NCBI RefSeq assembly: GCF_031769215.1
Contig: NW_026781910.1
Location: forward strand, 744,001-808,000
Length of the DNA: 64,000 nt
From: Ylistrum balloti
Taxonomy: Eukaryota
Direction of reading: 5' to 3'
This document shows, piece after piece, positions 1 through 64,000 of the stretch. The position numbers were made by a program, and so were the translations under genes. The first letter of the stretch is position 1. The number at the start of each line of letters is the position of its first letter. The notes under the pieces are model-generated. The model was given only the letters and a program-made list of their open reading frames with translations, was not told where the DNA came from and searched no databases.

Positions 1-24
1 TCTCACATGAAAGCTTAACCATCT

Positions 25-455
25 AACATCTCTAGGGATCATGATCAATCAACTATGAAATAACATACCAGAGTCAGCCTTATAGCTTATGTAGAGGCCA
101 TGGTCAATCAACTATGAAACCCTCTAACATACCAGAGTCAGCCTTATAGCTTATGTAGAGGCCATGGTCAATCAACTATGAAACCCTCTAACATACCAGA
201 GTCAGCCTTATAGCTTATGTAGAGGCCATGGTCAATCAACTATGAAACCCTCTAACATACCAGAGTCAGCCTTATAGCTTAACTAGGGATCATGATCAAT
301 CAACTATGAAACCCTCTAACATACCAGAGTCAGCCTTATAGCTTATGTAGAGGCTATGGTCAATCAACTATGAAACCCTCTAACATACCAGAGTCAGCCT
401 TATAGCTTAACTAGGGATCATGATCAATCAACTATGAAACACTCTAACATACCAG
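25..455. repeat. 64-bp tandem minisatellite, about 7 copies, two unit variants
   Basis: AACTATGAAA recurs at 110, 174, 238, 302, 366 and 430 (period 64). The first unit at 51 is 5 bp shorter. Confidence 0.95.
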
Positions 456-1464
456 AGAAGTACACAAGTATGGTGGAAATCATGACTCTCTTACTTTGAT
501 CTGGACAAAAGTTTGTAACAAGACATCATTTGAAAAGTAATATTAATTGATGTATCATTACGCCATATTATTTTCATTGTGTCAAATTTGATTTGACAAA
601 GAGACTATACCATATATGGTGGGGAGAGAGAATTTCAGAACGGATAGTCCTTACAAGACAGTGGAAAACAGCCTAATTAGCCTGTTATCTTTTGGATTCT
701 CCTATGTAATATTTTTGCATATATATGTCACTAGTGTAATATACTCTGGAGCATTTCATGGCTGTACCAGTCAGAAATCAATTGGGCTAAAAATGCACAA
801 TGACATTACAAAATGAATTGAAACTGGCCTCGCATTAAATGGCTACCTCTGTTTACTTTCATCCTTCATAACCTGTCGGAGTTATGTGACAGGAAGTTCC
901 TTCAATTTGTTTTAATTTCATACCAGATTCTAAGAAACGTGTCTCAAAGCTTAAACTTTTGCTCACTAAGTCTTGCAAAAAATCAGATTCTAAAACTTAT
1001 TTACCTGGTACATTATGACCTGTCTTACATATTTCAAGACATTTCTTTGTACTTTACTGTAAACAATATATCCGAGTTATCAGAATACAACATATAGGAA
1101 TCCCTGGTCTGCTACCTAACGTCCTATACTGATAATATTGAAAACATTCCTTGTTTACTAGATTTTATTTGTGTGAAGGAAGTCGATATAATCTTTAACA
1201 GTAATATACACTTCACAGCGCTATCTTATTTGGTTTAGTGGCTAGCTCTCCCTATCAACAGGTATACCTCCAACACTATCATCTTTAAACTATAGTCACT
1301 GTCAGACTGACAGATAACCAAAGAAATTATCAGTATACTGTTGTCCTTATAAGTGAGCCTTGTCTCAAGTAATGATATCTTGCATTATCTATGAGGTCTC
1401 ATTTTAAAATGAAACAGTTTTAGTAGGGGTTGAGGGTGTGGGAGATTTAACTGGAAATACATAC

Positions 1465-4400
1465 CTGCGCGGTGGTATCCAAATGACATGTTTTTGGTGG
1501 CAGGTTTTTTTGACAGGTAGATGGCAAGGAGGGATATGAGGAAACTAATTAGGTCACTACCCAGGTGTAAGACATCAGTGAAAAGAGCGAGACTGTCGGA
1601 CAAAACTCCACCTGCAATCAAAAAACAATTATAGTATATTAAATACATTTATGTACAGCAATCCGTTCAGTTATACCCTGAGGTTGGCGTTATACAGTAA
1701 CCTCAGTCTCTTTCTAAGCATAACACATGACTCATGAAAACAGTAATCTGCATTATCTAATAAAATGTGTCATTCGTTACGACAGGACCTCACAATTTAC
1801 TTATATCGTGATCATTATGAAATGCATTTCATGGTAGAATTTGTCATCTTAAAAAAAATTAAGATGGTTTAATTGGATTGAAATTTTTAACTGTTTCAAA
1901 TTTTAATCATAATAACTGACTGATGTCATCATGAATATTCATTAGTGCTGTTCTAACCTAACAATGCAGTGTAGTGCTAAAATTTACCACGAATAAAAAC
2001 ATTAAAAATAACATACAGTAAACCTGTCATTGATGAATTACAATATAGAGAAATTTCAATGTGATAATTGTCATCATAGCATGGTTCTACAAAGTCTTTT
2101 TTATTGATTGTCTGTTGATCACACCGAAACGATGGGAAGTTTTCTAGTGACTCATCAATAATGACATCATAATTTAATGAAAAGTTCAATTATGGATGAA
2201 TACAAGAACCTTGTATCCATTTCTCTGGACCACTATAGTCACTTTTGCTTAAACAGATGTCATATCTGAAGATATGCAGACTTTGATCAGATAAATGTCT
2301 GAAGTTTAATATCAGTGTTAAAAGTTTATATACAGGTAAATGAATACGTGTAGGTATCATTCTATGTCAGATGTCATAACGGTATCGAAATCAGCATCAA
2401 AATTATTTGTAAACAATGAAGCTGTATAGTAGATCTTATCTCTAGGATATGTGTCTCTGGGTTTTATCTTGTGTTAATGTGAAGGCCACATCAAACGTTA
2501 TTAGGTATACCACCATCATAGTCCCTGTTTGTACAACACTCCAAAAACACTAAAACCCAATCGATGTCTTGTCTAGTGTACTACATGACAGGTGTGGGAA
2601 TCTTTATGTTGTTTATAGTCATAAATAATTCATGTTACGGTTATATAAAGGGTTTTATTGATATATTGTGCCTGGTCATATTTTGCAAATAGCTCTTTGC
2701 ACATGTTATAGATAATTTGTATTTACAGGAAGAATTTCAACTTCTAACTACTGTGGTTTATTTCCTCAATCACACATACCAGATATTTTAATGTCACCTA
2801 TATATACAACTCTCCATGTGGATTTCCATGGCACCTCAGTCCATTTGGACCCACAGTAAACACCCTTCACGAATTTCCATCAGGGACAACGTATGATTGA
2901 TAAAAAGTGTAATTATTGGTCTAAAGTAATTCTTATCTGACTCTATTAAATGTAATTTAAGTATTTTCCCCGGTTTCCCCTTGAAAATTGCAAGAAAATC
3001 ATAGCAAGGTGGTCAACAGTGAAAACTTCTGATGCATCAACCAGTCAGTAGTTTGGCATGTTGCCAGCGTCAGAAAGCATCTTTCAGAAATAGAAACAAC
3101 TAGATTTTTAATAATTTTGGAGGTCAAAACATTTTCTCAGAAAGCTGGAGGGTTGAAACACATAATCAGATATTAAAATTCCATCATGACTGAGTCCAAA
3201 TTTATTTTTGGAGTCAAAACACATTCTCTAAGGTCTACTTGTAAGAGCCACGTGTACCTTTTTCACTTGTTTACATATATCTAGGAAAATTCTTTCCATT
3301 ATAATTGATGACCTCTCTTTCAGCAAAGTAATTAGAAAAACTCCTGTCATGTTTGCTCTGATAGGTCATAAACATTACTGTGCCAATTAGTGAAAAATCT
3401 TTGCATCTAGGGAATTCAGAATTTATTAGGGCACTAATAAACAGCTAATTGGCTATACATTACAAATTTTGTTTTTGATCATACAACCTTGACTTTAATC
3501 TAAAATGGTTACCGACATTCTAGCTATCAACTATCCTATTAATATTGTTATATGTAATTTGTTTTATTTGTTTTTTATTTTATTTTAGACATGTCATCAG
3601 CAATATGTCAGTGACCCCACACAGGACCGATAAATGTGGAGAAATATATTTCAATAGCTTGTGTATATATAGATTGGGAACAGTGGCACTGTCCACCAGC
3701 ATTCTCACTAAAGGTACTTATCACATTACATTAATTAGCATCCAGGGTTCCATTGAAATGTATGTTTTTCATTTATAATTTTAACAGTAAGTAATTGGAG
3801 AGACAAATTCATTAATTACCATGCTATTATATATGTATTACAACATGTATTTCTCCCAATAGATTTAAACTAAAATACATGAATATGATGAACATGTCAG
3901 TTGTAAGTATATAAAAGTATAGGTGTCATTTGTACAAGCTTAATCATCATTCAGGCCGTTATCTTTCTAAATTAATCTCACTGCAACCCTGATTGTTGAG
4001 GACTGTCACAGTTTATCATAATGATGCTGTCAATATCATGACGTACACATCGAGATGGCTGCTTTCTCCGATTGTTTTTAATTTTCCTGATATAATGACT
4101 AACGTTTACACCTACAACAGGACTGACATTATTTGCGGCAGGCTGGGTTTGATATATCAATGTGTCACTACATAAACATGAAGATACTACAGAATATATC
4201 ATATTTCTGTATCATCTTCAGATAATGGGAAATACATTCAGTACAATATATACTGAATATAGTTTAAATAGCTTTCTGTATTATTTTGTCCTGTATTGAT
4301 CAACACAAATAGACATACTATCATGATGATCCTAAAGCTTGCCAATGGTAATTTCAAAGCAGTTCAAAAACAAAAATCAGTTGTGTTTATTGGTCATAAA

Positions 4401-7400
4401 TAATTATATAACGTCATAATTCTGGCAATTGTAGGCCTAAGTTTTTGTATTATTTAAAAGCCATTCATATCATATTGTTGTTACCATCATTTGTATGCTA
4501 TCATGCTATTTCATTCTCCTGTATTAAGTTCACTCCCTAACTTTGAGTGATATGACGTAATGTGAGGCCCCTGGGCTTACTGTAGAATCAATACGGTCAG
4601 TAAACTGTATGTAACATTAGCATATATATAGTCATCAATAGGTGGGTAACTTTTGACTTCAGATCACAGAGTATATATCTGATCTTGTGAGTAATGCTCC
4701 CAGCCATTTTGAAGTGCATTAAGATTTCCTACTTTGTAATTCAGACTGAAAGACTGCAAAAGTTTGTTATCAGTGAAAGACATCCACATAAAGATGTTAC
4801 TCCTATATTCTTAAACTTAATAGGCTCATATTCAAACATTTGGTTGAAAAGAAATTCATTAGATTTACCGAGACACTCCATTTGACTTTTTAAAAACTAT
4901 ACCTAAATGTATGCATGTCACATATTTCTGTATAAAGTTAACACCGGAAATATATTGACATGTCTCATGGCATTGTGCATTGTTAATCTGAAACAGTGCA
5001 GTTGAATTTCAATCTAGGTGTTTCTTTACAAAAAGTTGTTTGTACCTGCAAAACCTGTTTTTGTTAAATTAAAAAATTAACACATTTATATAAGTTCATT
5101 AAATCTGAAATATATTGTACACATTTAGGACACGTGTATAGTTATTGACTGCAACATATATCCTTGTACTTAAAGTTGTGAGGTTGACTTGCATCCATTA
5201 TTAAAATAATCACATTGCTATGCAGTTCCCTCAGCTGCAGAAAAGTCATTAGTCCCTATAATGATAGCTAATGTAAACAACCAGTTAAATAAACCATGAG
5301 CCCGATATTCCCTACTGTCACTTACCAGTCAGTAGATAATATAATGATGTTGCCAATTTGCAGATTACTGTAAAGCCTAGAAAATTTCCAGAATATTATT
5401 GAAAAGGATGATTTCTGTATTTATTAGCAGAAAAAATGGGGCAAAGCCACAATTGGGCCGGGTTGCGGGATGAGTGCAATGTTATATGGTATTTATAAGA
5501 CAGTTAAAGGTGTTTCATTTAACAAGAATTATTTCACTATGTACAATGTACACATTTTTAGACAGGGCCATAACAATCTGAACTTAAACGAAACAACCTA
5601 AAAACAAGTTGACACAGTATTCAAAATATTAGCAAATTTGTCACAACCTGGAGGCATAATTACTGTTCTGGCAAAATTTTGCTTTGAAAATTCCATGCAG
5701 AATTTTTTACAATTTATGGCAGAAGTACTTATCAATTAATTACTGAAATTAGATATTGTTTCCATGTAAAAAAAATACCCAAAACACTAAAATTTATCAG
5801 ACACATTGAGGGCAATAGAAATGCCTGAACAAGGAAACAACATTTCACATTTATTTTTATATTGGAGAACATAAAACAACGCACACAAATACTATATAAC
5901 TCTACAAGGTAGTTGTACATATATACATTATGTAGCTCCACTATTTAAACCACAGTAAAGCACACTCTGTATAATCATTAAGTAATAAGATGCAGGAAAT
6001 TACTCACACGGTAATATATTAATAGTATTTAGATCACACTTGTTTTCATAGCAAACTTATATAACCATAATGCAGACCCTGTGACACAACATGTTGAGGT
6101 TACCATTATCAATAAATTACAACTTCTTTTATTCATTTTCTATACAAGTGAGATGTTAATTACAAACCTGAATTGTTTCAACCATGATTAAAATTATGAC
6201 AGCAGATTTTGTGCAGAACTGAGTTTGGATTAAAAGCAAATATGTCTAAAATTGTCTATCAGGCGTGTAGGTATCATAGATTTTAAAATTAGAAGTTTTG
6301 CACCTGTACACTGAAGTCTTGTGATTAAGATAATGGAAAAGAAATAAAAGCAGCTGCACAGCTAAGATTGAAAGAGACATCATAAAAATATAACACAAGC
6401 TCTTTCCCAAATTTAGCTTTAGGGTGCCACAAAGTTTAAAGTAAAGTTTACTCATACTGAGAAAAAAAGTTTGGAGCAGAGGTGTCACATCATACATTTG
6501 AACGAGAGGTGGAAATTGCCTGATTTAGACCAGCAGCTGCACATTATACACCTAAGTTGATAATCAGCATATGGCTAGATGCTTTATTCCTTGCAGCAGA
6601 TCTATATCGGTTTATTTTCTCTGTATACTGATCCAATCTGTGCCAGGAAAATGTCAGGTCTTTTTGAAAGCCTGGCTTAAGGAATCACGACTCTTTCTTA
6701 CACCTTGATGTTCTAATCTTTGTTAATGGATTGTTTGTTGTTTATTACAGGTTCTCTGCCTCTGTGATTCTTCCTATTGCTAAGTGTTGTCTCACCAAGG
6801 AATATCAGTATTGTTGTTTTTGTGACATAAGGTGTCTGCATAGAGTTGATGGAACCATCTGTATTTTAGGAGACAGTTCCCCATCCTAATAGTACCTTCC
6901 ATTAATGGTGCAGATATGTTGGTGTTCGCCTAATTTATCCCAAATACTAGGTATCCCTGGACTGACCTGCATTTGTAAGACAAGATGGTAAAGATGCTGG
7001 GTGGGGCCTACAGACTTTTTTTCATAAGTTTATGAATTTTAGATGTCTATCTTATACCCTGATAAGACAGGAGTATTACTTGTATCTCTGTACTCCAGCA
7101 TTATCACACGAAACAATGATCGAGGATGACAGTTCTTCCAAATGGAGTGGGACTTTAAAGAGATATAGATATATCACTGCTGGGATATATTTTCACACAC
7201 CAGATGGTTCTAGTCTATCAGGACCAGGATTCCGTCACTGTTTAATTATCTGTAGTTTGTTATAGAACAGGTCAGAATATATTTACATGTATTTCATATT
7301 TTTAGAAATCTTATCCCTTTTCTAACAGATAGGACTTGTCCAATCACAGAAAATGTGTACTATTTTCAGGGGGATCCTCCCAAACTGGGTTTGTATATTA

Positions 7401-10400
7401 TCTTATCTATGACACTTTAATCATGTTTATTGCATTCACCTACTGTGAGAGTTCAAAGACATGCAGACTTCTACTGGAGCATAAATAGATACCAAGATAT
7501 GTTACTCGTGCCAGCTCATTTGTTGGTTTTGTAGCTAGCTAACCAGGTATTTTATTTACAACAATATAGGATTTACTATAAGTAGTACTTAATTCATTTA
7601 AATAAAGTCACTATTTCTACCAATGACCTCATCATTACCAGTGCTACTTCATATGTCACAGACAATGGTATCCTGAAAACATTTCGTTATTCTCCAATTA
7701 AAACAAAAATCTGGTTTCAACATTTGTGTAAGAAATCAGAACAAAATTAAGCAATCTTTTATGAATAGAGATTATTGAAGAAACTTGCCCCAAAAATGGG
7801 GCCTAGATATGTCAAATGGTTAAACCCTTGGCATATAATAGAATATCATCTCCGATAAAAATCTGAGGTGCATGGATTGAGGTGCATGGTTCAAGGTGCA
7901 TGGATTGAGGTGCATGGTTCAAGGTGCATAGTTTGAGGTGCGTGGTTCAACACTTCCTACCCATGGCAGTATTTTGTTTGACAAGAAGCTGAGAAATGGA
8001 CCAGTCTGTGTAGTTGTAATTGTGTCCATGGGCAAGACACATCACTCTAACTGCTTTGGATAGCAAGCGATGGCACTTTAGTGTTCAGTGAGGTAGCTAT
8101 GGCCACCAGCTACTACAAAGAGATCCACCCCCACCCTCCTCAAAATAACCCTGTCTTCATGTTTACAGGGCCTTAAACCCAGCAAACAAAAAAAAACCCA
8201 ATTGCCCAAAACCTTATGAACAGATCTGGACAGATGGGCAGAATCTGATAGTACTCCATAATGAGTCCATAGTTTAGGTTTTCAGAAATTGGTGTACTAT
8301 ATATTATTTGTATTATAGGCTTAAGTCAACATTTTTATCATTCTATTGTGAGGAAACCCTCATAATGTACATTTTTCACATAGTGATCATGCAGTCTCCT
8401 TTATGCATGGACATGGACATACAAAAAAAAGGTGTCAGGTACCAGTGGCCTTACTGTAATTACTTGTACCATCCAAGTCTCATCACTGTAAAATTCATTT
8501 AACTGAAAAAAAAGTGTTCTTGTAAACCTTCATAACTCACAATGTAAGCTGTAATGTTTATGTCATACATTCATGCTATTCATGTACAGTGTGTCCTGTA
8601 GAAAAAGAAGAGGTCAATGGGATCTGTAATTCTATACTATTACAACAACATGAATATTTACACAAGCGTTTTACGCAAAACAGGTCTTAGTAAATTTTTT
8701 TGTTTAAGTCAACTCATGATACTTGTCACATTGAAAAAACAAGCATAAGTTACTCGAAGGAAGCATTTAACTATATTCAACTATAGCTAATATATATATT
8801 TTCACAACAGAAATATTTTGTACTATTTTGTGCTCCAGGCCAAGGTATCACCCTTCATGCACCTTAAATATGTCAATCTAGAACCATTTACTTCACTCAA
8901 GTACATGATCAATGAACTTCAGCTACAGGTTTTCACTTTACTAGTGGTGTGAGTGAAGTATTTCATTATATATATCACAAATGTATGAATATTATGTGAA
9001 AAGTTACTCTTTAAAAAAAATTTAAGAATACAATACATGACTTTCTGCCCAATGTCTGGGACATAAATTCCAAGTGTCGCCAACTTTCCGGATTTTAGCT
9101 GGTCAATGTCATATATACCCGGTAATTTGCCATATCATGACCTGATCAAGTGATCAGTAACTAAAGTTTCAAATTCATTTTTTGAATACAGTTATATATT
9201 CAAATTCATATTCAAACATAGTCCATCATCTAAATATATACAGATGTGATAACTACACAAATGAACTGATTATAAGATCTTCTTAACTGATGACCTTTTA
9301 AAACACTGTCACCCTTGATTTTGAAGGCAATGACCAGATAGTATTTGACAAGAGGTTAGCAACATTGCAAATTAAACTGATAAAAACAATGAAAAAATGT
9401 CCATCGTGGTACTTTTTCATTATGAGAATACTTATGGGTATAATAAAGGATTCTCAACATCCGAGAAGCTGTCCTTTTATTCCTATAAGTGTATCATCGA
9501 CATGTTTCAACCACTAAATGCAGCCATCATTAGGATGATGGTAACAAAAACAAATACATTAAACTAAGGAACAATCTGCAGTTAACAAAACATGATGTCA
9601 TAATGGACAATATATAGGAGTGAAAATTATCTTATTGGAAAGTTAAGTAAAATTATCTAGAGGATTTAAAATTGTCATAAAAACTATATACAGAAATAGT
9701 TTCATCAATAAAATGTGCAGGTTTCACATCTAGTTACAGTGCGTCATCTTGTAGGCAGTTAGCTAGGTAGTCCAGTTGATGCTGTTTTCCCTGCATACTT
9801 TTTAGTGCAGTGGGTACATTTTGTTTAAGGCTTAGTTCTCCTTCTGAGGTATCATTTTGTGGTGCTTACTGGATGTCGAGAATCCTTTATGTATAAGTCA
9901 ATTACATAGCAAGGATCTCTATTGAATATAACATGGTGTCCATTCAGGGACATTTCCTAGACATCTAGAGTGTTGGTTTTCACTATTTGGGTTTTCTCAT
10001 ATGAGAATACGTGTAGAATTTGAAAGCATTTCATCATGAAAATTCTTGTGGAAGTTGAAATAGTTGAAACGTTTGATTTTTCTTTCTTCAGACATATTTG
10101 CTTCCAAAACTTTATGGTATAATGATAGAATTAAAGTCTTTTGAACCCCTGCATACAAGATTCAGAGAAGGGAAATAACTCCCCCACAATTATAACTCCT
10201 AAGGTATTATAGACTGGGATTAGTTGAGCTTAAACTAGAAGTCTAGTATATATAAATTTGTCATTATTGTGGCTTTCATACCAATCTACACATACATCAG
10301 TAGCTATTTATGGTGAAAGAAAGTTAGTCTCCCGACATATAATACACATCTTTTTAGTAGACTTGTAGCTGACTGATTTAGATCTGTGACAAAATTTTAT

Positions 10401-13400
10401 TTCACACAATTTACACACATATAAAACATCACCATTACCTATAATATATATATCAATTAAACAGTTCAAAAGTCTTTGACCAGAATATGATAGAGCTGAA
10501 ATCCTTTCAATTAGAAAAGTGGGTGTACATGTATCATTTACGTAGTATTTATGTATCTATACAAATATCTTTCCTAAGGCTAGACACATTAATATCAAAT
10601 TAATCATACCTCTGATATCAACAATTTCCTTTTAACTTTTTAAGATATATATGATGTGCATAAATACAAATTAACCTTCCTCAAGGTAAACCACAACTGT
10701 AACAAATATGTACATCATTCAAAATGTTGACGTAGAAACCAAAGTTGTACTAATGTATACAGGCAGATGATGGCTTTATAAGCCAACACTTAAGTTGAAA
10801 ATATATGCAGCACAATGCAGAAATATAAAAACAATTGTTTTGATTAAGCACGAAAATTATTTGATTGACAATTCAAATATCTTAAATACATTCATTCATT
10901 TTTTATACTACAGAAGTATAGAAAACATGGTATGAAAAAAACCCCAAGGAGATCACAGAGGGAACTTGGTGTCCACCATTGTTTGATCTTTATTTGTTCT
11001 TTGAAAGTTACATCTTTTCCCTTCCTTTCTCTTCACATCTCTGTTTTTGCTCTTAATGATAAGACATTTGAACATTCAGAAGTTGTGATGACAATCTTTA
11101 CCTGCCAAATTCAAAATGGCTGCCTGAAAGCCATTTTGCTTCTTCTGATCAGTCCTAAAATCAAATAGGCACAAGGAGAGACCAAAGGGAACATACATAT
11201 GAAATTTGTGAGATTTCCATTCTGCACTTATTAAGAAATAGAGATAACAATCTTTACTAAGTGAAATTGAAGATGCCCGCTTGTGGGCCATTTTGCTTTT
11301 TTCTGATCAGTACCTAAATCAAACAGACACAACTAAGGATCAAGGGAAACATACACATGAAATTTGAAAAAAAACTTTGATTCAGCATTTCTCAAGAAAT
11401 AGCGATAACAAACTTTCACAGTTAAAATCAAAGATGGATGCCTTTCTGCGATTTTGTTTTTCTTATCAGACCCAAAATCAAACAGTCACAACTAGCGACC
11501 AAGGGGAACCTATTTACAAAATTTATCAGAGATCCTTCACAGACTTTTCAAGAAATAGCGATAACAAACATTCAAAGTCAAAATGAAAGATGGCCACCTC
11601 TCAGCAATTTCATTTTTTCTGATCAGACCTAAAATCAAAATGACACAACTACTGACCAAAAGGAATCTACATTTGAAATTCTTAGATAGATCCATCAAGT
11701 GCTTCTCAAGAAATAGCGATAACAATCTTTCAAAGTCAAAATCCTACACTGCTGTCTGTCATCCATTTTGTTTTTCTAATCAGTCTCAAAATTACATGGG
11801 CAAAACTGGAGACCAGGGGAAACCAACATATGAATTTGAGAAAGATCCATCTTTTCCTTTACAACAAATAGCGACAACAAATTTCACTGAAAAAATTCAA
11901 GATGGCTGTAAGCCATTTTTTTTTTAATCAGTCCCAATATCAAATGGGCACAACTGGGGACCAAGGGGAACATACAAATGTAATTTGAAAAAGATCCATC
12001 CTGAACTCAAGAAATAGCAATAATAAAAATTGCTTACGGACGGACCACGGATGCAGAGCAATCTGAATAGCCCATCATCTGATGTTGGTGGGCTTAAAAT
12101 GGAGTAAGCTATACTGTTCACAAAATTCAATATCAGAAAATTTATAGGAAAATAATACCGTACTTTACATACATATTCCTAAATAACAATGAATCATAAG
12201 TACAAGTCTGTTAACAGGTAACATATTTCACACTTAATCATTATTCACCTCTGTTCAACAATATCATGAAGTCAATGACTAATTAATGTTTAAAACTTCA
12301 TCTATCTGGTCTTGTGCTTGCTGACATTTATGGAGATGATTTAGCTTTGTTATACATTAGATATTTTAATTACAAAATTGAAAATCAATAAGGTGATCAG
12401 GATGTTTTAAGTACAAATTAAAATGTACATGTATTCTGTAGAACCAAAGGCTTATTTAATTACCATCCCCCTGGAGACACTGCTTAGACAATTATACACA
12501 AGTCTTTGATGTAAATCCTATGATCATGCAGCTCATCCAATTAGTGAGTCACATCATGAACTTCGAACCAAGTCTGTGATCATATGAAGATGATAACCAT
12601 AAAATGGTCTAAGAAGGGCTTTTCTAAAACAGTAAAATTGTCACTATTTAAAGTTTCATTTTCTGAGTTTTCAGCCTTTATTAAAGAAATATAAACATAA
12701 TTGTTTGCCCTTGTCCATCAATTTTTAGTTTAGATAAAGATTTTGTTAACTTGTTTGCATTTTTCTTGTTCACAAAATACTTATTCAACATATATGTCGC
12801 TTTTAGTTATGTCCACATTCAGATGTGGTTTGTCACACTAGTTGACACATTTACAATTCTCTTAACTTGGCTGAATCAATGCAGCAATCTAAGTTATGCA
12901 ACTTGCAGTGTGACAGATATTTCATAAGTTTACATTCAATTTCAAATGTGAAAAAAATAATTTGTATATGACTGTCTTTCATTAGTAAATGCCAAGCAGT
13001 TATTCTGAATCATAAAGCATACACAATTGTACACTGTATACACAGCTCTGAACTTAAAAGAAGTTTTCAAATAAATACAAGTTCAATATCTTTGAAGAAC
13101 AGATTTTACTGTTCAAATATCTTTGCAAAACAACAATTTGATAATAAAGTACTCTTATAGGTAGTGCTGGTACATTAATTTGAGTTGACATTTATGTGAT
13201 CTATGAATGACAACCAGATATTTCAAGGGCATAATTTAATGAAGCATGCATGCCAGTGCCTTTAAAAAATTATCCAAATGGCATTCACACCATCCAACTA
13301 AAATCAATTCCATGCTAATCTTGTTATCATGGGAGGTAACATCAATTTACTTCCACTACTTGCAGTACTCCTAGTTTGCTGATAGATCATGAGTTGTTAA

Positions 13401-14424
13401 TTAATACATCCGACTTTGGTAATATAACACCATTGCAAATATTTTATACGTACAGCTTATACATACCTACAGCTTCACCGATCATAAACAATGCACACAG
13501 AACACAAACAGCAATAAGTTGGTTCCTGGCAAGTTTATCATACTCAGGTTTGACTAACGTATGACAGTGCCATTCTGATATTTCAGAATTAGATCTTGTT
13601 CCATTTACAGCATAACTGGACATTCCCAGATCTGCTTCCAGATCATCATCACTACTAAAAGATCTTAATGTTCTGTTGTTGTTTCTCACATGTGTTTCAG
13701 ACTGAGACTCATCAGGCCTTTCATTCATATGTAAATTGTCTACTCGAATTTTATCACTAACATTATCCGATTTCAGGTGTCCATTCGGTACATGATTTGA
13801 GATTGTACCATGGGCACGCTTGAAATTTTCTAGTACCCTTTTACTTTGAGTCATATCGGTTTCTGGTATCATATTAAGCTCCAGATCGAGTTTGTTTATA
13901 TCTGTGGCATCAAACTCCTCTAAAATAGCTAACAGAGAGTCCTCAGACATCGATCTTAAGTCCTGATGTGTGTTTTGCTGAATAGAAACCTCGGAGGGAA
14001 ATTGAAGCCTTGGTGTCGTCTGTATGTTATTGCCAATACTGGACAAGTTGTTATCATTTGGAGGATAAGTGGCAACTTCGAATGGCCACGTCCGGTTATT
14101 TCTGTCTAATAAAGCTGTGTCAATACGTTGTCCTTCTTGTATGTAAGGATCCGCACTGAAATCAGAGTCAATATGCTCGCTCGATGCGGCACTTACAAAT
14201 GGGCCAATTTCGGACTCGTGCTTGTTTACATCTTCATGCTGTTCAAGAGAACTGTTACTCACGGAGTGTACAGTCGTTTTGTGTGATACGCCTGTCTTAG
14301 GCCTAATGCTGCGTTCATTACGTAGACCAATGGTGTATTGCTCGCTCGAGCCTTCAGCTGTAAGGCTATTAATATCCGACACATCCCACCCACTGCTATC
14401 ATCGACGAACACACTTGCTGCCAT
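1465..14424 (-). CDS. slc30a2: SLC30/ZnT zinc transporter (ZnT2/3/4/8-like), exons 1-2; gene continues beyond the left edge
   Basis: Exon 1 is 14424-13467 (phase 1, GT donor) and exon 2 is 1611-1465. The spliced join reads FMIGEAVG|GVLSDSLALFTDVLHLGSDLISFLISLLAIYLSKKPATKNMSFGYHRA, with the TM2 HxxxD site (HLGSD), the FGYxR motif and the N-terminal HCH motif. Paralog-level symbol is uncertain. Confidence 0.9.
7797..8200 (+). mobile_element. Degenerate tRNA-derived SINE with an internal 14-bp tandem expansion
   Basis: GGGGCC head, B-box-like GGTTCAA, SINE-body-like GTGTCCATGGGCAAGACAC and an A-rich tail. AGGTGCA recurs at 7866, 7880, 7894, 7908, 7922 and 7936. Confidence 0.5.
9410..10020 (-). 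mobile_element. Penelope-like element remnant (GIY-YIG-like fragment plus decayed hammerhead)
   Basis: The minus strand reads *TKCTHCTKKYAGKT (9783-9827), similar to the PLE YxIxCxxCxxxYxGxT motif. It is followed by a hammerhead fold at 9539-9493 and a partial inverted duplication (9430-9462 vs 9871-9898). Confidence 0.45.
9493..9539 (-). ncRNA. Decayed minimal type I hammerhead ribozyme (G5A core change)
   Basis: AUCAUC-CUAAUGA-U-GGCUGC auuua GUGGUU-GAAAC-AU-GUC-GAUGAU: perfect 6-bp stem I, stem II held by G-U pairs, palindromic ACAUGU stem III. Confidence 0.6.
11070..12030. repeat. Diverged tandem array of about 157-bp units (6-7 copies)
   Basis: A CAAGAAATAGCGATAAC-like anchor occurs at about 11233, 11393, 11549, 11707, 11863 and 12008. 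Confidence 0.85.
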
Positions 14425-14441
14425 TTTACTTTCTCACAAAA

Positions 14442-14462
14442 TCACGTGGTATATCATGTGAC
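14442..14462. promoter_or_regulatory. Paired E-box/M-box (TCACGTG, TCATGTGAC) just upstream of the ZnT start codon
   Basis: TCACGTG at 14442-14448 and TCATGTGAC at 14454-14462, 18-38 bp upstream of the ATG. They match MiT/TFE (CLEAR/M-box) cores. Function not shown. Confidence 0.4.
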
Positions 14463-15269
14463 ATCATATGGGGGTTTCCCGTCTGCTAGTATGATTCTTA
14501 CTATATATTTTGGATGTTTTTAGTGAGTTGTTTAGATGATCTGTCATGTTCTCAGTAAAGTATATACGTTACAATACGCATATGAGTAAATGGAAATATC
14601 AAATCAATAAAGTAGTAATTTCAATGTATCACTGATATATAAAAAAATCAATCATTCAGTGATAAGGGAGATAACTCCTACTATTAAAAAACCTTTACAT
14701 TTGACAAGGGACCCGACGCTCAGCTGCTACCCAAATATTGAGAACATGACTATCAAGAAACTCGTGTATTTTTTATCGCCAGAGTGATATTAAAGTAGCT
14801 CTCGGTTATGGTTTGCATACGGTAACTCATACACTTTTGCTTGATTTTGCTGGAAATCTATTGCAAAGATAGGTCAGCACAAAAAATTAGGTGTTATAGG
14901 ATAAATCGCCCTCCCCCGTTCAATATTTAAAGTTGAAAAAGATCCCAGATCGAGTTTTCACGCAGGATGGTGTTATTTTAGGAAATAATGGCAAGGCAAT
15001 TATATGCTATTTCCTATAAGCTGTCCTTTTCTAACCTGGATTTTTACCTGAGATTTACATGTGTTTCTCACAACCCATCTTCATATGATTGAGATATTAA
15101 ACTAAATACATGAATTTCATTTGATGAAAAATACTGAATAATCTGACTTCACTTAGCACTAAAATACATATAAATAAATTAAATAATTATGTTGGACGAT
15201 TTAGCACTATATTCTAACATATTTCTAAACTCATTATAAAATGAAGAGAATAGAAAAGAATCTGAAAGA

Positions 15270-16090
15270 AAACTAGAGTATTTGAAATAAAAACAAATGT
15301 ACCTGAAATAAAACTAGAGTATTTCAAATAAAAACAAATGTACCTGAAATAAAACTAGAGTATTTCAAATAAAAACAAATGTACCTGAAATAAAACTAGA
15401 GTATTTGAAATAAAAACAAATGTACCTGAAATAAAACTAGAGTATTTGAAATAAAAACAAATGTACCTGAAATAAAACTAGAGTATTTGAAATAAAAACA
15501 AATGTACCTGAAATAAAACTAGAGTATTTGAAATAAAAACAAATGTACCTGAAATAAAACTAGAGTATTTCAAATAAAAACAAATGTACCTGAAATAAAA
15601 CTAGAGTATTTGAAATAAAAACAAATGTACCTGAAATAAAACTAGAGTATTTGAAATAAGAACAAATGTACCTGAAATAAAACTAGAGTATTTGAAATAA
15701 AAACAAATGTACCTGAAATAAAACTAGAGTATTTGAAATAAAAACAAATGTACCTGAAATAAAACTAGAGTATTTCAAATAAAAACAAATGTACCTGAAA
15801 TAAAACTAGAGTATTTCAAATAAAAACAAATGTACCTGAAATAAAACTAGAGTATTTGAAATAAGAACAAATGTACCTGAAATAAAACTAGAGTATTTCA
15901 AATAAAAACAAATGTACCTGAAATAAAACTAGAGTATTTGAAATAAAAACAAATGTACCTGAAATAAAACTAGAGTATTTCAAATAAAAACAAATGTACC
16001 TGAAATAAAACTAGAGTAAGAACAAATGTACCTGAAATAAAACTAGAGTATTTCAAATAAAAACAAATGTACCTGAAATAAAACTGGAGA
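15270..16090. repeat. 41-bp A-rich minisatellite, about 20 copies
   Basis: Unit AAAACTAGAGTATTT(G/C)AAATAAAAACAAATGTACCTGAAAT; ACCTG at 15301 and 15342; one truncated unit near 16015. Confidence 0.97.
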
Positions 16091-16589
16091 ATTTTAAACA
16101 AAGAGAAAAAATGTCAAATATTGGTAAAGAACGTGTAGTTTTTCTGGTAATTGTTATGAAGTCTAAGAATTTATCAATGAGAAATGATTAATAGTCATTT
16201 CAGTTTCATTTAATTTGATTAACTTTTGGCCCATGGGTCCATCAATACATCACGTGTACACAAACACAAGGTACAATGTATATGTGAATAAAGCCAATAA
16301 TCTATGATTCGTTAAATATTTGTTTAAATTTTAAAATTATCATAAATATTACATTCAAAATAAAACAAAAATCAAGACATTCAAACATTTCACAAGATAC
16401 ATCAAATAGGTTTCTTCGTATTTAATAAGGTTATAGAGAATAAAATTTTAAATGTGACTATTGTTTAAACATTTTTATTTTGAATTGTTGACTATATTCA
16501 CATAATTAAATATAAAGTTAACTGTCAAGGGAGTTCATCAGACATAAGGCGTTTTAATCATTATCAGCCGAGACCGACAAATGACTTAA

Positions 16590-16830
16590 ACATTGATGAC
16601 CAGCGAAATTTGTCTGATGTAAGCCTTGGTAGGGCAATGCACACGAAGTTATGGCTACCCACAGTCACGCAAAAATGACCACCGAAATTTTGTCTGGTGT
16701 AAGCCTTGGTAGGGCAATGCACACGAAGTTATGGCTACCCACAGTCACGCACAAATGACCACCGAAATTTTGTCTGGTGTAAGCCTTGGTAGGGCAATGC
16801 ACACGAAGGTATGGATATACGCAGTCACGC
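16590..16830. repeat. 80-bp tandem repeat x3, each unit containing TGCACACG
   Basis: GTAAGCCTTGGTAGGGCAATGCACACGAAG at 16619, 16699 and 16779. Confidence 0.93.
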
Positions 16831-17292
16831 ACAATCACGCCACAGTTATTACAATACACACTTCCTTTACCAATGTAAAAACAATATCCGGTACACCAAA
16901 CAGTGTAAAACATGATACCAATAAAACAATGATAGTAGCCCTCTGTTATGTATTTACAATGAAGTAAAAGTATAAATTTATAGAAAGAACATAATATCGA
17001 TATTCTATCTATTTACGTTCTCATGCAGAGTAAATCTGATAAGTTCTGATGTAGTCGAGGTGATCCTTGTGTAATTGTAGATAAAGCATACACACATTTA
17101 ACACCTCTCTGTTGTCTTGTTCTCACACCAATTAACATAATAAAACTGAAAATTGCGAAACGGAAGATTTTGATATTTAATATGAAAGGACAAACATTAT
17201 AATATTCATCACTATTTGTTTTCTTAATGTTTCTGACAGCAGTTTTTTCAGTCAAGTGTTGATGGAACTGCACATCTTAGATACAGATATAT

Positions 17293-20200
17293 TTACATGA
17301 TTGAACACCTGAATGAACATTTCTGACGCCTTATTTTCCACTTCCTCTCGTATTCCTCAACATCACGAAGGTACGATAGCGGCGGCCATTGATTCACTTC
17401 AATATAGATTCTATTTTCTTCGTTCAGCGACGATAATTCCACCCGATTCTTCAATGCTGTATAGTTTGTAGAGATGAAATGAAGACACCATCTAGACAGC
17501 TGCTCTGCATTGTAATCCTGTCAAAATACATTCAAATACTGATATTTAAACAGAATTATTGCGGGACTATTTTTAATGAGGGGTTTCATTAGATCGAAAT
17601 AAAGAATGATAACTTAAAATAGTACATTAAAACTGCGCCTTTTATATGAAATATCATCAAATTTGATGCTAATGACGACATATATCAACATATCTTTACC
17701 TGTGATGACTGTAAAAGTCCGATGACATCGATGTCTGCTTTTTCTATAGTCTTTATCACACTTTTGTTGACTTCCTTAGTTACATGTAATTCACACAGAT
17801 TCGTGAGACGTTTAAGACCGTATTTATCCGCCAGAACAATGAGTGATATCACATCAGTCTGTTCAATAGGTGCCTGGTCGGTGTAGAGATATTCCAAAAG
17901 AGCCAAGAAACATTCCGACGTTGTAGCTTGGATATCAATCTACACCATTAAAACAACAAAATGTATTAGAAACATTTACTGTATTAACATGCTCAAACAT
18001 TTATATGCAGTTATAAGCATTTTAACTGTACGACTTTGAGGTTTTGATGTCAATTACACCTACCTCGAGTATGCTTGATTGGTCTTTCACACAGCTACCT
18101 TGAATCGTAACCGCCATGTTTTTGCATCTGGCAGTTAAGACACTTTTATGAGCATAAACATTTCTTCCTGAAACAATATGATATATACGATCTGTTCTTA
18201 CATTATGTAATTGACAATGTTACTGGACTTTAGATCCCCGTCCCCAGTATGCCACGTTTCGGTTTCATTAGGATAGTAGCAAGGTTAAGAATATAAACTT
18301 GTACTTAATGTTGTTATAAAATCATCTGATATATGGAAACAACGTAATTTGTTGCATAATCGGGCTGCTGCACTTCCCTATCTACATTTTGACTTTTGTT
18401 TGGACAACTTTCGATTTTCCTCAGTCGCCTCCAAGGCTTCAAAATTTAGGTCCTTTTCGTCAATAACGAGTCCTTGAAGGACGAAACAGCTGTATGATGC
18501 AGCATCACTGACGAGTCCTAGAAGGACGAAACAGCTGTATGATGCAGTTTAATTCATTGTTTGGCTGTAATGTATGTAACTCTAAATTTGTATTGAAAGA
18601 CGCTATTCAATTGCGTGTCTTTTGTACAATATCAATTGGTATAAGCAATTCTTATTTTCATCTCAAACTTCAATAGACCAGTAATGGGCATTAGTATAGC
18701 AAAATATAATTCACGAATTTAGAGCTGAAATGTTTGGCAGACGAAGTTAAAAAGAAAAAAAGGCAGGAAGAAATTCAAAGATTTCTTTAAAAATCCCCGA
18801 TTCAACAATAACATTCAGGAAGCAGCATTGTGACTTACGGTAAAGAGTTTGGAAGCGAGGTATGAAAAATGTTACACAGGAGTCTGCATTATCACTAAAT
18901 TTAAACAAGGCAATATTCGTATAATTTATTGCTATGTTGAGGTAAAAACAAATTTCAATGTTTTATATAGAAGTTTTCATTTCCGTGACAATTTACTTTA
19001 AGCACATATTTATAATAATTCAAGCTCACCTTCCACTTTAAACGTGACGTCAGCCGTTTCAGGTTTGTTGAAATACAGATCCTTCATATTTCGCCTTGTC
19101 TCGTCATTCATGGAAGTACCTATACTTGGATTAAGGAATGCCTGACCACTGAGACAATTTTGGCAAATCTCCGTCAATTTCGGCAATTTAAAAGTGGCAG
19201 CTAGATTCATGATGTCATCAAGTTCTTCTGGGTCAATTTGATCCTGGTCATTAGATAGACAGGGAACACCTGAGGAAACGCGATGTGTAGGTATATATTT
19301 GTATTTATATATTTTACCTTTTTAGGATTTATTAAGATTTTTTCGTTACAAACATGTACACATTTCTTTGATAATTAAGAAGGGAAATAACATTTCATTG
19401 AACGAACAGAAAATATAACAATTTGTTTAATAGTGATGATAATGTTTTTAATGCCCATTTCATAAAAACAATCTTATTCATCCTTTTCGTAAACAGTAAC
19501 TGTTTCTGATAACAAGGTATAAATGATGAGCAGGAATCAAACTTACCAGAGTACAGAAATTGCAGAACTTTGACGAATGTTTTGGGTTTGATATCAGGAT
19601 TAAGTTCAACCACTGTATGACGATGAATTTGACCTTGGATATCTTTTGTGAACTCGTCCTTGTCATATGCAGCTACTATTCCCTCCGTTTGCTCAGAGTT
19701 CAGTTCATCCATAGTGAAGTTACTCGCGGACTTCGTTCTCTTCCTCTGAAGAGTTGAACGAAAAAGAAAGAGCTCAAAAACTTTTGAAACAACATGAATA
19801 TGAAAAAAACATATATGGATGTTTGTCTTGAACACTAGATAAATTGTTCTGAAGGAGAAATCCTGTTTATCCTCAAATCTTTTAAAAGATGCAATCACTC
19901 GCAAATCAATATATCCAATATTTCGCTAACAATAATCAAGTTACCTTATGTGACTTCATCATTCCAAAGACTCGTCTGAAGTATGTGGAAGATGAACACA
20001 AAACTATCTTATGTGCGTCAAGGTTGAGCTGTTCTCTCAATATGAATGTAACGTCTGCATGAACAGGGTTTTCGTGCATAGCCAGCCAATCGTCTGCAAA
20101 CCTTGATGTTTCAACTTCAATTTTCGGGGCCATACCTAGAACACATTAGGAATAGATCAATCGAATTTGTGTATGTATATTGTATAACGATTCGTATATT

Positions 20201-23200
20201 TATACAATACACATACACAAATTCGTTTGATATAAGATAATGTAGTTGCGTATTGTTATAGAATTTTCCTACTGAAGAAACGTCGAGAAATTTAGTGTTT
20301 TACAACATATTCACGCTCCAGGTGATGGAGGAAAGTTGGTGTTCCCCACGATAAAACCAGGCGCCACTACCTGCGTCACGTAGTGCTCGAACCCGTGACC
20401 TAGAGATAAAGGACTAGTGATAAAGACGGCCAGGGGTCCGAGTCAACCTATATTGTATAGTGAACTGTTACTTAGTATTAGGGCCAATTTTACTTTTCAA
20501 ATAGATTTGGAACCCCGAAATTAAGTATTAAAAACATATAGTATTTTGACAAGCTACTATCAAGATTTATTTCTATAACTACAGTTTACACCTTTCTGTT
20601 TTGTTCTTAGAACCTAAGTGTAAATTTGATAAATCGAACTTCATATATGCATATCATTTCGTTCTTATAAACGACATGTCCTCTAATGTTTTATTGTTTA
20701 GAATTGAATTTTTCCGATACCATAGCAGGTTCTTTTCATACGTGGATTTAAACATGATGAATGCTATGTTATAAACATAATATAATGCACTTTTTGACAT
20801 TTCTCTTTTTGGCTGCATTAGAAACCACACAAAATAAATGTGTGAAAATCTCTTCAATTTATCAAATGGTGAAAATTTAACACTGAAATGGTATTGTAAA
20901 TACTGAAAACTGAGTTGTTCAGTAATTCAAACTGTCTTCCGATGATTGAGACGACCTACATAATTTTATGCACGATTCAAGAAAACTCGAGTTAAACATA
21001 TGGTCTATTCAAGCATATGTAAGTGAAGGTTCATGCACTACCACTCCCAACCAAAACTGGAATTATATGTAACAGATCAAAAGTATGAATGAAACCCCAA
21101 CAACCAGCTGTTTCCTCTCTCTAAGAATCGTCAGTGATGTTCTAGCAAATGTTAACTTGCCTGCAGGAGGCATCGGAGGAGGAGGGGGAATCCGTCCTCT
21201 ATTGCCACATGAGAACCATGGTTGGATTGTTGTTGTTGTCGCATTTACCAGCGCTACCCGGATCTAAAACATAATACCGAGGTGAACGATGAAAGGACAC
21301 ATATATTTAAATTCATATTGAATCAGGTATAATAACATATTACATACATTACCCAATTACAATTAAGTTTATTTTTTGAGGAATTACATTTTTCGCTATA
21401 TTCGAGGATTGAAAAAAATAGAAAAAATAGAAAGAAACCCACGTGACTCTGCTCTATTGTTTGAGCAATATATCAGGGTTTCGTGGATTTCTGATAATGG
21501 TTTAATGATTCTCTTGAAAATACACCATTTTTGGTGAAACTGCGATCGAAATGAATTAGTCTAAAACAAAGTGGATTAGAAATCTATAAATAGGTATTAT
21601 AAGTACATATATAAATGAACCCACAAAAATCAATTAATGATTTAAACCCGATAAAATCAGCAACATTAACTCACAAACCCCGACCCCCTTTTCTCTCTCT
21701 CCTCCCTCCCCTCCCCACTCCCTCTAAAAACTGGGCAGAAAAAACTCACTGCTGCATGAAAACATTCTTGTACACCTTGTTGTGTTCGCGCACTGGTCTC
21801 TACGTAACATAATCCTAAATCACTGGCGACCTTTGATCCTTCCTCATACGTCACTAAATCAGTTGCTGGTTTCTCTCTCAAATCTATAAATACGAAGAAT
21901 TATTCCAATAGGTTTCAAATAATATACATGTACATTATTACCATACGGAGTTTTGTCTCCTGATGGTAAATAATCAGTGAAATTGGCAATAGTTTATTGA
22001 AATGATTGTGTTTTCTTTTCCATTTTTAATGTCTTCATTTTATTTATGCATCACCGTAAGACTTGTGAAGAATCAACATTCAAAAAGATACAGGTAACAC
22101 TTTAGAATTATGAAAAAACAATGTTTTGATAATTGTTCAGAAAGATCAGGATGGTATTACCATAATGTCAAAAGTAACGTTTTTATAAGCATATATTAAT
22201 ACAATTAATCAATTTTGTGATATAAAAACCTTTACAAATATAACAAGATTTTTACTAAAAATATGTTCATTCAGAGTAAGGAGGAACAGAAACACAAAAT
22301 GCTGAATTTTCTTACCGATTTTGCAGGCATTAAGTACAATTGGCGTATTAGGACAAAAACGTCTAAGTTCTGGAACCCACTTAACCTTCACATTAGCAAG
22401 AGATTCTCGGTTGTCAATGGAAAAACAGACAAGAAATACATCTGTAAGAAAATAGGACAGCGGCCTCAGACGGTCATGGTCCTCCGACTGAAATAAGATA
22501 GCGAAATCATCGAAACGGGATTGACGAAGAATTTCACAATATAGATAGCTTTTGAAATAAAAACTTATTATTAAATAGAAATGGGTGGTCGGGTGGCGCA
22601 GGGTAACGCACTCGCCTTTTAACTAGCCGTCCGGGGTTCGAATCCCGTAACGGTCGTAAAAAGTAGTGGGGTCACCCGACCACATGTGCTTGCCCCAGCT
22701 ACTCTGGTTTCCTACCACAGTAAGACCCCCACCCCCGCGCTTCCATTCGGGCAGACAGAAGTGACTGATATAATCTTGTTTCGCAATTGTTGTAAGATAA
22801 ATAAAATTTGGATAAATAAATCCCAATAACTTGTTATAACTAGTACTTAATCCTTTCACCCAAATGGCTAGTAAAAATGAAATATTAAATCACATTTGAT
22901 TAAACTGGATATATATCCAAGGTAGAATATATTAATTTTATCGGTATCAAACATTCAGGAGCAAAAGTCCATGGTATTACAACAGTAACTTTTACAACTC
23001 GGATGGAGACAATCTTTTTGCATCTCCCCATTTCCAATCTCCAAAAGAGTGCATTAAGGTACCTTACATAATGCGCGTGTATAAGAAATGACAACTCCGG
23101 TACAGATGGTACAAAAGCCACACAAGTGAATTGCTTGTTTAAAACACAAGTTTAGAGCTAGATACAGTAGAGCCAAACAATGAATTAAACGTTTCATCCT

Positions 23201-23798
23201 TCTAAGACTAGTCTGTGATGCTAACGGCCCTAGTTCTAAAGGCTAGGCAACAATTGAGGAAATTCCAAAATGATCGGAAAAGAAGTGAAAATCTAAACGC
23301 GGAGATGCACAAGTCCCATTATGTAATGAATTTCGTGATTTTCATACCACAGATTATTTCAGAACAATGTCAAGTAATATGTACATTACACATGTACATT
23401 TACCAATTAGTGTAAAGTGCCTATATATGATTTTTTGGTAATTCATGGTATTAAAAGATTACAATACATACATTTGTATATTTGAATTTCTATCCGTTCA
23501 TCATTAATTATAATTCTAGCCGTTATTTATCTCTTGGAAACATGAAAATATTTTACTAAAAGTATGGTACGTTAAATGTGATTCAATGGTTGAAATTAAA
23601 CGCCCGGCTTACCGTTCCGTGTATATCCCACAAACCAAACCTAACAGGTGTTCCGTCAACTAATTCGTCGTGAACGTAATTATCAAACACCGTTGGGACG
23701 TATGTCTCTGGATAAGCATTCGTTGCATAGACGATGTATAGGCACGTCTTTCCTGTCGCGTGATCTCCTACTGTCACAATCTTCAGATCCTGTGGCAT
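17293..23798 (-). CDS. rhobtb: RhoBTB-type atypical Rho GTPase, copy 1 (597 aa, Rho + 2 BTB + CAAX)
   Basis: Exons: 23798-23613, 22487-22316, 21883-21750, 21263-21161, 20135-19945, 19745-19547, 19269-19030, 18167-18064, 17939-17700, 17517-17293. All phases are compatible (1794 nt). Motifs: [28 protein letters not shown], proline-rich [26 protein letters not shown], two BTBs ([16 protein letters not shown]), NQWPP, C-terminal CSIM. Confidence 0.93.
18463..18547 (+). ncRNA. Tandem minimal type I hammerhead ribozymes (one intact core, one core-mutated), 45-bp unit
   Basis: Stem I GCAUCA 18502-07, CUGACGA 18508-14, stem II GUCC/uagaa/GGAC 18515-27, GAAAC 18528-32, palindromic ACAGCUGU, cleavage triplet GUA 18537-39, then UGAUGC 18540-45. 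The upstream copy has AUAACGA in place of CUGACGA. Confidence 0.85.
20156..20231. other. 76-nt inverted repeat (32-bp arms, 12-nt loop) in RhoBTB-1 intron 4
   Basis: Arms 20156-20187 and 20200-20231, 30/32 Watson-Crick pairs. The same hairpin is at 35124-35199. Confidence 0.9.
20320..20450 (-). mobile_element. SINE-like fragment
   Basis: Minus-strand B-box-like GGTTCGAGC (20385-20393) in a GC-richer insert that is absent from the paralogous intron. Confidence 0.4.
22583..22900 (+). mobile_element. tRNA-derived SINE in RhoBTB-1 intron 1 (antisense)
   Basis: A box TGGCGCAGGGT (22594-22604), B box GGTTCGAATCC (22635-22645), SINE-body motif CTACTCTGGTTTCCTACCAC and an AT-rich tail. Absent from the shorter paralogous intron (371 vs 1125 bp). 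Confidence 0.75.
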
Positions 23799-24646
23799 TG
23801 TGCCTTGATGTAAAAAAAAATCCCAGATTATTGTAAATGTACATATTTTCAATTATATATATATATCATGCATTTTATATATATATATATAATTAAAGTG
23901 ATAATTAAACTGTAATTCTTATGAAAAACTTTTGGGGTTTCTGTGCCACATTTAACGAATTTTATAAAAATAGCATTTAAACATTATGCATGTGGTAAAA
24001 TGTCCTGTTAAAGTAATAACACTTTAAAGAAACAAATGCATATAAAGATACTTCAAGATGGAAAATATCCAAATAAATTGATATCATCGATGTCAGTATG
24101 TATTTTTATTTTAAGAATTTAAAGATTTCACCACACCACTTTCTAAATCTAATTGTAAATGCTCACGAGTTCTATGTAAAGTGTTGCCATATAGTGATTG
24201 TAATGTCGTGCTAATACATTCCAAATTATAGCCATATTTCACCGTAGTAGACTTATTTACAGCAAAGGTACTCGCTACTGAGATTTCTTTGAGAAATTAT
24301 GGAATGCTCCATTCATTTATCATTCATGTTTTATAATTTGTGTGTCTCGTGTACAAATACAAATATAAAGCATTAGTGTTTGTAACTCCATGAGCTTTCA
24401 TGTATCATACTACTGTATGCCAGGAAAGCAATCTATAGATGTACGCTCTCTAGTTACGTGTTCTAAACATCCATTCATATATCACAACACATCATAATAT
24501 CGATAAATTCTTTTCAAGAGAAACTCATTCTGAATGCCTCGCAGAAGTTCCTGTATTACGTCATATATTCTTCTCAAACAGTAGCAATGTTGGCGTATCG
24601 AAAATTGCACGTGCAAAGCAAAATTACTGTCTATTGTCTAACTTAC

Positions 24647-24814
24647 CTTAACGATGGTCTCCGTTATAGACTTCACAGAATCCTGTTAAACGAATCTGTA
24701 GCTGTTCTCACTTCGCATCACAGTAGTGTTATTTATCTAATCTAAAAATAGTTCAGCGAGCATTTGCTATATTTGTTGACCAATCAGATATCTTCATCTG
24801 AGACGCTGACGTCA
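24647..24814 (-). promoter_or_regulatory. Putative promoter and non-coding first exon of RhoBTB-1
   Basis: AG|GTAAGT donor at 24647, CCAAT at 24780-84, CRE TGACGTCA at 24807-14. Homologous block at 38739-38930. Confidence 0.5.
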
Positions 24815-26547
24815 GACATGTTCATAGATGCTCTAATTCTAAGCTTGATAAAACGGTTATCGTTTTACTATTAAACAGTTAGAAAATGACTTTAAATTAT
24901 GGAACAAAATTAAGCAAAACGTTAGAGAAGAAATAAATATTGTGATTGATGACCAGAAGGATTCAGGTAGTCGGTGGTTAGTAGACCTTGGCTTTTCTTA
25001 ATATAATATATAATTCTGTGGAGTTTGGTTGCAAAGTCAACATTGTTGATATTAAAAAGTAAAATTGACAACTTTATATGCTATCTATGCTTCAAAACAC
25101 GTGAAATGTTTTATCTTCTAATAAGATCAAGTAACTATTAAGAACGACTTCAAGAGTGCATACATCAACCTTTTTTTTAGTACACACTGTAAAATTCGAG
25201 CTAACTTACCGAGAAATACCAACGAAATAGTATTTCAAAGTGTTCAAAATTACATTTTACGCACTAAAAGATTTGAATGATTGTTACATTATTTTTGTAT
25301 GATAATTAAATATTTATATACATATAGTATCAGTATCGGCGCGTCACCAGCTGGTTGAATATCAATCCGACATACGTCTACTTACTAACTCCTTTCCTTG
25401 ATCCCCTACTCTCTCTACCCCTCTACTCTGAACTGATAACATGATTTCTCTTGTTTTTCGATATCCATATGACGTTATTTCTTTAAACATTGATAAATGC
25501 TTACAGTGCTGTTAAGTAGAATCACATCAAGGAGACAGATTTATATACGTGTTCATCACTTGTTTCTGAATCCTTTTCTTTTGTATACCTAAGTACTCTG
25601 TAATATGTTATGTAATAAGAAAGAAATAAAGTTTAAACTAAATTCGAGCTCGGTATTGAATTTGCGAAGGCTTAAACACATTTAAAATCCGCTGTAAATA
25701 ACTAATCTTTTCTGATAATATTTGTATGCATATAAAATAGGTGTGTAAATTCTTCTTTCAGCATGAATGACGTCATACTTTTAAATTATATCATATTACA
25801 CAGAAAAGTCCTGTATTCCGACGTAATTAAGTATCAAATAATATTAGATAACATTTAATCGAAATGAGGTCAAAGACAATCTGAGTAAAGGTATTAGTTT
25901 CTTGTCTTCTTACCTCCATCTTGAATCTTGTAATCTAGTTTTGTTAACAAGTATCATAATATGTAGTTGCATATCAATTACATTTTCAAAAATAAAGAAA
26001 AAATGTGAAATTATTGGATTCTTTTAAATGAACTTCACATTTCCTTTTCTTGCATCATACCGATCGAAGAGAATACTTTATCTTGCAAATATCTAATTTC
26101 TTCATACAATATTTGCATGTAGATTTTTATTTATACAGTCGACTGACTCTAGAACCTTAATACGTGTGTGGGCTCTTTATCAGTATAATAGAATAAGGAG
26201 GACGTTTTTAAAGACGTTCTTCAGCTTGTTTAGTGCTCCTTAGATGTTCCCCAAAACGGCGTTGAGTTGTAGATGTCACCAATGTAGTATGAGAGTCGTA
26301 TATTTGTTTCTAGACACATCGTCTATTCTTGAGACTGTAGACTGAGAGGTGTGTTTGTGAAGGACGGGGTATTGAGAAGATAAACTGGAATATCAAAAAA
26401 AAATATAAAATGTAATTGTTAATAGTGAAATTTGTCACTCAAGTGTAGAACATAATTTGTGTTACATATTCTGGTGGCAGCGGTGGGATCATTCTAAGGA
26501 GAAGGACTCGGTTATCAAAGATATAAAGCTTATTAGAACTGTTCAAT

Positions 26548-27533
26548 ATGTCGACGCCTGAAGAAACGGAAACTGCGAAGATGACAGAAGCACAAACAAA
26601 GCTGGAAATAAGAAGACTCGAAATTCAAGCAGAGAAAGAGGAAAAAAATAGAAAAAGAAAAACTTCAAGCAGAGAAAGAGGAAAAAGAACGCCAAATGAA
26701 CTTAGAAAAAGAAAAACTTCAAGCAGAAAAAGAGGGAAAAGAACGCCAAATGAATTTCGAAAGAGAAAAACTTCAAGCAGAGAAAGAGGAAAAAGAACGC
26801 CAAATGAATTTCGAAAGAGAGGATGGACGCCGAAGAAAAGGAAAGAGAACATCAAAGGAAAGTGAAAGAATTGGAATTAGAGATTGAAAAAGCAAAACTT
26901 CAAAAGGAACGAAGTGACACAAATTCTAACCCTGTGCCGTTTAGACTGAAACTGCAACCTTACATTCATGCTGAATGTGAGGATATAGTGACATTCTTAT
27001 CAGAGTTTACTGCTTTATCAACACAGGCTGGATGGACAGAAGAAGTAAAAATGCTACAGCTGAGAGCCTTGTTAACAGGTGAGGCCAGAGAGGTAGCTAT
27101 TCAAGCACATGGGTCATTTGAAGAACTTTGTAAAGCCCTAATGGACAGGTACGGGAAAAGGCCCTACCAATATTTCAAGCTATTACAGACAGCCCAAAGG
27201 GAACCTAAGGAAACATACAGAGGACTTATGGCAAGAATTGAACAATATCTTACTAGATTTGTGGACTCAGTAGAGGATGTCATGGAAAAATTCAAAGAGG
27301 AATATTTTCTTAGTGCATTGCCAGTGTCACAAGCACAATGGATACACCGTAACAAAGGGTCAAGCAGTGTGGTTGAAGCCGCAGAGGATTATATTCTACC
27401 TGAACGGAATATAAACAAATCAACGCAAGGTAAAAGTATAAATGGAAAAACTTTTACCTCTGATCGGGACCAGAGAAAGGAGCAATCGACAGAGCAATTG
27501 AAAAGTGTGCAGTGTTACAAACAGAGAAGGTAA
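26548..27533 (+). pseudogene. gag: Retrotransposon gag (frameshifted; coiled-coil repeats and SCAN-like capsid C-domain)
   Basis: Three successive frames (26548, 26696, 26823). 54-bp/18-aa EKEKLQAEKEEKERQMNF repeats; QLRALLTGEA; EEYFLSALPVSQAQWIHRNKGSSSVVEAAEDY. The zinc knuckle is truncated at VQCYK. Confidence 0.85.
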
Positions 27534-30500
27534 AAATTTTAGTGCGACAATACACGGGAGGACTTATCCATGTCCCAGGAGAGGTCAATGGCCGTGATAT
27601 TAGTTTCGTGAAAGACACTGGGTCAGCGATGACCTTGATTAGGGAAGACCTGGTGGACCCAAGTTGTGTATTGGAGGGTCAGCGGGAGACGCTGTGTACA
27701 GCGACTGGACAGCCGTTTTCAGCCAAACTGGCTATCGTTGATATGGACACGCCATATTATAAGGGACATGCTCAGGTCGGATTAGTGCCTGACCTTGTCG
27801 CTGAAGCCCTGTTGGGGGTAGACATCATAGAGAGACAATCAAAGGCTGTGAATGTTGTTACGCGTGCACAACATCGTAATAACATTGCTGAAGAAAGGCT
27901 AGCTGAGGACAAGGAAAAGGAATGCCATGTAAAAGTTGGAATGGACCCCGACACGGACCAAGTGGATGCCAGTAAGGGAAGTGATGTTGGACAGGCGAAC
28001 GATGTGGACCTGGACCATGGCGATGGCGTTGGTGAGGACATTGACAACATCAGTGAGACTGTATCCCACAGCAATGGGGATGATACAGTTAACATCACAA
28101 CAGAGGAACCGCTTGAACTTTCTGCTGTAAATGCTGAAGTGCTTAGTAAGCTTCAGCAGGAAGATCCAACTTTAGCCAACATTCGGAGAAAAGCTGCAAG
28201 TTCAGAGGAATCTGTGCAGGAAGATAGGAATGCCCTGTACTGGGAAAATGGGATTCTCCGTAGGAAATGGGAGTCTAGTGATGGAGCCCAACATGGAGTC
28301 CAGGTAGTACTACCAGAGGCACTACGTCTCAATATCATTAAATTGGGACATGATGGACCACTTGCGGGACATTTAGGGATAGAAAAGACCAAAGAGCGTG
28401 TCGTTAATTCGTTCTATTGGCCAGGGATTTTTAAGGACATACAGGAATACTGTAGTACTTGTAACGTATGTCAAAAGACCGCCAGAAGACGTGGTGACGA
28501 GAAAGCTCCATTAGGACAACCACCGATCATTAGTGAGCCATTTTACAAAATATCTATGGATGTTGTTGGGCCACTGTCTCGAACAAAGAAGGGGAACAGG
28601 TTTATTCTTACCGTTATGGATGACGCAACAAGGTACCCAGAAGCTTTTGCATTAAAGAATGTGGACGCAGAAACCATAGCTAACACATTGGTGGAACTGT
28701 TCAGTAGGGTAGGAGTGCCTCGTGTTATTCTGACAGACCAGGGCACAAATTTCACCTCAAAAATGATACAAGAACTCTACCGTGTGATGGGAATCAAGGG
28801 CATAACAACATCGCCATACCACCCACAGGCTAATGGGAAGGTAGAAAGATTTAACGCAACTCTCAAAGCTGTGTTAAAGAAACTCTGCACGTCAAATCAG
28901 GAAGCCTGGGACGAGCTGTTGCCATATGCATTGTTTGCATATAGGGAAGTACCCCATGAGGAAACGGGATTCTCACCATTTGAGATGCTATATGGATGGC
29001 CGGTCAGAGGACCATTACAGATTTTAGAGCAAGCCATGACAGGTGAAGGAGAGCTTAGAAAATCTGTCATTGACCATGTTGTTCAGATGAGAGAAAAGCT
29101 CGCAATGGTTAGAGAAACAGTACAGGAAAACCTGACAATCAAACGGCAAAAGATCAAAGAGTGGTACGACAGGAGCGCCACAAAACGGGAACTTCGACCT
29201 GGGGACGAGGTTCTACTATTACTACCATCAGACACATCAAAAATGGTCGCCCAATGGAAAGGACCATATAGGGTCATAAGGAAAGTCAACGACGTCAACT
29301 ATGAGGTCAGTGTTGGAGGACGTCGTAAACGAGTTGTTTATCATATCAACCTACTACGGAAGTACAATAGAGCTGTCCAAAACGTCATGTTTGTCGAAAA
29401 GGTTGACATCGCCTATTCTGATTTTGACGGTTCTAATTCAACATTGGAGGTAACACTGGATGTTACACTTGGCAAAATGTTAGATAAGTCACAGCGCCAA
29501 GAAATACGTCAGCTTTGTCAAGAATACAGTGATGTCATAAATCCTAATCCAGGAAAAACATCGTTAGTTACGCACAGCCTGAGGACAACGTGTGAGAAAC
29601 CAATCCGACAACAGCCATACAGAATTCCTCGAGCCAAAAAACAAGAGGTGAAGAAAACGTTGGATGAAATGATAGTTTTGGTGGAAAAGAAGGATACTAC
29701 AACTCAGCTATGTGTGGATTACAGGAAACTCAACGACGTAACTGTATGTGACGGGTACCCAATACCCAGGGTGGACGAGATATTTGAAAAGCTAGGCAAA
29801 GCTCAATACCTCAGCACTATGGACCTAGCAAAGGGATACTGGCAGATACCTCTGTCTCCAGATTCACAGGAAAAGTCAGCTTTCGTAACTGAATTTGGAC
29901 ACTTCCAATTCAAGGTAATGCCTTTTGGTATGAAAACAGCGCCTGCTACATTTGCAAGAATGATGGACAGACTGTTAGCAGGAGTAGAACATGTGGTCGC
30001 TTACTTTGATGATATAGTGGTATACAGCGACACATGGAAGGAACACCTTGAACATATCAAGACTGTATTGGACAAACTTCGGGAAAGTGGATTAACAGTA
30101 AAGCCATCAAAATGTCAATTTGGTGAAGAGGAACTTTACTGTCTGGGACACATTGTCGGGAAAGGAAAGCTTAAACCAGATAGTCGGAAGGTTCAAGCCA
30201 TGGTTGACTTCCCCCTCCCACAAACCAAAAAAGGGATTAGGTCATTTCTAGGTATATTATTATGTTTCACTGGTTATTATAAGGAAAGACAAACCAAGGC
30301 AACCCAAATGAATGGATGACACTGTAAATGCATTCAACCAACTTGACCAAGGCAGGATAGCAAATATTTTAAAGAGCGTCATTCAGATGATGCCAGCAAC
30401 GTGGCTATTGGAGCGGTCTTAAGTCAGAATATCAACAATAAGGAACACCCTATTGCGTACATCAGCAGAAAGTTACTGCCGCGGGAACAAAATTACTCTA

Positions 30501-30739
30501 CAGTGGAGAAGGAATGTTTAGCTATCGTTTGGAGTGTTGAGTCATTCTCCTATTATATTAGTGGTGTTCACTTTACCATTTTGACTGACCACAATCCACT
30601 TAAATGGCTTGATAGGACCAAGCAAAAGAATCAGAGACTGTTAAGATGGGCACTGGCATTACAACAGTTTCATTATACAATCAGATATCGAAGGGGCCAG
30701 GAAAATGCCAATGCGGATGGACTATCCACAATTGAATAA
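27512..30739 (+). pseudogene. pol: Retrotransposon pol: protease - integrase - reverse transcriptase - RNase H
   Basis: DTGS at 27614. HHCC from 28349, DVVGP/DQGTNF/VERFN core and GPY at about 29261. RT motifs LCVDYRKLN, MPFG and YFDD (30002). RNase H DASNVAIGAVLSQ ... TDHNPL lies in another frame (about 30385-30739). A short deletion removes the RT N-terminal GIIEPS..SPW segment. Confidence 0.93.
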
Positions 30740-32629
30740 ATAGTGTATATATTTTAAAAAAAAGGAGACGAACACTGACTCTGGATGTATCATCAATTGT
30801 GAACATGTGATAAGGTTGTGATGTGTATACCTTAAGAACAAACAGTGACAGTCTAACAGAAGTACCTTATCCAAGGAAGTTAACAGTATATTGTAGAATT
30901 TAGAATTAACTGTTGTTCAAGTAAACTTACCAGTGTTTGTGTACATACTAAATATTATCTCAGCCTGAGTATCATGAGCAGTTTGCTATCTATGAACTTT
31001 TAGACCGTAAAAGTTTTCTTAGGCAGGGGGATGTTAATAGTGAAATTTGTCACTCAAGTGTAGAACATAATTTGTGTTAAATCTTAATGTGACTGGCTGG
31101 CTTATCAGACAGATAGTTTAATTGCGGTCACCTTAGTGTCAGAATCATGCCGTGAAACATTGGCTGGACATGCTCTCCACCATGGAGACATCAACTGGTC
31201 ACGGTTTAATTGTAGATCAGTAGAAGACACTTTCCCTATCAGAATTAGATTATAATTGCTTTAGGATAAACTGTAAGATCACAGCAAATAGAGTCAGTCC
31301 TGGTGTGGCCGGGGAAGGAGTAACTTGTTAAGCTCGATACTCAGGCCATACATGTTATCATTGTTGTAACTTGTGTTAATACTCAACATTTGTACTTGAG
31401 AACGGTTGTTGCTGGTCTTTTGTATAACATAAGGATAGTACAACATAGCGGGGTAACAGTAATCATCGCTGTTTGGGGAAGCAAGGACATTTCTATGTTA
31501 TCATACAACCAGGTGAAAACCCTTTCGGTGACGTTTCAGTAACGATCTGGATAAGGGACCGATGAAGAACGTCTGACGAGATGCTCAGTCCTGGTGTATA
31601 TAAATGATGGACATAGTTCATATATCAGTATGTCTATAAATGAAACTGAAGGAATTCACAAGGTCTTTGAAACGTGTCTTGATAAGGTCTTTCAACATCG
31701 TATGAAAATTCTTTCAAGATCGTATGACAAAGCCAAGACCGCCAAAAGAAGGACGCATTATTATGAGAAGATACATAGTGTTATCATAGAATCAATTTGA
31801 ATTATGTTTTTTCAATTTGATGTTTGATGTTCCGAAGGTTATTATTGTAGTTATATTCCAAAGAAGCAAATACGTTTTAATGTCAACATTCCATTTACCA
31901 TGCAGTCATAATGATTATAAGACTTGTTTGCAAATGCCATCTATCACGAAGTTGATACGAAAAGTTTCTGACTAGAAATTGAGATATCTGTAAAACATTT
32001 CAGAAATCTGCGAATTTGATGTGTGTAAGTAATATTATATTGTACTCTCGTCATGACAAAACTGAGTGACAGAATAAGATCAAATAAAACATGAGAACTA
32101 TGCATTTTATATATACAGTAGCTTCAATACACAATGGCACTAACATGAAATGTAACAAGTGATATATTACTTTGACAATAACCCGCCATTATACATAACA
32201 TTGACAAGTGATGATATCGATTTACACATGTATTTGCATTTTCTTGCAATGGCAAATCTCTCTTGATTAAATAGTTGATGAAGTACTTAATTAATGTTAA
32301 ACACAGCAATACACACTCACATAACGTCTCTCTCTTCTCCCATTTCTCTTTATCCATATGCCCATTCATGACGATTCATGTTCCAGGTTATAACACTTAT
32401 ATTGTCAACGAATATGATTGATTAAAATGCAGAATGAAGGAATTAAACATAATTAAAAATAATAATAATAATAAAATATTTAAAATGAAATGACAATCAT
32501 TATACCATCTTAATCAATATGTACAATTTGTCCGATTCCGACAGGAGTTTAAATTGTTGTTAATTCTGGTTAATGACAAAATTTCTGAATCACACTAATC
32601 TAACGCACCTTATATACTAACATACGCTT

Positions 32630-35600
32630 TTACATGATTGAACACTTGGACGAGAATCTCCTATGCCTTATTTTCCACTTCCGCTCGTATTCCTCAACAT
32701 CACGAATGTACGATAGCGGCGGCCATTGATTCGCTTCAATAAAGGTTCTATTTTCTTCGTTCAGCGACGATAATTCCACCCGATTCTTGAATGCTGTATA
32801 GTTTGTAGAAATGAAATGAAGACACCATCTGGACAGCTGTTCTGCATTGTAATCCTGTCAAAATACATACAAATATTGATATTTAAACAGAATTACCGCG
32901 GGACTTTTTTCAATGATAGGTTTCATTAATGTATATACCAGATCTTTCATTTTCATAACAAATCGTATAATCGAAATTAGTGCATTTAATGAATAAAATA
33001 GAGGAGGAAAATTCTATATGATCATGCCTTTTAAAGGAAATATTTTACAGCTAACTACATATATCATCATATCTTTACCTGTGATGACTGTAAAAGTCCG
33101 ATGACATCGATGTCTGCTTTTTCTATAGTCTTTATCACACTTTTGTTGACTTCCTTAGTTATATGTAATTCACACAGATTCGTGAGACGTTTAAGACCGT
33201 ATTTATCCGCCAGAACAATGAGTGATATCACATCAGTCTGTTCAATAGGTGCCTGGTCGGTGTAGAGATATTCCAAAAGAGCCAAGAAACATTCCGACGT
33301 TGTAGCTTGGATATCAATCTACACCATTAAAACAACAAAATGTATTAGAAACATTTACTGTATTAACATGCTCAAACATTTATATGCAGTTATAAGCATT
33401 TTAACTGTACGACTTTGAGGTTTTGATGTCAATTACACCTACCTCGAGTAAGCTTGATTGGTCTTTCACACAGCTATCTTGAATCGTAACCGCCATGTTT
33501 TTGCATCTGGCAGTTAAGACACTTTTATGAGCATAAATGTTTCTTCCTGAAAGAAACAAGTGTCATTTATGATAATTCATTTTCACACTATGTAATATAT
33601 GATATTGCTTTGTTCCTTCTCGATTGATTTAAAATTGTTATTTCCAAAGCTAAGTTCAGCAGCCAGGTAATAAGTAACAGTACAGAAATAGACAAAAACA
33701 CGAAGATGGATCTCTTTTCAAATGCTTGTCGATTTCTGGGAAAATAAAAGATCAGAATAAGCATGAAGCAATTTGACGGATTTCTTAAAAATCATTAACT
33801 TGGTATTAAAATTGAAGGGTTGCCACTTAAAGACTGCTAAACTCAAAGCGTTTGGAAGCAAGGTATTATTTCTTACCTTCAGTACGTTTTCGTAACAGCG
33901 TGATATACAAACAGCTGCAGTAGAATTGAGCATTTGTTAGGCAATACTCTTATTATTTAATCAGATAATATATGTAATAGCTTCTCATGTATATACACTT
34001 TACTCTATGAAGCCATTCACAATAACTGAAGCTCACCTTCCACATTAAACGTGACGTCAGCCGTTTCAGGTGTGTTGAAATACAGATCCTTCATATTCCG
34101 TCTTGTTTCGTCAGTCATGGAGGTACCTATACTTGGATTAAGAAATGCCTGACCAGCGAGACAATTTTGACAAATCTCCGTCAGTTTCGGCAATTCAAAA
34201 GTGGCAGCTAGATTAATGATGTCATCAAGTTCTTCCGGGTCAATTTGATCCTGGTCGTTAGCTAGAGTGGGAACACCTGAGGAAACGCGATATATCGGTA
34301 TGTATTTGTATTCCAGCACCTATTACTATTTATTATGATTTTCCCGTTACTAACATGTACGTATTGTTTGGAAGGCAAGTCAAATTTTCCCATGAACGAA
34401 CAGCAAATATATCGATTCGTCTAATTCTTTAAGTAATTTTAATGCCCACGTTCTCTAACAGTGTTGTTTACCTTTCTTAAATAGTAAATATTTCGTGTTA
34501 TGATAACAAGATATAAATTACAAGTATGAATAAAACTTACCAGAGTACAGAAATTGCAGAATTTTGACGAATGTTTTGGGTTTGATATCTGGACTAAGTT
34601 CAACCACTGTATGACGATGACCTTTACGTTGGGTATCCTTTGTTAACTCGTCCTTGCCATATACAGCTACTATTCCCGCTATTTGTTCAGAGTTCATTTC
34701 ATACATAGTGAAGTTACTCGCGGACTTCGTTCTCTTCCTCTGAAGAGTTAAACGAAAAAGAAAGAGTTTTAAAACGTTTGGAACAACACGAATATGAAAC
34801 ACTGAATAAAATTCTTCATAAGGAGAAATTCTTCTTATCCTCAAATCTTTCAAAAGATACAATGACTCGCAAAACAATATATCCAATATTTCACTAACAA
34901 TAATCAAGTTACCATATGTGACCTCATCATTCCAAAGACTCGTCTGAAGTATGTGGAAGATGAACACAAAACTATCGTATGTGCGTCAAGGTTGAGCTGT
35001 CCTCTCAATATGAATGTAACGTCTGCATGAACAGGGTTTTCGTGCATAGCCAGCCAATCGTCTGCAAACCTTGATGTTTCAACTTCAATTTTCGGGGCCA
35101 TACCTAGAACATATTAGGAATAGATCAAACAAATTTGTGTATGTATATTGTATAACGATTCGTATATTTATACAATATACATACACAAATTCGTTTGATA
35201 ACAGATTGCGATTTGTTATATTATTTCCCTACTAAAGAAATGAAGAGTAAAAAAGGTCAATGACATTATGTAATTTTACCTTCCTAATTAATGCAATTGA
35301 AAATGAAAAAAATCTAGTATTTCGACAAGCTACCATCAAGATGTACATCTACAACTACAGTCTACACTTTTCTGTTTCGTTCTAAATGTGCTAAATGCAG
35401 AATCGAGCTACACCTACATGTTAAGTTTCGATCTTATAAATGACCTATAATATTTACTTTGCTCTAAACTGATTATCTACTTGTGTCTACTATCTGCTGT
35501 ATGTGGCTCTAAATTTGCGTTAAAAAGTTCCAACATTTTCTGTACATTCTTCTACATCAAAATAAGTAAATTTCACATCTAAATAAATTATTAAATGGAT

Positions 35601-37245
35601 AAAGCGGAGGAAAGTCAATGCATATATGAAAAATGTAAGCCAAATAATGAATTAAACTACGTTATTAGTTCTTTCCGCCTTCCAGGACTCCTAATTGATA
35701 CACTAACAAAACCACGCTCGTGTTAACTTGCCTGCGGAAGGCATTACAGGAGGAGGGGGTATCCGTTTTCTATTGCCACAAGAGAACCATGGTTGAATCG
35801 TTGTTGTTGTCGCCTTAAGCAACGCTTCCCTGATCTAAAACATAATACCGCGATTGACAATAAACGAACACATCATATCTACATTAGTATATAATCATAT
35901 ATCACTTGTTACGTATGTGCTTTACTAAATCACTATGAAGGTTACTTGTCTGTGGAATAATATTGCTCACCGTATTCGAGGATTGAATAAAATTGAATAG
36001 ATACAGGAATATATGAACTATCACAATAAGCGGGTGCATCGTTATCTGACATTCGTAAGGTGTCCGAAATTGCATCTTTCACACAATTACCTTCGCCTAA
36101 TACTGATTTGATTTGGTATAGAGCAAAGGAATAAGTAATCTACCAAAACATGAGCTTCGTGATATTATTGACAGAACAAGACTCACTGCTGTATGGAAAC
36201 CGTCTTTTACTCCTTGTTGTGTTCGTGCACTAGTTTCTATGTAGCATAATCCTAAATCACTGGCGAACTTTGACCCTTCTTCACGCGTCACCAAATCAGC
36301 TGTTGGTTTATCTCTCAAATCTATAAGATAGACAAGAATTATTCTAGCATTTTTCAACTGTTCCTAGAAAAAGTGGCTTGTATCTTTACACTTAATTCAT
36401 TGTGTGATATAACAAGATTTACTCTAAATATTTATCTTCACTCAGAGTAAGGGCAGAAAAAGCAAAAATAACAAATCCTTCTATTCTACATATCTTAAAA
36501 CTGTTGAAATTCTTACCTACTTTGCAGGCAGCGAGTACAATTGGCGTATTAGGACAAAACCGTCTTAGCTCTGGAACCCACTTAACCTTCACATTAGCAA
36601 GAGATTCTCTGTTGTCAATGGAAAAACAGACAAGGAATACATCTGTAAGAGGATAGGACAGCGGCCTCAGAAAGTTCTGCTCCTCCGACTGAAATATCAG
36701 ATTTAACACATCACTGAGTACAGTAACTAATGATTTATCATAGAAGAGAACGACTTCTTCCCTGAAATTAATAAAGAGGTCATTATGATAACACCTGTGT
36801 TGGCCCTCAAGATAATATTTAAGCTAACGCAACGGCTGATGTTGACAGAAAAATCCGTTTAGTGTAAATTTGCTTCTCGTTATTTTTAAATTATGATGTT
36901 AGTAGAAACCTGACTTGACTTGATTTGAATCTATTATCGCTACACTGATAGAATAATAATAAAAAACGGGGAGTAACTCTGCTACATCTGATAAAATTAA
37001 TTAACATGCTTGAAGACTGATATTCATCGTTTTGAAATATGAAAATGTGATTGGCTTACAGTTCCATGTGTATCCCACAAACACACACTGACAGGTGTTC
37101 CGCAGACCATGTCATCTTCAACGTAATTTTCAAACACTGTAGGAACGTATGTCTCGGGGAATGTATTCTTTGCATAGGCAATGAATAGACAAGTCTTCCC
37201 CGTGGCTTGATCTCCAACCGTGACAAGCTTTAGATCATATGGCAT
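32630..37245 (-). CDS. rhobtb: RhoBTB-type atypical Rho GTPase, copy 2 (597 aa, CAAX)
   Basis: Exons: 37245-37060, 36688-36517, 36320-36187, 35834-35732, 35103-34913, 34739-34541, 34276-34037, 33546-33443, 33318-33079, 32854-32630. Exon lengths are the same as copy 1. [14 protein letters not shown], ends SSKCSIM*. Confidence 0.93.
35124..35199. other. 76-nt inverted repeat in RhoBTB-2 intron 4
   Basis: Arms 35124-35155 and 35168-35199, 31/32 Watson-Crick pairs. Confidence 0.9.
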
Positions 37246-37909
37246 TGCACCTATTCACGTTCAAGACAAAAATTACGGTTACCAACGTATTGTTATTATT
37301 TTTAATAAACGATTTATCATTATTAATTCATTACTACAAAAAATATGGATTTGATGATAAACCAAAAATATGACGAAGGGAAGAAATTGCAGTATGACGT
37401 ATGAGGAATTTTCTTAAATTTGATAGTGAGTCTACATATATGATAGATATTAACTACAGATAGATTCTAAAATGTATAAAAATAAAACACTATGCCTACG
37501 GTTGCAAACAAAATTCTAAAGTATAACATTAAAACTATACTGTGTAAGGCATGTGCTAACTGCATGCACACTTTGTGAAACGATCATGTCGTCATTATGT
37601 TAATGATAATTTCTTTTCTTTCAAATGCAGGTCAAGGTCAAATGGTACCATCAGATTGGAAATTATACATGCTAAATATATAAGCCATAACTTTTTTCGG
37701 TTTAATAGTTATGGGCAAGGTTAAAGTTGAAAACAGACAAAACGACAGCATCAACGAACAATATGTCCCCGATCTTTCAATCTGGGGGCATAAAAATCGC
37801 TTGCAGCTACATGATAATGTGTTGTGACACAATGAAGATCATTTGTAAACTGATCTGGTTACTTTGATAGAGTTTCTTTACCATTCTAAATATATGTTTA
37901 TTATTATTA

Positions 37910-37915
37910 TTTTTT

Positions 37916-37957
<42 letters not shown>

Positions 37958-37966
37958 GGAGGAGGG
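37910..37966. repeat. Poly-T(16)/poly-G(30) homopolymer tract
   Basis: T run 37910-37925, G run 37926-37955, then GGAGGAGGGG. Confidence 0.9.
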
Positions 37967-38738
37967 GTTAGTGGATTCGGATTCCTTAACATTTCTTCGG
38001 AGAACGTGACATTCCTTGGATTGGATTGACCTGGTAAACATGGCGGGTGTCGTCGATGAAGCAGAAAACGCTTACTCTTCCGGAACACTTGGTCTTCTTC
38101 TCTTTATACTTTTTCAGAAGTCTCCGTGTATTTTTTTCTTTTGTTCATATTTTGCTTAAGTTTGATTAAATTTGAGTTTGTGGTAAACTTAAAAGATTTT
38201 TTGTAAAAAGTCACCCAAACCATAAATTGGCAAAGTTCAATACAAAGTTAAATTTGTTGTTTTCATGCAATGCGTTAGTAAGTAGTATCAAAGACAAAAT
38301 ACACTCTCTCTACAGTTAACGACCGAAATAATATTTAAGTAATGAGAAATCAAACATTGTGTGGCTGGCCTTATAATTTCTTTTTGTACAACAGAAGTTG
38401 AACATACAAACAAGCAATAAGAATTCTGAAAAGTGAAAAAATGTGTTAATTTGTTTTTATTTTTTCTAGGGAAAGTCTAAATACCATGCTTAATTTCATA
38501 CAAAAGTGACTGATTACTGTACTTTGTTTCAAAACACGCCATAAATCAATAAGACGAATTCCAGAACAAGAGTAAAAACTAAACTCCTGTTAGGAGAAAC
38601 ACGAAGTTCTGTGTACAAAATAAAAATCTCCGATAATAAATGCCTCTCAGAGGTCATGCATTACGCATACGTCATTTGCAGCGTACCAGTAGCAAGAAGG
38701 ACACTGCTACGGAAAACAATTAGGGTTATCAAACTTAC

Positions 38739-38930
38739 CTTTGTGTCTATATTAACAGTAACCGACTCCTGGCACTTTCAGAACTTGTCAAACGGTAAGG
38801 AACTATTTACATCGCATTTCACATCCTGTCTCCGGTGTTGTTGATCAAATCTAAAAATAACTCTGCTAGTGTTGTCTATATATGCTGACCAATCAGATCT
38901 CTTCATATGAAACGTTGGCGTCTGACGAGA
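38739..38930 (-). promoter_or_regulatory. Putative promoter and non-coding first exon of RhoBTB-2
   Basis: AG|GTAAGT donor at 38739. The ATCTAAAAATA and TGACCAATCAGAT blocks are shared with 24647-24814. Confidence 0.5.
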
Positions 38931-40628
38931 CTGAAGGGATGATTTTAAGATGATCGAAATTTTTCCCTACAAATGACCTAATTTTCTGATTTGTGATTAG
39001 ACGATGGATAAGTAATTTTACATCACAATTTTAGATCGAGGGCAATAACATTGAAGGATGATGTGGAAAGCCGACGAGGCACTCTGTTATTGTTTCTCTC
39101 AAACTTTCAAAGTGTGTGATAGACGGCATTATACAGTCAATTTCTAGAGGAATTTAATAAATATTTCAAAGTCTATCTCAGAAAATTTGGAATGTTACAA
39201 AAATTGTCAAGCGCTTTATATAAATACACCCTTATTTAGCTTTTTAAAAGTTATACATGTAATTAGAACACCCTTAAACGTATAGTATTAGTTAAAACCT
39301 CGTATATTTAAAATGCACTTTAAAGCGACTATAATGTTAAAAAAAACTACGAGAAAACGATATAAAACGTCCTATTTTCCAATAGTATGTTACAAAACTA
39401 AGACTTTCTGTTAATTACTAAAATTAAAAGTCACTGCAACCATTTTTATATTCAACAATATTACACATACATGTACGTGTTTTACATATAGGATGGGAAA
39501 ACATGCTTTGTGCCTATATCAAGTTCTTTCAAAACTGATAAATCTTTTCTGACAATAAAATTTGTATATTTAAAAAAAAAAACCCATTAAAATCAGTAAT
39601 TTCAAATATATCGCAGCTAAAAAAGGGGATAGCTGATAATAGAAGCTTAAGCAATATTAAGCCAAACCACTAAGATATGTTTATTCTTAAAAGATTCAAT
39701 CATTGCTATTATTTCTTAGGTTTTTCTTTTTTCAGTTACAGGCTTTGCGCTATCTCTCTTTATTTTTCTAAGCGGTACACTTCTACTGTATGACGTAAAT
39801 TTTGCCTGTAACTTGTTTTCTAAATTGGTATTGTATTCAAAGGTGCAATTCATTAAATGTTTTTCCTGTAGCCCATTTGGTCAAAAGTGTTTCGTACTAT
39901 AAGAGAATTAACGTTTTGTTCTTTACAATTCCACATAGATAGATACATTATAGAATAATATATTCCGGGAGGACCAATCCACTCGCTCTTGAAAAATACT
40001 GCAGAATTGATGTAAATGAGTTTTCAGTCTGTAAAATGCCTTTACAATATAACAAACATATTTAGTTGTAAACCTGAAGAAGAATTGTAAAAACGCATGA
40101 ATTAGATATATCTGGAAATAAGCGCCGGTTTGCTAAAATCGAGACGAACGGGAAAAGACATCACACAGGTCTAGATCCCGGACCTGAAAAAATAATTTCA
40201 CCTCTGTGGAAGTGGATGATGTATTTAACAAATCATAGAAATATGTCTGTCTAATAAAGGCTGATATAACGGCAGCTGTTAGGACAACTTACAACAACTT
40301 CGCTGTATAATCATTTGAATTAAGGCTACAAAAGTTACAGAATCGCCCTTTAAAGTCAGAAAATTTTAGTCTGATTTAAAATTTGTGAGGTATTTGAAGA
40401 AATCGCCGTTTAAAATTGATCTTTATGTTACCACAAAATGATGAAAGTTTGATTTTTTTCCAACAGGTCCAACACCCCATTCAGGCAGACGTGTGTTACC
40501 TCTTACGGAGGATGTTAACGTGGGACGAGCGACGGTTGGTGATCCGGGAAAAGAAAGCTGGAAGAACCGATCACAGTATAACAATGATGTTTATTTACAA
40601 TGAAACAAATAAACTATATATTTAAAGA

Positions 40629-41792
40629 TGTCACACTCGCTAACTCATACACTCATAAACCAAATAATGATAAGTGTCCCTGTAGCTTCTAGCTCACGAA
40701 ACAGAACAGTGTTCCTGTCAAACTCAATAGAGTTCCATAGTCTGAATCACCGTGACTCAGTCACCGTCCTCAAGCAGTTCCACGCTTGTATCACCATAAT
40801 AGGCAACGCACTTATGTCAATGACATGACAGCTGATTAAGTGCTGAATTCAAGTCGCCGACCCTGGCAGTGTAACTTCTAAGTATGCTCCCTCGCTGACC
40901 TTGACCCTGAATGAAAGTCGTTACTTCTGGTCGGTCCTGACGCTTGGGTCGCAATGTAAAGGAGAGGCCTGCCTGGTCCTGACTCAATAAATGTTCCAAC
41001 CCGTCATGTGAAGCTATAATGATTAACACAAATAGTTATAATTTCCACTCACACTTCCATACTATACTAACAAAACACATGGTACAAAATACTTATTATT
41101 TACCATAATTATTCAACTTTAGAATGAACCATAATTAGAAAATACTGAAATACGTTCATATTAGCGTCGAAATAATGTGCGGCTCCAAATTACAAACAAA
41201 ATAAAACAAAATTACGAAATACACCAACTGACACCTCAAGGCTTCCATACTTTTTCCACTCGTTCGCGTACGCACTACGCTCGGCACTAATAAATTGATC
41301 AGGGCTTCCATAGATTTTAAAATCGACCCGAAACATGACATAGACTATGCAGTTTCATGTACAACACTCCAATATGTTTATATCATGTGCATATTTAGGA
41401 AAACAAACATAATATATTCAATTATAGTACGAAAACAACAAAAATGAAAGTTATCAACATACAAACAATAAACAATGGTCACGGCTGACTGGAGCGCACA
41501 GATACTTAGATTGTTTGACCCGATATATGGACTGGTACAAAACAACAATACCAACTAATATAGAAAAGAAAAAGAGATAAAGATTACTTACCACAGTGAG
41601 TCCCCTGTGCCTGTCTCACATGACACTAAATGCCGATAAATCCATATCGGGTGCACGGTAACAATGACACAATACCTGTCATGAGAATCTCACCCCGTGC
41701 ACACCTACCCGTGACGCAATTCCGCCTAGCGGTACCCTACCATTAAGGTGACTTACCCCAAGTGTATACAAAATATACATGCTTACGTGACA
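40629..41792. mobile_element. Possible solo LTR
   Basis: TGTCAC...GTGACA termini around a CpG-richer 1164-bp block. The flanks AAAGA/GAGGA match only 3/5 and no PBS or PPT is seen. Confidence 0.3.
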
Positions 41793-42689
41793 GAGGACAC
41801 GGAACTGACGCCACGACAAATCAGCAAGTATTTGTCCAAATCACGCAAAAAGGGAGGCCCAGCTCCTGCCCCACCACGTCGAACTACATCGTGTAAGGAC
41901 ACACCGGAAAATCCCAAAGATATGGAGAATTAACTGAAAGCAAATTTGATACTGCAGAACGCTAAGATAGAAAGTTCTACCATTGTGGGGAAGTATGATG
42001 AAAATGAAACCCTAGAAAGGGACTCCTCTGAAAACACTCCTCTGAAAATGTGCAACGATTGGAGTCTGCCCATTTCATAAGAGGGCGAGGCTTACTAAAT
42101 GCTGAAAGTGGAAGTGTGATCATGGGTAAATTAGATGTGGATAATGTTACCAAAGTCATCAGTAGTTATGAAACCATTCCAAAGGGGCGTAGAATTGAAG
42201 CATACCTTGCATCAATGGAGAGTGGAACTGAGCGAAATCCAGTCCAGGAACTTCCCCAAGTAGAGGACCATGACTCTGGGACAGACACTGCCAGCATTTC
42301 CTCATGTCAAGTGCTCCTACCAGAGGCTTCAGCAGCCAAGGTAGTACCCAGCACTGAGGCAAACATCATTAAACCTGAACCCAATGTAAAACCATCAGCT
42401 GTTGTTAAATCACAATCACAGCACACAATTGTTGAGAATTCCACTTCTCATCATGGAGCTCTTCTTCAGAGACATAAATCTGATTTGACACATGGAGCCA
42501 TGTCTGCCACTATTGACCCCATACAACCCAAAAATTATTACCCTAACCCTAAACCAAGGCCCTAAACTGTCTCATATATTCAGAGACCATGGTGAGACCA
42601 ATAGCCACAAAGGTCATGAGCCATTGTTGTCTATACCTACTTCAGTAAACAAGTCACTGGAAGCCTCTCTTGACCACAGGTATAGTTAG
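41793..42689 (+). pseudogene. abl: Decayed fragment of an Abl tyrosine kinase C-terminal region (no SH3/SH2/kinase)
   Basis: KSRKKGGPAPAPPRRTTS resembles the Abl PxxPxR motif. GKLDVDNVTKVISSYETIPKGRRIEAYLASME and LLQRHKS resemble fly Abl GALDVMNVKQVVNRYGTLPKGARIGAYLDSLE and LQRHRT, as I recall that sequence. In-frame stop at 41931 and at least two frame changes. Confidence 0.7.
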
Positions 42690-45614
42690 GTATAGGTTGT
42701 CTCCCCATTATTTCATTACCAACATGTCTGAAGTGAACATTTACTCTACAGTGCTCTCTACTAGTCTGTCATTCTTTACCTTAATATAATTGAACTTGTT
42801 TCAGTAAGTTCAACTTGATAGTGTTATCACCCTCCATTTCTAATTAAAACCATAAACTGCATATTCAGACTCCATTTCTAATCCTTCTAGGATATTTTTG
42901 TCCTCAAATGATTTCCATTCTAATCTTCCTGGATTAATTTACCTACATAGTGTTGGATTAAGCTGATTTAAAAGTACTCATCACAGGAAAGTGAATGACT
43001 CAAGCCTCAATAATTATTGTCTTCTCAATGTTAATTAAGATACAATGATCTGTTTACTTTGTCTATTCTTAGTTCATCTTTATCACATGGTTGACTGTTC
43101 TGAAAATCACTTGTCCACCTGTTCATAAAAAAGTTGTTATAACTATTTCTTAAGCAGTATTCAAGGGGAATAGATCCCCTTGATCCTGAGTTGAGCATTG
43201 CCTATTTTTTTTAGACAGATCAGAAAACCAAAATGCCTAATTAATTTTTGACTATTATAATTTTAAATCGCTATTTACTAGAGAAATTGTGGATGGATTT
43301 TTCTCAAATTTCCTTTGCAGAACAGGAAATCAGAAAGACCAACATGTGAGTTATGTATTTTCTATTTTGGGGACAGACAGGAAAACAAAAAAATATCTCT
43401 CGTTCTAAAATTTAATTTGTCAGTTTCCCTTGTCTTACATAAAACCAATAAAGATCATAAAATGGTTGGCATCAAGATCCCTCGAGGATCTGTTTTATTG
43501 TGATGTTTAATAATTGATAATTGTACATAACTGTAATATGTAGTTAATTGCCGTACAATTAGCACTCTTCAGCTTATAACATGTAGTCGTGAGTTATCAA
43601 AATCCAACTCTAATTGGAAAAGAATATAAACACTTTTCTGCAACAAAAGCCTTTTTTCAATCTGCCCTTTTGTTTTTAGACATGTTCTTTTCTTTAATTC
43701 AACTTCTCACATATGTGCAGCATATTCACACACTCATACATCAGTCATGTGATGAAATCACATTCTCGCAACAGTTATGTGAAATACATTAAGACTCCCT
43801 TACAACTAAGTGATGTATTGAGGCACGTAACCTCATTTATCAGTTATGTGAAGCAGTCAGATCCTTACACATCAATTATGTGGTACCAAGTCATATTCTT
43901 ACAAGTCGAAAGGGCTTCCAGATTGTTATTCTAAATGAATTAAGTACATTAGGTCTTCAAATTAGTCACATTAGCAAAATGGAAATATCTTCTAAAATGA
44001 AAATAGTGTGACTCGCTGTATGTAATTAACCTTGACCTTTTATGATGTGATGACTATTGTTTTGAGAAACTCTATTGGTAGACAATATTTTGTACCCTTT
44101 TGGTATGTTAAATATTGTTCCAGTTGATGTGACAATAATCATTGTACAGGTGTGTAGAGATCATGTTCCTTTCTTCACACTCCTCTCCATAAAATTAAAA
44201 TCAACCTATACTTTATGTAATTTACAAGTTCAATAATTAACATAAGCTCTGAACAGCTTCTGCTTTGACAACACTAGGTGAAAATTGTTGTTTTTGGTGT
44301 TGAAGGAAAAGTCACTGCTAGGACCAAATTGTGGTCGTTGGTGGGGAGTTAAATGATCCAACAGATATCATGCCCTGCTGCCTGTGAGTATGGTATAGGG
44401 AAAAGTGGTCTGAAGATCATGCCTAAATTAGCAAGAACAGCTATGGGATCACCTTTAGTATATGTTGTTTCACAACTAAATAGCAGTTCCTTTCAGCATA
44501 AAATGATCTTTCCTTACAATATACCGTTGACAGTTGACCTACATGAAAGATACAGGATAGATTAGTATTACATTTCCTTCCATCCATCCTTCTTTCTCAT
44601 TTGTTCACATATCAGCATTCCAGGCAATTCTAAAACTGTTTAGCTTATTGGATTTGTCTTTTTAGGTCAACAGCAAGTTATTTTTGGGCACTGTCTTCTG
44701 ATGTTAATCTATCAGTCACATACTGTCCATAGCAATTGAGATAAAGTGTCTAGCCCTACAGCACAATCAGTACATAACAGACTGATCTGTTTCTCAGTTT
44801 CCTGTGAAACACAAACCACCAGGGATAGGGAGTATTGAACCACACACGTCAGATACCTGAGGCTGTGTAAGACAATGCTCTGCAGACTGCATTCATGGCC
44901 CTCTTCTTAACCATACTTAAAGTGTACCTTGAGTGGTTGCTATGTTTTGTTACTAAACACTTTATTTTATACAATAAAAGACCAAGAAAATGTGAAAGTC
45001 TGATTCCGAGATATTGTGATTGACCTGACATGCACACCTTTGACTCAACGGCAATAGCCTCAATATGGGTAGCCCATATCTGTGACGTCACAAGTATAAC
45101 GCTATTGAAACAGCCTATAGGTACATACCAGGAAGCTTCCGTCATGTGTTCGATATGCAAGCTTTTTAACTACTTATGTGATATATTCCATTGACACTGA
45201 CTTCTGTAGGTTACATTTAAAGTGCTACATACATAGAAAAGTGACTTTTTATTATTATTATTTCCCTGTTGAGTAGACAAGCAATGTACAGTATGTGGAT
45301 GTCTGAACACACGCAGATGCTATCTAGATTGATATGCTTTCATAATTTGTGAATCTAGTGACTGTAAATGTTATACTTTTTTGTATAATCCAATTGATCT
45401 CTAGAAATTATGACCATTCCTTAATCTATATGTTGCAAACCGACAACTGTTTAAGAATTCAGTCATATTAATGAAAGTACACCCGCCTCCTCTTAGTTCT
45501 TTACAAATGCAGATAAACTATTAGAACATATACATTACAAAAATCTATACGCATAATGAGCAGCAACATGCGTATTTGAATTTGTAGTGATAAAGGCCGG
45601 AAACAAGACAAGCC

Positions 45615-45700
45615 AAGCTAACCAAAATGGCTAACTCAACCCTAGGATTCATGAGGAGGAATCTGAAGAATCGTCAGACAGGAAAACAACATATCTAGCA
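45615..45700 (+). mobile_element. Short CR1/L2-type LINE ORF2 fragment
   Basis: Reads MANSTLGFMRRNLK, similar to the KAN..LGFLRRN motif downstream of CR1/L2 RT. Confidence 0.45.
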
Positions 45701-46333
45701 TAGAGAGGAACACCAGACTAGACATAAGGTCGCTATATTTCACCACGGACTTGTGATAGATACTGTTTGTCAATGATTTCACACGATATTGCGCGTCGGA
45801 TTCAAATTTCTATTTATAAATCATGGCTCTAAATCCACTATATACGTGTAGTATTTGACAAGAAGTGACGGAGTAACGGCACAAGCCCTCGCTCTCTCTA
45901 ACTAATTAATCATCGAATCCCAAAAACTCCTTGTTTTTAAAAGTCGAACGAAGATTTTTTTTTTTTTTTTGGCTTTTCGAGTTGTATGTTTTATCTGAAA
46001 TTGAATCATATACGTCTCTGATTGAATGCACTACCGCAAATGCGTGTGTTTACCTTTGGTGATTATGAGAATTCGTTATAAAAAAAATACCACATGAAAC
46101 CAGTGTCTGCAGTGATCACATCCCTTAGTGTCATACGATTATTTAATTCCGTAGAAACAGTAGATTTCGTCGTTGAACTTCTACCGTCTATCTCCATAGT
46201 CTTTGTCATTCCCATGCTTGGCATGAGACTCTATATTCTTGCTGAAAATAAACGCATTAATGATCCTACTTTTTTCTTACTTTCACTTTACCTGCGTCCG
46301 TTCATGTAACTCGGTTTGAGTCCTGTTTGGAAA

Positions 46334-49301
46334 ATGAGTAATTTCTCAAATGACAGAAGACAAGAGATAGACATAACTGATGCAGTAAGTATATCGTTTG
46401 AAAAAATTATACGCAAAACGTCAGCAAACGGTAAGAGTTCGAGCGGATCTCATCTTCACTCTGAAAGTTAAACTTGAGTTTATTTGTTTTTTTACTTGTT
46501 TGGTTGGTTGACAGGGTTTTCATCTCCGTGACTCCTCCAGTGTCCCGGTATCGTCTCACTGACGAACGTCAGTGTTCTGGCGACGTGTATAGAGTTTTTT
46601 AAACATCGAACCAGAGTATATATATACATGTCTGACCGAGCTAAAAACCAGAAAAGAACAAATGAATATGGATTAGGAATGCAAATTGGCCTATTATACG
46701 CCAATTGGGGTATTAATTTGTTAATGAACATAGCCATAATCGCTTTAAACTGAGCTTGTATAGCCTATCAAAAATTGTTGCCCAAATCACATTAATTTAG
46801 TCACAAGACATCATAGAACTGCAAAAATAAAAATAAAATTGCATGTGGAAAACTATGGAAAAATAGATGCAGTACTTTCAGCCTATATGGCTTATGTTAC
46901 TATAGTTTAATAGGACAGGAAAATCACATGTTCCTGTCGAGTGCCTCGGAAAGGAATTGAACTAAGATATTTAACATGATAATCAACCAGCTCTACCAAC
47001 TGAGCTGAAGAATAACACTATATACACCAACCTGCTCATATTACAATAGTACGTCAAGTCTCTAAGAAGCTAGCACTTTCAGTAAACATCCATTGTAAGA
47101 AAAAATTCACTTTGTCATAAATTAATGTGACTTTTAATAATATATTGCAAAAGATATTGTTTAAACAATTTTAGTTATTTTCAGTAACAAATGCATACCC
47201 CAAGTGGTGTATGGTAGACCAGTTTTCGTATTTTTCACGACCTGACAAAGATCTTTCTTCACCAGCCCATCTAGTTTCAAGCTTCAAAATCAATGCATGT
47301 CTTTCAACTTTATGAAGTGTTCATCTGAGATAAAAAAAATAAGAAAGAGTTGTCTCCTTTGTATTCCTATGCTGAATTTGTCAGTGCTCACTGTGTGTAA
47401 TTGTAACAAGTCCACCATACATCCCTGGTAATAGTATTGTAACAAGTACATTCTTAGAAGTTGAACTGACCAACTCTGAACCCTAGACAAAACTTATCAT
47501 TGTACAAGGTGGTTGGCAAATACCCAAATCCAGTTTTACTACATCTCCTTCAGACTATTCTCAAACCAAAAAAAAAAACACATACTTTTACTTTTGTGTA
47601 TATATTTAACTAACAGTCTGCCTCCCAGCCCCCATCCAGTTATGTATGACAGAAATCTGGAAAGGAAAAACAAGTTCCAGTCAGAGTGTCAGAGTGAATG
47701 GTGAATTGGCACTGAATTTAGTTCCAATACAGTCAAAAAGATACATATTCATAAAATGGGAAACAATTAATTTTGAATGGTTGTTGTTTGGGATGGAATG
47801 AATATCTTCTGTGCAAGCATTTTTTAATATTGACTACGTCTCTATATACACAGCGTGACGATCTCCTGGCCTGTGTGAAACCTGGAAAGTACTTGTGCGC
47901 CGGAGTATTCATCACAAGTGAGTCATATTCTGTGTGGTCAAGACAATTTGTGCTCTATACGATGTTGACTTACTCTGTAATTTTCAAAATACTGAATCCA
48001 TTGAAATGATCATTATACAAATATTAATGCTGAATGCCAGCTTCCACCTACCCAGTCAAAATCATAATGTTGTCTGGGCTTCAATATTACAGCCAGAATA
48101 GTTAAGGTTTTAGGGGGACTGGGTAACATCAGTTATCCAATTTCAATGTGAAGTATATCTTTTATGTTTATGTAAATTGTGAGTTTTAAATTTCAACATC
48201 TATGCCCATACCTCTTACTGAAAAAAGTAAGGTAAAGACCATGAAGCAATACCCATATTTAGTAGTAAATTTATCTTGTGTCCAGCCATTTATTTGCATA
48301 TATCACCAGTGTATTATAACATTGAGCAATTTTCATTGGCTGCACTAATCAGAAAGTGATTGTGATGTCATGATATATGGACAATGATGTTAGGTAATGA
48401 ACTAAACATGGCCCAACAAAATGGCTGCCTCCATTTGAAATCTTCCTTAACATAATATTTCTATGTTATGTGATAAAAAGTATCTTAAATTTGACTTCAT
48501 TGGATGTAATATTTTATGTGATATTTTACTGAAATTAATTACAAATTATTATCTTTTAAGGTTTTTCTATTTTTCTTCAGCACTGGGTGCAGCTTATGCT
48601 TCACAAGAAATTTATATGTACAGAACAAAGAACTTTGTAAAGAGCCGAAACCGATGGTTACTTCCATTTGGAGCAGCTTTTATAGCCTCTTATGGTTTCT
48701 TTATAAACATCTATCTCAAATGTAGGAAAGAAGTGCTGAAGGACTATCCCCAGTTAAACAAGACTAGACAGCCATCTTCATCTAGTAGTCCAAAATCAAC
48801 TGAATTTGATGGTATTTGGTTTTGAAGTTTGGTTAGGAAGAGCTTTCATTTATTTCCCACAATTTTTTTCGTTTACATAAAAAACATAATTTTATCTGAA
48901 ACTAGTGCTTTTATGATGTCAAGTTTAATGGTTAAATACACATTCATGCATGCATTCATTTTCTGGTAATACGCAATTAATATTAGGTAAAGACTAAAGA
49001 TGGTTTAGGGTTATACACCCAGTGTCATATATAAATATATTGAAACAAATGTCACTTTTTTTTATCAGTGCCAGGATAGACCTAGGTATAAGTAGATGTT
49101 AAGTGTCTGGTACTAGACAGCTTAAGTTTAACTAATGAGCCAAATAGTTCAACTTTATATTGTGATTATGACTTTTTGGCGAAATCTCAATAAATGAATA
49201 ATTAAAAAAAAAAAGAAATAAATAAATACCAGGTTTGTGGTAATCATCTCATCCTTTTTCTTATTCTTTTTATTTCAGATGACGAAACTTCAAGCACGTA
49301 G
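46334..49301 (+). CDS. tmem141: Small two-TM membrane protein, TMEM141-like (122 aa)
   Basis: Exons 46334-46384, 47854-47917, 48581-48811, 49279-49301, all GT-AG and in phase. The ACx11FxTxxGxAYxxQ and SYG-x7-KC patterns match TMEM141 as I recall it. Confidence 0.6.
46941..47010 (-). mobile_element. Degenerate tRNA-derived SINE head
   Basis: Minus-strand AGCTCAGTTGGTAGAGC (A box) and a degenerate B box AGTTCAATTCC. No full cloverleaf. Confidence 0.5.
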
Positions 49302-52300
49302 AAAGAAAGAGAATGTGTATTTAAACACTTTATTAAAGGATGGCCATGCCCCAAGGGAGATAATTACCTAGTTGTATATACATAGTGAACAGCTGTCAGT
49401 GATTGTTTGTTTGGCCATTTGTCATCCTGTTGTGTGTGAAACAGTTTGCAAGACTGCTCAAGACTGTTCAAGATCAAACTATATTCTGTTTGTCTACCTC
49501 ACGCTCTGAAACATGCATACAATACATTGTGGAATGACACTGTACTTTGATCGAGACTTGATTAATCTTCATTCATTAAGCATTCTAGCTGTTAATTTGA
49601 TAATGGAGAAAAGCATATGATGTGTAGATTATGTAATGAAAACATGTTAGCTTATCATTTAAAGTTGTCATCAAAATGTAAAAGTTGCATCTCTTTAAGT
49701 GGAACACTGACCCAGATAAGCATGTACTGGGATCCATCTTGTATAAATGTTAGATCTCTGGCCCCAAGGGTTTGGAGGGATGGGACCCAATTTAAAATCC
49801 TACTCCTCTTGTAAGAATGATTAGGTACTGCCCAAATTTAATCTGAAGCAGTCTTGGGTAAAGGGGAATCAATTTTGTATAAATAGCAGGTCTCGGCCCC
49901 CTGGGGCGGGGCCCAATAAGGGAAAAGAGGAAATCCTACTCATCCTGTAGAAATTAACAAGTAGAATAAGGATGGAGCATCAACACCTGAAGGATACCTA
50001 GTTAAAAGAATTATTATTTTGTATCAACCTGGAGTTTAACATATCTGAGATTTGGGGCCCAACAGGGGAAATGTAAGTTTGGTCTAAAGCAATTTTTATG
50101 ATTGTGAATCTGACTTCACTTTGACCACAAGGCTAGGACCCAATAAAGAGATATCATTTCAAAAATGATTTGTCATATTTGAAATTCTTTGTGAAGTATA
50201 TGAATAGCTGAATTAGCAAAATGAGAGATGCAGATCTCTTGAGCCTCTTATTTATAATTTATAGAAGCAGAATAAAATGCAAGCAAAATGTCAACGGTGT
50301 CAGTATATTTTCAAACACTAACACATATCTCATTTTAAACGTTGTTCTAAGTCCTGTGAATAACTACTGTAAGATGGACAAGATCTCATCATCATAACAA
50401 AAAGTATTTGTTTACTTCCACGTGATTACACATTGTAAAAGATAAAAAGTACCCATAAACAGCACAAATACACAATGTTATATGTCACACTAAACTGTCT
50501 CAATTAATCAAAGAGAACAATCGCCAAGGTAGAATTATATACAAGGGTATCACACATCCCTCAAATGTGCACTGTCATCCAGTATGGTAGTTTTAGCCAA
50601 CACACATAAAAGTGCATCTGCAACAATACGTTCTTTTTGAGATCTCATTTTAATTTGGTGTTTGCCAGATTAGTATGCAAAACCAATTTATTCACCCTTT
50701 TATTTATTCATAACTGTATCTAGCTCATGGCAACCCTTGACAAATGTTTGATTGTTTAGAGGAATATGAATACTCAAGTCAGAAAGAAACAGAGGTAAAA
50801 AGGAATTGTCTTTGGTTTATGAAAAGAGGACCATGCAGAAAGAAGTGAGATCAATCTTCAACTGGATGACCATTTTAATTAGTTTGTACTTGACATTCTT
50901 CTGAAATCATAAAATTTATATAAAAATTATGGGGCTGGATGCCCTCCTCATCCATATTTTAAAATTTCTTTTGTTACTGGATTTTCCTCTTTGTACCTGA
51001 GTTTGATGTAAACCCAACCTTCCCAGGAAATGATGTGTAGCTTTTGTAATTCATATTTTGTCATTAAGTGACATTTTTAGATCACCATTTCAAAGTATAT
51101 CAACATTAATATCTCATTCATACCATTTGAATTTTAATTCGAATATTGTCACATATAGGACAAATAAAAAAAAATGATAAGAATTTTCAGGGATGCATTG
51201 ACACTGAGTTGAATTGATATTTAATGCTTGCTCAGTCTCTCAGACTATAATGAAGAAGCATTGACAGACCTTGAAGAAGGAGAGTTTCTAATACTGCTAC
51301 TTAAACTAGAATCATTCCAAAGTTTCTTTGCAGAAGGAAAGCATGAATTTACAACAGTTGTATGTGGAAATGTTGTTGTCTCAATAGCTGTGTGTTTTGT
51401 AGATTGTATGAACCTAAATTTCCAACATCCATTGGCAATAAGTCTGAAAGAAAATTAGGTGCACAGTTATTCATTATACAATAGAATAAAGACAGTGAAG
51501 AAGTGATCCCAAGATTCCAAAGTTGTTCAGTTGATATACAAGACCCTTATGCCATACTCTGTCAAAGGCTTTAGAAAAATCACAAAATGTCAAACTAGAG
51601 TGCTCAAGAGTTTTAGAGGAACTATTGAGTGATAGAACTCGATAAACTTCGGAGTTGTGGAGTGGTTCGGCGAAAATACATATTTAAACATAGGAAAATA
51701 TGACATAGGTTTATGCCATACCACTGAAATTATTTTTAAACATTCCACTGTTACCTGTTCAGCCTATGAATTCTAGCACCAGAAGTATTTTCTATAGCAC
51801 CAAGCTTAGCGATATAAAAAAAGGTATTTAATTTAGTTTTATAACTGAAATTCATCTCTTAATGAACTCCACAATTTTAGCTGTTTTGTTTTCCTAAATT
51901 TAAAATGCAGCTGCAAATTGAAATAGATAATCCTCCTTTGATTTTAAAGGAAATGTTCAACTTTGATAGTTTCATCTCTATATGAAAAAACCCACGTCCC
52001 TTTCCCTGGAAACACATCATGCCGTTCATTGCCCACACAAGTTCTGTTCATGAACCCACCACCTATCTGATTTTTCTACAAAAACTAAGCAAGAGAAGTG
52101 GAGAAAATTTATATCAAATTGGTATAGTTATCACCCTTAACATCCGTTTTGAATTTTTAAAATTTAATTTCCGTGTTTAATCATTTTATCTTAATATCAG
52201 TGTAAGTTAATTATTGGTCGCGGTTTTATTGATACTATTTTGATTCATTTATTTATAACCTTTTTTTTTCTTTTTTTTATGATCTTACGGAATTGAAAAA

Positions 52301-52740
52301 GAACAAAAAATAACACTACATGTAGTACATATTGAATGGTGTTACTGTTACTATCTTTACATAAAACTGAAAGCTTAAGGGAATAACCATACTTAGTAAT
52401 TCCACATGCATCACTTGCATATAAAAATGAACAATGGGTAAACTTTTATTAGAAAATCAATATGAATGATAATGGGTCCATTCGAAATTGTGACCAAATC
52501 AAACAAGATGAACGAAGAAAGCCTCGTAAATCTCACTTAGTATAAAAGAAGCGGCAGCGAAACAACAGCGATTGAAAATTCCGGAATGTATGCCGTTTTC
52601 ATTTTAGTGGAAGAAACGGAAGTTGACATTCTTCAGCTAGTGATAACGCCACGGGTGTACAACCAAGGATGTCAGGGTCAAAGTCTACACTGACTATCGC
52701 CAGGCTAGTCAGAGACGTTACATACATTTTCATTGACAAC

Positions 52741-55700
52741 ATGGTGTTAGTTAAATGTGCGGCTTTTTTCGGCTTGGGAGCTGCTCTGTCGTATGGCATA
52801 GGTTTATCCTGCACCTTGACAACACTGCTGGTCTTCGGTGTTTACCTTGTCACAGGCGGCTGGCGTTTTACATGGGTCGTTATAAACACTCTCCCAAGAG
52901 ATCTCAGGTAATGTTACCCGTCACTTTGCACTATGTTTACCAACTATCACGAGATTACCAACTGGTCCGAATCAGACGTTACATGCACTAGTCATACAAC
53001 AGAGGACTAGACTAATCAATTAGGGGCTAGCTAACTCAATGAAAATGTCTCTTTGTGCTAATACACAGGTTATTTTTTTTCAGAAGAACTGGCCATCATT
53101 CTCGAACCAAATGAGTTTTTTTGTTTTTTTTTCCAGAAAAATAATTAATCTTTAAAAAAAAGGAAATAATGTATATATAAAACGAAAACTAAAAAAAAAA
53201 CCTCATCTTATGCATTGATTTCTCAGATTTTGACTTCTTAAAAAAAAAATAATTAATTTGCTGAAAAGTTTTGTGTCATTTGTGAGTATGGCTGTCAGTA
53301 TAACTTTTAAAGATGACAATATCCAAGAGGGAATATTGATGTGATATTTATCTAAATAGTCTTAATAAAGGCTTTTGATAAGGTTCTCATCGTTGCCTCT
53401 TACACAACTTAAGTTTCACGAATATAGAATTGGGTCATATCTAAAGAACTTTTGAATAATAGACATGAAAGAGTAGTCCATCCTCGAAACTCCAGGGGTT
53501 GCAACCACTTTGGGTCTCTGCACCCATGAAACTTGTGGCAAAATTGTAGGCACAAGTGAAGTAATTTGATTCATTCCTGGAGAACAAAAACTGACCAATC
53601 ATAGGGTTATACACTGCTTTTGAAGATTACGAAGCAATATCCAACTTAAAAGCCAGAATAATATATACCATTATTGGACCTCGAGATTTGCTTGATGTAC
53701 GTAAGGGATCAAACTAGTTTTTCGTCTTGTCCACAATGTGTTGCACATGTATTCTTCTGTTTTGCAAAGACATGTTCTAGAGGTACAGATAACAAAAGTG
53801 ATTGTAATCCCTGGAGTATCTAGGATGAAAATAGTCATAAATGTTTCATCATCAAAAATCACAAAATACTCCGTGGAATTCCACAAGGAAGTGTACAAGG
53901 GCAAATTTTATTTGTCATTTATATCAAAGATATGTCAGAGAATACTGTGTCATCATGTCCCCTTTTTGTTGATGACACAAAAATTACACTGTAAAAACTG
54001 GAAATCAGGATGACATGAATATTCTACAACAGGATTTAGATCAGCTGCAGAAATGGTGGAATGATTGGTTATTAAAATTTCACTCTAATAGATGTAAAGC
54101 ACTATATATAAGGAAATCAGGGTAAAAAGAACATAACTCATGAAAGAACAGAATGATAGACATGAAATTTTAGAAAGTTCAAGACCTGGGTGTGATGGTA
54201 AATAATGGATAAAATTTTCAAAACCATATGCAAAATTCTGACAACAAAGCAAACTCAGTGTTGGGCCTTCTCTGAAGATCCTTTATAAGCCCTGATGAAA
54301 CCATGTTTTATCAATTCAAAGCATTGGTTAGGCCACATCTAAAATGTGCAGCATGTATTTGGAACCTCTATGAAACAAAAGACATATGGATGATAGAAAA
54401 CATACACTGAAGAGCCACCAAATTAATACCAGGATTTTAAGAAGTATATCATTTGAGGAAGTGACTACAGAAACCACAGCTCCCTACTCTGATGTATAAA
54501 AGAATGAGATGAGGCTTGATAACTGACAATGAAATAATTGATAAACAGTTTGATAAACAATTCTTTAAACCTGATTATCTTTGATACTAATGAAAGAACT
54601 CAAGGTCATGATTTTAAACTGTATACCATCATAATGCAGATTCAAGCAAAATTCTTATACATTTATTGACAAACAGAATAGTCCACCTGTTCACGTGGTA
54701 AATGCAAAAACTGTCAGGACATCTATTGGATGATCATTTCAAGAACATAATTTATGACTTTTAATTAATATGATATGTACATTTTCATAAAACCTAATGA
54801 AGATTGAAGATGAAGATGACAGGGTTTAAGATGTCTTTTGTATAGTGTTGGAAGTTTTATTTACTAAAGGATGTGAAGAGATCTTGAAATGGTGGATGGC
54901 AAGGTCAATCCCCACCCCTGGTTTTTTCAAAATGGGCTATCCAGATACTAGATATTCCCTTTTTCATAATACATAGTATTCCCTGAATTCTAGATTAAAC
55001 CCTGTCTATGATTAATTGCAATGTGATACATACTAAAACTAGCCACATCTACATTCTGACAGAAAGATAAGTCATTAATACAACTTTAGGTAGATACAGG
55101 TATTCTGTGGTTGTTTGTATACTTTATATTATGGAATTTTGAAATCTTACTTTGTTTTACATTTCAGGGGGTTGTCTGTATTATTGAAAACAAAGTTTAT
55201 TATAAGAGACCATTTAAGATCAGGAACAACAATAGCAAAGTTATTTACCAAGTCTGCAAACAAGTATCCAAACAAAGCCTGCATCTTGTTTGAGGATGAA
55301 GTCTGGACATTTCAAGAAGTTGAGGCATACTCCAACTCGATTGCAAATTATTTTTACAATGCAGGATTTCAGAAGGGAGATGTGGTATCTATATATATGG
55401 ATAACAGACCACAATATTTCTGTCTCTGGCTTGGATTGTCTAAGATAGGAGTAATTTCTGCTCTGATCAATTACAACCTCCGTAAGCAGCAACTCACCCA
55501 CTCGATAACCACAGCAGAATCTAGGGCAGTCATCTTTGGAAGAGAGTTCACTGATGGTAAATTTTCATTCCAAAATGGTTACCACTTTTTCTTCGTTATA
55601 TGTTTTAAGTTTTCAAGGTTGCATAGGAATTTATATACAAGAAATAAATTATATTAAGGTAAAGAAACCCGTCAAATTTCTTTTGGTAATATATGCAGGC

Positions 55701-58700
55701 CTTGAAAAGATGCTAAGCATATGCATATGAAATTAACATGTGGGCATAAACAGGAATAAATGTCATTCTGATCAATAAGGCTATTTGGGAATGGATCAAT
55801 GGTAAAGCGATTTATTGGGAAAGGGGGATAAATCATAGTGTACAGATTTGGATATATGATCATGAACCTCTCTAACTTTAAACCTGAAACTGTTTCTGTT
55901 GAATAAAATTATATTTGTGAATATTGTAAAGTTAATCCTAAAATTTTGTTTTTAGATATAAAGGAGGCAGTGCATGGAATTGGAAGGCTAAAACTGTATG
56001 TTACTGGAACCAACAGTTTAAATGACCCATCGATAACATGTCTGGACCCATTACTTGAAAAGAGCTCAAAATTTAATCCTCCAACTGTTCCTGGAAATTT
56101 CAGTGGTAAGATAGTGTTTACTTTGTCTAATTTTGTCCTTCCTGTGAGAAAAATTTGACTTTGTCATAAAAACATTAACAAATAAGCTGAATTATTAACA
56201 TTTCATTGATTGAGAACAATTAACAACTTATTGTTTTCTAGAAATGTGAATGAAAACTGGGGTAATACAATTTATGAACCTCCAATATAGCATATAAATG
56301 ATTGCTTATCTTATTGTGTTCTATTTATTTTATTTATAATTTCCAAGGGCAGGCAGACAGCACTCTTTCAAAACATCAAGCCTAAAAAGAAAGCACTTTT
56401 GAAGGCTTCCTTTTCACAAAGCAATATCTCTAAATAAAAATAATGTATATGTGTAGATTTAGTTGCTCTTTCTTATGGAAATAAAAGATTTTAGAAATCA
56501 TGCACATTTATGAAGATTCATTCATAATCTACTCTTAAATGTTAATATCTTGAAACAATTTTGTCAGTACATGTATGTCTGATAGTGAGAGCTATTGTCT
56601 AAAGTCATCAGCACAGGTACTGGGTAAATTGTTACAAGCCTATTTGGACCTTACCTGACATGTGTATAACAAGTTCCTTGGTCCCTGTGGTCAGTAGTAT
56701 GTAATGGTATTGTTTTTAAATCTTACAGAGAAATTGTTTCTAGTGTTTACATCAGGAACAACAGGACTACCTAAGGCTGCTGTTATCACACACACAAGGT
56801 AACAATGTACAAACAGAAAAGTATAAAGCTGCCATGAATGTTTAAATCTTTTAATGAACAGAGGATGTAGATTGTAATTACTAATTACACAGGTATGCTT
56901 AAACCATATCACTAAACATGCTTCAGTTATTGGGATACTACTGTTATATAATAAACATACTTCAGACTTTTAAAGATCAACAAAATGTGATTACTGGCCC
57001 CTAATTCTACATTTACATTTCATTGACAGGTTTTTCTACATGTCCTTTGCCATCCAGCAGATGTACCGTCTATCAGGGAAAGACACACTTTACACCTCTC
57101 TTCCCTTATATCACACTGCTGGAGGCATTCTGGGGGTGGGGCAGGTTGTCCTGGGTGGAACCACTCTAGCTATCCGTCGCAAATTTTCTGCCAGCAAGTT
57201 TTGGGAGGACTGTGTGAGATATAACTGCACTGTAAGTAAATAAGTGTGTGTTTGTGTACTGATTTCCATTATAGTTCAGTGTTTTTTATATTATTGTAAA
57301 ATTTTTATCTTCATTTTTTGCAGGCTGCTCAGTACATAGGTGAAATATGTCGGTATTTACTTGCTCAACCACATCGTAACTTTGATCGTCAACACAAAGT
57401 GAGGCTTATGTTTGGTAATGGTCTGCGCCCACAGATATGGCAGGAATTTCAAGATCGATTTGGTGTTCAACAGATGGGAGAGTTCTATGGTGCCACTGAA
57501 GGCAACTGTAACACATGTAAGTGTTGTATACTTTAGATTGAAGTCAATTTCGTGGTGATCTTCACTCTTGACCTACTCAACCTGTGTCAGAACTACAAGA
57601 CAAACTGTGGACAGTATTATATATAGATTAAAACTTTCTAAACGATAAGTGAAAGATGCAAAATCCAAAACGTTCTTCCATTTTCACATGTATTTTTATC
57701 TTCTGGCCACATGATGTCACATAATTATTTAAAGTTCTTCTAAAAACTTTACACAATGGTTTCAATGTAGTTCCATTAATGTCAGGAAAATTCCAATACT
57801 GCACTATATAACTTAAAAATTATAAGGAAATTGGCTTTGTGGTTTAAATCTACAACTTATTTATTTCAAAGATAATAATTTTTGTACTTTCAGCTGAAGT
57901 TTTATTCATAGCATTTTATTTTCAGGGTTTTTCTGTTGCCATAAAAAGAATGAACATAATATACAGTTATGTAATTAATGTCTTGTTATAATATTCTGTT
58001 GTCGTTGATTAACAGTAAACCCAGACAATAAGGTAGGAGCTGTGGGTTTCACCACCATGATAGCTCCATTCTTGTACCCCATCACACTCATACGAGTAGA
58101 TGAACAGGGCGAACCAATTCGTGACCGAAACGGTGTCTGCATCAGAGCGAAGCCAGGTAAAATGCTTTGTACATGTTGTGATATTTCAGTAATTTGAATA
58201 ATCATTATTTCATTCATATTATCTGTGTAAATAGATAGCCCACAATACAGTACAACTCTCTGTGTAAATAGATAGCCCACAATACAGTACAACTCTCTGT
58301 GTAAATAGATAGCCCACAATACAGTACAACTCTCTGTGTAAATAGATAGCCCACAATACAGTACAACTCTCTGTGTAAAGGGATAGCCCACAATACAGTA
58401 CAACTCTCTGTGTAAATAGATAGCCCACAATACAGTACAACTCTCAGTGTAAAGGGATAGCCCACAATACAGTACAACTCTCTGTGTAAAGGGATAGCCC
58501 ACAATACAGTACAACTATCTGTGTAAAGGGATAGCCCACAATACAGTACAACTATCTGTGTAAATAGATAGCCCACAATACAGTACAACTCGCTGTGTAA
58601 ATAGATAGCCCACAATACAGTACAACTCTCTGTGTAAAGGCAGTGCAACTATCTGTGTAAAGGGATAGCCCACAATACAGTACAACTCTCTGTGTAAAGG

Positions 58701-61700
58701 CAGTACAACTATCTGTGTAAAGGGATAGCCCACAATACAGTACAACTCTCTGTGTAAAGGGATAGCCCACAATACAGTACAACTGTCTGTGTAAAGGGAT
58801 TGCCCACAATACAGTACAACTATCTGTGTAAAGGGATAGCCCACAATACAGTACAACTATCTGTGTAAAGGGATAGCCCACAATACAGTACAACTCTCTG
58901 TGTAAAGGGATAGCCCACAATACAGTACAACTATCTGTGTAAAGGGATTGCCCACAATACAGTACTACAGTATCTTACATCAGTTTCCATTTCATACTGG
59001 TTTGTGGATTATGAAAGAAGTTTAAAAAAAAAAGATTTTGAGTCTTTAGCAAGCATAAACGAGAAATTATCATGTGTTACATATGTCACATATAAATGGA
59101 TGAAAACAACTGTTTTCCTTTTAAGGAAATGAACAACAATTATGACAGATATTGCAGAAAATGTACTTTTCCTTGTTAACTAAATAATCCTCTCATGTTT
59201 ATATACATATATATATATGGTGGCCATTGTTATGTCAGTATTATGTAAAAGCTTAATTTATGAGTGTGTGACATCGTTTCAGAAATAGATATTGGGATAG
59301 TCCTAACTTCTCAACTGGCTTTGTTACATGAGATAATACACATATTACTTTATGAGTATATTTACTGAGCAATTAGGTGATAAATATAGTTATGAAGTAA
59401 ATAACAATTGTAATCTATTGAAATTCCACACATCATAAACAGGTACTTGGCAATAGGACATTGTCTAATTTGGAAGGCAGAGATTTTCATTCTGAGTGAA
59501 AACGGCCATTAATTCTTTATTATCTGGAACTCTCTACAAACATGACAAATGAGGTGTATCATAGGTATTTGGTTTATGTTGTAAAATGTAAATCTGCTTG
59601 TAGGTGAACGAGGAGAGCTGGTAGGGAAGATTGTGAAAGGTGATGCTTTACGAGAATTTGATGGCTACATTAACAAGACAGCAACCAACAAGAAGATTTG
59701 TGCCAATGTTTTCAAGAAAGGTGATTTGGCATTCCTCACAGGAGATGTGTTGATCATGGATCAATTTGGCTACTTCTACTTCCAGGACCGCACTGGCGAC
59801 ACATTCCGATGGCGTGGCGAGAATGTGTCTACTACGGAGGTGGAAGCTGTCATCAGTAACATCGTCAAACTCTGTGACTCGGTTGTATATGGAGTAGAAG
59901 TACCAGGTATGGGGATATTGTTATCATCTTCATATTTTACAGGATAATTTCAAATAACTATAACAAGATTTTTTTGAAATGTTCTTAAAAATATATTTCT
60001 TGTCACTAATTGTATAACATTCGAACATGAGATTTTTTTGTGAAGTTTTACTGTAAACAAAATTGCTTGTAGTACACTGACCCTCTTCAGTTAAGTGTCT
60101 CTCTCAGACGTCTTTTGTTACACTGTTCAACTTTTTATGATTGTTGCAGGCTGCTAATGGTATCACAATTTTCAGTTAAAACTGTCAGGGCCTGGAGGAT
60201 CACTTTATAGGGAAAGAATTATTTTCATATTCGAAGAGTAAATGGTGTAATATTTTTTTTGTCTCCGGGATACTCATCTTAAAATTGGGGGGAAAAAACA
60301 TTAATAGAAGTGATTGGGGCTTTGAATGTTGTTATAACTTATATAAATGTAACATAAGGGGAGTAGCTATATTTAGGCACAATAATTTTGAATTTTAGGT
60401 TTAAAGGATAAGAAGAATGTTACTAATGATTTTTTAGCTATTGACTTTAATGCTTAGGGATTAGCTATATTTATGAACAATGATTTTTATTTTTAAAATT
60501 ACAAGGAAAAGGAAGATGGTACTGGTAATCTTTTAGCTATTGACGTTAGTATTGGAGGCTCAAAGAGTAACACTAATTACTTTGTATGGTCCTAATCATG
60601 ATAGCCCAGCTTTTTACTACTGTGCTGATTTTAATCTAGTTTTGAAACCAGACATAGTAATTATAAACATAAGTAATTCAAAAGCTAGAGAAAATGTGTG
60701 TGATAGATGATATATTTCGGAAACATCATGAGCATATTTAAGATATATTGGTGAAAGAGTAATCCATTTAAACAGGTTAGTTTAGATTTTTAGGTCACCT
60801 AAGAAAGGTCTCATGGTGATCTATTGTGATACCCTTTTGTCCAATGACACTTGTCCGTCCTTAAACATTAGTTAGAATTGTTAGTATACAATGACATTTC
60901 AATGTTATGCACATATTGACCCCATCTGACCCCCAGAATTAAAAGATAAAAGGGTATTATTATACCCGGAGATGCAATTGTAAAAGGAAAAATGATAAGA
61001 GTCCAGGTTTGGATGGTTTTACTGCAGAATTCTATCAGATGTTTCTGGAAACAATGAGAAACTTTGTTGTTAGGTCCTTGAATATTGGTTATAATAAAAC
61101 AAACTTTCTATTACACATAGACAGGGTATTATTACTTGCATACCAAAAGGAGATAAACCTAGACATTATATTTAAAACTGGTGACCTATAACATTTCAAA
61201 TATTATTTACAAAATAGCATCAGGGGTTGTGGCAAATAGGGTAAAGTCTGTTTTAGGTAAACATGTACAAGGTCAAACATGATTTTTAACAGGGTGCTAC
61301 ATAGGGAAAATACTAGACTCATTTATGACATAATAAATGAACTTTACTGAAGAAAACAGTATACACTGTACTACAAGTGCTTCTTATCATAGACTTTGAA
61401 GAAAACCTTTTGATTCTGTCTCATGGGAATATATAAACAAAACACTTGAATATTATTTTTTGGATTTGTGTAAGTATATAAAGTATATGTATGTACATAA
61501 ATATTTGATACAATTTCACTGTCACATGCCTGGGTAGTTACAAAATAATGATGATTGTATTTATCTCATCACTACTATATATTACATCGGAGTGATCTGA
61601 AATAATTTAACAAGGTGTTAACATTTTTGATTTTCCTCAGGCGTAGAAGGAAGAGCAGGAATGGTAGCTATTGAGGATCAAAATGACAATTTAGATTTAC

Positions 61701-63414
61701 GTCACCTACAGACAGAACTACAGAAGTGTCTTGCCTCATATGCTCGGCCTGTGTTTGTTCGTCTGTTAAAAACTGTCGCCACTACAGGTAAGTGTCCTGT
61801 AATATATCAGAAGTCACTTTAGGCCTACTCCACAAATTACATATTAGGACGAATGATTATGACATTTTTATGTCACATGAGATGAAATGGTGTTTGTCTG
61901 TCCATCAGATATGTGGTTACCCTATTGATTACGAAATGATGTCAGTCTGTCCATCAGAGATGTGGATACCCTATTGACTATGAAATGATGTTTGTCTGTC
62001 TGTCCATTAGAGATGTGGTTACCCTATTGATTATGAAATGATGTCTGTCTGTCCATCAGAGATGTGATATTCGTTTTGATTACGAAATAGTGTCTGTCTA
62101 TCAAACAAAGCTCTGGTTGCCTATTGAAGTGGTGTCTGTCTGTAAAACTAAGTGCTGGTTGCTCGATTGAAATGGTGTCTGCCTTTTAACCAAAGCTCTG
62201 GTTTCCCTATTGAAATGGTGTCTGTCTGTCAACCAACGTTTTGGTTGCCGATTGAAATGGTGTCTGCCTTTTAACCAAAGCTCTGGTTGCCCTATTGAAA
62301 TGGTGTTGGTCTATTAACCAAAGCTCTGGTTGCCTATTGAAATGGTGTCTGTTTATTAACCAAAGCTCTGGTTGCCCTATTGAAATGGTGTTGGTCTATT
62401 AACCAAAGCTCTGGTTGCCTATTGAAATGGTGTCTGTTTATTAACCAAAGCTCTGGTTGCCATATTGAAATGGTGTCTGTTGGTCTTTCCATTCAAAGCC
62501 TGGTCTGTTTCTCTTGGGATCATGATTGACTTTGATGTAATTGATATGTAAAGATTAGGATGGTAAAGCCTTAAGGTCATTACATAAAATATACTCATGC
62601 TACCAGGATCACAGGTTGCATGTGTATATACACCTACTTTAGGAATGTATATTCAGGGTATTTAGAGATAAGACATATATATATGAGACAGGATTAGATT
62701 TTCTCACCCACTGAAAGACTGAAAGACTTTAATAGTGAAAGGAAAAACCTGTTAAATAAATACACAGGTATATTTTTTTGAGTCTTAACCAAAAGATGTA
62801 CATTTATTTACAATATAACCTAACTTTTGAAGACATTATTTTATCATAATTGTTTAAATATGCAGTGTTTGTGTAGACCATGTGGTACTCTTGTTATCAG
62901 ACAATTTATGTTTACATTATAGTGATGTGATAAAATTGTATCTATGTTATATAAGTTTAATGTACTGTTATTTTGAAGTGCACTACATAGAAAAATGTTT
63001 TAGTAGGAAGTAATTTGGTAATATTAGGCAGGGCGATTTGTAAGAGTTGTTAAGGTGATTACTATTTGTTGTAGTTCATATGTTATAGGATGCTGGATAA
63101 GTCAACAACCACAAAAATCTGAAACAGATTGTCTACTAATACTGCTATTTAACATCAGATATGTCCCTTTAAAGCTTTCTCAATATATGTAGATTCTTAT
63201 TGTGGTTTCAGTATGTACAGAATTTTGAATTGAGAATATCTTTGTTGATTTTACAGGGACATTTAAGTTGAAAAAGGTGGAGTTACGACAGGAAGGATTT
63301 GACCCTAACAAGTTGAAGGACAGACTATTTTATATGAACTCGAAGAGTGGCAGCTATGAACCAATCACATCACAGGTGTATAGGGACATTTGTAGTGGTA
63401 AAATTCGCCTGTAG
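52741..63414 (+). CDS. slc27a4: Long-chain fatty acid transport protein / very-long-chain acyl-CoA synthetase (FATP1/4-like), 639 aa
   Basis: Exons: 52741-52907, 55168-55556, 55956-56105, 56729-56798, 57030-57231, 57324-57516, 58016-58156, 59604-59906, 61641-61787, 63257-63414 (1920 nt, GT-AG, in phase). Motifs: [69 protein letters not shown]. Confidence 0.96.
53330..54760 (+). mobile_element. CR1/L2-clade LINE ORF2 remnant in FATP intron 1
   Basis: Broken frames give KAFDKV, PQGSV...[27 protein letters not shown] and RATKLIPG. Confidence 0.8.
53479..53827. mobile_element. MITE-like insertion nested in the LINE
   Basis: Terminal inverted repeats 53479-53510 and 53796-53827 (27/32 identical). 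It interrupts the RT RxRVV..NG segment. Confidence 0.65.
58222..58970. repeat. 37-bp minisatellite, about 20 copies, FATP intron 7
   Basis: GATAGCCC at 58234, 58271, 58308 and onward; AAATAGATA and AAGGGATA variants; two shortened units near 58630-58720. Confidence 0.97.
60975..61465 (+). mobile_element. L1/Tx1-clade LINE RT remnant in FATP intron 8
   Basis: [41 protein letters not shown] and a DFE-K-FDSVSW-like motif, with frameshifts. Confidence 0.8.
61890..62480. repeat. Compound minisatellite: about 49-bp units x4 grading into 42/43-bp units
   Basis: CCAT(C/T)AG at 61902, 61951, 62004, 62053. AACCAA at 62188, 62231, 62273, 62316, 62358, 62401, 62443. Confidence 0.9.
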
Positions 63415-63769
63415 ATGTTGGACAGCTAGATAATTAAACAATTATCCTCAGGAACAAATCACCTTCCATGTAAATGATGTGATATGGAAATTCCTTCCAT
63501 GGAAGCCTGTCAGTATGCTCATAGTTTTCTCATTTCTACTCCCAAGAGAATTACGATATTGTCAGATTTCAAGTGATATGTGTATAGCAAAATGTTAATA
63601 TTATCAAAGTCCCATGGTTTCCTTTTTCATGTCCTTTCTACGTGTAATCCGAGTGTATTCACTCTTGAAACCCAAAATGGTCAGTGGGCAAATATTGGCA
63701 ATATAAAAAGATTTTGGAGTGAAAATGGGTAGTAGAGCAGTGTTTTTCTGGCTAAATGGGACAGTATGA

Positions 63770-63965
63770 GAATGTATTCCTGGATGAAAGTTGGCAGTAT
63801 AACAAGTTTTTTTTAGTACAGTGTTGGCAGTATAATAAGGTTTTACTGAACAATTGGTGGCATTATAACAAGGCCTTACTGGGTGAATGTTTTCAATACA
63901 ACAAGGTTTTACTTAATGAATGTTTGGAGTGTAACAAGATTTTACTGGACAAATGGCAGTTTTGT
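63770..63965 (+). repeat. Degenerate 33-bp tandem repeat with an open frame (11-aa period)
   Basis: WQYNKFFLVQC/WQYNKVLLNNW/WHYNKALLGEC/FQYNKVLLNEC within ORF 63756-63986. Confidence 0.75.
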
Positions 63966-64000
63966 AGTACAATGATGTTAATATAGCAAAGTTTTACTTA

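What the first reader, a model, noticed from the sequence alone, without database searches (positions are those of the whole stretch)
18463..18547. Tandem hammerhead ribozyme pair: one catalytic core plus one substrate-only copy
Seen: the second 45-bp unit is a complete minimal type I hammerhead (CUGACGA, GUCC/GGAC stem II, GAAAC, GUA site, 6-bp stem I) whose stem III is only the palindrome ACAGCUGU. The first unit has lost its core (C3A, G5A) but keeps the palindrome and GUA. The two palindromes (18486-93 with 18531-38) can form an 8-bp stem III, with stem I UGAUG/CAUCA closed by CAG, giving a full hammerhead that would cut after 18494; the monomer fold would cut after 18539. Known: tandem minimal hammerheads with palindromic stem III act as dimers in Penelope-like elements and retrozymes. 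This pair is antisense to RhoBTB-1 intron 7, absent from the paralog, and has no retroelement ORF nearby. Inference: the footprint of a small non-autonomous ribozyme-bearing retroelement family, possibly a source of antisense or circular RNA.
Basis: partly seen in the sequence, partly recalled or inferred. Interest (0 to 1): 0.8.

Follow-up and report, generated by a model that had tools for sequence, protein, structure and literature searches.

The report
Decayed copy of hammerhead-ribozyme mobile repeat
The two hammerhead ribozyme units are real, but they are one old, ordinary copy of a roughly 450-base non-coding mobile repeat present thousands of times in this (apparently scallop) genome, a kind of ribozyme-carrying retroelement already described in animals.

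Summary
Window 18458-18547 (+) is two head-to-tail 45-nt units. Unit B is a complete type I hammerhead (Rfam 34.1 bits, cut-off 34). Unit A has a dead core (C3A, G5A). Across the junction the units form a full type III-style hammerhead (46.7 bits, cut-off 48.5, E 2e-8), predicted to cut after A18494.

It is not a special pair. The motif occurs about 17,900 times in the 648.5-Mb genome. The flanks belong to a repeat with more than 4,000 candidate copies. Each copy has a head of about 270 bp, then 1 to 35 or more hammerhead units (two is commonest in my sample), then an 87-bp tail with a sharp 3' end. The 5' ends vary, and the longest copies begin with a piece of the tail or a truncated upstream copy. 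That pattern matches the more-than-unit insertions described for Penelope-like elements and retrozymes.

The window copy (18238-18630, probably from about 18175) is 7-16% diverged from the family majority. It sits antisense in an intron of a Ras+BTB (RhoBTB-type) gene. About half of the sampled units keep intact cores, roughly as neutral decay predicts.

Cleavage, transcription and the autonomous partner are untested, because no RNA run was available. The scan had already found this family on other windows.

The parts
18175..18193 (+). Probable remnant of the family's tail end placed upstream of the head (the more-than-unit 5' extension); weak
   Evidence: In alignment A2 it lines up with ...GTCTTTTGTACAATCT of other full-length copies. 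Identity is low, and BLAST support starts only at 18238.
18194..18457 (+). HEAD region of the repeat (non-coding, about 270 bp in full copies; this copy has an 11-bp deletion near 18238)
   Evidence: Homology to 29 other loci over 18238-18457. 84% identity to the family majority. The extension to 18194 rests on alignment A2.
18458..18502 (+). Hammerhead unit A. The core is inactivated (AUAACGA: C3A, G5A), but helix II, the palindrome ACAGCUGU (18486-93) and the GUA site (18492-94) are kept
18494..18495 (+). Predicted scissile bond (after A18494) of the cross-unit hammerhead
   Evidence: Rfam Hammerhead_3 alignment and the fold. Not tested biochemically.
18503..18547 (+). Hammerhead unit B. It is complete as a type I monomer, with only a 2-bp helix III capped by the loop AGCU. 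Monomer site after A18539
   Evidence: Rfam Hammerhead_1 at 34.1 bits against 34.
18486..18538 (+). Complete type III-style hammerhead formed from the 3' part of unit A and the 5' part of unit B (8-bp helix III, 5-bp helix I with loop CAG, 4-bp helix II)
   Evidence: Rfam 46.7 bits, E 2e-8. It is the minimum-energy fold of this stretch, and also of 18455-18538 and 18455-18545.
18548..18632 (+). TAIL region of the repeat, ending ...GCGTGTCTTTTGTACAAT(AT). This is the sharp 3' boundary of the family
   Evidence: 89% identity to the family majority.
17778..17948 (-). Downstream BTB exon of the host Ras+BTB (RhoBTB-type) gene; context only, not part of the element
   Evidence: Pfam BTB positions 51-107, E 9.9e-6.
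19395..20073 (-). Upstream BTB exon(s) of the host gene; context only. The element lies in the intron between these and 17778-17948, on the opposite strand
   Evidence: BTB positions 6-49 at 19948-20073. Weak BTB match (19.5 bits, just under Pfam's 20.5 cut-off) in ORF 19395-19904.

Best explanation
Window about 18175/18238-18632 (+) is one old, solitary insertion of an abundant, non-coding, hammerhead-bearing retroelement family. The family is retrozyme-like, and its insertions have the shape seen in Penelope-like elements (PLEs).

The family unit is a head of about 270 nt, then two or more spacer-less 45-nt hammerhead units, then a tail of about 87 nt.

Shown: each 45-mer is a type I hammerhead whose helix III is only 2 bp with a palindromic loop. 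Two neighbouring units complete each other. The palindromes pair into an 8-bp helix III. The UGAUG-CAG-CAUCA junction closes helix I. The downstream unit's core then faces the upstream unit's GUA site.

Inferred life cycle: a transcript that spans more than one unit is cut at the ribozyme sites. The unit-length RNA, which contains the tail-to-head junction, is possibly circularised by a host ligase. A PLE-type reverse transcriptase/endonuclease then copies it, starting at a fixed 3' site (...GUACAAUCU) and stopping at variable points. This would give the sharp 3' ends, the 5'-truncated copies, and the copies that begin with a piece of tail or a truncated upstream unit.

At this locus the copy is dead as a mobile element. 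It is solitary and 7-16% diverged, and unit A's core is lost. One cross-unit ribozyme is still intact on paper. If the + strand (antisense to the host gene) is transcribed at all, the RNA would most likely be cut once, after A18494.
For: - Hammerhead identity: Rfam hits in the window. Other family copies reach 50.5 bits for type III, above the 48.5 cut-off.
- Abundance: 9155 + 8726 motif hits against 0 for the reversed control pattern. First-look candidates for head plus flanks number 3949 and 4696. In run X1 the summed depth over the units is 4-5 orders of magnitude above the unique flanks.
- Family anatomy from 30 copies: head, then n units, then tail, with n = 1-35 and mode 2.
- Boundaries: homology in the window is confined to 18238-18630. 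The 3' end is sharp at ...TTTTGTACAAT(CTT). BLAST-mapped 5' starts range from head position 1 to 182.
- More-than-unit copies: the longest copies carry 10-65 nt of tail end before the head, or a truncated upstream copy, for example at C434, C442 and C327.
- Literature match: more-than-unit insertions, pseudo-LTRs and a 30-40-bp 'tail' are described for PLEs (PMC8557442; PMC4209133). Retrozymes of about 170-400 nt with type I hammerheads are described in animals, including repeats of 350-390 bp at about 5000 copies in a mussel (PMC7229834).
- A candidate partner exists: the genome encodes PLE ORFs with reverse transcriptase plus GIY-YIG, some copies 99-100% identical.
- Decay looks neutral: 89 of 191 units have an intact core and 17 of 30 elements keep at least one complete cross-unit ribozyme. 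Identity to the family majority is 0.84 for heads, 0.88 for tails and 0.91 for units.
- Fold timing: the hammerhead fold is the minimum-energy fold while the RNA ends at 18538-18545.
Against: - No RNA data exist for this locus or family. The only run found is DNA-like contigs.
- No cleavage assay has been done.
- Loops 1 and 2 are minimal (3 and 5 nt), so the loop-loop contacts that make natural hammerheads fast at low Mg2+ are probably missing. PLE-type minimal hammerheads cut poorly in vitro (PMC4209133).
- Once 18550 is transcribed, a competing fold is 6.8 kcal/mol more stable. With the full head attached, the hammerhead fold is 1-3 kcal/mol above the minimum.
- There is no covariation support: 94.6% of cells pair, against 94.5% in shuffles.
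- The PLE link is structural only. No hammerhead and no head or tail homology lies within 1.5 kb of 20 GIY-YIG loci (PLE candidates), apart from one family copy 1.3 kb away, about what chance gives. None of the listed PLE ORFs lies near a listed family copy.
- Target-site duplications are not established; there are only two 8-9-bp candidates.
- Whole-unit tandem arrays, typical of described animal retrozymes, are the exception in my sample.
Confidence: 0.85

Rival explanations
1. The family is a SINE-like element moved by a LINE (non-PLE) reverse transcriptase. The hammerhead array would be a passenger, or would serve only to trim the transcript.
For: The copies are dispersed and mostly solitary, with a sharp 3' end and variable 5' truncation. 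That pattern also fits LINE-type target-primed reverse transcription. No sequence link to a PLE was found. Earlier notes of this scan report other hammerhead-like folds in LINE 3' UTRs of this genome (not checked here).
Against: There is no poly(A) or simple-repeat tail. The head gives no tRNA, 5S or 7SL match at E up to 10. Copies that start with a piece of the element's own tail, or with a truncated upstream unit, are a hallmark of PLEs and retrozymes rather than of SINEs.
Confidence: 0.08
2. This is a DNA-level repeat, either a satellite seed or a repeat carried by a Helitron or DNA transposon. The hammerhead would be an inherited relic with no role in spread.
For: The 45-bp arrays expand at the DNA level. 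L057 shows a higher-order period of about 487 bp. One array has units at exactly 180-bp spacing. Variant units cluster within arrays. Conservation is uniform across the unit, with core and loops alike, and there is no covariation.
Against: The ends have no Helitron signature (5' TC, 3' CTRR with a hairpin) and no terminal inverted repeats. The 5' truncation and more-than-unit copies point to an RNA template. In two-unit copies both units start out as complete hammerheads, which implies the master copies keep the ribozyme intact.
Confidence: 0.05
3. The pair has been co-opted by the host, for example to cut an antisense transcript or otherwise regulate the RhoBTB-type gene.
For: One cross-unit ribozyme is still intact. 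The element is intronic and antisense.
Against: The copy is as diverged as other family members. Unit A has decayed. The element is absent from the tandem paralog. About half of sampled two-unit copies (7 of 14) keep an intact cross-unit ribozyme by chance alone. There is no expression evidence.
Confidence: 0.02

Closest known systems
Animal non-LTR retrozymes (Cervera & de la Pena 2020, PMC7229834; Li, Clavereau & Pollet 2026 preprint, 10.64898/2026.07.22.740005)
   Same: Both are non-coding, AT-rich repeats of a few hundred bases that carry type I hammerheads with a 4-bp helix II and a short palindromic helix III. Both occur at thousands of copies. A bivalve (mussel) has repeats of 350-390 bp at about 5000 copies. 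Both are proposed to depend on PLEs.
   Different: Here each element carries two or more back-to-back 45-nt hammerheads with no spacer, so the 'dimer' forms in cis within one element. Copies are mostly dispersed singles or partial tandems rather than long arrays of whole units. Circular RNA is not shown. Sequence relatedness to the mussel elements could not be checked.
Hammerheads in pseudo-LTRs of Penelope-like elements (Cervera & de la Pena 2014, PMC4209133; Craig et al. 2021, PMC8557442)
   Same: The ribozyme lies near the 3' end, has a palindromic helix III and is thought to act as a dimer. Insertions are more-than-unit, with a 5'-truncated upstream copy or a short 'tail' extension. PLE reverse transcriptase plus GIY-YIG ORFs are present in this genome.
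   Different: There is no ORF in or near the element. No sequence similarity to the sampled PLE copies was found. This hammerhead is the canonical animal type I form (4-bp helix II, 5-6-bp helix I), not the min-HHR with a long helix II.
Hammerhead satellites (newt satellite 2, Schistosoma Sm-alpha, Dolichopoda pDo500) and the double-hammerhead of Forster et al. 1988 (as cited in PMC4209133)
   Same: These are tandem DNA repeats that encode type I hammerheads needing a second copy to build a stable helix III.
   Different: Their repeat units are 330-500 bp with one ribozyme each. Here the repeating unit inside the array is the 45-nt ribozyme itself, and the array is embedded in a dispersed mobile element.
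Plant LTR retrozymes (Cervera et al. 2016, PMC4918200)
   Same: They are non-autonomous, carry two hammerheads per element, and have a type III fold.
   Different: The plant elements have LTRs of about 350 bp, each with one ribozyme, plus PBS and PPT motifs and 4-bp duplications, and they depend on Gypsy elements. None of these features is seen here.

Membership tests
Hammerhead ribozyme (Rfam RF00163 type I / RF00008 type III) | Conserved core CUGANGA ... GAAA and a cleavage triplet NUH | tested here: met
   Unit B has CUGACGA (18508-14) and GAAA (18528-31). GUA sites lie at 18492-94 and 18537-39. Unit A's core, AUAACGA, fails.
Hammerhead ribozyme (Rfam RF00163 type I / RF00008 type III) | Three helices around the core, scored by covariance model at or above the curated threshold | tested here: met
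   Type I scores 34.1 against 34. The cross-unit type III fold scores 46.7 against 48.5 in the window, while sister copies reach 50.3-50.5.
Hammerhead ribozyme (Rfam RF00163 type I / RF00008 type III) | Helices supported by compensatory changes among relatives | tested here: inconclusive
   Across 24 independent copies, 94.6% of cells pair against 94.5% in shuffles, and one pair changes on both sides. The copies are too alike to test this.
Hammerhead ribozyme (Rfam RF00163 type I / RF00008 type III) | Site-specific self-cleavage in Mg2+ | not testable with these tools
   This needs an in vitro transcription and cleavage assay.
Animal non-LTR retrozyme | Non-coding, low-GC repeat of about 170-450 bp carrying a type I hammerhead | tested here: met
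   The element is about 393-458 bp with 37-38% GC. There is no ORF of 90 aa or more inside it.
Animal non-LTR retrozyme | Whole units arranged head-to-tail in tandem (dimers to multimers) | tested here: inconclusive
   The window copy is solitary. In the family, partial tandems and tail-to-head junctions occur, but most sampled copies are single.
Animal non-LTR retrozyme | Expressed as linear and circular RNA of unit length | not testable with these tools
   No RNA run holds the locus. The one run laid is DNA-like contigs.
PLE-dependent non-autonomous element | More-than-unit insertions: a 5'-truncated upstream copy or a 30-40-bp tail extension, a fixed 3' end and a variable 5' end | tested here: met
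   Shown at family level. For the window copy the evidence is weak.
PLE-dependent non-autonomous element | Autonomous PLE (reverse transcriptase plus GIY-YIG) present in the same genome | tested here: met
   ORFs of 755 aa carry RVT_1 and GIY-YIG. Tandem copies are 99-100% identical. There are 421 first-look candidates.
PLE-dependent non-autonomous element | Sequence shared with a PLE's pseudo-LTR or 3' end | tested here: not met
   No similarity was found in 20 GIY-YIG loci (PLE candidates) with 1.5 kb each side. The sample is small, and further DNA could not be fetched.
tRNA/5S/7SL-derived SINE | Pol III-type head related to a small RNA gene, and an A-rich or simple-repeat tail | tested here: not met
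   No such Rfam match in 17000-20000 at E up to 10. The tail ends ...TTTTGTACAAT(CTT).
Helitron/Helentron-borne repeat | 5' TC, and 3' CTRR preceded by a hairpin (or short terminal inverted repeats) | tested here: not met
   The ends were read in 20 or more copies and none of these signatures is present.

The most novel reading that the evidence does not exclude
The family may be an undescribed retrozyme architecture in bivalves. Two spacer-less 45-nt hammerheads would form a built-in double hammerhead in cis. That module, rather than a distant second copy, would process more-than-unit transcripts into the (possibly circular) template that a PLE enzyme copies. It would also make every array junction a potential type III ribozyme. 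The window copy would then be a fossil that still holds one working junction.
Probability: 0.3. Interest if true: 0.5.

Novelty: new member of a known kind. Interest (0 to 1): 0.3.

Why it matters
For this locus, little. It is a neutral-looking fossil in an intron.

For the family, more. It would add a bivalve example to the link between hammerhead retrozymes and Penelope-like elements. Its layout is unusually compact: the 45-nt ribozyme is itself the repeat unit, readable as type I within a unit or as type III across a junction. I did not find this layout in the papers I could search.

With about 18,000 near-identical natural variants in one genome, the family could serve as a ready-made mutational series for the minimal hammerhead. 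It could also test whether such elements spread through circular RNA.

Tried and rejected
- **Chance motif:** rejected.
- **Single-copy element:** rejected.
- **Designed 'ribozyme plus substrate' pair:** rejected. Both units are intact in most two-unit copies, and unit A simply decayed.
- **Selection on hammerhead units after insertion:** not supported. Conservation is uniform across core and loops. Units are only modestly less diverged than head and tail. There is no covariation.
- **Physical link to PLE ORFs:** looked for and not found. The family copy in L061 near a GIY-YIG fragment is about what chance predicts.
- **Target-site duplications:** a k-mer search gave only two candidates, TTTTCAGGA in L043 and CTTATAAT in L051, which is not convincing.
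- **RNA evidence:** Laying it showed only that a contig bridges the 5' junction (18129-18442). The 3' junction is not covered.
- **Fetching larger PLE and array regions:** As a result, array-size statistics, the partner search and young copies rest on 60 loci. Thirty of those were picked by similarity to the two-unit window copy, which biases the count towards two units.
- **Literature search for the exact unit sequence:** nothing relevant.
- **Species identity:** not established by me. 'Scallop' comes from earlier notes of the scan.
Full report
**1. The observation**

Window 18458-18547 on the + strand holds two head-to-tail 45-nt units.

- **Unit B (18503-18547).** It has the hammerhead core CUGACGA (18508-14), helix II GUCC/GGAC, GAAA (18528-31), a 2-bp helix III capped by the palindromic loop AGCU, and the site GUA (18537-39). 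Helix I is 5-6 bp (18502/3-07 with 18540-44/45). Rfam calls it Hammerhead_1 at 34.1 bits, against a curated cut-off of 34.
- **Unit A (18458-18502).** It differs from the family majority unit by C3A and G5A in the core (AUAACGA), plus A2G and a change in loop 2. It keeps helix II, the palindrome and GUA.
- **The cross-unit fold.** Over 18487-18537 Rfam finds a full-length Hammerhead_3 match at 46.7 bits (cut-off 48.5, E 2e-8). Helix III is 18486-93 with 18531-38. Helix I is 18495-99 with 18503-07, closed by CAG. The scissile bond follows A18494. Stretch 18486-18538 folds into it as its minimum-energy structure.
- **Chance.** The core pattern is absent from 100 shuffles of the window.

**2. It is not a special pair**

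- A 32-nt pattern with up to 2 mismatches hits the 648.5-Mb genome 9155 + 8726 times. The reversed control pattern hits 0 times. Most hits lie in arrays with a 45-bp period.
- The flanks are repeated too. Window 18230-18600 finds 3949 first-look candidates, and the scored ones are 75-84% identical.
- Against 29 fetched loci, homology covers 18238-18630 and nothing beyond.
- In the one public run that holds the locus (DNA-like contigs), a contig bridges the 5' junction (18129-18442). Summed depth over the units is 4-5 orders of magnitude above the unique flanks.

**3. Anatomy of the family (30 copies)**

- Each copy has a HEAD of about 270 bp, then n hammerhead units, then a TAIL of about 87 bp.
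- The unit count n runs from 1 to 35. Two is the commonest count (14 of 30). My sample was picked by similarity to a two-unit query, so it leans that way.
- The 3' end is sharp...GTGTCTTTTGTACAAT(CTT), after which the flanks are unrelated.
- The 5' end is variable. BLAST-mapped starts range from head position 1 to 182, and about 8 of 30 copies lack more than 100 bp of head.
- The longest copies do not start at the head. They begin with 10-65 nt of the tail's own end or with a 5'-truncated upstream copy running straight into a full one, as at C434, C442 and C327.
- By alignment, the window copy also seems to carry such a remnant (18175-18193) and a nearly full head with an 11-bp deletion. Identity there is low.
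- The window shows no ORF, no tRNA/5S/7SL-like head and no poly(A). Copy ends read across the family show no inverted termini and no Helitron ends.

**4. State of decay**

- Identity to the family majority averages 0.84 for heads, 0.88 for tails and 0.91 for units in elements with three or fewer units. The window copy scores 0.84, 0.89 and 0.93.
- Conservation within the unit is flat, with loops as conserved as the core.
- 89 of 191 units keep an intact core. 17 of 30 elements, and 7 of 14 two-unit elements, keep at least one complete cross-unit ribozyme.
- In most two-unit copies both cores are intact. The window's 'core plus substrate-only' layout is therefore the result of mutation, not design.
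- Across 24 independent junctions, 94.6% of cells pair, against 94.5% in shuffles. The case for the fold rests on its match to the hammerhead consensus, not on covariation. Sister copies pass Rfam's type III cut-off at 50.3-50.5 bits.

**5. How it most likely works**

*Shown:* neighbouring units complete each other into a compact hammerhead of about 53 nt. That fold is the minimum-energy structure while the transcript ends at 18538-18545. Once 18550 is made, a competing pairing of the quasi-palindromic 3' parts is 6.8 kcal/mol better. With the whole head attached, the hammerhead fold lies 1-3 kcal/mol above the minimum. Cleavage would therefore have to be co-transcriptional.

*Inferred:* in copies longer than one unit, two ribozyme sites would release a unit-length RNA that contains the tail-to-head junction. 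A host ligase could circularise it. A reverse transcriptase would start at the fixed ...GUACAAUCU site and run a variable distance, sometimes past one full turn. That would produce exactly the ends seen. This is the model proposed for PLEs and retrozymes (PMC4209133; PMC7229834; PMC8557442; preprint 10.64898/2026.07.22.740005).

The genome does encode PLE ORFs with RVT_1 plus GIY-YIG, some in 99-100% identical tandem copies. However, I found no hammerhead and no head or tail similarity within 1.5 kb of 20 GIY-YIG loci (PLE candidates). None of the listed PLE ORFs lies near a listed family copy. The partner is therefore not identified.

The minimal loops (3 and 5 nt) suggest slow cleavage at physiological Mg2+, as reported for PLE-type minimal hammerheads.

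**6. This locus**

The host gene runs on the minus strand. It has Ras exons at 23616-23783 and 22317-22484, and BTB exons at 19948-20073, within 19395-19904, and at 17778-17948. That is a RhoBTB-type architecture. A tandem paralog has Ras exons at 37060-37230 and 36518-36685 and a BTB exon at 33157-33327.

The element lies antisense in the intron between the BTB exons. The paralog has no hammerhead. A solitary copy has no second, distant ribozyme site, so it cannot release a unit-length RNA. At most, an antisense transcript would be cut once, after A18494. No RNA run was available, so transcription is unknown.

**7. Comparison and novelty**

The kind is known: animal hammerhead retrozymes, PLE-linked hammerheads and hammerhead satellites. 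The family differs in having spacer-less 45-nt units, which give a cis double hammerhead, and in being mostly dispersed rather than arrayed as whole units. I found no description of this layout in the papers I could search.

The scan had already met this family on other windows of the same genome and read it in much the same way. I checked the main claims independently here. 'Scallop' comes from those notes, not from my own tests.

**8. Limits**

- Target-site duplications are not established; there are two 8-9-bp candidates.
- Cleavage, transcription and circular RNA are untested.

Noticed in passing
L066:1974-2070 and L067 (G000:C129), just after the stop of a 755-aa RT+GIY-YIG ORF: A run of CCCTAA-like repeats (reverse-complement telomere-type units) follows the PLE ORF directly. 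Such repeats are described for endonuclease-lacking, telomere-attached PLEs, but this element has the endonuclease domain. The C422 copies diverge from it at this point.
   Followed up: no
G000:C422:239575-262222: Five or more tandem copies of a PLE ORF (RVT_1 + GIY-YIG, 755-aa open frame) recur with a period of about 5.36 kb and are 97-100% identical. This looks like a recently active or recently duplicated Penelope-like element.
   Followed up: partly
G000:C389:270935-271232: About six tandem repeats with a 47-bp period, derived from the tail-end/head-start junction of the family (query positions 105-156 of L039:1330-1760). This is a second part of the element that has turned into a mini-satellite.
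   Followed up: no
L057:1716-2934; G000:C19:1174834-1175945: The hammerhead arrays show higher-order structure. In L057 the pattern of unit variants repeats about every 487 bp. In C19, intact units recur at exactly 180 bp (4 x 45) and carry the same UUGAA loop-2 variant as unit A of the window. This points to array growth by DNA-level duplication.
   Followed up: partly
L038:25-1580 and L039:1729-1928: Whole arrays are dominated by units with an inactive CAGACGA core (U4A). Dead units therefore still amplify within arrays.
   Followed up: no
window 17778-23783 and 33157-37230, minus strand: Two tandem Ras+BTB (RhoBTB-type) genes lie in the same orientation. Only the downstream one carries the hammerhead element in its intron.
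   Followed up: partly
window 13444-14424, minus strand: A 326-aa ORF with no Pfam match lies downstream of the BTB exons. It may be the C-terminal exon of the host gene.
   Followed up: no
L061:3040-3255 (G000:C879): The 5' end of a family copy (tail remnant plus head) lies 1.3 kb downstream of a degenerate GIY-YIG fragment. By the family's density this is about what chance predicts, but it is the only case of proximity seen.
   Followed up: partly
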